Below, in pieces: positions 1-64,000 of a stretch of 64,000 bases of DNA. Both the position numbers and the translations under genes were made by a program. Where the stretch lies: contig OZ024743.1 in the NCBI GenBank assembly GCA_964016885.1, positions 222,518,001-222,582,000 on the forward strand, written 5' to 3'. The stretch comes from Eledone cirrhosa. Taxonomy: Eukaryota. A model generated the notes under the pieces. The model made no database searches and was not told the DNA's origin. It saw only the letters and a program-made list of their open reading frames with translations. Within the stretch, counting starts at the first letter, position 1, and each line of letters opens with the position of its first letter.

Positions 1-89
1 AGAGGGAGAGAGAGAAGGGGGAGGGAGAGAGAGACATCTAATATGAATTTCTAAGAAAAGTACATGGCCAAACATTTTGGTAAAGGGAA

Positions 90-545
90 GAATTTGATTA
101 AATTGAACCCAGTTTGAATGGTATTAAATTGAACCCAGTAATTTGATTGGTTAAATTGAACCCAGTAATTTGATTAGTTAAATTGAACCCAGTAATTTGA
201 TTGGTATTAAATTGCACCCAGTAATTTGATTAGTTAAATTGAACCCAGTAATTTGATTGGTATTAAATTGCACCCAGTAATTTGATTAGTTAAATTGAAC
301 CCAGTAATTTGATTAGTTAAATTGAACCCAGTAATTTGATTAGTTAAATTGAACCCAGTAATTTGATTAGTTAAATTGAACCCAGTAATTTGATGGGTTA
401 AATTGAACCCAGTAATTTGATGGGTTAAATTGAACCCAATTATTTGACTGGTTAAATTGAACCCAGTTATTTGATTGGTCATATTGAACCCAGTAATTTG
501 ATTGGTTGAATTGAATTGAACACAGTTATTTGATTGGTATTTGTA
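90..545. repeat. 27-bp minisatellite (ttaaattgaacccagtaatttgattag)n, ~16 copies
   Basis: Visible tandem units; explains the repetitive ORF 234..482. Confidence 0.95.
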
Positions 546-1093
546 TTAAACTTCATAACATCCATGAACAGGGTTGGTTTCACTTGTGGATCCAGCTGGA
601 TCAATTGGAAGATGCTTGTTTCTGATAGAGGACTCTCTGGATAGCGTTTGTGAGAACTCTGCTCAACACCCCACCCACCAAAGAAAAAAGCAATGATGAT
701 GACGATGATGATAATGACTTGGAAGGATGATAAAGTCAACCTTGGCATGAGAAAAATGAAATTTTCAGCTCACATCTATATTGGTTTAGCTGGCCTGTTA
801 CTAAGCAGGATCTCATATGAGTTTTCTCGAGTATTTTAATGATAAGGGACCCACCCAGTCCTATCACACACCTACGTATGTTGTTGCTACAGCTCACACC
901 TATATAGGTTTAGCTGACCTCTTTTGAAGTGTCTTGCTCAAGAACACAAAACACCATCCAGTCCTCAGGATTGTGAGTCCAAAAAACCTTAACCACTAAG
1001 CCATCCACCTTTACTTTTGGTATCAGCATAATTAAGGGACACTACATGTTAAAACAGTCTGGCACTGTTATTTCTGCACAATATTCTTCATTA

Positions 1094-1628
1094 GAGAGAA
1101 CAATAGACAGACTAGAGAGAGGAGGGGACAAAAGAGGAGATAGAGAGGGGGAGTGAAATGGGAGAAAAAGAGGGGGCTGAAAGAAGAGATAGAGAAAGAG
1201 AGAAAAATGAAAGAAAGAAAGCAGTAGAAGCAGATTGGGATGGGAAGAAAGTAGAGAGAGATGAAGAGAGAGAGAGAGGGAATATGTGAAGAGAGATGGG
1301 AAGAGAAGTAGAGAGATATGAATAGAAAAATGTGGAGAGAGGGAGGGGGGAAGAATATAACTGAGGTTGGGAAGAGAAGTAGAGAAATATAAATAGAAAG
1401 ATAGGGGGTTCAGAAGAGAGAGAGACAGACGGACAGACAGAGAGAGAGAGTGAGTGAGAGAGAGGAAAGTGAGTGAGGAGAGAGAGAGTATAAACAGAGG
1501 TGAATAGAGGAAGGAGGGTTGAAGAGATAGAAAGTGAGAGAAATAGAGAAGCATTAAAAGGGAGAAGAAATGCTGTAAAGAGAAGAGTAAGAAAAGATGG
1601 ATTGAGTGAAAAATGGAAGGAAGGAAAC
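1094..1628. repeat. GA-rich low-complexity tract
   Basis: Almost pure purine stretch. Confidence 0.9.
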
Positions 1629-2521
1629 AGTGTATCTCCTCCATTTTTGATAACTGTTGTCTTGTTTTCTGGTCAACCTACATATCAATGGCAGCTTCTT
1701 TCATGGAGGAAGAATGGAAGAATTTGTAGAGCAGAGAGGCAGAGAGGGTGATAGTGATAGCAAGAACAGCAACAGCAGTGTGGCTATGTATGTGTATGTG
1801 TTTGTATGTACGTATATGTGTGTGTATGTGTTTGTATGTACGTATATGTGTGTATGTGTATGTGTTTGTATGTACATATATGTGTGTATAAGTGTATGTA
1901 TGTGTGTGTTTATGTGTGTATATGTGTGTGTATCTATGCTGGACTTCCATAGGTTATGACGACAACTGGTGTCCCACTTGTTTGATCAACAGAACAGTCT
2001 GGTCCTTACTGTAATTCTCAGGGAGAGTCAGTGTAACCCACAGTGTGTGTGTGTGTGTGTTGTACCTCCATCATTTCCAACAAGCACTCCAGTTATTCTA
2101 CCAGCAGAACAGTGTGTTCCTAAAATTCACATGCAAGTGGCTGAGCATTCCACAAACACTTGTACCCTTAATGTAGCACAGTGTAACAAGGTTGGACCTT
2201 TGAATTACAAGTACAGTCCAGTTAGTGTTATGGTGTAAATGGCTGATTATTCCATAGATACATACTCTTACCATAGTTCTCAGAGATTCAGCATGACACT
2301 GTGACAAGACTGGTCCAGTGAATTACAGGTACAACTACTTTTTTTGACAGTTGAGTGACGCAGAATAAAATATCTTGCTCAAGGACGAAACACATCACCA
2401 GGAATTGAACTCATGACCTTAAGATAGCAAATGGATCCCCCAAACTAACTTTCAACATGGGAGCCTAAGTCAGTTGGCCTGCTAGGAATAGCAACAAAAT
2501 TTTCAAATCATACATATCCTA

Positions 2522-2736
2522 GTTAAACCAGCCATATACAGCCAGAATACTCTCACCTCTTTCTGTTCAAACTAGCCGTAACTGGCCATTCATATTGATG
2601 TTAAAGTATTGTTCTCAAAATAAATGGCATCAAAATCTCATAAATTCAATATTATGCGAGATAATTATGTAAGATAAAGCCTTTACCACAAAAATATAAT
2701 AGTAAATATAGAGTAATGTAAATGCTAAGGGGTTAA
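2522..2736 (+). mobile_element. piggyBac-type MITE family 1, left end truncated
   Basis: Matches the copy at 22078-22293; right end taaatgctaagggg-TTAA. Confidence 0.8.
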
Positions 2737-2961
2737 AACGGAAATTCACACTAAATAACATAGTTCAAAGTACACTGTTGAGAAAAATAGCTGAGATGGC
2801 TACAACTGAATCACCTTTGATTAGGGTTCTCTTTAATCAAGGCTCAGCTGAGCCGAAACCACAATATATACGATAGATAATGTATTAAATATGCTACACA
2901 TTATACAAGATATACTAAATATTATATATTATATGCTAGATATGCCTAAATAAGAAAACAT

Positions 2962-3134
2962 TATCGGTAGAGATTCGGACACCATGCTTTGACGCATTGA
3001 GTTACGGCCCTTGCCATTCTGAGTTCTAATCCCGCCAAGATTAACTTTGCCTTTCATCCTTACGGGGTCGATAAAATAAAGTACCAGTAATGTACTGGGT
3101 AATTGCTGGCCTTGTGCCTAATGTAGAAACAATT
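2962..3134 (+). mobile_element. tRNA-derived SINE family A
   Basis: B-box-like gagttctaatcc, central gcctttcatccttacggggtcgataaaataaagtaccag (resembles MetaSINE domain), 3' end tagaaacaatt; many copies in window. Confidence 0.9.
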
Positions 3135-3319
3135 ATATATGTATACTAACAGACACAAGGTAATGCTGGAGGCTCTACATAGTCTGCTAAACACTGTACC
3201 CTAATCTCTCTCAAATCACACTTAACTGTCTTAAATGAGAACACATTGGATGAGGTGGTAATGGTTGGAACATCTTGGACTATTGGTCTGCTGTATCAGA
3301 ACTGACCTGAAGCTAAACA

Positions 3320-3735
3320 CCAACAATAACAGCAACATGGTAGTAGCAATGGTAGTGGGAAGAGGAGGGAGCAAAAGTAGTAGTAGCAATGGTGGCAGGA
3401 GGAGGACAGAGTAACAGTAGTAGTAGCAATGGTGGCAGGAGGAGAACAGAGTAACAATAGTAGTAGCAATGGTAGTGGGAGGAGGAAGCAATAACAGTAA
3501 TAGTAGCAATGGTAGTGGGATGAGGAGACAGTAACAATAGTAGCAATGATAGAGGGTGGAGGGAGAAACAATGGTAGTAACAGTAGAAGTAGTGGGAGGA
3601 AGGGGAGTAACAGTAATAGTAGCAAGTAGCAATGGTAGTGGGAGGATGAAGTAGTAACAATAGTAGTGAGTAGTAACAACAACAACAACAACAACAATTG
3701 TTATGGTAATAGCAATAGTAGTTGCAGCAATTGCA
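3320..3735. repeat. Degenerate (AGT/AGC/AAC)-rich tandem low-complexity tract
   Basis: Recurrent agtagcaatggtagtgggaggagga units. Confidence 0.85.
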
Positions 3736-3899
3736 ACAGTTAATAATTTTCGTTTTATTGATTTGTTCGGGGGGGGGGGGGCATCCCCTTGGAGGAGGAG
3801 GGGCGGTGACAGGGCTTTGGATTAAGTGGGGCAGTAAACATGGCCTTATCAGAACCTCTGAGACCAGTGAAGTTGATGTCATTAACTTCTCACTTCAAA

Positions 3900-4260
3900 T
3901 GTTTACAAGCTGATGGACACAGAAAAAGCATGTGCATGGAGGGGATTCCAGAGAACCTTGGTTCTGAGGTAAAAGGCTTGAATGATGTCATCAAAAGAAG
4001 CCATGATGCAACTGGTTTCCCATGTTAACTGAAGACTGCCGGCCTCATCAGTGGTGATGGCAAGCACCCAGACAGGATAAATCTCTAATCTGGGAAGCCA
4101 TGTACTGAGACATGTTCTCTATCTCCAACATTGTCACTGATTATGTAAATATTGGAATTTGACCAACCTCTTTATTTTCGTGTGGGTCAGTGTTATGACC
4201 TCTAATGTTCTTGATCACCAAATTGGCATTTTCCTCCACAAAATTGGGAGGAGTGTATCT
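3900..4260 (+). pseudogene. Decayed non-LTR retrotransposon C-terminus with restriction-like endonuclease (CRE-like)
   Basis: Translates across stops/frameshifts to LNDVIKRS..GFPC*LKTAGLISGDGKHPD, IWEA..DMFS, FVWVSVMTSNVL..FLHKIGR, resembling DGKRPDG / WD.T / VET.G motifs. Confidence 0.6.
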
Positions 4261-4563
4261 CGCCTGTCGTCAACCTACAAACCTATCAAGATGCCAACTA
4301 GCAATTGAACAGATCTCTAATTCAAGGAAACAGACCTGGTTAAATGGTTAAGAAGTTCACTTCACAATCATGAGGTCCCAAGTTCAATCCCCATCAGTAA
4401 CATCTTGAGCAAGTGTCTTTACTACAACCTTGAGTTGACATGAACCTTATGAGTCAGATTGTGTTGAGACAGAAACTGTAGATCTTCAGCTGGGTTGTAC
4501 CTATAATTGAAGGGTCCAGTATTGTCACATTTTGTGTTATGCTAATTCAGCTTTGTTATGTCA

Positions 4564-4974
4564 TTAAGCCTTTAGCATTTTAACCAGCCGTATCTGGCCA
4601 GAATTCTCTCACCTCTTTCTATTCGAACCAGCTGTAACCGGCCACTCATACTGATGTTAAGGTATTGTTCTCAAAATAAATAATATCAAAATCTCATAGA
4701 TTTGATATTATGTGACGTAAAGCCTTTACTGTGAAAATACAATAGTATATAATATATATAGAGCAATTGTTTCTACTTTTGGCACAAGGAAAGTAATTAC
4801 CCAGTACATTACTGGTACTTTATTTTATTGATCCCGTAAGGATGAGAGGCAAAGTTAACCTCGGCGGAATTTGAACTCAGTCTCTAAAGGGACGTAACTA
4901 TGCTGGAAAGCATGGCGTCCAACTCTCAACTGATACTGCCAATTCATAGAGTAATGTAAATGCTAATTGGTTAA
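4564..4974 (+). mobile_element. piggyBac-type MITE family 1 interrupted by SINE A
   Basis: TTAA at both ends, degenerate TIRs, body matches 22078-22293. Confidence 0.85.
4765..4945 (-). mobile_element. SINE family A nested in MITE
   Basis: Family match; TSD atagag(c/t)aat. Confidence 0.9.
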
Positions 4975-5231
4975 GGGTACACGTGTCTGTGAAATACTCA
5001 ACCACTTACATGTTGAGGAGGTGGACATTCAGGTAATCTAATAACTGAATACTTGTCAAAAGCAACAGAGAATCCATCCATTATAACTGATGGCATTGAA
5101 TATATTCTCATGTTTCACTCACTGGACCATAGCCATGCTACAATACTGCCTTAATGGATTTGGTCAATTATAACTAATATATTCACACTGGTGTAAACAC
5201 ATATATACATACATACATATATATATATATG

Positions 5232-5262
<31 letters not shown>

Positions 5263-5275
5263 GTACATACATACA

Positions 5276-5421
5276 TGATGGCTGCAACTCGATTTCGAGT
5301 AATGCCATCGCTTGATACTTAAGCATGAGCATCACGGATGTGGCTTTATAGTCCTGCTAGGAACTTGCCTATAGCCAGCAATACTATGCATTGCAAAAAA
5401 TCTCATATATCAAGCAATGGC
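5276..5421. other. Structured cassette next to a TA microsatellite
   Basis: Hairpin gatggc..ctcga tt tcgag..gccatc and inverted repeat gccatcgcttgata / tatcaagcaatggc. Confidence 0.5.
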
Positions 5422-6074
5422 TGTGCTTGAAGCTTTTTTAAGTGGGGAAAGGCTTTGCAGAGTCAATCCCATTCTCGTGAACATCGAATGCATTTACCCA
5501 AAAAGAAGAACTGGTCTACATCATTGGATGCAAATGAAGTCGAAGGTTTTATATCAGAGTAACTTTTTCCTAAAGATATGTCTTAATAAAGACTAGGAGT
5601 CTCTCACTCCACATAAAAAATACTTCATTAGATGGCCATTCACTATCCTGAGTTCCTCCGCCTTTTGACAGTGGTGATGGTGATGATGGTCGGGTTTTGT
5701 TGGTTATGGTGGTCGTTTTGATGATGGTGGTTTTGATGGTGATAGTGGTGGTAGTGGTGGTGGCGATGAGGATGGTTGAGGTCGTGGTTTTGGTGATGAT
5801 GATGGTGGTGGTGGTGGTGGTGGTGGTGGTGGTGGCTGTGACGATGATGATATGCTAAGACAACAGATGTATTTCGCAATCCAGTGAAATAAGACATCAC
5901 TCACTAGGTCATTGACACCTAACAATATATATCATCAAAAAGTAGATCTCATCAATACACAGCAATAATGGATATGACACTGGGGGGAGGGTGCATTGTC
6001 TCAATAGCAGCTAGTTTAGACAACTCTATGCTGCAATTGTATGTATGTATGTATATATATATATATATATATAT

Positions 6075-7552
6075 TCAAGCATGTTTTGCAACGTGAGGAC
6101 CAGAAACAGGAGGTGTTTAAGATTGCGAGGCAGTGTGTCAGAGAGAATTGTGATGTCATTAGAGAGAAGTGTATCCGGAATGATAAAGGTGAGCTTGCCC
6201 TCACAATTGCTGAGAAGAAAGATGCATGGAAGAGCCATTATGATAGATTACTAAATGAGGAGAATGCATGGGAAGAAAAGACCCTACCCCAAGTAGACCC
6301 TATAGAGGGGCCAGCAGTACAAGTCAGCAGCAGCGTAGTAAGTAATGCAATCAAAGATATGAAGATGGGGAAGGCAACCGGTCCATCTTCCATATATGGC
6401 AATAACGGAGGAGTTTAAGACCGGATGCCTATGGGAACTCCTGTATGCTGATGACCTTGCACTTATAGCTGAATCTATGGTAGAACTAGAGAAGAAATTC
6501 CAAACTTGGAAGCAGGGACTAGAAAGAAAGGGTCTCAAAGTCAACATGACAAAGACTCGGGTCCTTGTAAGTAGATGAGAAAACAGAACCCAGATCCCCT
6601 CAGGGAAATGGCCTTGCTCAGTATGTAAGAAAGGTGTAGGGAGGAACTTCATTCTCTGCCCCAAATGCAAACAATGGGTACACAAGAGATGTAGTGGGAT
6701 CTCAGGAAGCTTAATTAAGAATGTAGGCTTCACATGCAGCAGCTGTGCTGGGACAGCAAGCAGCAAACAGCCACAGGAAACAAGTACCACCAATCTCTGG
6801 GAGGGCTCTGTAGAAACAGTAGACAGCTTCTGCTACCTAGGTGATCGAATTAGCAGCGGAGGTGGGTGTTCAGAAAGTACAATAACTAGGGTAAGAACGG
6901 GATGGAAGAAGTTCAGGGAACTACTGCCACTGCTAGCTGCAAAAGGCTTCTCCTTCAAAATGAAAGGCAGACTGTATGATGCGTGTATCCGAACAGCAAT
7001 GTTACATGGTAGTGAGACCTGGGCGTTGAAGGTGGAAGACTTACGTAGATTAGAAAGAAACGAAGCCTGCATGCTCCGATGAATGTGTAATAGGAATATA
7101 CGTGAACGACAAAGCATAAATGAATTGAGAGAGAGCCTGAGCATAAGAGGAATCAAATGCTGTGTGCAGGAGAGGCAGTCGCGTTGGTATGGACATGTTA
7201 TGCATATGAAGGATGACAGCTGCATAAAAAGGTGCAGAGCACTAGAAGTCGATAGAAACCGCGGAGTGGGGAGACCCAAGAAGACCTCTCAAAGGCGATG
7301 ACACACGACCGTGACCTCTGGCGTCACGCAGTAATACAGAGTACCCGACCTCCCATGGGTACAAGCTGAAGCATATAGACAATATGCCCCCACAACCTCC
7401 CACTACAAGGTGGTCGTGGAGGTGCCACGGCAAAAAAGCACCCAGCCCACACTGCAGAGTGGACGTGTAGGCGCCACGGAAAAAGCAACAGGACAACCCA
7501 TCTAACCCATGCTAGCATGGAAGAACGGACGTAAAACGATGATGATGATGAT
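6075..7552 (+). mobile_element. RTE-clade LINE, 5'-truncated, RT core internally deleted, with 3' UTR and (gat)n tail
   Basis: GKATGPS, ELLYADDL, GLKVNMTKT, PHD-like Cys motif, SFCYLGD, LHGSETW, RWYGHV, GRPKKT; in-frame stops. Confidence 0.92.
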
Positions 7553-7612
7553 TATATATATATATTATATATATATACATATATTATATATATATATATA
7601 CATATATTATAT

Positions 7613-7737
7613 ATCACCTTGATCACCTTGACCGACCAGTCTGTCGGACGGCAACCAGCGCCGCTGGTCACAGCACGTCGTGCTGTTTTAGCCATAAGAT
7701 GGTGCCATCCCGCTGGCTGGGCGGGCGGGCCGATGTT
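7613..7737 (-). other. GC-rich multi-hairpin cassette in (TA)n, probable retroposon 3' segment
   Basis: Five consecutive stem-loops; terminal (atcaccttg)2 repeat. Confidence 0.55.
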
Positions 7738-7988
7738 ATATATATAATATATATAATATATATATTATATTATATATATGTTATATATATTATATATATA
7801 ACATAATATATATATATATATAATATATATATAATATATATAACATATATATATATAATATATATATAATATATATATAATATATATAACATATATATAT
7901 ACATAATATATATATAATATATATAACATATATATATAACATATATATATATAATATATATATAATATATATAACATATATATATAAT
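7738..7988. repeat. Degenerate (TA)n microsatellite
   Basis: Direct. Confidence 0.95.
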
Positions 7989-8400
7989 ATCATCATCATC
8001 ATCAGGTTTAGCGTCCGTGTTCCACGCTTGCATGGGTTTGGACGGGGGTTTTCCCACTTGAGGCAAGAATGATTGTCTTGCTCGCATAGGACTGTCTGGT
8101 GGGTTTTCTACAGTTGGATGCCCTTCCTAACACCAACCACATTTACAGTGTGGGGCTGGGAGGTTTTTACCGTGTTGCCTACACGGCCACATTACAGCGT
8201 GGACTGTCTGGCGGGTTTTCTACAGTTGGATGCCCTTCCTAACACCAACCACATTTACAGTGTGGGACTGGGAGGTTTTTACCGTGTTGCCTACACGGCC
8301 ACATTTACAGCGTGGACTGTGTGTTTTTTTTGTCGTGACACCTACACGATCTCATTTGTTTCGGCCTGGATGTTGTGGGACCAACATAACTTTACATCGA
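7989..8400 (-). mobile_element. SINE family B (Nin-like domain, RTE-type tail) with internal tandem duplication
   Basis: ggatgcccttcctaacaccaacc motif twice; (cat)n tail with cgtccgtgttccacgcttgcatggg shared with the RTE 3' end. Confidence 0.8.
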
Positions 8401-8477
8401 AAGGGGCGGTGTGGATGGGGTGGAGGTGGTGGGACGGGGGGGTGTTTATAACATATATATATATATATAATATATAT

Positions 8478-8785
8478 ATTGTTTCTACATTTGGCACAAG
8501 GCCAGCAATTACTCAGTACATTACTGGTACTTTATTTTATCGACCCCGTAAGGATGAAAGGCAAAGTTAACCTCGGCGGGATTTGAACTCAGACTGTAAA
8601 GGGACGTAACTATGCTAGAAAGCATGGCGTCCAACCCTCTACCGATACTACCAATTCACCGCCCTTGTAATTGTTTCTACTTTAGGCACAAGGCCAGCAA
8701 TTACCCAGTGCATTACTGGTACTTTATTTTATCGACCCCGTAAGGATGAAAGGCAAAGTCAACCTCGGCGGGATTTGAACTCAGG
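8478..8785 (-). mobile_element. Tandem SINE A copies (full 8478-8664, truncated 8668-8785)
   Basis: Family match. Confidence 0.9.
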
Positions 8786-9392
8786 CTTGGTAACTTGTTG
8801 GAACTATAGGCTTGGTAACTTGTTGGAATAAGACGTGGTTTTTCGTATCTCCAGATTTGAAATTTTAATATTTTAAATCGACAGTAAATCGGATTTATGT
8901 ATGGCTTTAATTTTTCAGAGGACAAGGAAAACATACAAAAAAGATAAGTTTTTGTGCTTTGACGCAATTATTTTGAAGTATATTTTACATATATTACCGT
9001 TTTAAACATGTTTATTTTCACTGTGTGATACCTTCATAGGAGACAACACACTGTTTTGGACACAGTCTTTTATTGGAAGAGAGAAGATAGAAGAAAAAGA
9101 GAAGACCGGAAAAAAAAGAGATGAGAATGTAGATGGTGTTGTTTGTCAGCACATATTCACTCAGTCTAAAGTTACCCACAAAACCTGGTGCTTGCATGAT
9201 GACATCCCTCAGCAAACATGATGTAACCCCCCCTCCCCTTAACTGACTCTCATCTTACACCCCAATTCCCAGTGTCTGTGGACACAACAAGCATCTTAGT
9301 GTTATGAGTTGTGTAATGTAAAATGACATCGTTGGTGCCACAATAAAATGTTCCAAGTACATACTGTAAAATGATTGGTGTTAGGAAGAATG

Positions 9393-9456
<64 letters not shown>

Positions 9457-10404
9457 GAAGGTCACAGGAATGAGTAGTTTTAATGGTTGCTATGACTCCA
9501 AGTTGCACCATAATAATATATGGAGTCTTGGACATCTAAAACTGGCAGAAGCCATCCCTTGCCAACTCTGAATACAGATGATTTCTTCCAATGAAAGAGA
9601 GCAAGAGAGGGGGGGGGGGGTAAGAGGGACAGAGCGAGAGGAAGTGAGAAAGAGAATAAGGGGACAGAGAGAGAGGAAGTGAGAAAGAGATATAGAGCAA
9701 GAGAGATAGAGAGAGGAAGTGAGAAAGAAATATAGAACAAGAGAGAGAGAGAGAGAGGAAGTGAGAACGAGATATAAAGAAAGAATTGACCCTAAAACTG
9801 GTCTGGTACTATATATATTGATCTCGAGATGGTGAAAGAAAGTTAACTTAATAGGATTTGAATTCACAACTGCAGAGCTGCTGTAACAAACACTGCAAAG
9901 CATTCTAGCTAATGTTCTAATGGCTCTTTCAATTTGCTGTCTTGGTAGCTTAGTAATGAAATAATTAATAATTTTAGTAAATTCCTTGAAATTCTTCATT
10001 AATTAATTAATTGAAATATAATGTATTTCATTAGAAATCCACTCATGAAAGGGTTAAAACGTTTGTTGTGTTGTTTCAGTCCTGATACTCTCCATTTCAT
10101 CTACAACTATCAACCACACACAATTACCAACCACAGTCTCTTAGTCACAATATAACCAAAGCTACTTTACAAACATGTGTGTTACATGTGTGTACATGAA
10201 CGGTGGTGGGCTGTATATGTATGTATTCATGTAATATACAGAAACACAAGCTGTGACAGGGATCAGGAGGTGTTGTGTTAGTTAAAATATTCATTAATAA
10301 TAATATTTTATTATTATGAAACAATAATAAAGAAACTGTAAATATAACACCAAAGGTTATGATTCCATGTTACATATACAACAAATAAGCATGTATATAT
10401 ATAT

Positions 10405-10985
10405 ATCATCATTATCATTATCTTCGTTTAACGTCCATCTTCCACGCTAGCATGGATTAGACGGGAGTTGTCCCACTTGAGGCAAGGTTGGTCGGGTGAC
10501 CGTGTCTCGCTCATATAGAACTACCTGGCAGGTTTTCTACGGCTGGATGCCCTTCCTAACACCAACCACATTTACAGTGTGGAACTGGGAACTTTTTACC
10601 GTGTTACCTACACGACCACATTAAGCGTGGACTGTGTTTTTTTGTTGTGACACCTACACGATCTCGATCTCATTATCTCATTTATTTGAACTGGATCTTG
10701 TGGTACCAACTTTACAGAGAGAGGGTGTGTTGATGGGAGTAGGAGGATGGAGTCGGAGTAGTGGGTTGGGGTGTATATTTGGTTAAGAGGTGCCTACTGA
10801 CTGTAGGTTTCGCTAAGGCGGGTCTTCTGTATTACTGCGTAGCGCCAAAGATCTCGGTCCAGTGACATTGTCTTAGAGAGGTGCAAGTGTGTAAGGTCGG
10901 AATTTATCAGATCGTCCCAGGTTATTCTGGGTCTACCTACTCTGTAACTACCATCAATTTTGATCACCCTGCACTTTTTTATACA
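10405..10985 (-). mobile_element. SINE B / RTE 3' end fragment
   Basis: Tail and Nin-like motif, then reverse RTE C-terminal coding remnant (GRPRITWDD) near 10900-10940. Confidence 0.7.
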
Positions 10986-11010
10986 GCTGTCATCTTATAT
11001 ATATATATTA

Positions 11011-11068
11011 TAAAGAGTCGGGACCCCGACAGCTGAGCTCTTGCTGCTTTAACAGCCAGTTCCAGACG
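11011..11068. mobile_element. Single arm of the hairpin family at 42138 and 63433
   Basis: aaagagtcgggaccccgacagctgagctc between TA tracts. Confidence 0.65.
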
Positions 11069-11242
11069 ATATATATATATACACACACACACATATATAT
11101 CATCACTGTTTAGCATCCAATTTTCCACGATAGCTTGGGTTCGACGAGTTGTCCTGTTGTGAGATAAGCCAGATCAGATGACAGTGTCTTGCTCAAACAG
11201 AACTGATTTGGTTTCTATGGCTGGATGTCCTTCCTAATGCCA

Positions 11243-11298
<56 letters not shown>

Positions 11299-12405
11299 GT
11301 ATTAGAGAGAGAGAGAGGAGGGTCAGATAGATGGAAAGCTAGATAGATAGATCAACAGTATGATTCTATTTCAACTGGCACTGTTGGGACTATACAGTTT
11401 ATTTATACCTACTCTGTACCTATAACGGTATGTGGCATACTGGTTAGGGTGCTGAGATCATTAGTTCTAACAGCTGGAAATACTGCCTTTGATTTTGAAA
11501 TATTTTTTTAAATAATCAAAAATTTGGAAGAATTTAGTAAAATAACTCTCATTTTCAAGTGGGTTTTGGAGCAAAACATACCAAAGGTTCTTACATAAAA
11601 TCATAATGGATGGTTTTTAGAATAATATAAACACATTCAAGTAAACAGTTTCAAGTGGTTTCGATCAAAGGGTTTAAAGCTGGTCTTTAAAAAACTATCA
11701 AGATTAGAAGTGCAATATATTGTCAAAAATTCAACAGAAACATTTAATGGTTTTATAGCTAGCTGTCTAGTTTTAACCTTCTTTTCAATTTTTATTTCTT
11801 TTGCCCCCTCTATCCCTCGTTTTTGTTTCTTATAAGGGTTATTAGATGCGTTTCCCAGTCTGTTGTGGCTTACCAGCTTTATACAGATGTTTAAATTGAT
11901 TAAATAAATAAATACAAAACACAAAGACCAACCAACAAAACAATGATGTAACTAACATTATACATATTGTAAGCAAGTATAGGCACAGACATGGCCGTGT
12001 GGTTAAGGAAATCACTTCATAACCATTTCGTTTCAAGTTAAATCCCACTGTTTTGGCAACTTAGACAAATGTCTTCTAATATAGCATTGGGTGTGAATGT
12101 GTGTGTCAGCATTATTAACCCTTTCATCTGAAAACTGCCACCCTACTCTTACCCAAATATGTCATCCACCTTGTGGCCCTGGCCGACAGGATGGAGAAGA
12201 CATTGCTCTGGAAGATGGTGAGAAAGAGAAGGGCACCGGAAGAGTCACTTCCCCTTTTGGGGTTTGCACCTGCGGACAGCCAACTCTATTCCAATAACAG
12301 TGAGCAGGGATGTGGTCGGCGGGGGAGGGGGGGGGGGTCCACTGCCACAGGCTAGTCAATGCCTTGTCATTGAAATTTGATAGATGGAAACTGTAAAACA
12401 CCATC

Positions 12406-12440
<35 letters not shown>

Positions 12441-13012
12441 TTTGTGTCTGTGTTTATGTCCAGCAACTTAGCAGATGGACAAAAAGAATTAAATAAAATA
12501 AGAACTAAACCTGAAAAAATAAGGTTTGATGTGGATATCATCAAGTACATGCCAGTAAGGTTGTGGTGCCCCAGCTTGGTCACAGTCTAATGACTGAAAC
12601 AAATAAAATACTAACAAAACATGACACCACTAAAAATATGAGAGAAACACTAAAACAACAAACAAAATAAATTTATACTGATGGTGTGTACATTGTACAG
12701 AAACAGCATTGTACATCCCCAGAAGACAATGTAGTGCACACACACTCACATCTTAGGAACACAGAGATGTAATAGAGACTCACACAATACTGTTGAAAAG
12801 ATGGCGGGTAATGGCAGCAGTAGTGGTGGTGGTGGTGGTGGTGGTAATAAGAAGAATTAGAAGGAAGGAAAGAAAGAAGCAAAGAAAAAAAAGTCATATT
12901 CAAATTTAAATATCATTTGCAAGAGAGAAACAAGTTGGATACTTCTAGACTGTCTGAGGCACCAAAGGCATGTATTAATGTTAGTACAGCTGAGTAATTA
13001 AATCAATTTTAG

Positions 13013-13063
<51 letters not shown>

Positions 13064-13184
13064 TAGAAATCAATCAATAGTCAAAAAATGGTGGGGTTTT
13101 TTTCTTGTTTATTTTTCGCTCGTTTAATTTTTTTTTTCAAAAACCTTAATTAAAACATCAACTTTCTAAATGTAAAAGTTGAAA

Positions 13185-13365
13185 TGATTACAATGATGAT
13201 GATGATGAGGAGGAGGACAACGATTATGATGATGATGATGACGATGACGAAAACGATGATAATGATGGTGATGGTGATGATGACGATGATGATGGCAATG
13301 ATGATGATTAAGATGATGATGATGGTGATGATAATGCTGATGATGACAATTATGATGATGGTGAT
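13185..13365. repeat. (GAT)n microsatellite
   Basis: Direct; similar tracts at 14600-14965, 43176-43478, 48060-48380. Confidence 0.95.
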
Positions 13366-13474
13366 TATTTCCTCTTTTTTATTTCCTTTTGTTGTATCAT
13401 TTTTTACCAGAAGGGTAAGAAACAAAACAACATTATAATGATGTAGAATGGAATTCAGTAGAAAATAGAACTTC

Positions 13475-13945
13475 ACATACACACTAACACATGCACACAC
13501 ACTAACACATGCACACACACTAACACATGTACACACACACATATGTACACATGTATGTATAAAAAGGCACACATACACACACAAACAAATGTATACACAC
13601 ACACACACATACACACATACTAACATGTGTACACACACACATGCACACACACTAACACATGTACACACATACACACTAACATATGTACACACACACACAC
13701 ACACACATGTATGCATAAAAAGGCACACACGCATACACACTTACAAAAAAATGTACACACACACACATACACAGACAGTCTAACACATGCACACATACTA
13801 ACATGTACACACACACACACACGCACACACACTAACACATGTACACACACACACACATGTATGCATAAAAAGTCACACACATATACACACTTACAAATAA
13901 ATGTACACACACACACACACATGTAAACTCACACACACACATGCA
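13475..13945. repeat. Compound (CA)n minisatellite
   Basis: Repeated acactaacacatgtacacac units. Confidence 0.9.
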
Positions 13946-13964
13946 TACGTACTCTATGTATGCA

Positions 13965-14162
13965 CAACGGTCAGCTGCAGAGTTTATAAGGTGACCAAGA
14001 TACTCTCATGGAATAACCAAATGCGGTTTACTTTTCAACATAGTCCCTGGAAAGAAACAATACAGTTATTAATAAGAAAAGTTGAAATTAATGCATGCAA
14101 GATTTCATAGCTCTAGCATCACTCCGTCATAGTCTGCCTATGAAATGTTCAGCCGACCCTTG
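13965..14162. mobile_element. Mariner-type MITE
   Basis: Degenerate TIR caagggtcggctgaa..; homologous to 38987-39168 and 60137-60332. Confidence 0.75.
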
Positions 14163-14401
14163 TATATATGTATACTATGTGTGGTGTTAGGAAGGGTAAC
14201 CAGCCATAGAAACCATGCCAAACAAATGGCTGAAGGAACTCTTCAGTTGTGTCAATGATATGACAATCTCCTTAGTGCTGGTGCCACAATAGAATGCACC
14301 CAGTAGACTCTTTAGAGTTGTTGGTGACAGGAGGGACATCCTGTTGTGGTGGTGGTGGTGATGGTGGTGGTGGCAGTGATGATGGTGATGGTAATGACAA
14401 T

Positions 14402-14589
14402 AATTGTTTCTACTTTAGGCACAAGGCCAGCAATTACCCAGTGTATTACTGGTACTTTATTTTATCGACCCCGTAAGGATGAAAGGCAAAGTCAACCTCG
14501 GCAGGATTTCAACTCAGATTGTAAAGGGACGTAACTATGCTGGAAAGCATGGCGTCCGACCCTCTACTGATACTGCCAATCCACCGCCC
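14402..14589 (-). mobile_element. SINE family A, full length
   Basis: A/B boxes; TSD gtaat(g/t)acaataat. Confidence 0.93.
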
Positions 14590-15134
14590 GTAATTACAAT
14601 AATAATGATGAAGAAGGTGGTGATAGTGGTGGTGACAATGTTGATGATGATGAAGATGGTGGCGGTGGTGACAATGGTGATGCAGATGGTGGTGGTGACG
14701 AGGTTGATAAAGATGATGATTAAGATGGTGGTGGTGATGGTTAAGGTGGTGATGATGTTGATAAAAATGATGAAGATGGTGGTGGTGGTGACAATGATGA
14801 AGATGGTGGTGGTGGTGGTGGTTGTAATATTGATGATTATGATGATGATGGTGGTGGTGATGATGATAATGATGATCGTGGTGGTGGTGGTGGTGGTGGT
14901 GACAATGATGGTGAAGAAGATGGAGGTGGTGTTGACGTTGATGATGACGATGTTGATGATGATGGAGAAATAAGTAAAAAGAATAAATAAAATAAAAGAA
15001 ATAATGGAATCAATTTGAATCATTGCCAATAAATAAATATATAAACATATCAATATATAATAATGACTTTGTTGTATTTTGAAGGTAAGTTCTAGTTGAA
15101 TAGTGTCTGGAGATCAATTGTTCTGTTATTCTGT

Positions 15135-15345
15135 CATTCTTTTGATAATTAGACTAAGGCCATACTGGAATACCTGGTATTATTTTGGTAATTAGACCAA
15201 GGACATGCTGTAGTACCTGGTATTCTTGTGGTAATTAGACTAAGGCAATCCTGGAGTGCCTGGTATTCTTTTGGTAATCAGACTAAGGCCATGCTGTAGT
15301 ACCTGGTATTCTTTTGATAATTAGACTAAGGCCATGCTGGAGTGC
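15135..15345. repeat. ~43-bp tandem repeat derived from a SINE segment
   Basis: Five units of attcttttggtaattagactaaggccatgctggagtacctggt. Confidence 0.85.
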
Positions 15346-15537
15346 TTTCTTAAAAGCATTTAATCAATCATATCAACCCCAATATATATTTTTTTTTGAA
15401 GTGTAGTACTTACAAATGTCAGCATAGACACTAACACACACACAATATATATATATATATATATATATAAATATAAATTAGCGAGAATCATATTTCGGCT
15501 TTGGAATTAGCGAAAAACAACTTCCAAGAGTGTGGCA

Positions 15538-16065
15538 ATACTCATGTATAAGCTGATCCAAATAAATGCCAGCCTCCCTTATTCTATGTCTGAGAAATGG
15601 GCAAAAATTCAAACCTCATTTATAAGCCAAGTCACCTAATCAACAAATTAAATTGGAGAATATTTTTATGAGGTTTTAATATTTTCATAACTAAAAGGTT
15701 TTCTTTTAGTGTTGTTTAGAGAATAGTTTTTGTTTTACAACTCCATTACATAATGATTTTTTTTTTTACCATTTCCTCCATTTTATTAAGTTTCACCATG
15801 TTTCTCAAATTTTTCTTTACTTCCGGCCATTCAGATGCTGGGAGAAATGAAAACAAAGACTCAAATATTTTATTAAAATGTTTCTAAAATGTAATAAAAC
15901 TGTTTCATTGTAGAATAATTCACTCCAGATATTTTAGTGCCTTCTTATATAAATAAAAGTTGGTGAAAATCAACAATATAATTTATCTCAAATATAAGTC
16001 TTCCCCCTACCACATTATAACATGAATTTTTTTGTCACATATTTCTTGGCTTATACACAAGTGTA
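15538..16065. mobile_element. Old Tc1/mariner (pogo-like) non-autonomous element
   Basis: Imperfect inverted ends tactcatgtataagctga / ttggcttatacacaagtg. Confidence 0.45.
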
Positions 16066-16119
16066 TGTGTGTATGTATGTATATATGTGTGTGTGTATAT
16101 ATATAATTAGTTGCAACAG

Positions 16120-16179
16120 TGACATGTACGGGTACTTAAGTTTCGTTGGGTTATACACCCCAACTTAATCAGCCTGTCA
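16120..16179 (-). ncRNA. Type I hammerhead ribozyme fold (core G8->U variant)
   Basis: Minus strand TGACAGG CTGATTAA GTTGGG gtgtataa CCCAAC GAAAC TTAA GTA^CC cgtaca TGTCA: stems I, II and III all present. Confidence 0.75.
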
Positions 16180-16291
16180 TATAAAAAGAAAATGGCTTCC
16201 TCCACCGGTTGATTGGAGGTTTTTAGAAAAAACAGAAGAGCTCTTCAAGAGCAGGTAATTTTGAATTTAGCTATAAATAAACAATATATAT

Positions 16292-16468
16292 AATTGTTTC
16301 TACTTTAGGCACAAGGCCAGCAATTACCCAGTACATTACTGGTACTTTATTTTATAGACCCCGTAAGGATGAAAGGCAAAGTAAACCTCGGCGGGATTTG
16401 AACTCAGATCATAAAGGGACGTAACTATGTTGGAAAGCATGGCGTCCGACACTCTACCGATACTGCCA
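16292..16468 (-). mobile_element. SINE family A
   Basis: Family match. Confidence 0.92.
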
Positions 16469-17059
16469 TGTCGTAAGAAGTGACTAAAAGGTTTGGTGTT
16501 CGTAAGGACATCTGGCTGTGATGTATTGCATCAAAAACTCCAATCCTACCCATGCAAGCATGAAAAAATTGAGAAAAATGATGATATATATATATATATA
16601 CACAATGGACCTGTACAATTTCCATTTACCAAATTTCACTCACATGGCAATGGTAAATCCAAACCTAAAGTAGAAAACATTTACCTATGTTGTCATAACA
16701 GCGGGATTGAACCAGAAACCAGATGGTTGTGAAGTGAACTCCATAACCACAAAGCCATGTATGCATTTGTCGGTCAACCTAAAGCTATGGAAGACATTTA
16801 AGACATGCTATGCAATGAGACTAAACCTAAAACCATTTGGTTTTGAAGCAAACTCCTTAACCACATGTCTAAGTCTGTGTCTATTAGTCAAACCAAGGCT
16901 ATCATGCAAGAGTTCCCAAATTTGTTTGCGCCATCACCCACTTTCAAATGGAAAGATTTTCCACTGCCCACCTGTATAGTAAATATTCAAAAGCCTACCA
17001 AAAATGTTTGGTAAAAGTTTGTTACTGGTTCATTATTCCCATTTAGCCTCCTGTGCTTT

Positions 17060-17093
<34 letters not shown>

Positions 17094-17979
17094 CAGGGTG
17101 CGGACGATATTTGTTTGCAATTTTCAACTGCTAATTTTATGCAAATTTTTTTTACTTCCGTTGTCACTCTTGTCTTCATAAAAACAGTGACTATATTTCC
17201 ATTATTTATTTTCAGAATAATTGATTATAAATAATTTTGAACCTCCAAATTTGTGGAAGGGACACGGAGTTCTTCTTGGAATCCACGCCAGGAGGACAAA
17301 TAAGACCAGAAGATCAACTCCCAGAACAACAGGTGGCTCGCTGTCTCATCCAAAGACATGTCCAGAGTCATGCAGACAAAGTTTCCAGCGACAACATTGG
17401 TCTTAGGTGTCGTCAGCAGTCAAGGTGACGTCATGCCACCTCACTTCTTCTCTGAGGGCATCAAGCTGAACACGCGGATGTAGCCATCCGCGTTCTGAGT
17501 GAGGTAGTAAAGCCCTGGATCGACCAGGTAGCTGCAGGTAGGCCGTACATGTGGCAGCAAGACACAGCGCCCTGCCATACCAGCCGAAAAACCCAAGCCT
17601 GGCCGTCAGAGAACTTCGTCGACCACACTTCACCTGACATCCCAGCTCGCCTGACTGCAACCCCCTCGACTTCTTTGTGTGGGGCGCAGTGGAACGAGAC
17701 ACCAACAGATCTAGTTGCAATATGAAAGACGATCTGAAGGTCAGGATCACAAGTGAGATAGGGGCCTAAGTCGGGGGGACAGTGACGAAGGTCTGTAGCC
17801 GGTTCCAAGCCGCCTTGAGGCCGTCATCAAAGCCAATGGCGGGTTATTCGAGTGAGATCGAAAGAACAAGTCATGAACACAAACTGACCAAAGTTTAATA
17901 AATAAATCTTAAAAAATAAAACTACTGTGTTATTTTTTCCTAGACAGTAATCTTGCGAACAAATATCGTCCGCACCCTG
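17094..17979 (+). mobile_element. Tc1/mariner DD37D (maT-like) transposon, internally deleted, frameshifted transposase
   Basis: 27-bp TIRs cagggtgcggacgatatttgtt(t/c)gcaa flanked by TA; remnants QNNRWLA, VMPPHFF, YMWQQDTAPCHTS, SPDCNPLDFFVWG. Confidence 0.92.
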
Positions 17980-18180
17980 TATATATATATATTAGTAAAA
18001 AGGAAAAGAAAATGCTGACAAATTTTTCCCAGTGAAAAATAGTTTAATTAGGAATAAGTATAAATTAGTAATAAGTATTAGTTAGTATTCAGTTTTAGTT
18101 TTAAGTTTTTACCAGTTGCGCATTTCTAATTTTCAAAAATAATTTTGAGATAGAGCGCTCATGATTTTTGCTCTAATCTG

Positions 18181-18240
<60 letters not shown>

Positions 18241-19844
18241 GAAGTGGTTACACAACAGTTAGTTCACCATACCGAGAACAATTGTTTCACCTTACCTAAC
18301 TCGTCCCATGGACTGAGTGCTCTACCACTGTTCTACCAATATATATATATATATATATATATACAGGTTCTTTGCCTATCTCCATTGAATATTTTGTTGG
18401 GGAAAGCATTTGTTGACATGCCTTCTTAATACTCTAAATTCTATAACATCGACCAAAATTTCCAATTGCTCACCATTTTCTGTTCAGTTGCTCATTGGCA
18501 ACCCAACATTTGAAATTGCCCACCAGGGAGCGATAGCGCCCAGGTTAGGAAACTCTTCTATAGAAGATGCTGAAAGTGTTATGCAGTGGGAGTAATAGAG
18601 GTGAGAACATAACTTAAGAAAAGTTTCTTACATTAAAATTATGATAGAAGATATAAATTGAATGTTTTATATAAAACAAATGTTTCTATTTTTATCATAG
18701 AACCAGGGTCGGTTCCAAATGAGTTAGTAAGAAAGGGGTTAAGCTTACACACTTTCAAGCTCTATACTGACTCAACCAAATTTATTCAACCACCTTCATC
18801 TATAAATGATGCAATACATCACCAGCACCAGCACCACCACCACTATTAAGAAATGTTTGGAGGCTATGGGATAGGTCTTTCCTCTTCAGGTGTAACAATT
18901 AAAAAGAGTGAGACAAGGGAAGATGACAGAGAAAGAGGGGGAGAGAAGAAGGAAGGAAGAAAGAAAGAAAGAACAAAAGAAAGAGAAGGGGGTCTACTCC
19001 TAGTTTACAGTTGAACAATTAAAAAATAAGAAACCATCCAACTGTAAAACTACTTGCTCCACCATTTATGCAAACAGCCAAAATTTGAAGAAAAAAAATT
19101 ATAAGTAAATAATAATAATAACAATAATAATAATACTAAGTAAATAAAATTTAGCCAGCCATGCAAGTGTGACAAATTGGATGTAAAAACAAAATAAAAA
19201 TGGTTTACAAAAAATGTAATACACACGCTACCAAACATCTTTCACTTGTTGAAAATGTTTGAAGATTACATAACATAAAGATCAAAGATCTTGATGTTTT
19301 TTTTTTCATATTACGTATATTTATTTAAAGCAGAAAAACAAGGAATGTTCTTCTACTTTCTGAACCAGTGAGTTCCACTCATGCAACTATGAAGACACGT
19401 AGGCTAGCAGTTAAGGTGTAGGACTCAGGATCATGAGGTGATTGGTTCAATTCCTAGACTGGGCAGCATGCTGCTTCAGTTCACACAGCTGGGTAACAAA
19501 AAAAAAAACGACAGGTTAACCCTTGCAATGGACTAGTTCCAGTCAAGTTGGGGTTAAGGTCTTTCCATGTCAGGATTGGCACCCCTATCGTTAACACTTT
19601 TCTGACCATATTTCTAACAAGAGTATGTTGCTTTTGTTTTAATTATCAATGTCAAAAAGAATGATAAGAGGCTGAATGAAATAACAAACTTTCAACTTAA
19701 TAATGGTTTCTGATTTAGGCACAAGGCCAGAAAATGTAAAGGGATGTAACTATATGCAACAAAGCATATTATCCAATGCTCTACCGATACTGCCAATCAA
19801 CCACCATAACTTTCAACTTAATAAAAAAACAAAAAGAAACATTA

Positions 19845-20235
19845 AAGGCCTTCCATAGGGTCCCACACTCTGTAATCTGGTGGGCACTTAGGAAGCTAGG
19901 TGTAGATGAATGGCTTGTGAGGGCCGTGCAGACCATGTATAAAGGTGCAACCAGCAAAGTGACAGTTGGCAATGAGTACAGTCATGAATTTGAAGTGCAG
20001 AGAAAAACTTGGCATAAGAAGAATAGGATGTAGTATGCAAGAGAGAAGACTGCATTGGTATAAACATGTGATATGTATTAAAAATAGCACCTGCATAAAA
20101 AAAATCACTGGGACCCATGAAAGAGGCAGACCCAGGAAGACTTGGGACAAGGTAGTGAAGATCAGCCTTAAGAAACTAAACCTCAAAAGAAATGACAAAG
20201 GACCACGAAGGCTGGCCCTATGCTGTATTGGTGAA
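19845..20235 (+). mobile_element. RTE LINE fragment with internal deletion
   Basis: KAFHRVPHSVIWWALRKLGVDEWLVR joined to LREKLGIR..RLHWYKHV..GRPRKTW. Confidence 0.85.
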
Positions 20236-21285
20236 ACCTGGCAAAAAGCATATGATATGACCTGCATTCCCAAGCATTCCCAAGTAGCTATCCTCACCAT
20301 CACTACACTCCCACCCCACCACCAATCCCTCCATGCCCTCTACAGTACCATTCCTTAGCTACTGCCCACTCTAAAGCCTTTAGATACCCTCACTATCACA
20401 CTCTTGTAGCTACTCTATCCCTGTGTACTCCATCCATGTCCCCTCATCTATCACTCCATAGCTACTCTCTCCATTACTACACTCTCCCTTCCCAACAATG
20501 GTGAGTGCTATCCGCCCACACCCTGCACTATTAATAGAAGAACACAGCGAGTGGAGAGCTGGTGCACTGAAAAGGATCTGTCCAGCCCATGCAAGCACAG
20601 AAAAACAGATGTGATGATGATGATATACACATGATAGGACTAGGATCCCTATCATTAAAATACTTGAGAAATCTCCTATAACAGAGCCTCTTAGAAGGCC
20701 AGTCAAACCTACATATGTATGAGCTGTAACAACAACTTATGCAACTGGTGAAATATTTCGAACTTTGGATTTCAAATAAAATTGACCTGATTGGCACCAA
20801 TTATTTTTGGAAATTTTATTTCATTTTAGTACTTTTTCTTCTACATTTCCATTGTTCTTACGAATGCTAAAGAGAAAGGCTTGTTATTGATTTGTTATGC
20901 TTCTTTCTCTCTTCTTTACATAGAAAGAGCAAGTTGTTTTCCCAGTACAGCTTATTACAGTTACTACTGCTGCTGTAATAAGCTACACTGCAACTGGCAA
21001 CTAAAGGGGAAAAAGTTTTTTTTTAATTATTATAATAATAAATAAAACAAGTTGAGGCCTTACAATTTTCCCACCTAAAAACAAAAACAATGACAAGAAA
21101 TGAATTAGTTGGAGGAGTACATTCACACACACACACATATACATACCTGCATATACATACATACACACACACAAATTTACATATATATATATACATATAT
21201 ACACACATACACAAATTTACATATATACATACACACACACACAAATTTACATATATACATACATATAATCTACAGTTTAAAAAAT

Positions 21286-21392
21286 AATTGTTTCTACTTT
21301 AGGCACAAGGTCAGCAATTAACCAGTACATTACTGGTACTTTATTTTATTGACTCTGTAAGGATGAAAGGCAAAGTAAACCTCGGCGGGATT
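21286..21392 (-). mobile_element. SINE A, 5'-truncated
   Basis: Family match. Confidence 0.85.
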
Positions 21393-22077
21393 AAAAAATA
21401 ATAGAGTCTTTACAGCAGCAATACCAATACCATGAGCCAAAAAGAAAGGTTACTTATTCGTTCAATCTGCTAGAATTAGCAGCCAAATTGTCCTTTTTAT
21501 ACTTACCTGACCAAGATGGGCCTTGGTTCTATGAAACAAAACCACCCATTTTAAAGTGTTCCTATTTAAATTAAAATTTTCCATAATAATTTTATTATCA
21601 GAATCATATGCTAAGAAATAATTTAATGCCCCATTTAGCAATGAAATAATTTATAATTTTAGGAAATATCTTTAATTTCTTCATTAATTAATTGAAATGG
21701 CAATTTGATTAGAAATATGCCCACAAAAAGGTTCAATTGCACCTTACTGTATTTTAAAAATGACATATGAGATAACATAGTCCTAGAAAGTATGTCTGAA
21801 GAAAGATTGGAAGGCCTAGGTTAGAATGGATGCTTTTGATCACAGTCCTGCTCGACATTACCAACACAACTACCATGGTACCATCAACATATATATCACT
21901 TGAATTTCACCACCACAGAATTGCCAATGTCACAGTTAACCCTTTTGGTATCAACCCACACAAAACCACCCAATTTAAAACATGCCTATTTAAATTATAA
22001 TCTTCCAGCATAATTTGGCATAAGAACATTTTAAGTTTTATTACATATACTATAGGTAAATCTCTCCAAATATTTCA

Positions 22078-22293
22078 TTAACCCTTTAGCATTTAAACTG
22101 GCTGTATCCGGCCAGGAATCTCTCACCTCTTTCTGTTCAAACCAGCTGTAACCGGCCACTCATACTGATATTAAGGTATTGTTCTCAAAATAAATAATAT
22201 GAAAATCTCATAGATTTGATATTATGTGAGAAAACGTGTTTACCGTGGAAATACAATAGTAAATATAGAGTAATGTAAATGCTAAAGGGTTAA
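22078..22293 (+). mobile_element. piggyBac-type MITE family 1, intact
   Basis: TTAA-ccctttagcattta ... taaatgctaaaggg-TTAA (14-bp perfect TIR, TTAA TSD). Confidence 0.92.
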
Positions 22294-22937
22294 GGAATTC
22301 AAATACAGTGTATTTCATTAGAAACATAATAAGGAAACTGTTAAAACCATCACTATATACATCACATCCCCATAAACTTCCCACCATATTGGGAAAAAAT
22401 GGAAAGGAAAGGAATCAACTGACAGATTGGACCAAGGAAACTATGTTTCCATGAATTCCCATTACTGTTGCTATCTACTGATCACATCCAGTATCACTAA
22501 GCTACCATCAACACAATACCATAAAAAACACTATTACTACTGGCACTAACAAAACACACCAACACCATCTTTCTTTAACTCTTCACTATTGCACAAAACA
22601 TTTGCTTGACACCGTTTCTATAAAAAGGAAACAGCCAATGGATGTCACAAGTGACAATACATACTTGAGCGACATCAGTGCTACTTGGAGACATTGCACA
22701 TTTAAAATAGACACTTCAAAGATGAAATATTGATTTCTCATATAGACACAAGGTCGCAATAGATTTTATACTGGAAGCAAGTGATAGAAAGATTTAAGCA
22801 GTGTAAAGTGGTGGTAAGATCGTACACAAAAAGCAATCACAATCTACTATAAAGCAGATTCAATTCTTGGCTAAACCTTCTCAATAATACAACTGCTTCT
22901 TGCAATTTCTACTTGCAGTTTCTGCCAATAGTGTTTG

Positions 22938-23085
22938 GGAATGGCTGTGTGGTTAGGGAGTTCACTTTGCAACCAAGTGGTTTTTGGTTCACTCCCACAT
23001 CGTGGCACCTTGGTCAAGTGCTTTCTACTATAGCCTCGAGATGACCATAGCCTTATGAGTGAAATTTGGGAGAAGCCTGTCATGT
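22938..23085 (+). mobile_element. tRNA-derived CORE-type SINE (older family)
   Basis: tggctgtgtggttag A box, ggttcactccc B box, ggcaccttggtcaagtg core; similar copies near 4340, 11985, 31820, 47210. Confidence 0.7.
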
Positions 23086-23150
23086 GTGTGTTTGTGTGTT
23101 TTATTAGAGGGCTACAGCAATGTAAATGGGACATTAAATGTTAAGAATAT

Positions 23151-23338
23151 AATTGTTTCTACTTTAGGCACAAGGCCAGCAATTACCCAGTGCATTACTG
23201 GTACTTTATTTTATCGACCTCGTAAGGATGAAAGGCAAAGTCAACCTCGGCAGGATTTGAACTCAGATCGTAAAGGGACGTAACTATGCTGGAAAGCATG
23301 GCGTCCGACCCTCCACCGATACTGCCAATTCACCGCCC
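23151..23338 (-). mobile_element. SINE family A, full length
   Basis: 15-bp TSD tgttaagaatataat (23139-23153 / 23346-23360). Confidence 0.95.
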
Positions 23339-23579
23339 TTCTCTCTGTTAAGAATATAATGGTAACAAAGATGCTGGAATGTTACCTTGGAGTTATTTTA
23401 TAGTCCTAAATATTCTGGGATAAAATCTTTTTAGCAATTCCTAAACACCCAGGTGTTAACAGACAGATTCCCTATCACCCACTTCAACAATAGATTTAAC
23501 CATAGCTTAGACCATAACATAGCTTAGAACACATACCATGTTATCTATTCACTATTTCCAGTGTTGAGGACAAACTTTC

Positions 23580-24130
23580 ATTATCATCATCATTTTTATG
23601 TCCGTTTTCATTATCATCATTTTTATGCCCGTTTTTCCACACATGTATGGGTTGGACAGGTTCTTTTCAGCACACTGTCTATCCACTTGTCATGTTCCTT
23701 TGTCAGCGCCTCTCCGAGTCTCAGCGATTTGAGATCAGCTCTCACCACCTCTACCCAGGTCTTCCTTTGTCAACCTCTACTGCGACTTCCTTCCACTAGG
23801 ATTTCCTGGTATTATCCAATAATCCTCATCCATATGCATCACATGTCTGTACCAATGCAGTCTTCTCTCTCTTGCACACCACTTCAGATTCCTCTTAAAC
23901 TCAGTTTCTCCCTCAACTCATCCAGGCTCTGCCTTTCTCTCACATTTACATTGCACAACCAACGAAGCATGGTAGCTTCATTTATCTCCAGCCTACTCAT
24001 GTCCTCTGCAGTCACAGCCCATGTTTCATGCAGCATTGCACACAGGTGTTATACACACGTCCTTTTGTAAGTAGGGAGAAACCTTTTGTTGTCAACAGTG
24101 GGAGTAGTTCTCTAAACTACTTCCATCCTA
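23580..24130 (-). mobile_element. RTE LINE 3' fragment
   Basis: Reverse-strand homology to 6900-7550 including tail. Confidence 0.8.
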
Positions 24131-24217
24131 GCCTTTTATTACCATATTTCTAATGAAAGACACTACCTATGTCTTTAACCCTTTTGTTACCATGTTTCTA
24201 ATGAAAGACTGCCTGTC

Positions 24218-24484
24218 ATTAACCCTTTTATTACCATATTTCTAATAAAAGACACTACCTATAATTTACAAATAATTTTGAAAATAATCAAGTATTTGGA
24301 GGAATTTAGAAATGTAATGAACGTTCTCCTTATCAAGCTTGTGTTTGGAACATAACTTAACATAGATTCTTACATGAAATTATGATGGAAGGCATTTTGA
24401 TATATATATATACAGTTTAAAATGAACAGTTTTATAAGATAGAACCAAAGGCAGTATCAAGCAGTTTGATATCAAAAGGGTTAA
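24218..24484. mobile_element. piggyBac-type MITE family 2
   Basis: ttaaccctttt ... aaaagggttaa ends; related pieces near 9790-10057, 11480-11680, 21510-21735, 27120-27770, 28075-28395, 45550-46270, 57590-57788. Confidence 0.7.
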
Positions 24485-24579
24485 TGTAAGGGATGTGAGA
24501 CATTACAAGCTCAGTTAATGTTGGTGTAGCTATCTTTGGTTATGGGTAACTTTGTACACTGTAGAAGACCTTGATTGTA

Positions 24580-24836
24580 GTGTGAAAGAGAGATGACTGC
24601 ACTGGTATGGACATGTGATGCCTATGGATAATCATCATTGGATGAAGAAGTGTGGGAAACACCCAGTGGAAAGAAACTGCAATAGAGGAAGACCAAGGAA
24701 GCGGTAAAAACAGATCTCAAAACAATGAACCTCACAGAAGTGATGATGAAGTAATGTAATAGAAATTATTGTAGGAAAGACCTATCCAACGCATGCAAGA
24801 ATGGAAACACAGATGTAAAAGGATGATGATGATGAT
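24580..24836 (+). mobile_element. RTE LINE 3' end
   Basis: LHWYGHVM..GRPRK and (gat)n tail. Confidence 0.8.
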
Positions 24837-25297
24837 AAAAACCTAGAAGTACTACCTCCAGCAATGCTAATCAACCTTATGACTGTATGTACATGTATGC
24901 AAATAGATGCATGCGTGTGTAAAACATTGATAAGATGGATGCATAAGGAAACTAATTCATTTAACTGTGAGATACCACTAGCAAAAATATGGAATATATA
25001 GATAAAATATTTTGAAGCAAAAACATAAGGACATCCTTCGTATATGAACAGGTATGTGTGTTTGTTTATGTAGCTGATTGAATGTACACATTCTTTACAT
25101 AAATTATATAAAAAGTTTGTATATATTTATGAATATATAAATGTGTGTGTGTGTGTGCTCATACATACATCATACATGAAGACAGACAGATAGATAGAAA
25201 AATAGATACGTGTGTGTGTAGATAGATAGATAGATAGATAGATATCCTCTCCAACCCATGACAGCATGGAAACTGGAAAACATATGTATAACAATGA

Positions 25298-25344
<47 letters not shown>

Positions 25345-25754
25345 TGTATGTACTGAAATTATGTGTGTTTGCATGGTATGTGTGTGTTTGTGTGTACACA
25401 TGGATGTGAGATTGTGTAGTAGTGTGTGGCCGAGTGTATGTGTCTGTGGCCATGCGCGTGTGTGAAGAAATGAAGAAATTAGAATTTCTATTGATTTATC
25501 CTGGAAACAGTTGGACAAATCACGAGGATGCGAGATATTAAAGAAAATCTTGAGTCTCGTGGCAAAACCCATGAGTTTGTAGGTCTAATCACATACATAT
25601 ACATACATACATTCATACATATAAATACATACATATAAATACATACATATGTACATATATACATATATACACATGTACATATATACATATGTACATATGT
25701 ACATATATACATACACACATATGTACATACATACATACACATACACACATATGT

Positions 25755-25799
<45 letters not shown>

Positions 25800-26034
25800 T
25801 GTATCTGTGTGTGCGTAAAAAGTAAACAGAAACAACAATGAATAAATATATTAGTTCAACACTTGATATAGTAGGAAAAGGGTCTGAACGTTTCAGACAC
25901 TTCATCAGAAGATAGAATGAAATATATGAAAGATGAAAAAGAAAGACAGAAAATGAAAAGAGAAAGGAATGGAAAAAGCATGTGTTTGTTCAGGTGTGTT
26001 CAGTTAGCCATATATATATATATATATATATATA

Positions 26035-26398
26035 TTTTGTTTCTGAATTTGTTTAGCAAGATTCTTTATCTGAAAACGTGTGTTGAAACCGATATTGTTA
26101 TACTTTGGGAGGGTCATGTTGCTAATAAGAAACAAGACAAAAACATGATGGCGTAGGACAGAACAAAGGAGAGGCACAAAACAAAGAAAAGAATCCCCAG
26201 TCACTGAAGAGGTTACAGAATGTGTGACGAAAGAACTTTGACAATATATGAACAACCGTCCGGTTGTAGAACCAACCAACCAACCAGAAATTTATAAATT
26301 CTTAAATTTATAAATTTAATTTATAATAAATTGGAGTGAAAGCAACTGGTGCGTGTGTTTCTTATTGGCAACATGACCCTCCCAAAGTATAACAATAT
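26035..26398. mobile_element. Cassette in (TA)n with 43-bp inverted repeats plus tail; probable Penelope-like remnant
   Basis: 26092-26134 is the reverse complement of 26356-26398 with one mismatch; contains a hammerhead motif. Confidence 0.65.
26200..26242 (+). ncRNA. Minimal type I hammerhead ribozyme motif
   Basis: GTCA CTGAAGA G GTTACA gaatg TGTGAC GAAAG AA CTT^TGAC: intact CUGANGA/GAAA core, 4-bp stem I, 6-bp stem II. Confidence 0.65.
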
Positions 26399-29300
26399 AT
26401 ATATATATATATATATATAGGGTTCATTGAACACGCACATGCTTTCAAAAAAGTACAAAGACAGTGAGGCATGAAGACAATGAAGAAAAGGAAAACAAAA
26501 ACAATGATAAGAACAATGTGAATCCCAACAAGTTTCTAAACAACTGAAAGATGCAGTCAACATTACAATCTTCAAAAGAGGTAACCAAAAAGCCTGTTTG
26601 AGGACACAGAAACACATGGACATCCATACATATACATATATATATTTATACATATCATCATCATCCTTTAACGTCCATTTTACATGCTAGCAAGGGTTGG
26701 GTGAGTTTTCACAATCAGTACTCAAACTGGGCTACAAACCTTTCAGATTGGTTGGAGGTCTGCATTTCTTATATGATTCCACACTCTACTGAGTGCATTT
26801 TATCATAACACCAGCACTAGAAACATAGTTAGGTTTTTGACACAACTGAGGGGCCCTCCGGGGCCCTCCCAACCCTTTGTTTAGCAGGTTTTCTATGGCT
26901 GGTTGCCCTTTCTATCACCAACTATTTTACAGAGTGTACTAGGTATGTTTATTGTGTAGATCAGCAACACAAAGGAGGTTGGCGTGTTTTTGACACAACT
27001 GAAGAATTCGTCCAACTCTTCATTTAGCAAGCTTTCTATGGCTAGATGCCCTTTCTATCACCAACTACTTTACAGTAGCAGGGAACAAATAAAGTTAAAT
27101 GATGATAATGATGACTTTTTATTTACCATATTTCTAATAAAAGACACTACCTATGGTTTAGAAATCATTTCGAAAATAACCAAGAATTTTGAGGGATATA
27201 ACTTTATCATACTTTATCTTAACCCTTACTAGTAGGAAAACAGACATAATGATAATAAACACTTTAACACTTTTGTCACCATATTTAAAATATTTCTAAT
27301 TTGTAAGGATTTAGTAATGTAACTTTTGCATTATTAAGCTGGTATTTGGAATGTAACTTAAAGGTTTTTACATGAAATTATGAGGAAAGGGTTTTAAATA
27401 AATATAAGCACTGTAAAATAAACATGGAGGTGCATGGCCTAGTGGTAAGACTGTTGGTCTTACAACCATAATGTTGTGTGTTTGGTTCCTGGACTGGATT
27501 GTGTGTTATGTTCTTAAGCAAAACACTTCATTCCACATTGCTCCAGTATACTCAGTTGAAAATGAGTACCAACAGCAATAGCTGAGAGTTTAAACCTGTG
27601 ATAGACTGGTGTCCTGTCCAGCAGGGAGTATTGTACTCTCAGTTGCTTCATGCCACAAAAGCTAGGATAAGCCTCCAGGCTCGTGACAGACTTTTGACTG
27701 TAAAATAAACAGCTCAGTATTGTAGAACCTGGGGCAGTTTTTAGGCAGTTTGGTAATAAAAGGATCAATTTAAAAAAAAAAAAAAGAAGCAGAATTCCTC
27801 TGAAGTAATGAAGAACTAAATTTGTTAGAAATGAACCTACCTTCATTTCAAAGAAATTAAAAATAAAAAAAAAAACACAAAACTTACAAAGAACAATAAT
27901 TAAATGGAAGGGAGGAGTAGAATTTTTTTAAATGAATCACCCATTCCTCAAAATGGCACTAAAACCCCTCAGGGGGCAGTACAAAACCATCAACCTATAT
28001 TTCTTTAATGAGATGATATCATCGTTGAAAGCAGCTTCTATTTAATGGTTGTTAGTTTTAGGGAGGTTTCATTTTATTAACTCTTTTGTTATCATATTTC
28101 TAATGAAAGCCACTGCCTATAATTTGAAATATAATCAAGAATTTGGGGGAGGGGTTAGTAATATAATTTGTTTCATTATTAAGCCCTGTCGATTCTTGGG
28201 CTATGATAACCCATTAAACCTATGCAATTATGGAAAGCAGATGTAAAATAATGATGATGTTTGGAACATAACTTAACAAAGGTTCTAACATAAATTTATG
28301 ATGGAAGGGTTTTAGATAAATATAAATACATTAAAATAAGTTTTGTATCACAGAACTAGGGCCAGTTTTGGGCACTTTCAGATTAAAGCAGGGTTTCTTT
28401 ATTGTTTTTGTTTTTTATTTCGTATTTTTGCTTTGTTTGTAGATTTTGTTTGTTTTTGTTTTGGGGTATTTTTGGAGGTGTTTTGTTTTGTGTTTTTTTT
28501 GCTTTTTTTGCTTTTGGAGTTTTGTTTTTATTTTTCTCTTTTTGTGCAGTTGATTTATATTTTTTATCAGTTGAAACACTCAGCAATTTTTACTATTTAG
28601 TGTTAGCTACTGAACTAGTCTCGGGTCTCTCATATACTGCCTTTCATTCTTTGTGCATGAAAATAAATGTGTGTATGTGTATGTTTGCATGTTTGTGTGA
28701 ATGCTTACATGTTTGTGTGTGTGCTTGCATGTGTGAGTGTGTACTTCCATGTGTCTGTGTGCTTGCATGTGTGTGAGTGTGCTTGCGTGTGTATATATAC
28801 TTCCATGATTTCATGAGTATGCTTGCATGTTTCAGTGTTTATTTGTGTGTATGCTTACATGCTTATTTGTATGCTTGCTTATATGTATGTGTGAGTGCGT
28901 ATGTTTGCATGTGAATGTGCGTGGCTCATAACAGTCATATGATATCAACCCTCTTTAGTGAAAGGAGATTGCAATGATGATGAAATCCTCATTACCATCC
29001 TGAAAACAGCAGTGGAATGGCAGAAATAGGTAGAACATCTAACTAAATACTTTTCAATATTTGGTTAGGTTCCTCTTTTAATCTTTTACTTGTTTTAGTC
29101 TTTAGACTATGACCATACTAAGGCCCAGCCTTGAAAAAATGTAGTCTTTAGTCGGTCAAATCAACACCAATATTTATTTAATCAATTTCCTTTTGTTGAA
29201 CCACTAAGTTACAGGACACAAATTAGCAGGAAATACAAACACAGACACAAATACATGTTGGTATATACACACAAATGCATACAAAGATGGACAGACAGAT

Positions 29301-29433
29301 AGACAGAGGGCCCTCCTTTATAATTATACCATGTATCTGAACCTATTCTGCCACCAAATACATATTGAGTACCACCCTCATTTTCAGCCTTCCCACAGTA
29401 TTCAAACCATAAATAGTCTATATATCATCATTA

Positions 29434-29549
29434 TTGAGTTCAAATCCCGTCGAGGTTAACTTTGCCTTTCATCCTTACGGGGTCGATAAAATAAAGTACC
29501 AGTAATGCACTGGGTATTTGCTGGCCTTACGCCAATAGTAGAAACAATT
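29434..29549 (+). mobile_element. SINE A, 5'-truncated
   Basis: Family match, (tta)n tail. Confidence 0.88.
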
Positions 29550-29968
29550 ATTATTATTATTTAACATCCACAATTTCACTTATAAGACATTGGTCAACAT
29601 GAGCCTATAGTAGAAGACACTTGTCCAACTGCCATTCTGTGGGACTGAACCCCAAACCATGAGGTTGTGAAACAAGCTCATTAACCACACAGCTATGCAG
29701 TGTGGAGATTTGTTGATCACTGTGTATAGCAGAGGTTAGCTGTGCCAAAGAAACAACAATTTTTATTACAGAATATTCCTCCTATATTCATAACCATGAA
29801 ATTACTCAGGAAGTACAAAACCAGTGGAATTGGTTACATTCCTTGTGTGCTGGAGGGAACATATATATACACATATAATAATAATAATAATGAAATATTG
29901 TGTACAGTGCTCAGGTGCACTACAACTCATAAACACACACACTCACATACACATATAATAATAATAAT

Positions 29969-30157
29969 AATTGTTTCTACTTTTGGCACCAGGCCAGCAT
30001 TTATCCCAGTGCATTACTGGTACTTTATTTTATCGACCCCGTAAGGATGAAAGGCAAAGTTAACCTCGGCGGGATTTGAACTCAGATCGTAAAGGGCGGT
30101 AACTCTATGCTTCAAAGCATGCCGCCCGACCCTCTACCAATACTGCCAATCCACCGC
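29969..30157 (-). mobile_element. SINE family A, full length
   Basis: Family match; flanked by long direct repeat. Confidence 0.92.
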
Positions 30158-30877
30158 GAAATATTGTGTACAGTGCTCAGGTGCACTACAACTCATCAAC
30201 AGACACACACTCACATACACACATATATATATATATATATATACACATATTTATATATTATCATCATCATTTAACATCTGCTTTACCTGCTGTGTGTGTT
30301 TGTATATGTATATATATATATAAGCAAAAAAGTGTTGGTAAAATCGAGTACTTCAGTATGCGGATAGGGAGCACTCAACGAAGATATAAATTCCGGAGTT
30401 ATAATAGTGACGAAACATAAGTCAAGTGTATGAACACTCATATATATATATCCTTTCTTTTACTGGTTTCTGTCATTAAACTGTGGCCATGCTAGGGCAC
30501 CACTTGGATTTAGTCAATCATATCAATCCCAATCCTTTTCCTTTTGAAGTTTGGTACTTATTTCATTGATCTCATTTTGTCAGACTGCTAAGTTTTGGAA
30601 AATAAACAAAGACGCAGGCACAAACGTAAACATAGAGACATACATGCACACAAATCCATGCAAGCAGGGAAAAACAGACAATAACGGCAGTGGTGGTGAC
30701 AATGACAGCAGCGGTGGTCACGATGACAACTGTTTTTCATGACATCCATGTATACCATGTTTCTGTAGTTTCCATCTGCCAAATTCCACTAACAAGACAT
30801 TGGTTAACCCCAAGTTATAGTAGAAGAAACTTGCCCAAGAACTAAATCCAGGACCACTTGGTTGGGAAGTAAACTCC

Positions 30878-31105
30878 TTAACCCTTTAGCATTTATATTA
30901 CTCTATATTTACTATTATATTTTCATGGTAAAGGCTTTACTTCACATAATATCTCACATAATATCTAATCTATGAGATTTTGATATTATTTATTTTGAGA
31001 ACAATACATTAACATCAGTATGAGTGGCCAGTTAAAGCCGGTTTGAACAGAAAGAGTTGAGAGAATTCTGGCTGGATACAGCTGGTTTAAAAGCTAAAGG
31101 GTTAA
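30878..31105 (-). mobile_element. piggyBac-type MITE family 1 inserted in the TTAA of an older SINE
   Basis: TIRs and TTAA; host SINE sequence resumes after 31105. Confidence 0.9.
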
Positions 31106-32313
31106 ATACACCGCCAAGCTGCTAGTTACTGTTGCTGCTAATTCTGAAATTCCTAGAGAAAAGGGACCAGGGGAAAAAAGTTCTTAAAAAATGTAAGGAA
31201 TAGGGTTTCCATTTTCCCATAACACTCCACAAATATTCCTTGGTTTTCAAATGTTTCTTGTAATTGGCTGGCACCAGCTACCATCCTCCCCACTCCCCAT
31301 CCCAACTTATACTACCATGGCTGGTACCAGCTACCATCCTCTCCCATCAACATCCCAATCACAACTTGTACTACAGACTGACATCATCTTAGCTAGCTTC
31401 ATTCTTCTACTAAAATGTTCAAACTATTGGCTGGCTCTTCCTAAATTTTCCAGTTGATTACTCCCAAATCATCATCATCATCATCACCTCACAACCATTA
31501 ACATGGTTGTCATCATTACCACTACCACCAACACCCTCATCACCACTTCCAAAACCAATACTACAACCACTACCACCACCTTACACCGCCACCACTACAG
31601 CCATCACTATGAAGTTTTATAGAAGCAGAGTAGTATAGAAGCCTAACTTAGCATGATAAAGTAAAACAATATAGTTAAGTGTGGAAAGAGGAAGGGGTGG
31701 TTAAGATAATTAATGTAGTGGGGCAATTTAGTACATTAGTAACTACTTAACTATATATTCTTCATTAAGAAAGCGATTCTGTTGAAACTTTCCCAAGTCA
31801 TTATATTAAATTGTCCAAGTACAGGCATGGCTGTGTAGTTAAGGAATTTGCTTCACAACCACATGACTTGGGGTTCAATCCCACTTTATGACACATTTGG
31901 CAAGTGTCAATATAGCTACTAGAGCTTCAGGTTGACTAGTGCCATGTGAACAAAATTTGGTAGACAGAAAGACAGAAACTGTGTAGAAGCCTATGATTTA
32001 TATATACATATGTATGTGTGTGTATATATATATATATCAAATTTAATATAGAAATGGCTTCTACAGGACTAGAACTGTTTCATTCAAACAGGAGCGAGCT
32101 ACTGATCTCCCAAACAGGCCAAGGGGTCTGTATCTAGCTTACATACGGTAATATCAAGCGCATAGTGTGTGTGTGTGTATTTATGTGTATCTGTGATTAC
32201 AATAACTGTTTGATTATTTCCTGTAACTTAGCAATTCCCCAAAAAGATATCGATAAAATACGTACAAGACCTGATGTATGATAATGAAATTTGAACTATA
32301 TATTATATCATCA

Positions 32314-32491
32314 TTGGCAGTATCGGTAGAGGGTCAAACGCCATGCTTTGACACAGAGTTACGGCCCTTGCCATTCTGAGTTCAAATCCCGCCGAGGTTA
32401 CTTTGCCTTTCATCCTTACAGGGTCGATAAAATAAAGTACCAGTAATACACTGGGATAATTGCTGGCCTTGTGCCAATAGTAGAAACAATT
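32314..32491 (+). mobile_element. SINE family A
   Basis: Family match. Confidence 0.92.
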
Positions 32492-32775
32492 ATATATATT
32501 AATTATATATATATATATCATAATTATATATTAAAGACTTTCCTTCATAATTTTATTTAAGAAATTTTATTAAGTAATACTCCAAACTTCAGTTTACTAA
32601 TGAAAAAGCCAGTTGTATTAAATTCCTCCAATTCTTTTTTTTTATTATTATTTTAAAAATACAATGAAACAAAGAGTGTTAGAGGAGTTAATCCGTCTAT
32701 TATAATGGTTTCTATCCTTAAAACATGTCCAACACTCTACCGATTCTGCCAATCCATTGCCCTCTCTCTAATAAT

Positions 32776-33150
32776 AATTGTTTCTACTTTTAGCACAAGA
32801 CCAGCAATTACACCAGCGTATTACTGGTACTTTATTTTATCGACCCCGTAAGGATGAAAGACAAAGTTAACCTCGGCGGGATTTGAACTCAGACCATAAA
32901 GGGCCGTAACTCTTTGCTGCAAAGCATGGCATCAGACCCTATACAAATACTGCCAATGCACATGGCTTCTAATTTAGGCACAAAACCAACAATTTTGGTG
33001 GGAGGGGAAAGTTGACTTTATTTTATCAACCCCGTAAGGATGAAAGACAAAGCTAACCACTGGGGGGTTTTGAACTCAGAACGTAAAGGGATGTAACTAT
33101 GCAGCAAAGCATGTTCGATGCTATACCAATTACTGCCAATTCCCCACCCT
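32776..33150 (-). mobile_element. SINE A (32776-32957) followed by an older SINE A variant
   Basis: Family match. Confidence 0.85.
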
Positions 33151-33321
33151 TAACCTTTCTATAATAATGGGCTGTAGATTATAAAGTGGTTTGTTGATTC
33201 CCATATATAATATATTCATTTGTTCACTGACATAGTTTTCAATTCCTCAGTTAAAACAAATCAAGTATTTTCTTACTTCCATTTCACTATCCTTTCAAGC
33301 AACCTTTTTAATTCACCAATG

Positions 33322-33685
33322 TTTTATTGACGGGCAGAAGGAGGGGGTGGTCTTCAATTATTAATGGTCTTCAATTATTAATCCCACCACTACCACCCCA
33401 TTCTTTGCTTATTGAGAGGAGGGTCTTCATCCCAATCTTTTTTGCTTATTGAGGGGTGGGTGGGTCTTTATTTTCCCCCACCCTCACTTCGTTTTTTACT
33501 TATTGAGGGGGGTGATGTCTTGAATTACTATTCCCCACGCTCACCTTGTTTTTTTTTTTGCTTATTGAGGAGGAAAGTGTCTTAAATTAGTTCCCCCATC
33601 TCGTTGTTTTGCTCATTGACGGGGGGGGGGGGGGGGGGCTTCCATTATAATCCCTCCACCCTACCCCTTTTAGTTTTGCTTATCT
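33322..33685. repeat. Degenerate ~55-60-bp tandem repeat
   Basis: Recurrent ttgcttattgaggggg..gtcttcaattat..cccc. Confidence 0.7.
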
Positions 33686-33985
33686 TTAAGTTGCAGAACT
33701 AAAATCTAAATCTAATGTAAGAAACTATACTAAACAGTCAAATAACTAAGAAATATGTTTCTCATAATTTTATAATAATAAATTTATCATTTCTTTGGGC
33801 TGTATTTTTTTTTATTTATTTACTATAAATGTCGAGTTGTTTTTGTTTTGTTTGTATTTATTTTTCCGATTTACATTGTTAACTGTGTTATGAGAATAAA
33901 TATTTCAAAACTATTTCGAAGTGTTCTGAGTCCGTGTGATTGTTTGAAACAAGGCCATTGCTTAATTACGGCCAAGACTATGGGG

Positions 33986-34263
33986 CACAGTTTCTCAACC
34001 GGTGTTCCCGGGACCCTCTTGTTCCACGAGAAATAGTGATAAATAAGCTTTTTGTATAATTTTACGTTCGTAATCTTACTGTACACGTACGGCATATTGT
34101 TGGTAAATCCTTGGTTATTACAATAAAGGCTTCAACCTCTTATATTATTTAAAACTAGGTCGTTACCCGTCGATGGTATATAATAAGCTTTTGTGCAGGG
34201 GTTCCCTAAGACATAAAAACCATTTCAAGGGTTCCACAAGGGTAAAAAGGTTGAGAAATGCTG
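33986..34263. mobile_element. hAT (Charlie-like) MITE
   Basis: TIRs cacagtttctcaacc / ggttgagaaatgctg; 8-bp TSD ctat(g/a)ggg. Confidence 0.8.
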
Positions 34264-34914
34264 CTATAGGGCATCCATTATTCTCTAAGTATAAACATTT
34301 ATCTCTTCTGATTATTATCACTGTATAACAAATTGTTGGGGTAGGGGTTAATTGTAGTCGAGTGTGAGTTCGTGGGAAAATATAATTTATATAAAAGGGA
34401 TCCTTGAGAGAGAATAGATTGGGAACTACAGCTTTAGAGTTAAATGGTCGGAATTTAAGGACTATTGTTATAAAAGAGAAGACATGAAAGAAAGGAAAAT
34501 GAGGTGTAGACTATAGTGATGAATCTAAATATTTAATCTGATATATTTGTTATATGATAGAAAAAAAGAGAGATGTAAAAGCAACAACAACAAAAAGTAA
34601 TAAACGGGAGAGAATATTTGTTTTTGAAAAGCTGTATGATCAAAGAACTTATATAAATATATAAAGTAAATAGTTGTATGAAGGGTAAATGTGAGAAAAT
34701 AATAGAAAACAAAAGAGAGAGAAGGGTAAAAAACAAAATATGATCGAGAGAAGAAAACATGAGAGAGAAGGGATATGGTAAGAATATAACGAGAGAGAGG
34801 CCTGAGCAAATGAGAGAGAGCGTGATAAAGACATTGTAAAAGGGAGAGAGTGCGGTAGGGACAGGATGAGAGAGAGTGTGATATAGACATAATAAAAAGG
34901 AGAAAGAGAAAGAG

Positions 34915-34965
34915 TGTGTGTGTGAGAGAGAGAGAGAGAGAATGGTAGGGAGAGACTGTGAGAGA

Positions 34966-35032
<67 letters not shown>

Positions 35033-35065
35033 GTAGGGAGAGACTGTGTGAGAGAGAGAGAGAGA
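34915..35065. repeat. (GA)n microsatellite
   Basis: Direct; another at 39193-39339. Confidence 0.95.
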
Positions 35066-35460
35066 TGTGGAAAGCAGAGAGTATAAAGATAGAAAGAGAA
35101 AAGGAGGGGCAAAAAGAAAGCAAGAGTGGGTGAGAGTTGAGTAGCAAAAAGAAATAGAAAAAAAGAATTTGATAATTATACTACTCTCACCACTCCTCCA
35201 CCCTCTCTTTAAATCACATTTACCAAAGAGATGAGAACAATGATTTCAGAAATCCTTTTTTTTTCAGAGTAGTGTCCTACTTTATGACATTTGCTTGATA
35301 ATTTTGGTCAAACACTACAGAGAACTTGTTACCTTCATAGCACAATGAAGGTTGCAAAGTGCTTGGCATAACAGTTAATGTGTTCGGCTCACAATCAGAA
35401 AGTTGTGAGTTCGATATCCAAGAATGTGCAGTGAGTTGTGTCTGATTCCCAAACCAGGCA

Positions 35461-36279
35461 GCACATTGTGTCCTTTAGTACAACACATTGTATCCTTTAG
35501 TACGGCACAGTACGGCACATTGTGTCCTTTAGTACAACACATTGTATCCTTTAGTACGGCACAGTACGGCACATTGTGTCCTTTAGTGCAACACATTGTA
35601 TCCTTTAGTACGGCACATTGTGTCCTTTAGTACAACACATTGTATCCTTTAGTACGGCACAGTACGGCACATTGTGTCCTTTAGTACAACACATTGTATC
35701 CTTTAGTACGGCACAGTACGGCACATTGTGTCCTTTAGTGCAACACATTGTATCCTTTAGTACGGCACAGTACGGCACATTGTGTCCTTTAGTACAACAC
35801 ATTGTATCCTTTAGTACGGCACAGTACGGCACATTGTGTCCTTTAGTACAGCACATTGTATCCTTTAGTACGGCACAGTACGGCACATTGTGTCCTTTAG
35901 TACAGCACATTGTATCCTTTAGTACGGCACAGTACGGCACATTGTGTCCTTTAGTACAACACATTGTATCCTTTAGTACGGCACAGTACGGCACATTGTG
36001 TCCTTTAGTACAGCACATTGTATCCTTTAGTACGGCACATTGTGTCCTTTAGTACAACACATTGTATCCTTTAGTACGGCACAGTACGGCACATTGTGTC
36101 CTTTAGTGCAACACATTGTATCCTTTAGTACGGCACAGTACGGCACATTGTGTCCTTTAGTACAACACATTGTATCCTTTAGTACGGCACAGTACGGCAC
36201 ATTGTGTCCTTTAGTGCAACACATTGTATCCTTTAGTACGGCACAGTACGGCACATTGTGTCCTTTAGTACAGCACATT
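35461..36279. repeat. 54-bp minisatellite (22+22+10 subunits), ~15 copies, expanded inside a CORE-type SINE
   Basis: Near-identical units gcacattgtgtcctttagtaca-acacattgtatcctttagtacg-gcacagtacg; SINE head at ~35365-35460, SINE body resumes at 36280. Confidence 0.95.
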
Positions 36280-36900
36280 ATTTCTTGTTGCTCCAGCTCA
36301 TACAGCCGGAAAAAAAAATGAGTTGTGACATGTATTTCAAAGGGGCCAGCCTAGTAACACATTGTAAATCTCCCTCAGAACTACATTAAGAGTACACGTG
36401 TCTGTGGAATGCTTAGTCATTGCACAAGCAGGCTATTCCTTTGTTCGAACAACAGGAACACTCTTCATTGAAATAAACGTAGGTCTAACTACAACCACAA
36501 GAACAGTTGAGTGTTATTTTTGTGATACAAGGACAAGCAGGTAAATTTACTGAGTCATTAGAACATTAAATTTGATACTTCCATATTTGTTCTGGTCAGC
36601 TGTGCTTTCAGTTCAAATCCTACTGAGATTAACTTCACTTTTTATCCTTTTAGTGTTGATAAATAATGAATTTTAATTCAGAACAAAGAACTAGAACAAG
36701 TACTACAAAGGTATCTGATACTGTACAAATTTTGGCAATCTTTCTCTAAAAAATTGAACTCCTTTTGAAATTCAAAACTTCGATAAACAATATTTACATT
36801 GTCAATGTACTAGTAATATAACTAACTTGTTCATTATACTTGGGTAAATGTATATGTGGTGTGGTAAGTAAATATATACATATATATTAGGTCTGAACAT

Positions 36901-37082
36901 AATTGTTTCTACTTTAGGCACAAGGCCAGCAATTACCCAGTTCATTACTGGTACTTTATTTTATCGACCCCGTAAGGATGAAAGGCAAAGTCAACCTCGG
37001 CGGGATTTGAACTCAGATCGTAAAGGGACGTAACTATGCTGGAAAGCATGGCGTCCGACCCTCTACCGATACTGCCAATCCA
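36901..37082 (-). mobile_element. SINE family A
   Basis: Family match; TSD gaacataat. Confidence 0.93.
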
Positions 37083-38170
37083 GAACATAATGGAATCAAA
37101 TTCCCATTGTCACTGTCTTGCTCACTCTCCCCTTCTCACTATTATAAGCAAATGGGGGCCCACGCGCTGCCACCCCGCAGCCCAAGCAGACAGAATGGAG
37201 GATGGTGATGAAGACACATTATGGATTAGATTGTGTCATCTCGTCTGCAAAAACAATTTTGGTAAACACCTAACTGGCAGAGTAAAAATATTACAACTAT
37301 GAAAAATGACATAACAATAACCAATTTTTAATAAAATTAAAAGTAACTCTCTGATCACTTCAAACACTTGTGGTCTTTATAAAATCCGTCTGGTGGGTAT
37401 GACAGGAACCAGAAATCGAAGATGCTTCAATGGTAGAACTCAATGCAATAACAATGAGGAAATATGTGAAGGAGCACGACTTCGTGGTTAGGATGTTCAG
37501 CTCATGATTGTAATATTGTGGGTTTGATTCCGAGACCAGGCATCACACTGTGTCCTTTAGTAAGACACTTTATTTTATGTTGCTCCAGTCCAAGCTGGAA
37601 AAATGTGTTGTGATATCACTCGTGCCAAGTTGTATTAGCCTTTACCTTCTCCTTGGACAACATCAGAGGTGCCTGCTGGTCATCCATAAATGACACCTTG
37701 TCCAGATTTGCACATTAGAGAGGAAATTTCCTGATACGAACCCATGACTAATCATAACCAAAGTGGGCCTTTATATATAGTTTTATGTTCATGGTGGTTC
37801 ATAATCTGCTGTAAGTAAAAATAACATCATCATCATCATCATCACCATTTAACATCCATTTTTCCATGCTAGCATGAGTTAAACAAGTTGTCCCGTTGTG
37901 AAACAAGTCAGATCAGATGACCATGTCTTGCTCACACAGAACTGTTTCTGGCTTGGTTTCTATGACTGGATGCCCTTCCTAACACCAACCACATTTACAG
38001 TTAATAATAAACCAATTCTAGCAATCCACCAATCCAGTAGTGAAGTAGGCAATACATCAATCTCATAACCCAAACACGAGTGCTAATAATAATAGTTTTT
38101 AATTTAAGCAAAGCGCCAACAATTTGTGGAGTAGAAAAAGTCAATTACATAGACCCTAATACATCACTGG

Positions 38171-38424
38171 CAGGGCTGGATTTAATGGGGGGCAAAAGGG
38201 GCAATTGCCCCGGACCCCTTGCAGTGACCAGTGACAGCTGTAGCAATTTATTTGTGCCCTCAGCTGGGCTTTTAAGTTTTAGGGTGGTTAGAATTTTTTA
38301 TTTGATACTTTGATATGCAAAATTGGGAGGTATTGGGAGGTTTGCTACGTATTCTAATTGTTTGTGTATTGGGTACCCCCAAACCTGAAGTGCCCTGGAT
38401 CCCCAAGTTCTAAATCCAACCCTG
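38171..38424. mobile_element. hAT-type MITE inserted in an old SINE A variant
   Basis: TIRs cagggctggattta / taaatccaaccctg; perfect 8-bp TSD atcactgg. Confidence 0.88.
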
Positions 38425-38986
38425 ATCACTGGTACCTTATTTTATTGATACTGAGTGGATGAAAGGCAAAGTTGACCCCAGCTGGATTTGAACTCAGACC
38501 GCAAAGCGTTGTAACTAAATGTTGCAAAAAATGTTGTCTGATGCTCTACTGATTCTGTCAATCCAAGATAACAACGAAGAACAAGTGTGTATTTATGGCT
38601 GTACACAACATGAATATGAGCTATCATCTGTAACATTACAAGGAGTTAAGTGTTGGTTGTTAAGGCTTCAGTTTCCACATTTGTGACACTAGGAAACTTC
38701 AGTCATAACTATATAAACCAAATCTAAAGTATCTCTAATTCTTCTGACTAGATATAAACAGTAAATATAGTAAAGACTGGAAGAAAAAAGAAATTAAAGA
38801 GGAAGGCGGGGTATTAAAGTAGAAAGAAGGAGGGGTATTTGCTTCAACCTGCCCTACCCGCTCTCCCAAACTAAACAACTAACCAAGTTGATAAGAGTAA
38901 GAACAAAGGACATTTTATGAAGGGTTGACCATCCTGCAACCATTACGCACACACAAATTATATGTGTCTGCTTATATGTATGTGCT

Positions 38987-39168
38987 GGAGGGTAGGCTGA
39001 AAAGTTAATTGGCTGACTAAGATACTCTCATGAAATGACCTAATGAGGTTTATTTTTCAACATAGTCTCTGGAAAGAAATAATTCAGTAGTTAATAAGAG
39101 TTGAAATTAATGCATGCAAGATTTCACAGCACTAGCATCATTCCTATGAGCTTTTCAGACTAGCCTTG
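38987..39168. mobile_element. Mariner-type MITE
   Basis: Homologous to 13965-14162 and 60137-60332. Confidence 0.75.
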
Positions 39169-39189
39169 TGTGTGTGTGTATGTATATAT

Positions 39190-39342
<153 letters not shown>

Positions 39343-39599
39343 GGTAGTTTGCAAATGGTATTTATAACCAAAGTGAAAATCAGGTGTCAGTAGGGATAAA
39401 GAGGAAAGGAAATGTAAAAAGAAATGTGAAATGAAATGAAAACCAGAGATGAAGTTACATTGGAATGGATTTATTGGTCCCTATATTTCAGATTTCATAT
39501 CCATTGTCAGAGGATTCTGAAAGGAACTTCGGAGGTTTGTTGGAAAAGAATCTACATGACTGTTTGTTACTACTGTTGGTGTCAAACTGACACTAGCAA

Positions 39600-39985
39600 C
39601 AAACGGCCAATACCACCACTTTACAGTGTGGGCTGGGCACTTTTTGGCATGGCATCAAAACAACCACTTTACAGTGTGGACTGGATGCGTTTTGTCATGG
39701 CACCATAACATCTACTTTGCAGTGTGGATTGGACGTTTTTCATTGTGGCCCCAACATGACTACTTCACAAGTTAAGATGGGTGCTTTTGTCGTGTTGCCA
39801 TCACACCCACTTTACAAGGTGGGCTGGGCATTTATTTTCATGTACTACCAACCCAACCACTCCACAGTGTGGACTAGGTGCCTTCTCTTGTGCCACCAAC
39901 ATGACCACCTTACAGGGTGGGCTGAGCGCTCACATGTTATGTCACCAGCACAACCACCCAGCAGGGAGGGTTATGTGCTTTTTTG
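39600..39985. repeat. Degenerate ~45-bp tandem array from the SINE B/RTE-UTR unit
   Basis: Repeated accactttacagtgtggactgg.tgcttttt units. Confidence 0.75.
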
Positions 39986-39997
39986 TAAAGTTACTTA

Positions 39998-40074
<77 letters not shown>

Positions 40075-41089
40075 TGCTCCAGCATCGCGAGGTCTAGTAA
40101 TTGGAACCAGTTAAAGAATAGTGCAATATATGTTTTAATCAATGCACTGTGAGTGAAATTTCGTAGACATGAAGTGTATGTGTGTGTAGATGTTTATGTT
40201 TACTGTGATTTTTGTGGTTAACCAGAACGACATTAATATAATAAGTACCAGTCTTGAAAAGAATAAGCAGTAAGATTGATATAATCGACTAAATCTCTTG
40301 AAGGCATGTGCCCCAGCATGGCCACGGTCTAATGACTGAAACCAGTAAAAGAATATATATGTATATTTGTATCCACATATGAGCACACATGCAAACACAC
40401 TTTGATAATGACAAAAGCCACACACAGACATTTAATCTCACCACTGCCCCTCCTCCTCCCCCCACACACATTTAACCAATTTCCAACACTACCACCCCTA
40501 CTACCACTCATATTACTAACACCTAATCACACCAAACAAAAAAGTCCTCTGTTTAACAAACTAAAAAGAAGCCTTGTCGATGATATATATCCTTTCATTT
40601 CATTGCTGATTTTTATCAAGAAAACCAAAGTATAAATAAATAGAATTAAAAAAAAATAAACGGATTTCATTTGAAAACAAAATCTTCATGATAAATTTCA
40701 TCTCATTTTTCCTTGCCACCACCACCACCACAACAACAATCACCACCACTGCCATTGCCACGACAACCACCACCACTGCCACCCTCACCACTACTGTCAC
40801 TATCACAACCAACACCACCACTGCTAAAATCCACCACCACCACCACCCCCACCAAAGACACAGACTGGAGTTGTTTCCACATGTGTCGTAGTTATTTTGT
40901 CCGTTGTTTTTAAGTAAACACATAAACCAAACGTTTGTTAGAAATTTATCACTAGAATTAATAAGGAAGGAGCATAGTTTAGTGGTTAGGGTGTTTAGCT
41001 CACAATAGTATGGTCATGAGTTTGATTCTTGGTGATATATTGTGTCCTTGAGCAAGATACTTATTTCAGATTGCTAGTATCCTGTGAAC

Positions 41090-41445
41090 TCTTGCTACTT
41101 ACTGCTCCTGTGCATTGACTACATATAAAACCTATGTTCTTTGCTAGCCTGCCTGAGATCCCACAACATCCCTTGTGTACCCATGTTTGCATTTGGGAAT
41201 AGGATGGAATTTCTACCTACTCCTTTCCTGCACACTGAGCAATGCCATTTCCCTGGGGGAATCTGGGCCCCGTTTTCCTTTCTACATACCAGGACTTTAA
41301 TCTTTGACCTGTCGGCTTTTGATTCTAGACCATGCTTCAAGACCTTTTGATTCTAGACCATGCTTCCAGGTTTGGAATTTCTTCTCTAACCCTGCCATAG
41401 TTTCAGCTATAAGGGTTAAATCATCTGCATACAAGAGTTCTGATG
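41090..41445 (-). mobile_element. RTE LINE fragment (YADD region and PHD-like finger)
   Basis: Reverse ELLYADDL, WKHGLESK, GKWHCSVCRKGVGRNSI. Confidence 0.85.
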
Positions 41446-41456
41446 GGCAAAATCAA

Positions 41457-41645
41457 GCTATAGGTCTACATCAGGCAATAGGTCAACCTCAGGCTATAGG
41501 TCAACCTCAGGCTATAGGTCTACTTGAAAATAAGTCAACTTGATGCTATGGGGGGGGGGGGCAAATTTGAGATATAGGTCTACCTCAGGCAATATGTCTA
41601 CCTCAGGTTATAGGTCACCCACAGGCTAGAGATCAACTCAGACTA
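41457..41645. repeat. 18-bp tandem repeat (ctataggtcaacctcagg)n
   Basis: Two short runs of units. Confidence 0.8.
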
Positions 41646-42101
41646 GGATAAAGTCACTTGTACAAGATATCATGCTGTGGGCTCAAACCTGATGCCTCAT
41701 GATTGCAAAACAAACTTCTTAACCAAATAGAATATTAATTAAAGGAGAAAAATACTGAATTTCATGTGTGTTGGTCAGATTTTATGTAGCATTGCTTCTT
41801 AACAATCAATGTAGTTTGTCTTGAACAGGATACAAATACACACATATACACATGACAACATACACACACAGACACACATGGCCACACATAAGTAAGTACA
41901 TACGTATAAACATGACCACATCTACATAAGTACATACATATACACATGACAACACATACACAAGTGTATATATATATATATATATATATAAGTTAAAACA
42001 ATGAAATAAAAAAATCAAGTCATTAGAGATATACTTCACTGCTTTACGATCATTTCTAGATGGTGATAGACCCCACAACTTACAGTGGATACCTCTGTGT
42101 A

Positions 42102-42137
<36 letters not shown>

Positions 42138-42142
<5 letters not shown>

Positions 42143-42327
42143 AAATGTTCAAGACCCCGACGGTAGAGCTCGAGCCCTTACGACGGCCATTTCTGAGAAA
42201 TAGCCGTCGAAACGGCTCGAGCTCTGCCGGCAGGGTCTTGAACATTTTCCTATTACCCACTCTACTACCCTAAGTATTGAGTACTCTGGTGCGTTATGGT
42301 CCACCTGGCTCCTTACCACACTTCGTT
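42138..42327 (+). mobile_element. Palindrome-plus-tail cassette in (TA)n; probable Penelope-like remnant
   Basis: 57-bp inverted arms 42138-42252 then ~75-bp tail homologous to 63433-63507 (reverse). Confidence 0.7.
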
Positions 42328-42398
<71 letters not shown>

Positions 42399-42475
42399 TA
42401 TACACACACACTTAACCACCTATAAACAAGTTTATATATATACACATAACCATATATACGCAAGTACATATATAT

Positions 42476-42823
42476 CATCATTCATTCATCATTTCATTTT
42501 ACGTCCGCTTGTCCCTGCTTGCAAGGGTGGGACGGGAACTGATTCTGGCTTGATTTCTACAGCTGGATGCCCTTCCTAACACCAACCTCATTTACAGTGA
42601 GTTCTGGGTGCTTTTTTTTTGCCGTGGCACCTCCACAACCACTTTGCAGTGGAATGATAGGAACCCCAGTCCCTATCATTTTATTTCTACAGCTGAGTAA
42701 ACTGGAGCAATGTGAAATAAAGTGTCTTGCTCAAGGAAACAAAACATCACCCGGTCTGAGAATTGAACTCACAACCTTTTGATTGTAAGGCCAATGCTCT
42801 AACCACTAAGCCATGTGCCTCCA
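42476..42823 (-). mobile_element. Mosaic SINE C (tRNA head + CORE-like + Nin-like + RTE tail), full length; partial repeat follows to ~42965
   Basis: Near-identical to 50235-50569 and 63641-63888. Confidence 0.88.
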
Positions 42824-45132
42824 TTGCTTTTTCCCTGCTTGCAAGGGTGGGACGGTAACTGATTCTGCCTTGATTTCTACAGCTGGATGCCCTTCCTAAC
42901 ACCAACCTCATTTACAGTGAGTGCTGGGTGCTTTTTTGCCGTGGCGCCTCTACGACCACTTTGCATATATATAAATATATATATACATGTAACCTAACAT
43001 ACACAAGTATGTATATATATATATGTGTGTATACATATATATACATATACACACATATATATATGACCATACATAAACAAGTATATCTTTACAGTTGCAG
43101 GATATAATCCAAATGACTTATCCATTAACATCAATCATACCTTTTTTTTTTATGCACTGGAACCATAATCACAAATGGTGATGATGATGATGATGATGAT
43201 GAAAACGAAAATGATGATGATGACGATGATAATGTTGTGGATAATGATGACGATGAAAATGATGATTACGATGATGATGTTGATGACGGTCATGATGATG
43301 ATAATGATGATGGTGATGATGATAATGATGGTAATGATGATGATGGTGATGGTGATGGTGATGATGATGATGACGATGACGGTCGTGATTATGGTCATGA
43401 TGATGATGATAATGATGACGATGACTACGATGATGATGATTATGATAATGATAATGATGACGATGATGATGATGATAACTGCATGTAATGAATACGTGAC
43501 GATGCAATATAATTTCCAGTTGTTAATGAGCCACGTTTCATAGTTGCAGCAGAAATTTACTCCAAATTGTGCAGAGGGAAAATATAATTTAAACAAACAA
43601 GATATTAAAAAGGGGAGAAAGTATTAGTAGAACAGAGAGAGAGAGAGTGTGTGTGTGTGTGTGTGTGTGTGCTAGTAGAACATTCTATAAGAGTGAGAGA
43701 GGGGATTAATAGAAAATTCTGAGAAAGAGAGTGTGTGTTTATGTGTATGAGGGAGAGAGAGTAATATTCTGAGAGAGACAGTATTAGTAGAATATTCTAT
43801 GAGAGAATGTGTTTGTGTGCATGAGAAAAAAAGAGAAAGAGAGTGATTATTAGAACATTCTATGAGAAAGAGAATGTGTGAATGTGTGTGAGAGAGAGGG
43901 GGGGAGAGGGGGAGAGAGAGAGAGGGAGGGAGGGAGAGAGAGAGAGAGAGGGAGGGAGAGAGAGAAAGAAAGAACCAAAAAAGAAAGAGAGAAAATGTTT
44001 TCACCATAATTAGTGTTGATATTTGAAATAGTTAAGTTAAAAAACAAAAAAAAGGGTTTAAAGAATCTTAGCTTTAATTTTATGTGAACGAACTAAACAG
44101 CAGAATTATTCATGGAGTCTTCAATGAAAGTTACTAAATTTGGCAGAGTAAATGTAAAAGATAAAATACCATGAAGTAAATAATATTAAATAAGAATGAA
44201 GAACTGTGTGATACAATCAATAAGACTAGTTTGAATTGCAGAGTGATATAGGATATAGAACTATAAATACGTTTGTATTTGCCTGTTGATATATATTTAT
44301 TTATGTCTATTTTCTTACTCAATAAAACTAGGACGAGCTAACAAACGCCTCTAAGCTTCATCATTTGATCTGTTAAAAATGGCAACCAAATCTCCCTCAT
44401 ATCACACCCTTCCTCAAGGCATCTTTCAATTAAAGTTCCTCTCCAAAGTGCAAGCAGTCGCCCATGCCTGCCAGGCTCCCATCTCAACATTGTCCAAGGG
44501 AAAGCAAGGTAAAGGCCAGCCAATACAGCTTGGTGGCAGTGTTATCAAGACTCATTTTTTTCAAGCTTTATGGACTGGAGCAATATGAAATAAATAGACA
44601 TGCTGAAGGATACTACTAAGTCATGCACTTTCATTTATGAAAAAGGAAGGTCACATTAGACAATGTAGTCTTAGATACACTGTATCAGAAACAGAGACTA
44701 AATAAAGAGTAAAAGTTTTTGATCATAGGTCTACTTTGCCTTTTTTTTTTTTTTTTTTGAAGGGGATAAATAAAAGCTGACTGGATGAATACAGCAAGTA
44801 AATTTTGATTAGATAGATGTGATGTGTAGTCATTGCTTAACTTCAAATCAATCCTGAAGTAATACAAGAAGGCATTGTCATACAATCCACCAAGCTAATA
44901 TGATTATCATCATATGAAGGAACCTATGAGCAAGGAGTAAGACATCCTCTGACCCATCTAGCTAGCATGGGTTGTGCTATTGTGAGATAAGTCAAATCAG
45001 ATGACCATGTCTTGCTCAAACAGAACTGTTTCTGACTTAGTTTCAACAGCTAGATGCCCTTCCTAATGCTGACTACATTAATTATTGCATTATTAAGATG
45101 GTACTTATAACATAAGTGTAAGAACCATCTTG

Positions 45133-45260
45133 AAATAGACTTAAGTTCTCAATGAGCCTGCACCCCAGGATGTATACCATCCACCAAGTATTTCCATCAA
45201 ACAGGCCAAGCTGAATGCTGTGCAGCAGTTCTGTTATCTTGGGAGTGTCATTTCCACCAA
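45133..45260 (+). pseudogene. Fragment of a second RTE (BovB-like) LINE family
   Basis: EPAPQDVYHPPSISIKQAKLNAVQQFCYLGSVIS. Confidence 0.7.
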
Positions 45261-45320
45261 CCTTCCCAAAACCACTTCTGGTTTTATAAAACAAATCTAC
45301 TCATTTTACAGCATTACTAT

Positions 45321-45548
45321 TTAACCCTTTAGTGTTCAAACCGGCCAAAACCGGCCAGAATTCTCTACCTCTTTCTGTTGAAACTGGCTGTAACTGGTCA
45401 CTCAAACTGATGTTAAGGTATTGTTCTCAAAATAAATACTTTCAAAATCTCATAGATTCGATATTATGTGAGATATTTATGTGAGGTAAAGCCTTTACCA
45501 TGAAAATATAATAGTATATATAAAATAAGGTGAATGCTAAAGGGTTAA
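45321..45548 (+). mobile_element. piggyBac-type MITE family 1
   Basis: TTAA ends and TIRs. Confidence 0.88.
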
Positions 45549-45719
45549 ATTAAAACTTTTCAACATAATTTCATATAAGAATCTTTTGTTAAATGACAAT
45601 ACAAATACTATCATAATAATGAAATAATTAATAATTTTAGTAAATCCTTTCAAATTCTTCCTTAATTCAGATATAGTAATGGAAGGGTTAATCTTCATGA
45701 TACAAAACCACCTGAAACT

Positions 45720-46160
45720 AGACCAGGTTCTATGATACAAAACTGTGTATTTTAAAGTGTCTATATTTGTCTAAATGCCTTTCAACATAATTTTATATAA
45801 AATCTTTTAAGTTATGTTCAAAACCACTTGAAACGGGTCCAGATTCACTGATAAAGAACTGTTTATCTTAAAGTGTTTATAATTATCTAAATGCCTTCCA
45901 TCATAATTTTATGTAAGAACTTTTGTTAAAGTATCTTCGAAACACCCCTGGTTCTATGATACAAAGCTGTTTGCTTTAAAGAGTCTCTATTTATCTAAAT
46001 GCCTTCCATCATAATTTTATGTAAGAACTTTTGTTAAGGTATGTTCCAAACAACCCTCGTTCTATGATACAAAGCTGTTTGTTTTAAAGTGACTATATTT
46101 ATCTAAATGCCCTCCAACAATTTTATCTGAAAACCTTTGTTAAGTTACATTCCAAACACA
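45720..46160. repeat. ~90-110-bp tandem amplification of a MITE family 2 internal segment
   Basis: Four units of ggttctatgatacaaa..atctaaatgccttccatcataattttat.. Confidence 0.75.
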
Positions 46161-46379
46161 ACCTCAACAATAAGTTATATTACTAAATCCATCCAATTTT
46201 TTTAATATTTTCAAAATTATCTAAATATCATAGGCAATGTCTTTCATTGGAAGTATGGTAAAAAAATGGATGAAGTTACATCTGAAAGTGGTAAGACCAG
46301 ACAAAATGATGCAGGATTGAAATAGGTTTTATGCTGTTATAAAATATATCAATACTATATGGCAGACCATAAAGAAAAT

Positions 46380-46700
46380 GGTTCATTGGATGAGCAGAAT
46401 ATCGCTGAGAGAAAGAGAGACAAACAAGGAGTTGCAGAGGATAGTGGTAATAGAACCAATGAAATGGTTGGGTTAAATGTTGAAGAAGGATGATGGATAA
46501 CAGGAATAGAGACAGTAATGAATACTGTGAAGAAAAATTGAGCGAGATGGTTGGGACATGTCTTGAAGAAGAATGAAAGTTACTGGGTGAGAAGAGTAAC
46601 AGAAAAATGTAGAAGAAAGTAGAGAAAAGAGGAGACCAAAAAAGACATAAGTAAATCTAATGAAAGAGGAAATGAAAGCCAAGGCTTGGTATGTGTGATA
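46380..46700 (+). mobile_element. Old RTE-type LINE C-terminal fragment
   Basis: RWLGHVLKKNESYWVRRV..RPKKT. Confidence 0.65.
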
Positions 46701-47609
46701 CAGACAGTAGGGCAACATACAGAAACTTGTCAAGCATCCCGCAAGGCTAACACACAGCTTTAGCAGCAAAAAGAGTATTAAAAGCTATCCGTATGGACCT
46801 TTACATTCTGAGTTTAAATCCTGCTAAGGTTAGCTTTGCCTTTCATCCTTACGGGGTCAACAAAAAAAAGTACCAGCAACACACTGGGGTCAATTTAATC
46901 AACATTCATTCCCCCTTCCCTTCAAATTGCTGGCCTTGTGCTAAAGGTAGGACCAATACAAGCAATGACAGATCAGAATAAACAAATGTTAAAATATTGA
47001 TTATGATGATGATGGTGTTTATATAGGGACTTTGGCAAAATAAGAGAGATTATCTTCACACTATGCTAATGGTAAGAAAATAGGAGAGATTATCTTTACA
47101 CTATGCTAATGGTAGGAAAATTTCAGTTGTTAAACAGCTGACTATGCAAGTGTGGAAAAACATCAGCTCTATAAAAAGATCTGAATGCATAAATTACAGT
47201 TGATGTAGATACAGTCATGGCTATATAGTTAGGGAGTTTGTTTCACAACCATATAGAGTTTGGTTCAGTTCCACTGCATGGTATACTGGGTAAGTGTTCT
47301 CTACCATAGCCTTTGGTTTACCAATGCCTTGTGAATGAAATTTGGCAGGTAGAAACTGCAGAAGTCCATCATGTGTGTGTGTGTATATATATATATATTG
47401 CAGTTTCCATCTACTCCCTATCCTTTACAACATTTTGGTTAATCCAAATCTATGGGAAACATATTTGCCCAAGATGCCACACAATAGGATCAAACTCAGG
47501 ACCTCATGAATGAGAAGTAAACTTTTTAACCACTTAGCTATGCCTGTGTCCATATATATATATATATATATATATACAATGTCAATGTGTTAATGACAAA
47601 GCATGAATG

Positions 47610-47920
47610 AACTGAAGGAGAAGGTGGGTTGAAGAGGAATCTGAAGTGGTGTGCAGAAGAGAAGACTGTTGGCATGGATATGTGATGTGTATGGATGATG
47701 ATCATTGGGTGAAGAAGTGCCAAGAAATTCCAGAGGAAGGAAGCCACAGTAGAGAAATACCAAGGAAGACCTTGGCAGCAGTCATGAGAGCGGTTCTCAA
47801 ATTGTTGGAGCTCATAGTAGAGATGACAAGGGATCACGACAAATTGAGAGATGGTGTGCTGAAAAGGACCTGTCCAACCCATGTTAACATCAAAAAGCAG
47901 CCATAAAATAATGATGATGA
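47610..47920 (+). mobile_element. RTE LINE 3' end
   Basis: WHGYVMCMDDDHWVKKC..PRKT and tail. Confidence 0.8.
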
Positions 47921-48534
47921 TATATGAGAGAGATAGATAGGGAGAGTAGATGTGGTGGGGTGGAGGCAGTGGTGGTGGAGTTGATGATAACAACAGTGAT
48001 GGCTGCTGTAGTATAATTAGTATAATGAAAATAAATAGTGATGATAAACATAACAGTGACAACAAAGATGACAACGATGATGTTTATCTCCAAATCAAAT
48101 GACGACGACGATGATGATGATGTTGACAATGTTGATATGATGGTGGCGACGATGATTATGATGATGATGATGATGGTGATGTTGACAATGTTGATATGAT
48201 GGTGGCGACGATGATGATGAGGGTGGTGGTGGAGATGATGAAGACGGCGACGATAATAATAACAATGACATTGATGATGTTGACGATATTGTTGACAATG
48301 ATGATGATGATGATGATGATATCAACAATGGGTTCTGATAAAGAATGAATAATAACACTAATAATAATAACAATAATAATAATGGGGGAAAAGAAAGAGG
48401 ACATTAATGGAAAAAACATGGCCCGGAAATTTGGAGACTGATTTTTGCTGAGAAGCTCTTACTGAAGGAAACATTATATAATATAGAGTAGCTTGACTAG
48501 TGGTTCTGTTAGAGTAGCAGAGTTGGGTGTGGAT

Positions 48535-49680
48535 TGGTGTGTATGTGTGTATGTGTGTGTATGTGTATGTGCGTGTGTTGATGTGTGTGTGTGTATGTAT
48601 TGATGTGTGTGTATGTATGTATGTATTGATATGTGTGTGTGTGTGAGTGGGTGTATTGGTGTGTGTGTGTATGTATGTATGTATGGATGTATGTGTGTGT
48701 GTGTGGATGTATGTGTGTGTATGTATGTGTGTGTGTATGTATGTATTGATGTGTGTGTGTGTATTGATGTGTGTGTGTGTGTGTATGCATTGATGTATGT
48801 GTGTGTATGCATTGATGTATGTGTGTGTATGTATTGATGTGTATGTGTGTGTGTGTATGTATTGATGTGTGTGCGTGTGTATGTATGTATGTATTGATGT
48901 ATGTGTGTGTGTGTGTGTGTATGTATGTACTGATGTATGTGTGTGTGTATGTATGTATTGATGTATGTGTGTGTGTGTGTATATGTATTGATGTGTGTGT
49001 GTGTATGTATGCGTTGATGTGTATGATTAGTCGACTAGTTGTTCTGTTAGAGTAGCATAGCTGTGTATGTGTTGATGTGTGTGTATTGATATGTGTGTGT
49101 ATGTGTATTGATGTGGATGTATGTGTATATTGATGTGTGTGTATGTGTAAATGAGTGGGTGTGTGTATGTGTAAAAGACTGTGTGTGTGTGTATGAGTGT
49201 GTGTGTGTGTGTGTGACAGTGGGGGTGCTGACAGTGTGGGGGGTGACAGTGTGTGTGTGACGCTGTATGAGTGTGTGGACGCTGTATATATGAGTGTGTG
49301 TGTGACAGTGGGGAGGGGCTGACAGTGTGGGGGGTGAGTGTGTGTGTGTGTGTGTGACAGTGGGGGGATGACATGGAGGGGGGGGGGGGCAGTGTGTGTG
49401 TGTGACAGTGGGGGGGGGGGGCTGAATGGAGGGGAGGGGGCAGTGTGTGTGTGTGTGTGTGTGCAGAATATGTTTAACTGTGGCTGTGTGTGGCCAATTT
49501 CATATGTATGTGTGTGTGTGTCTCTGTTTGTCTGTGTGTGTGGATTTATGTATGAGAGGATGTAGTTTGTGTGTGGCCAATGGTAATTTTTATGATTTTA
49601 TTTGTGTGTGTTTGTGTTTGTGTTTGTGTGTGTATGTGTGAGAGAGAGGGTGTGTGTATGTGTGAGAGAGGGTGTGTGTA
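48535..49680. repeat. Compound (TG)n / gtattgatgt microsatellite field
   Basis: Direct. Confidence 0.9.
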
Positions 49681-49806
49681 TTTCTGTGTTGTGAATTTGG
49701 AATAGAAAACAAGAATTTGCATAGTAGTGTGTTTCTATATAAGTAGAGAGAGAGAAGACGAGGGCGAAATAAAGAGAGTAAGAAGGAATGAAATAAAGAA
49801 AGAATT

Positions 49807-49855
<49 letters not shown>

Positions 49856-50234
49856 ATGCACTATTGTGACAGTATTACTGGAGATTTCAGTAATGTATGT
49901 GAATCTGAGGAAATGTGTGTGTGAGAGTATGAATGAATGTAAATGTGAGCTAGTGTGTATATGTATGTATAGATAGATAGATAGATAGAGATATATATTT
50001 AGGTTCCGGATTTGTGTCGGGGTTGAGGGGAACCACAATTAAAAAAGGTACTCAATACATTGACAGAGTATAGGCATTTTTTATTTTATATAGAAATTAC
50101 TTCTACAGGACTGGACTAGAAATGTTTCATTTGTCTGAAATCATCAGGAATATATAAATATATCTATGAATGGAAATATGTATATATATATATATATATA
50201 TATGAATGGAAATGTGTGTGTGTATATATATATA

Positions 50235-50569
50235 TCATCATTTCATTTTACGTCCGCTTTTCCCTGCTAGCAAGGTTGGGACGGGAACTGATTCTGGCTT
50301 GATTTCTACAGCTGGATGCCCTTCCTAACACCAACCTCATTTACAGTGAGTGCTGGGTGCTTTTTTGTCGTGGCACCTGCACGACCACTTTACAGAGGAA
50401 TGATATGGATCCCAGTCCCTATCATCTCATTTCTACAGCTGAGTAAACTGGAGCAATGTGAAATAAAGTGTCTTGCTCAAGGAAACAACACATCACCCAG
50501 TCTGAGAATTGAACTCACAACCTTCCGATTGCAAGGCCAATGCTCTAACCATTAAGCCATGTGCCTCCA
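50235..50569 (-). mobile_element. Mosaic SINE C, full length
   Basis: Matches 42476-42823. Confidence 0.9.
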
Positions 50570-50577
50570 TATATATA

Positions 50578-50644
50578 TATGAATGGAAATGTGTGTGTGT
50601 ATATATATATATATATATGAATGGAAATGTGTGTATATATATAA

Positions 50645-50676
<32 letters not shown>

Positions 50677-50704
50677 ATGAATGGAAATGTGTGTATATAT
50701 ATAA

Positions 50705-50736
<32 letters not shown>

Positions 50737-50764
50737 ATGAATGGAAATGTGTGTATATATATAA

Positions 50765-50796
<32 letters not shown>

Positions 50797-50824
50797 ATGA
50801 ATGGAAATGTGTGTATATATATAA

Positions 50825-50856
<32 letters not shown>

Positions 50857-50873
50857 ATGAATGGAAATGTGTG

Positions 50874-50910
<37 letters not shown>

Positions 50911-50920
50911 ATGAATGGAA

Positions 50921-50952
<32 letters not shown>
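50578..50952. repeat. 60-bp minisatellite (gaatggaaatgtgtg + TA runs)
   Basis: Exact 60-bp period. Confidence 0.95.
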
Positions 50953-50953
<1 letters not shown>

Positions 50954-51240
50954 ATTGTTTCTACTTTAGGCACAAGGACAGCAATTACTCAGTACATTAC
51001 TGGTACTTTATTTTATCGACCCGTAAGGATGAAAGGCAAATATAATGATGATATATAAGTATATGAATGGAAATATGACAGAGCGAGTGTATACATATAT
51101 ATGTGAGAGAAAGATAGATCGATAGATATTGAAACAGCTTGACTGTAGGGCTTACAAGATTTAAATATATATGTGTGTTAGCTAATGTAAACATTCAAGT
51201 TATGTATACTATATGTGTATGTTAGTTAACGTAAAGATAA

Positions 51241-51642
51241 TGTATATTATTTCTGTGTTTGTGTGTATTTGCATGTGTGTGTGTGTTAATATAAACACAA
51301 GATATGTATATTATTTCTGTGTTTGTGTGTATTTGCATGTGTGTGTGTGTTAATATAAACACAAGATATGTATATTATTTCTGTGTTTGTGTGTATTTGC
51401 ATGTGTGTGTGTGTTAATATAAACACAAGATATGTATATTATTTCTGTGTTTGTGTGTATTTGCATGTGTGTGTGTGTTAATATAAACACAAGATATGTA
51501 TATTATTTCTGTGTTTGTGTGTATTTGCATGTGTGTGTGTGTTAATATAAACACAAGATATGTATATTATTTCTGTGTTTGTGTGTATTTGCATGTGTGT
51601 GTGTGTTAATATAAACACAAGATATGTATATTATTTCTGTGT
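51241..51642. repeat. 64-bp minisatellite, ~6 identical copies
   Basis: Period 64 (51241, 51305, 51369...). Confidence 0.95.
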
Positions 51643-51833
51643 GTTTGTAAGTGCGTTAGTTAATATAAATACATTGTTTGTGTGTATGTATGTATATGTG
51701 TGTATTTGCCTGTGTGTGTATCAGTTAATATAAACACATAAGCTATGTATATTATTTCTATATGTACCCCGTCCAAACCCATGCAAGCGTGGAACACGAC
51801 GTTAAACGTTGATGATGATGATGATGATGATAT

Positions 51834-52100
51834 GGCGGTGGATTGGCAGTATCGATCGGTAGAGGGTCGGACGCCATGCTTTGACGCATAGAGTTACGGT
51901 CCTTGCCATTCTGAGTTCAAATCCCGCCGTCGGTAGAGAGTCGGACACCATGCTTTGAAGCATAGAGTTACGTCTCTTTATGATCTGAGTTCAAATCCCG
52001 CCGAGGTTAACTTTGCCTTTCATCCTTATGGGGTCGATAAAATAAAGTACCAGTAATGCGCTGAGTAATTGCTGGCCTTGTGCCAGAAAGTAGAAACATT
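51834..52100 (+). mobile_element. SINE A with duplicated head, preceded by an RTE/SINE B tail (51766-51831)
   Basis: Two B boxes gagttcaaatcccgccg. Confidence 0.88.
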
Positions 52101-52329
52101 TATTTCTATATGTGTATGTGTGTGTTAGTTAATATAAACACATAAGCTATGTATATTATTTCTATATATACTGTAGTGATGGCTGGTTGTATTAGTGTAG
52201 CGATGGTAGTAGCTATAATAAACTGTAGTGGTGTTAGCCAGAGGTAGATATGTAAGGTGGTAGTAGCTGTAATGCTGGTTGTTATAGCCATAGAACTGTA
52301 TTGGTAGCTGTAGTACAGTATTGATTTTA

Positions 52330-54065
52330 TTGTGGTGGTTCTAGTGCTATGGTGGTAGTAGTATAGTGGTGGTGTGGTTGTAGTATCTGTGGTTGAAGTG
52401 TTATGGTGGTAGTGGTGGCTTGGTTGTAGTAGTATGGTGGTGGTGGTTGTAGTAGTTTGATAGTAGCTGTGGTTGAAGTGGTATGATGGTGGTGGTGGTG
52501 GCATGGTTGTAGTGCTATGGTGGTAGTGGTGGTGGTTGAAGTGGTATGATGGTGGTGGTGGTGGTATGGTTGTAGTGCTATGGTGGTAGTGGTGGTGGTT
52601 GTAGTGCTATGGTGGTAACTGTAATGATGTGTGTAATGGCCGTAGTACTGAACTGGTAGTTGTAGTAGTAGGGTATTGATTTTGTTGTGATGGTTCTAGT
52701 GGTATGGTGGTAGCTATGGTTGAAGTGGTATCTTTCTGGTTGTAGTAGTGTGGTGGTGGTGGTGGTGGTGGCGATAGTAGTAGTTGTAGTGGTTGTAATG
52801 ATATGGTGGTGGTCGATGTAATGGTATGGTGGTAGGGTGGTAGTTATAGCCTTGTGGTAGTAGTATGGCAGTGGTGGATGTAATGATATGGTGGCAGTAG
52901 ATGTAGTGGTGTGGTGGTAGTTGTAGTGGTGTGGTAGTAGTCATAGCAATGTATTGATTTTGTTGTGGTGGTAGTGGTGTGGTGATGGTGGTAGTTGCAG
53001 TGCTATGGTGGTAGTTGTAGTGGTGTGGTGGTGGTAGTTGCAGTGTTATGGTGGTAGTTGTAGTGGTGTGGTGGTGGTAGTTGCAGTGCTATGGTGGTGG
53101 TTGTAGTGGTGTGGCGGTAGTGGTAGTGGTGTGGTGGTGGTAGTTGTAGTGGTGTTGTGGTGGTAGTTGTAGTGGTGTGGTGGTGGTAGTTGTAGTGTTG
53201 GTGGTGGTAGTTGTAGTGTTGGTGGTGGTAGTAGTTGCAGTGCTATGGTGGTGGTTGTGGTGGTGCTGGTAGTTGTAGTGGTGTGCTAGGGGTAGTTGTA
53301 GTGGTTGTGGTGGCGATGATGGTGGTGGTAGTTGTAGTGCTTTGGTGGTGGTTGTAGTAATGTGGTGGTGGTAGTGGTAGTGTGGTAGTGGTGGTAGTTG
53401 TAGTGATGTGGTGGTGGCAGTTGTAGTGATGTGGTGGTGGCAGTTGTAGTGATGTGGTGGTGGTAGTGGTAGTGGTGTGGTAGTGGTAGTTGTAGTGGTA
53501 GTGGTGGTGGTGGTAGTTGTAGTGCTATGGTGGTGGTGGTGGTGGTGGTGGTGGTGGTAGTGGTGTGGTGGTGGTAGTTGTAGTGATGTGGTGGTGGTGG
53601 TGGTGGTAGTTGTAGTGGTGTGATGGTGGTGGTTGTTGTAGTGCTATGGTGGTGATTGTAATTATAGTGGTGTAGTGTGGTTGTTGTAGGAGTCTGGTTG
53701 TGGTGGTGGTGGTGGTTCTAGTGGTATGGTGGTGGTTGTAGTAGTCTGGTTGTAGTGGTGTGGTGGTGGTGGTGGTGGTTATAGTGGTGTGGTGGTGGTG
53801 GTGGTTATAGTGGTGTGGTGGTGGTGGTGGTACTGGTGTGATAATGGTGGTGGTGGTTGTGCTATGGTAGTAGTGATTGTAGAGATGTGGTGGTGGTGGT
53901 GGTGGTACAGGTGTGATAATGGTGGTTGTAGTGGTTGTAGTGGTGTGGTGGTTGTGCTATGGTGGTGGTGGTTGTAGTGGTACAGTGATGGTAGGTGTAG
54001 TGCTGTGATGGTGGTGGTGTGGTAGTGGTTGTAGTGATGTAATGGTAACTGTAAATGGTATGGTG
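52330..54065. repeat. (GGT/GTA)-rich low-complexity field
   Basis: Direct. Confidence 0.95.
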
Positions 54066-54144
54066 GCATCTTTAGACTATAGAAGTGTAGTGGTAGTTAT
54101 CTTCATTGGAGCTACATTTTACCATAGACAAAAGCATAGGACAT

Positions 54145-54615
54145 CTCCCCCACCACCTCCACCATCAGCACCACCACACCATCACCACTTCCACCACCAC
54201 ACCATCACCACTTCCACCACCCCACCATTATCACTACCAACATCATTAAGACTACCACCACCACCCCACCATTACCACCACCACCATCAACAACACCATC
54301 ACTAACACTCCACCATCACCACTTCCACCACCCCACCATTACCACCACCACCATCACCATCAACAATACCATCACTAACACCCTACCACCATCACCACTT
54401 CCACCACCCCCACCATTACCACTACCATCAACAACACCATCACTAACACCCAACCACCTCCACCATCACTAACACTCGACCACCACCACCATCACTACCA
54501 CCATCAACAACACCATCCCTAATACCCGACCACCACCATCAACAACACCAGTCCACCACCACAATCACCACTATTACCACCACCACCATACCACCACCCT
54601 CCACCACCAACAACA
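54145..54615. repeat. (CCA)-rich low-complexity field
   Basis: Direct. Confidence 0.95.
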
Positions 54616-54831
54616 TTTTCTATAGCATCAAGTGAGCATATAATACCAGAGATGAAGACAAGAAGGAATGGTAGGGTGTAAAGGAGGAAATGGTTCTAAT
54701 GGAATGACATCAAATAAATTGGATATAGATAAGTATTTGAATGAATTGAATTGCTGGAACTGACTAAACCTATCAAGTTCACTACATGAAGTTTAATTAA
54801 CTCTTAACGGCCTGTACCGCATCAAACCACA

Positions 54832-55060
54832 TTAATCCTTTAGCATTTACATTACTCTATATATGCTATTGTATTTTTGAGGTAAAGGCTTTATCTTACA
54901 TAATTATCTCACATAATATTGAATCCACAAGATTTTGATGTTATTTATTTTGAGAACAATACCTTAACGTCAGTATGAGCTGCCAGTTACAGCTGGTTTG
55001 AATAGATAGAGATGAGAGAGTTCTGGCTGGATACAGTGGGTTTAAATGCTAAAGGGTTAA
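54832..55060 (-). mobile_element. piggyBac-type MITE family 1
   Basis: TTAA ends and TIRs. Confidence 0.88.
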
Positions 55061-55254
55061 GCAAGACATTCTTGAAAACTACAAAACGGCGCTATGTCTG
55101 CATCACATTAAAAATTAAAGTCTTTACTTTAATTTAAACTGTAAATTTTTGCAATGATACTATAAACATTTGAATTAACAAATCCATTTTTAAATATTTT
55201 CCTAGAAAGTGAAGAGTTAACACTTTAGTTAATTTATTTTTAATGAAATCTTTA

Positions 55255-57213
55255 TCTTTATATATATAAAAGCGAGGATGTGTGTGTGTCTGTGTACAAC
55301 TTTGGGTACCTAAGGCTTTTACAATTACCAACCAAATGTGATCAAATTTTCTGTGCACGTTGCACAGATCGCTAAGATGGTCACATCACAAAAAATTTTC
55401 AAATCGACCCACGTTGAGCAATAAAAAATCGATATCAAAATTATCGGTAGCAAAATTGATGTAAGGGAGATAACCAACTTTATTGACAATCCTTATAAAA
55501 AAAAGGGAGATAACCAACTTTATTGACAATCCTTATAAAGAGAGACCTTCGTTTTCAATTTTAAAACAACAATCATTGTCGGACGAAATTTCAGAAATAT
55601 AAACATCAGATTCATTTGAAGATAAATCACTAATAATATTGTTTGTTTCTTGTTTATTCTTTGTTGCACTTTCAAAGTAAAAAAACACTTGCTGTTTTAA
55701 CTTGTTTCACTATATTAAGTGTTAATTTTCGCGTTAAGGGCCTAATTTCGCAGCAGTCTCAAATTGACGAGATTTTGATGATGGTGTGTTTATTTTTAGA
55801 ACAATCGTTATGGGACTTTCCATTCAAACTATTGGGACCTACAACTTTTACATTTTTAAAACTTTCATAAGCCATGTTGATACAAAAAAAATTTGTTGCA
55901 CTTTCAAAGTTAAAAAAACACTTGTTTTAACTAGTTTCACTATATTAAGTGTTAATTTTCGCGGTAAGGGCCTAATCTCGCAGCAGTCTCGAATTGACGA
56001 GATTTTGATGATGGTTTGTTTATTTTTAGAACAATCGTTATGGGACTTTCCATTCAAACTATTGGGACCTACAACTTTTACATTTTTAAAGTAATTTCGT
56101 CCACATTTGAGGCAGGCATTATCTATGCTTCCAGCTGTATTCGTACACATCAAACTTTTTTGACAATGAAGGAACATACTGAACAGGATTCTTCCTGGAT
56201 GTCCACGGATATATAAATCTCTCGATAATGTATGTGATCCACAGGATGCGGACAACTATCCAGTTGAATTTCTAAATTCTTTAAATCCTCCCGGTTTACC
56301 TCCTAATACATTGGTTCTGAAAGAGGGAACACCAGTTATTTTGCTGAGAAATATCACTCCTCCAAAACTATGCAATGGTACATGCCTTGTGGTTAAAAAA
56401 CTGTCTCCACTTAGTATTGACGCTACCATTCTATCCGGATGTGGAAAAGGCGAGGATGTGATAATAACAAAAATTAGCCTGACTACATCAGGCGTGGATA
56501 CTCGCTTCTCCTTTCGCCGAACCCCATTTCCCCTTCGTGTTGCCTTTGCGATGTCCATAAACAAGTCGCAAGGTCAAACTCTGTCCGTCACTGGAATTCA
56601 CTTGGATGAACCTTGCTTTTCGCAAGGACAATTCTACGTTGCCTGCTCACGAGTTGGCAGTCAAGATAATCTCTTTGCGTTTGTTCCGAAAAGAAAAACA
56701 AAGAATATCGTCTATCCTGAAGTGCTTTAGTGTTAACAAAAAAACTTATTACAGCTCTGCCTTGATTTCACCTTACTCATTACAAAACATACCAATGAAT
56801 ATGTCATGCAGGATATTTTGGATTATAAGTTCAAAATTTAACCATACACAGCAAAGGATACTCTCAAAGAATAGATTTTCTCTTATTCTACTCTCATTGT
56901 TTTTTTTTGTTTGTATACAACTCTGCTTTCATTACAACTTTTTGTACTTTAGCAAAACTGCCTGTTTTTTTAAAGATTTGCAACGTGTATTGTCTTTAAT
57001 CATTTGTATAACTACATCCTGTTCAGTGTTTTCCTTCATTATCAACATAGTTTTATGTGTACAAAGATTGCACTAAATATTCGTTTGCATTAATTATTGA
57101 AGACTTCTGCTTATTTTGACAGGTTGGGGACAAATAATGTTCTTCTTTTACTTCCTAGCTGTATATTCTTAGCATAATTTCAAACCCCGAGCAACGCCGG
57201 GTAAATTTGCTAG
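55255..57213 (+). mobile_element. Non-autonomous Helitron with both termini
   Basis: 5' A|TCTTTATATATATAAAAG; 3' hairpin cccg-agcaacgc-cggg then CTAG|T; internal PIF1 helicase fragment. Confidence 0.9.
56170..56730 (+). pseudogene. C-terminal fragment of Helitron PIF1-family (SF1B) helicase, open frame but no N-terminus
   Basis: YPVEFLNSLNPPGLP, ILLRNI..LCNGT, FPLRVAFAMSINKSQGQTL, FSQGQFYVACSRV, TKNIVYPEVL*. Confidence 0.93.
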
Positions 57214-58324
57214 TATACTATATTTGAATAAACACCTAACATTCTGTAATGCTTTAGCAAAACATATCAACAAACAGATTTCTTAATTCAGATGTTTATA
57301 GTATTGTTACTAGCAAACAGATCATTGTGAAAATGTGCAGTATTAGAATAAAGACTTTAATATTTAATGTGATGCAGTCATAATGTTATTTTGTACTTTT
57401 CAAGAATATCTTGTTAATGTGGTTTCATGTGGTTTGGTAATTTATAGTATCATTAATAGTGGGCAAACCATTGTGAACATTTGCAATATTAGAATAAAAA
57501 CTTAAATATTTAATGTGATGCAGTCAATGATATTTTGTACTTTTCAAGAATATCTCTTTAATGTGGTTTAGTACATGACATTAAAAATAATTTAATGAAG
57601 AATTTGAAGGGATTTACTAAAATTATTAATTATTTAATTATTAAGGCGATACTTGTAATAACTTAATAAAAGGATTTTATATAAAATTATGTTGGAAGAT
57701 TTTAATTTAAATAGGACCTTGAAAATGGGTGGTTTTGTTTCACGGAACCAGAGGTGGTTTGGGATTGATCAGCATCAAAAGGTTTAAACTACTCAGAGTG
57801 CAGGTATAGATGTGTAGTTAGAAGTTCATTTCACAACTACATGGTTTTGAGTTTGATCCTACTGTATGGCACATTGAAGGTATGTGGTCAGGATATGGAA
57901 CCCACAACCATAAGGTTGTGGGTTCAATTCCTGGACTAGGCAATGCATTGAATTCTTCAGCACAAAGCTTAATTTTCACATTGCTTTTCATGACAGGACT
58001 GGGGCCACTATCATTAAAACACTTGAGAAACTTCCTATGATATGCAACCTCCTAGGAGATCAGCTAAACCTACATAAGTGTGAGCTGTAAATTTCATTTT
58101 TCTTTTATTTTTATGACACCTTAGGCAATGTTTTCTACCATAACTTCAGGTTGACCAATACCTCATGATTTTGGTGGGATTTGAACTCAGAATGCAGAGA
58201 ACTGAAATGAATAATACAAAGCATTCTATTTGAACTTCTAATGACTGTTAATTTGCCACCCCCATTTAATAAATAGATATGTATAAAATGAGTCCCAGGG
58301 TACTTAGGATCAATATAAATTATT

Positions 58325-58423
58325 AAAACCCCTTAAAAGCCATGTCCCACTCCTGTTTAAAAACCCTTGAAAACAATGTCCCACTCCTGCTTATAAACCT
58401 TTGAAAACAATGTCCCACTCCTG
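58325..58423. repeat. ~31-bp tandem triplication
   Basis: aaaacccttgaaaacaatgtcccactcctg x3. Confidence 0.85.
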
Positions 58424-58709
58424 TGAATGAAACCAATAAAAGAATAAAATATAGGAGATGAACAGACTATCGCCATGGGTGTCTCAACTTCTCTTCAATC
58501 TAATACCCAATCTTTTTAGACTATTAACCCCTTTTTATTCTCCTTAAACCCTCACCGACCCAGTCATGTACAAAAATATATAAACAAATAAATCAGTAAA
58601 TAGAATATAAAATAAATAGACAATAATGACAAATTATATATAAGAAACCTGGATATAAACAAATTGTATTTATACCAACACATTTTTTCTATCATGTATA
58701 TATATACCA

Positions 58710-58915
58710 GTTGATTGGCAGTAATTGGTAGAGTGTTGAACAACAGGCTTTGTGGCATATAGTTATGGCTCTGAGTTCAAATCCCGCTGAGGTCAGCTTT
58801 GCTTTACATCCTTACAGGGTCAATAAAATAAGTACCAGTAGCACACTGGGGTCAATTTAATCAACTTTCTCCACCCCAAAAATTATTGGCCTTGTGCCGA
58901 AATCAGAAACCATTA
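58710..58915 (+). mobile_element. Older SINE A variant
   Basis: B box gagttcaaatccc, central domain; similar copy 46800-46952. Confidence 0.8.
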
Positions 58916-59749
58916 TTTTGTGTATATTCTTATAGAAATATCAATTTGGTGTCCAAAAGTTTAATCAATCATCTGAGTAGACCAATTGACCTATTTGGGG
59001 AACCCCTGGTCTTCAGTAGAAATATGATGATGAAAAACTTCATTAAACAAATTCAACATTGAAATAAATTTCATACGACAGAGGAAATGAGAAGTTTAAT
59101 GTTTTGGGCAGAAGTTTTCAATGAAGAGAGAAAATATGTCAACTAATTTGGAAGAATAAATAATTTGAAAGTAGTGAGAGAGAAGAGGAAAAGATTATTA
59201 TCACCATGACTTACACACAGCCAACTAGAGAGCATCTATGTGGTTGTTCAGCCTACTAGAAACTTTAGCTAAACTGAGGGCCAGTACTTCCATTAAAACT
59301 AACTAGACAGCTGTCTGGGATACAGACTTCAGAGAGGTGCATTACTGAACCTTTAAAAATTATGGTTTTATACAAATATATATAATTAAATGAAATATAC
59401 AATTTCCTGCTATCAGTAAATAAATTGCTAAACATTACTGCATTGTAGAAATATCCAAAGTGGTGGAGAGGGCTGTATGGCATTATGACATCTCCCATAA
59501 TTTGTTTGACATAGGGGAATGTGGAGTGAGTAGGATGGAAATATAAGCTTAGTAATTTTCTTTGTGCAAGACGAGTCAAAAACTAGGTTTGTCAGCTTAC
59601 TAAACTGTAAGTTGAAATTATTTTATTGTAGAACTAGTCTAGAGCTCTAAGCACCCAGATGCCAGCTCTGAGCAAACTTCTCTCAAATCATCCCCTATCT
59701 GTCATAAAAATTGACATTCTAGATATTGTAGACCAAGATAAACTTTTCC

Positions 59750-59968
59750 TTAACCCTTTAGCATTTACATTACTCTATATTAACTATTGTATTTTCACAT
59801 TAAACACATAATAACCTCACATAATATCGAATCTATGAGATTTTAATATTATATATTTTGAGAACAATACCTTAACATAATTGTAAGCAGCCAGTTATGG
59901 CCGGTTTGAACAGAAAGAGGTGAGAGAATTCTGGCTGGATACGACTGGTTTAAATGCTAAAGGGTTAA
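59750..59968 (-). mobile_element. piggyBac-type MITE family 1
   Basis: Perfect TIRs and TTAA. Confidence 0.9.
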
Positions 59969-60136
59969 AAGAAGAGATGATAAAGGTTAGAATGCCTTTG
60001 AGTGTACACCTGTCTTATCAAGACTAAACTGTGGCTTAACAACAACTTACAGTATTCTGCTTTCTGATTTTGAATTATACCACAGTCAACTCTGCCTCTT
60101 ATTATCCTAGGGTTGATCAAATGAATGCTTAGTATA

Positions 60137-60332
60137 CAAGGGCCAGCTGAAAATTTCATAGACTGACTATGAAGGTATGATGCTAGAACTGTGAAATCTT
60201 GCATCCATTAATTTTAACTGTTATTAATAACTGCAATGTTTCTTTCTGGCAACTATGGTGAAAAATAAACATTATTTGGTCCATTCCATGAGAGTATCTT
60301 GGTCAGCCTATGAACTTTTCAGCCAACACTCA
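60137..60332. mobile_element. Mariner-type MITE
   Basis: TA-caagggccagctgaaaatttcatagactgac ... gtcagcctatgaacttttcagcc. Confidence 0.8.
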
Positions 60333-60399
60333 TATAATGCAATGAAATATACAGCCCACACATAGACGGGTTTAGCTGACCTCATATGAGGTTGTATCT

Positions 60400-61380
60400 C
60401 ATGAATGAGAGCAGTGCAAGCCATGTACAGATGAGCTATCAATAAAGTGAAAGTAGGAAGTGAGTTTAGTGAGGAATTCAAGGTACAGGCAGGATTTCAC
60501 CAAGGTTTGGTCTGCAGCCCACTGCCATTCATTATAGTTCTCCAAGCCATAACAGAGGAGTTTAAAACTGGCTGTCCATGGGAACTTCTCTATGTAGATG
60601 TCTGGTCCTTATAGCTAAATCCATAAAAGAACTAGAGAATAAATTCCAACTATGAAAATAGAATTTGGAATCAAAAGGGCTGAGAGTAAACTTAGCCAAA
60701 ACTAAAGATCTAGTTAGTAGGAAAGAAGATAAGACCCTAATTCCTTCAGGTAAGTGGCCCTGCACAATATGTAGAAAACTCTATATGATGTACACAATGT
60801 AAATCATGGGTACACAAGAGATGTAGAGGGTTATCAGACTAACAGGAAGGGAAGACTTTGTATGTAGAAAATACACAGGGGTAACAAAGGAGAAGAGTGT
60901 CAGTGATGTAAACCTTTCCTAATCACATGAAGGATCCATAGTAGTGGTTAATAGCTTCTACTATCTAGGTGACCTAATTAACAGCAGAGGAGGGTGTCCT
61001 GAAAGCATAGTAGCTAGTATAAGGATAGAATGGAAGATGTTTACAGAACTACTCCCATTGTTGATAATGAAAAGGTTTCTCCCTACGTACAAAAGGATGA
61101 CTTTATGATGCCTGTGGATGGAGTGAGATGCTGCATGTTAGTGAAACATGAACAGTAACTGCAGAGGACATGCATAGACTGGAGAGAAATGAAGCAGCTA
61201 GGCTTCATTGGGTGTGCAATGTAAATGTGAGAGAAAGGCAGAGTTTGGATGAACTGGGTCTAAGAGGAATCCGAAGTGGTGTGCAAGAGAGAAGACTGCA
61301 TTGGTATGGTCATGTGATGCGGATGGATAATAATTGGTAGGTGAAGAAATGCCAGGAAATCCCAATAGAAGGAAGCCACA
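60400..61380 (+). mobile_element. Decayed RTE LINE (RT C-terminal half, PHD-like finger, thumb)
   Basis: AVQAMY, GFHQG..SP, EEFKTGCPWELLY.D, GKWPCTIC, WVHKRC, SFYYLGD, LHWYGHV; many stops. Confidence 0.88.
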
Positions 61381-61503
61381 GTTAACCAAAAGAATCAATA
61401 TTACCAATTAGTAATATTTTCAAGCTCAATGTGTTTATCTAATTATAGATAGAAATATAGAAGAGATTTTGTTTAAGAAAAATGTGACAAGAACAGAGCA
61501 TAT

Positions 61504-61547
<44 letters not shown>

Positions 61548-61549
<2 letters not shown>

Positions 61550-61815
61550 TCATCACCATCATCATCATTTAACATCCATTTTCCATGCTAGTATGGGTTA
61601 GATGGGTCGTCCCATTTGAGGTAAGTTGGGTCAGGTGACCGTGTCTTGTTCATAGAGGACTGTTTCAGGCTGGGTTTCTACAGCTGGATGCCCTTCCTAA
61701 TGCCAACCACATTTAAAGTGTCTGCTGGGTGCTTTTTGCCGTGACTCCTACACGACTACTTTACAGTGTGTTGGATGCTTTTTGTCATGAAACCTACAAG
61801 ACCACTTTACAGTAG
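61548..61815 (-). mobile_element. SINE family B
   Basis: Tail plus Nin-like motif. Confidence 0.8.
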
Positions 61816-62033
61816 ATTTTAAAATGACAGAATAGACTTCTTAAATCATTTAATAACCTTATAAATATTTCAAAATAAGTTATCTAATTAATGTTTATGT
61901 TATAACAATTTAGTAAAAAAAATGCTATAACTCAAGCATTAGTTGAATAACTTATATTGAGACACTTGTAAGATTATTGAATAATTTAAGAAATCTACTG
62001 TATCATTTTAAATATATATATATATATATATAT

Positions 62034-62204
62034 AAATGAAGTATTTCCGTCAGAAAGCTACAGGAAAAAGAGTGCTCTATGTAGGCTACAGAGCTTATTA
62101 GTTATGTAATAAAGAACATAAGATAATTATTTCATTTACCAGTGGTTTCTTGAATTCAAGAAACCACTGGTAAATGAAATAATTATCTTATGTTGTTTAT
62201 TACA

Positions 62205-62210
<6 letters not shown>
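62034..62210. other. Tail plus 112-bp near-perfect palindrome in (TA)n
   Basis: Arms 62099-62154 and 62155-62210, one mismatch, no spacer. Confidence 0.9.
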
Positions 62211-62236
<26 letters not shown>

Positions 62237-62241
<5 letters not shown>

Positions 62242-62312
62242 TGTCCCCAAAAAAATGTATACTCACTTCAACAGCATTCTAATTAAGTGAGTATACATTT
62301 TTTGGGACACCC

Positions 62313-62314
<2 letters not shown>
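62237..62314. mobile_element. Tiny Tc1/mariner MITE (TIR-only)
   Basis: cacagtgtcccc..atgtatactcactt / aagtgagtatacat..gggacaccctg. Confidence 0.75.
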
Positions 62315-62353
<39 letters not shown>

Positions 62354-62470
62354 TACAAAAATATTGGATTCTTGTATGCTGTTGACTTTAATAATGCATC
62401 AAGCTTGACACACCTTACCAAAATAGTAGTGGACTATTCCACTCTCATTATCTCTCTCTCTCTCTCTCTT

Positions 62471-62510
<40 letters not shown>

Positions 62511-62512
<2 letters not shown>

Positions 62513-62604
62513 GGGTGTCCCAAAAATGTATCCACACATTCTAATAAATATTGCCTGTATAGGTAATCAAAGTGTGTATACATTTTTTGGGGGGACATCT
62601 TCTG
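62511..62604. mobile_element. Tiny Tc1/mariner MITE, second copy
   Basis: cagggtgtcccaaaaatgtat ... tatacattttttggggggacatcttctg-TA. Confidence 0.7.
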
Positions 62605-62725
62605 TATATATATATACATATATATGTATATATATATATATGTGATATGAATATATATGAATATATATATGTGATATGAATATATATGTATATATATGTG
62701 ATATGAATATATATATACATGAATA

Positions 62726-62758
<33 letters not shown>

Positions 62759-62894
62759 GTGATATGAATATATATGAATATATATATGTGATATGAATAT
62801 ATATGTATATATATATATGTGATATGAATATATATACATGAATATATATGTATATATATATATGTATATATATATATGTTATATGAAGAATACA

Positions 62895-63374
62895 TATATA
62901 TATATAAAGTTGTATTCCTGTCTGTTTGTTTGTTCACAAACTCCTCCTATGATTTTGGAGATAGACCCCCATAACCATATATATTCTGAAACTACATTGC
63001 CCAGGGTACTTGGATAAGTATATTTCAATTTAATGAAAGGTTTCCTCAGAGGCACAAAACCCCCACTGAAAATATTTTCCCTTCGATTTATATGAAATTT
63101 AAACCATAGCTAAATGACAAGATGCCTATTCACAAAATTTTGAATTGATATTTTGAAAAAAATTATTTACAAGAAACAAAATAGGAATAAGATTTAATAA
63201 TGTAATTTTGATTTGATATATTACAAAAAATAATGTTTTCCAATTTTCCATGCATTACATTTTATATTGAGTAATATTGAAATGCAGACTTTTTCTCCAT
63301 AAATTATATCACTGATTTAAAAATCAATCATCATTTTATTACAAAAAAAAATGTGAAACGCAGCAAGGCGCGGG

Positions 63375-63414
<40 letters not shown>

Positions 63415-63417
63415 TAT
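62895..63417 (+). mobile_element. Probable degenerate non-autonomous Helitron
   Basis: tatatatataaag+gtctgtttgtttg 5' style; 3' cgcagcaaggcgcgggta hairpin like that at 57185; terminal CTAG not intact. Confidence 0.55.
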
Positions 63418-63432
63418 ATATATATATATATA

Positions 63433-63622
63433 AAGAAGGTATGGTAAGATACCAGGTAGACCATGATGCACCACAGTACTGGATACTTAGGGTAGTAGAG
63501 TGGGTAATAGGAAAAGAGTTAGGACCCCAACGGCTGAGCTCCGGCCGTTTCGACTCCTGGCTTAGTTTGAATCTATCTGTCGAAATGGCCGGAGCTCAGC
63601 CGTCAGGGTCCTAACTCTTTTC
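63433..63622 (-). mobile_element. Palindrome-plus-tail cassette in (TA)n, relative of 42138-42327
   Basis: 44-bp arms 63511-63554 / 63579-63622; shared tail. Confidence 0.7.
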
Positions 63623-63640
63623 ATATATATATATATATAT

Positions 63641-63888
63641 TTCCTTGAGTAAGACACTTTATTTCACATTGCTCCAGTTTACTCACCTGTAGAAATGAGA
63701 TGATAGGGACTGAGGTCCTTATCATTCCAATGTAAAGTGGACGTGTAGGTGCCACGGCAAAAAAGCACCCAGCACTCACTGTAAATGAGGTTGGTGTTAG
63801 GAAGGGCATCCAGCTGTAGAAATCAAGCCAGAATCAGTTCCCGTCCCACCCTTGCAAGCAGGAAAAAAGCGGACGTAAAATGATAATG
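63641..63888 (+). mobile_element. Mosaic SINE C, 5'-truncated
   Basis: Matches 50235-50569 reverse. Confidence 0.88.
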
Positions 63889-64000
63889 ACAGAGAGAGAG
63901 AGATATGAGAAAGTTTAAAGAAGATATTGCCTTCCTTATATAACTGGCACATTCCAACTATATAACTATTATATCACAATTATAACTATGAACACTACCA

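What the first reader, a model, noticed from the sequence alone, without database searches (positions are those of the whole stretch)
26035..26398. Inverted-repeat cassette carrying an intact-core minimal hammerhead
Seen: a ~57-bp tail, then 43-bp inverted repeats (26092-26134 / 26356-26398, 1 mismatch), all between TA tracts. Inside is GUCA-CUGAAGA-G-GUUACA..UGUGAC-GAAAG-AA-CUU^UGAC (26200-26242). Stem III AGAACU is one change from a palindrome. Established: Penelope-like insertions often show an inverted partial pseudo-LTR plus an unpaired tail and carry minimal hammerheads. Inference: this is a PLE pseudo-LTR remnant unrelated in sequence to the 16120 ribozyme.
Basis: partly seen in the sequence, partly recalled or inferred. 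Interest (0 to 1): 0.72.

Follow-up and report, generated by a model that had tools for sequence, protein, structure and literature searches.

The report
Two-armed Penelope retrotransposon stub with hammerhead
This is a short back-to-back remnant of a very abundant Penelope-type jumping gene sitting in a TA repeat, and its two arms stop at two different fixed points of the element's reading frame, as in nearly all two-armed copies, which likely records the element's enzyme copying its RNA from both sides of a DNA cut; the hammerhead-shaped motif is real but is only predicted to cut, and weakly.

Summary
Observation confirmed, first reading supported. The cassette is two 5'-truncated, head-to-head pieces of a young Penelope-like element (PLE): 4.04-kb unit, one 1,228-aa ORF with a telomerase-like RT and C-terminal GIY-YIG; 11,191 exact hammerhead-core matches in the genome. 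The 43-bp 'inverted repeat' is the overlap of the arms and holds the ORF's ATG; the 'tail' is ORF nt 27-82(86). Of 125 terminal ends, 122 lie at +24-26 or +84-86, both ATAT sites, and 120 run into (TA)n; 31 of 32 two-armed insertions use one of each. Junctions vary, so this is not a TIR/MITE element. The hammerhead fits the published minimal PLE type, with two compensatory stem II changes in a sister family, but has a CUU triplet, a non-palindromic AA loop and no excess of arms starting at its cut site. The parent RT has a conserved ~70-aa insertion between motifs A and B, unlike published C-terminal-EN PLEs, plus a Nematis-type linker. The scan has already noted this footprint and this insertion on other DNA of this genome. 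Mostly known biology, cleanly quantified.

The parts
26010..26035 (.). (TA)n target tract, left side
   Evidence: 120 of 125 terminal ends of this family run into (TA)n
26032..26134 (-). Short antisense arm: element nt -17 to +86 relative to the ORF ATG (long, tailed 3' end)
   Evidence: 97% identical to the start of full-length copy L056; 98-99% to best copies
26036..26091 (-). Unpaired tail = ORF nt +27 to +82, coding sequence (with the arm it encodes the first 28 residues of the ORF)
   Evidence: tblastn of the full ORF: residues 1-28 match 26117-26034, 96%
26115..26117 (-). ORF start codon in the antisense arm
26135..26136 (.). 5'-to-5' junction of the two arms (2 nt not in either arm's template)
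   Evidence: junction differs in each of 12 look-alike cassettes
26137..26398 (+). Long sense arm: pLTR nt -236 to +26 (short, tail-less 3' end); starts in the family's 5'-start hotspot
   Evidence: 97-98% to best copies
26145..26153 (+). Copy (one change) of the AARATGGCG motif at the 5'-start hotspot; resembles a YY1 site (label recalled, untested)
   Evidence: motif in 41 of 49 ORF-picked family copies and 27 of 32 sister-family copies
26200..26242 (+). Minimal type I hammerhead; predicted cut between 26238 and 26239
26373..26375 (+). ORF start codon in the sense arm
26395..26419 (.). (TA)n target tract, right side (first 4 nt shared with ORF nt +23 to +26)

Best explanation
The cassette is a pair of 5'-truncated, head-to-head copies of the end of an endonuclease-bearing Penelope-like retrotransposon in a (TA)n tract, likely made in one event in which the element's protein cut both strands and copied its RNA from each cut end, one copy starting at ORF nt +26 and the other at +86. 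Shown: parent element, two fixed ends, one of each per insertion, TA target, variable junctions, ATAT at both ends. Inferred: GIY-YIG nicks both strands of (TA)n; a dimeric RT primes at the two sites, with a window set by the protein and the exact register set by 1-4 nt pairing of the nicked TA end with AU-rich RNA; the +26 copy here ran to the RNA's probable 5' start (-236), the +86 copy stopped after about 100 nt; the two cDNA ends were joined end to end. The hammerhead rides along in the pLTR; it would cut only as a dimer or with protein help, weakly, and its cut product is not a preferred template.
For: Parent: 1,228-aa ORF, 4,039-nt unit, pLTR overlapping the ORF start; RT motifs and GIY-YIG/CCHH conserved in 99 aligned proteins; model pLDDT 92.9, top three folds are telomerase RTs. 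Copy number: 11,191 exact 34-nt matches, reversed control 0. Ends, from 99 of the first 100 listed matches, four duplicate loci dropped: 69 at +24-26, 53 at +84-86, 3 between, 2 read on; 120 of 125 into (TA)n; ATAT occurs only at +23 and +83 in the first 200 nt. One end of each kind in 31 of 32 contiguous two-armed insertions (p 8e-9) and 36 of 38 with gapped ones. Both arms of the same subfamily in 18 of 18 scorable of 20 pairs; identity 96.7% within vs 94.2% between. Junction overlaps of 1-15 nt in 23 of 33. 28 of 113 arms start in a 23-nt window, about 10-fold above neighbouring sequence. Sister family keeps the +26 end but lacks ATAT at +83 and its 12 long ends scatter over +69/70 (7), +75 (2), +82 (3) (Fisher p 0.003). 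Matches two-site internal initiation and both-strand cutting shown in vitro for an anole PLE (PMC11167929).
Against: No biochemistry or RNA data here. Two pairs break the rule (L133 short/short, contiguous; L143 long/long, gapped). The sister family has an unused ATAT at +47 and a +82 end with only 1 nt shared, so pairing is neither sufficient nor strictly needed; PMC11167929 reports initiation at sites not homologous to the cut DNA. Same-subfamily arms could reflect timing or later gene conversion rather than one RNA. Sample is one contig and needs an exact hammerhead core in at least one arm. The start hotspot borders an AC-rich tract where breakpoints are less exact. [quoted passage not shown]
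Confidence: 0.85

Rival explanations
1. Same PLE origin, but the inverted arm arises from a single priming event followed by fold-back or self-priming (or an antisense template), with the tail left by endonuclease resolution of the intermediate.
For: Proposed in PMC3846280 and PMC8557442; would also give same-subfamily arms and one tail per insertion; a few junctions hold short palindromes (e.g. L103).
Against: Either arm can be the longer one (short-end arm longer in 16 of 32), the two 5' breakpoints are usually far apart in the element rather than a mirror point, and both ends coincide with internal start sites of the kind mapped in vitro.
Confidence: 0.1
2. A non-autonomous TIR DNA element (MITE, Ginger-like TGT..ACA) that captured a hammerhead and moves as a 360-bp unit.
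For: 43-bp near-perfect inverted arms; 11 other loci match the cassette end to end at 89-93%.
Against: All 12 have different inner junctions and mix both subfamilies; arms range from about 15 nt to over 1.7 kb upstream of the ATG; the arm is the start of an RT ORF; one end always overhangs by a coding tail; no TSD can be told apart from (TA)n.
Confidence: 0.02
3. Two independent insertions that happened to land side by side in the same TA tract.
For: TA tracts here collect repeated insertions of this and other PLE families (L005, L027, L031).
Against: No TA or host DNA at the junction (2 nt only); independent events would give one-of-each ends half the time, not 31 of 32.
Confidence: 0.03

Closest known systems
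Canonical C-terminal EN+ Penelope-like elements, Nematis type (PMC8557442 text, Figs S1 and S2 as text)
   Same: Single ORF RT + C-terminal GIY-YIG, CCHH cysteines, short linker C-x4-CxxC-x7-C as in Nematis_C4, pLTR partial tandems, inverted 5'-truncated copy, one-sided tail, hammerhead in pLTR, (TA)n target.
   Different: Motif A to B spacing 131 aa (129-139 in 98 of 99 homologs) versus about 60-63 in the Penelope, Nematis and Neptune rows of Fig S1 (hand count); DKS instead of DKG; tail 56-60 nt versus 30-40; asparagine-rich N-terminal stretch. No tree with reference PLEs could be built.
Poseidon element of Anolis carolinensis, PAc (PMC11167929)
   Same: Two internal ends inside the ORF that bound the tail; AT-rich target; hammerhead near the ORF start; no sign that cleaved RNA is the template.
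   Different: Here both ends share ATAT with the target, sites are 60 nt apart at +26 and +86 (PAc about +111-118 and neighbour), no conserved stem-loop found, and the hammerhead lies about 135 nt upstream of the ATG rather than across it.
Minimal PLE hammerheads (PMC4209133)
   Same: Type I, stem I 4 bp, long stem II with G10.1-C11.1, one unpaired nt between 9 and 10.1, near-absent stem III.
   Different: Loop 3 is AA, not palindromic, and is kept in the sister family; the larger subfamily has U at position 17.
Hydra and Naiad PLE clades (PMC8557442)
   Same: (TA)n targeting, tails and inverted copies; Naiad has an insertion in the fingers; both have octopus members in the supplement.
   Different: Hydra lacks CCHH, has a CxCx5C linker, DKT and is under 3 kb; Naiad has an N-terminal EN, no hammerhead and only a ~20-aa insertion.

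Membership tests
EN+ Penelope-like element | Single ORF with telomerase-like RT | tested here: met
   1,228-aa ORF; motifs A, B, C; top fold matches are TERTs
EN+ Penelope-like element | GIY-YIG endonuclease with CCHH | tested here: met
   VVY..C..C..YIG, H, H, E, N at the C terminus; Pfam GIY-YIG E 0.014 below cut-off for this copy, above cut-off for homolog P0063
EN+ Penelope-like element | pLTR from partial tandems, overlapping the ORF start | tested here: met
   L056, L058, L064, L065, L066, L067
EN+ Penelope-like element | Inverted 5'-truncated copy and tail at one end only | tested here: met
   31 of 32 contiguous pairs
EN+ Penelope-like element | Placement in the PLE RT phylogeny | not testable with these tools
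   No reference PLE sequences could be loaded; Repbase and Dfam not held
Nematis clade | Short CX2-5CxxC linker before the EN | tested here: met
   C-x4-CxxC-x7-C in the query and in 49 of 99 aligned proteins, near variants in 31, not found in 19; same spacing as Nematis_C4 in Fig S2
Nematis clade | No insertion in fingers between RT motifs A and B | tested here: not met
   131 aa versus about 63 for C_remanei in Fig S1
Neptune clade | Long cysteine-rich linker (about 25-35 aa between CxxC and the last C) | tested here: not met
   7 aa here; compare Neptune rows of Fig S2
Hydra clade | No CCHH, CxCx5C linker, DKT, under 3 kb | tested here: not met
Naiad/Chlamys | N-terminal EN, no hammerhead | tested here: not met
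   EN is C-terminal and a hammerhead is present
Minimal hammerhead ribozyme | Core CUGANGA, GAAA, UH with stems I and II | tested here: met
   core positions 46-47 of 47 in ORF-picked copies
Minimal hammerhead ribozyme | Covariation in the stems | tested here: met
   Two stem II pairs and one stem I pair change on both sides across families; 94.8% of cells paired versus 18-43% when slid (10 distinct rows, few independent events)
Minimal hammerhead ribozyme | Palindromic positions 15.2-16.2 and loop 3 (dimer helix III) | tested here: not met
   G-C pair kept but loop is AA in both families; a dimer would hold two A-A mismatches
Minimal hammerhead ribozyme | Self-cleavage | not testable with these tools
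   No assay; genomic proxy negative for the U17 subfamily
TIR DNA transposon / MITE | Fixed TIRs at both ends, fixed internal structure, TSD | tested here: not met

The most novel reading that the evidence does not exclude
The parent belongs to an undescribed, widespread branch of C-terminal-endonuclease Penelope elements with a telomerase-length insertion in the RT fingers, and its more than 11,000 copies show that every two-armed insertion is written by a dimer that primes once at each of two AUAU sites by pairing the nicked (TA)n ends with the RNA, which would give a sequence rule for the Penelope tail.
Probability: 0.3. Interest if true: 0.6.

Novelty: new variant of a known kind. Interest (0 to 1): 0.33.

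Why it matters
The cassette itself is an ordinary product of a known class. Its family is useful because it is young, abundant and has long open frames: it turns the qualitative statement 'tail often at one end only' into a near-strict rule (31 of 32), offers a natural experiment on target-RNA pairing (sharp end with ATAT, scattered end without it in the sister family), and supplies a candidate protein and RNA for the in vitro PLE assay. The RT insertion, if confirmed by a tree, weakens the published split between PLEs with and without an insertion in fingers.

Tried and rejected
Tail as a conserved stem-loop: folds of the ORF start in 7 family copies and 2 sister copies gave z between +1.4 and -2.3 and no shared structure; rejected. 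ATAT pairing as the sole determinant of the ends: weakened by the sister family. Hammerhead cleavage product as template: 16 matches for arms starting at the cut site versus 37, 43 and 19 at three control offsets; of 12 of the 16 fetched, 9 were internal deletions or changes, 1 started upstream and 2 were true junctions; control hits were not inspected; A17 subfamily not tested. Cassette as a unit that moves: rejected. Rfam gathering scan: only a tRNA-like hit elsewhere. Pfam on whole ORF: none; PDB by single sequence: none useful, by profile weak RT hits. Expression: no RNA holder listed. Energy evaluation of the active monomer failed because of the 2-nt loop, and the predicted dimer fold was not the active one; not used. 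First alignment of hammerheads was out of register and was redone. My first clade guess, Neptune, was dropped. Paper searches found no description of this family, of a YY1 motif in pLTRs, or of a C-terminal-EN PLE with such an insertion; Repbase, Dfam and subscription papers (e.g. Arkhipova 2006) were not searchable, so the family may already be catalogued.

Full report
Observation. A descriptor for a minimal hammerhead (stem I at least 4 bp, stem II at least 5 bp) finds this one site in the window and none in 300 dinucleotide shuffles. RNAfold forms stems I and II but the energy is ordinary (z -0.63). Rfam does not call it. It has no BLAST similarity to the motif near 16120.

Parent element. 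The cassette has 2,406 first-look candidates in the genome, 40 scored, and a 34-nt hammerhead pattern has 11,191 exact matches against 0 for the reversed control. Longer copies continue upstream into an ORF. A protein search of the genome scored 97 of 22,808 candidates, all 95-100% identical, many in open frames above 1,000 aa. Copy L056 holds a 1,228-aa ORF in a 4,039-nt unit, with 352 nt between stop and the next ATG, in a partial tandem. The C-terminal 729 aa have 174 relatives (120 listed), the best a protein labelled Octopus vulgaris at 70%. [quoted passage not shown] This is an endonuclease-bearing Penelope-like element.

Anatomy of the cassette. The right part, 26137-26398, is the pLTR in sense, from -236 to +26 relative to the ORF's ATG (26373). 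The left part, 26134 down to 26032, is the same end in antisense, from -17 to +86; it translates to the first 28 residues of the ORF. The 'inverted repeat' is simply the overlap of the two pieces, and the 'tail' is coding sequence. Both arms are 97-99% identical to their best relatives, so the insertion is young. Eleven other loci match the cassette end to end, but all twelve inner junctions differ: no fixed unit, no MITE.

Ends. I fetched 99 of the first 100 listed hammerhead matches (all on contig 1, chosen by position) and dropped four duplicate loci. Of 127 ATG-anchored ends, 69 stop at +24-26, 53 at +84-86, 3 between and 2 read on into the ORF; 120 of the 125 terminal ends run into (TA)n. 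The only ATAT words in the first 200 nt of the ORF are at +23 and +83. Among head-to-head pairs, 31 of 32 contiguous ones carry one short and one long end (binomial p 8e-9), 36 of 38 including pairs with a gap or deletion; exceptions are L133 and L143. Either arm may be the longer (16 of 32). In 20 pairs with long overlap, arms are 96.7% alike within and 94.2% between insertions, and 18 of 18 scorable pairs are of one subfamily. Junctions overlap by 1-15 nt in 23 of 33. 5' starts cluster: 28 of 113 hammerhead-bearing arms begin 55-77 nt upstream of the core, about tenfold above the next 250 nt, and the window's long arm begins there too (-67). A motif AARATGGCG sits at this spot in both families; it looks like a YY1 site (recalled, untested), and the spot is likely the RNA's start. 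This test was prompted by scan notes e1-10353012 and e1-10324872.

Sister family as a natural control. A related family (1,729 candidates, 40 scored, 30 fetched) keeps the +26 end. It lacks ATAT at +83, and its 12 long ends scatter over +69/70 (7), +75 (2) and +82 (3), each sharing 1-2 nt with the TA tract, while its ATAT at +47 is unused (counted by eye; Fisher p 0.003 against 53 of 56). So position is set roughly by something else, and short pairing likely fixes the register. No conserved hairpin was found over the tail.

Hammerhead. It fits the minimal PLE type of PMC4209133: short stem I, long stem II, a bulge between 9 and 10.1. Core positions are kept in 46-47 of 47 copies picked by their ORF. 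The sister family changes two stem II pairs on both sides and keeps the core and GAAAGAACUU. Two subfamilies exist: U17 (81 of 120 pattern-picked hits, including the window copy) and A17 (38 of 120; 42 of 47 ORF-picked). The loop of stem III is AA, not palindromic, and H17 = U is the weakest triplet (recalled), so activity is predicted to be low. Arms do not start preferentially at the cut site in the U17 subfamily: 16 matches versus 37, 43 and 19 at control offsets, and only 2 of 12 inspected were true junctions. This agrees with PMC11167929, where cleavage needed protein and was dispensable for insertion. No RNA run was listed, which says nothing either way.

Mechanism. Most likely (0.85): the protein nicks both strands of (TA)n; two RT sites, probably a dimer, prime at +26 and +86 of the element's RNA; each copy is cut short or reaches the RNA's start; the two cDNA ends are joined. 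The ends, their pairing rule, the target and the variable junctions are shown; cutting, dimer, pairing and joining are inferred from these and from the anole element. Fold-back from a single priming event remains the main rival (0.1).

Comparison and novelty. Architecture is as described for PLEs (PMC8557442, PMC3846280). The linker before the endonuclease has Nematis spacing, not Neptune's. The RT has 131 aa between motifs A and B (129-139 in 98 of 99 homologs), against about 60-63 in the six Penelope/Poseidon, Nematis and Neptune rows, 84 in Naiad-Amil and about 118 in human TERT by hand count from Fig S1 (three of the six counted); the paper states that canonical PLEs lack this insertion. 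So I file it as a PLE but not as a member of a named clade. The scan has already recorded the two-armed footprint in other families of this genome and this RT insertion (e1-9508900, seen after my). What is added here is the count for this family and the sister-family contrast.

Papers seen: PMC8557442 passages, sections 11 and 12, supplement searches and parts 54-55; PMC11167929 parts 1-2 of 4; PMC4209133 parts 1-2 of 4 and passages; PMC3846280 passages; bioRxiv 10.64898/2026.07.22.740005 passages (its supplements are closed and could list such families). Repbase and Dfam were not available, so the family may be catalogued there.

Noticed in passing
window 25820-25945, minus strand (core about 25908-25880): Decayed minimal hammerhead of another repeat family just left of the cassette (79-83% to stretches in L031, L074, L023, L199); stem II appears to have lost about 6 nt compared with the copy in L031.
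   Followed up: partly
window 16125-16175, minus strand: Hammerhead-like motif with a CUGAUUA core (G8 to U) and palindromic stem III; repeated elsewhere (L069, L032, 75-83%); unrelated to the cassette.
   Followed up: partly
window 25985-26009 and 26420-26447: The sequences just outside the two TA tracts resemble each other in inverted orientation over about 25 nt, perhaps an older inverted insertion around the same TA tract.
   Followed up: no
L056 ORF residues about 190-430: Long asparagine/threonine/histidine-rich low-complexity stretch kept in frame upstream of the RT, like the N-rich inserts described in rotifer Penelopes (PMC3846280).
   Followed up: no
L013:2035-3268 and L183: Neighbouring PLE of a different type (CxCx5C linker, Hydra-like) inserted next to family copies in TA tracts.
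   Followed up: no
L059 and L060 (C4:94729000-94745000): Head-to-tail array of at least three units of about 4.05-4.07 kb, two with 1,169-aa open frames listed.
   Followed up: no
L139 and L142: Two loci 1.2 Mb apart with the same complex junction and flank, likely one insertion duplicated with its surroundings; counted once.
   Followed up: partly
window 42756-42813, minus strand: tRNA-like Rfam hit just above the gathering score; similar heads at about 16075-16040 were not checked, and a related stretch lies near 27430; likely a tRNA-derived SINE.
   Followed up: no
window 35461-36279: 54-bp satellite, 15.5 copies, 93% matches.
   Followed up: no
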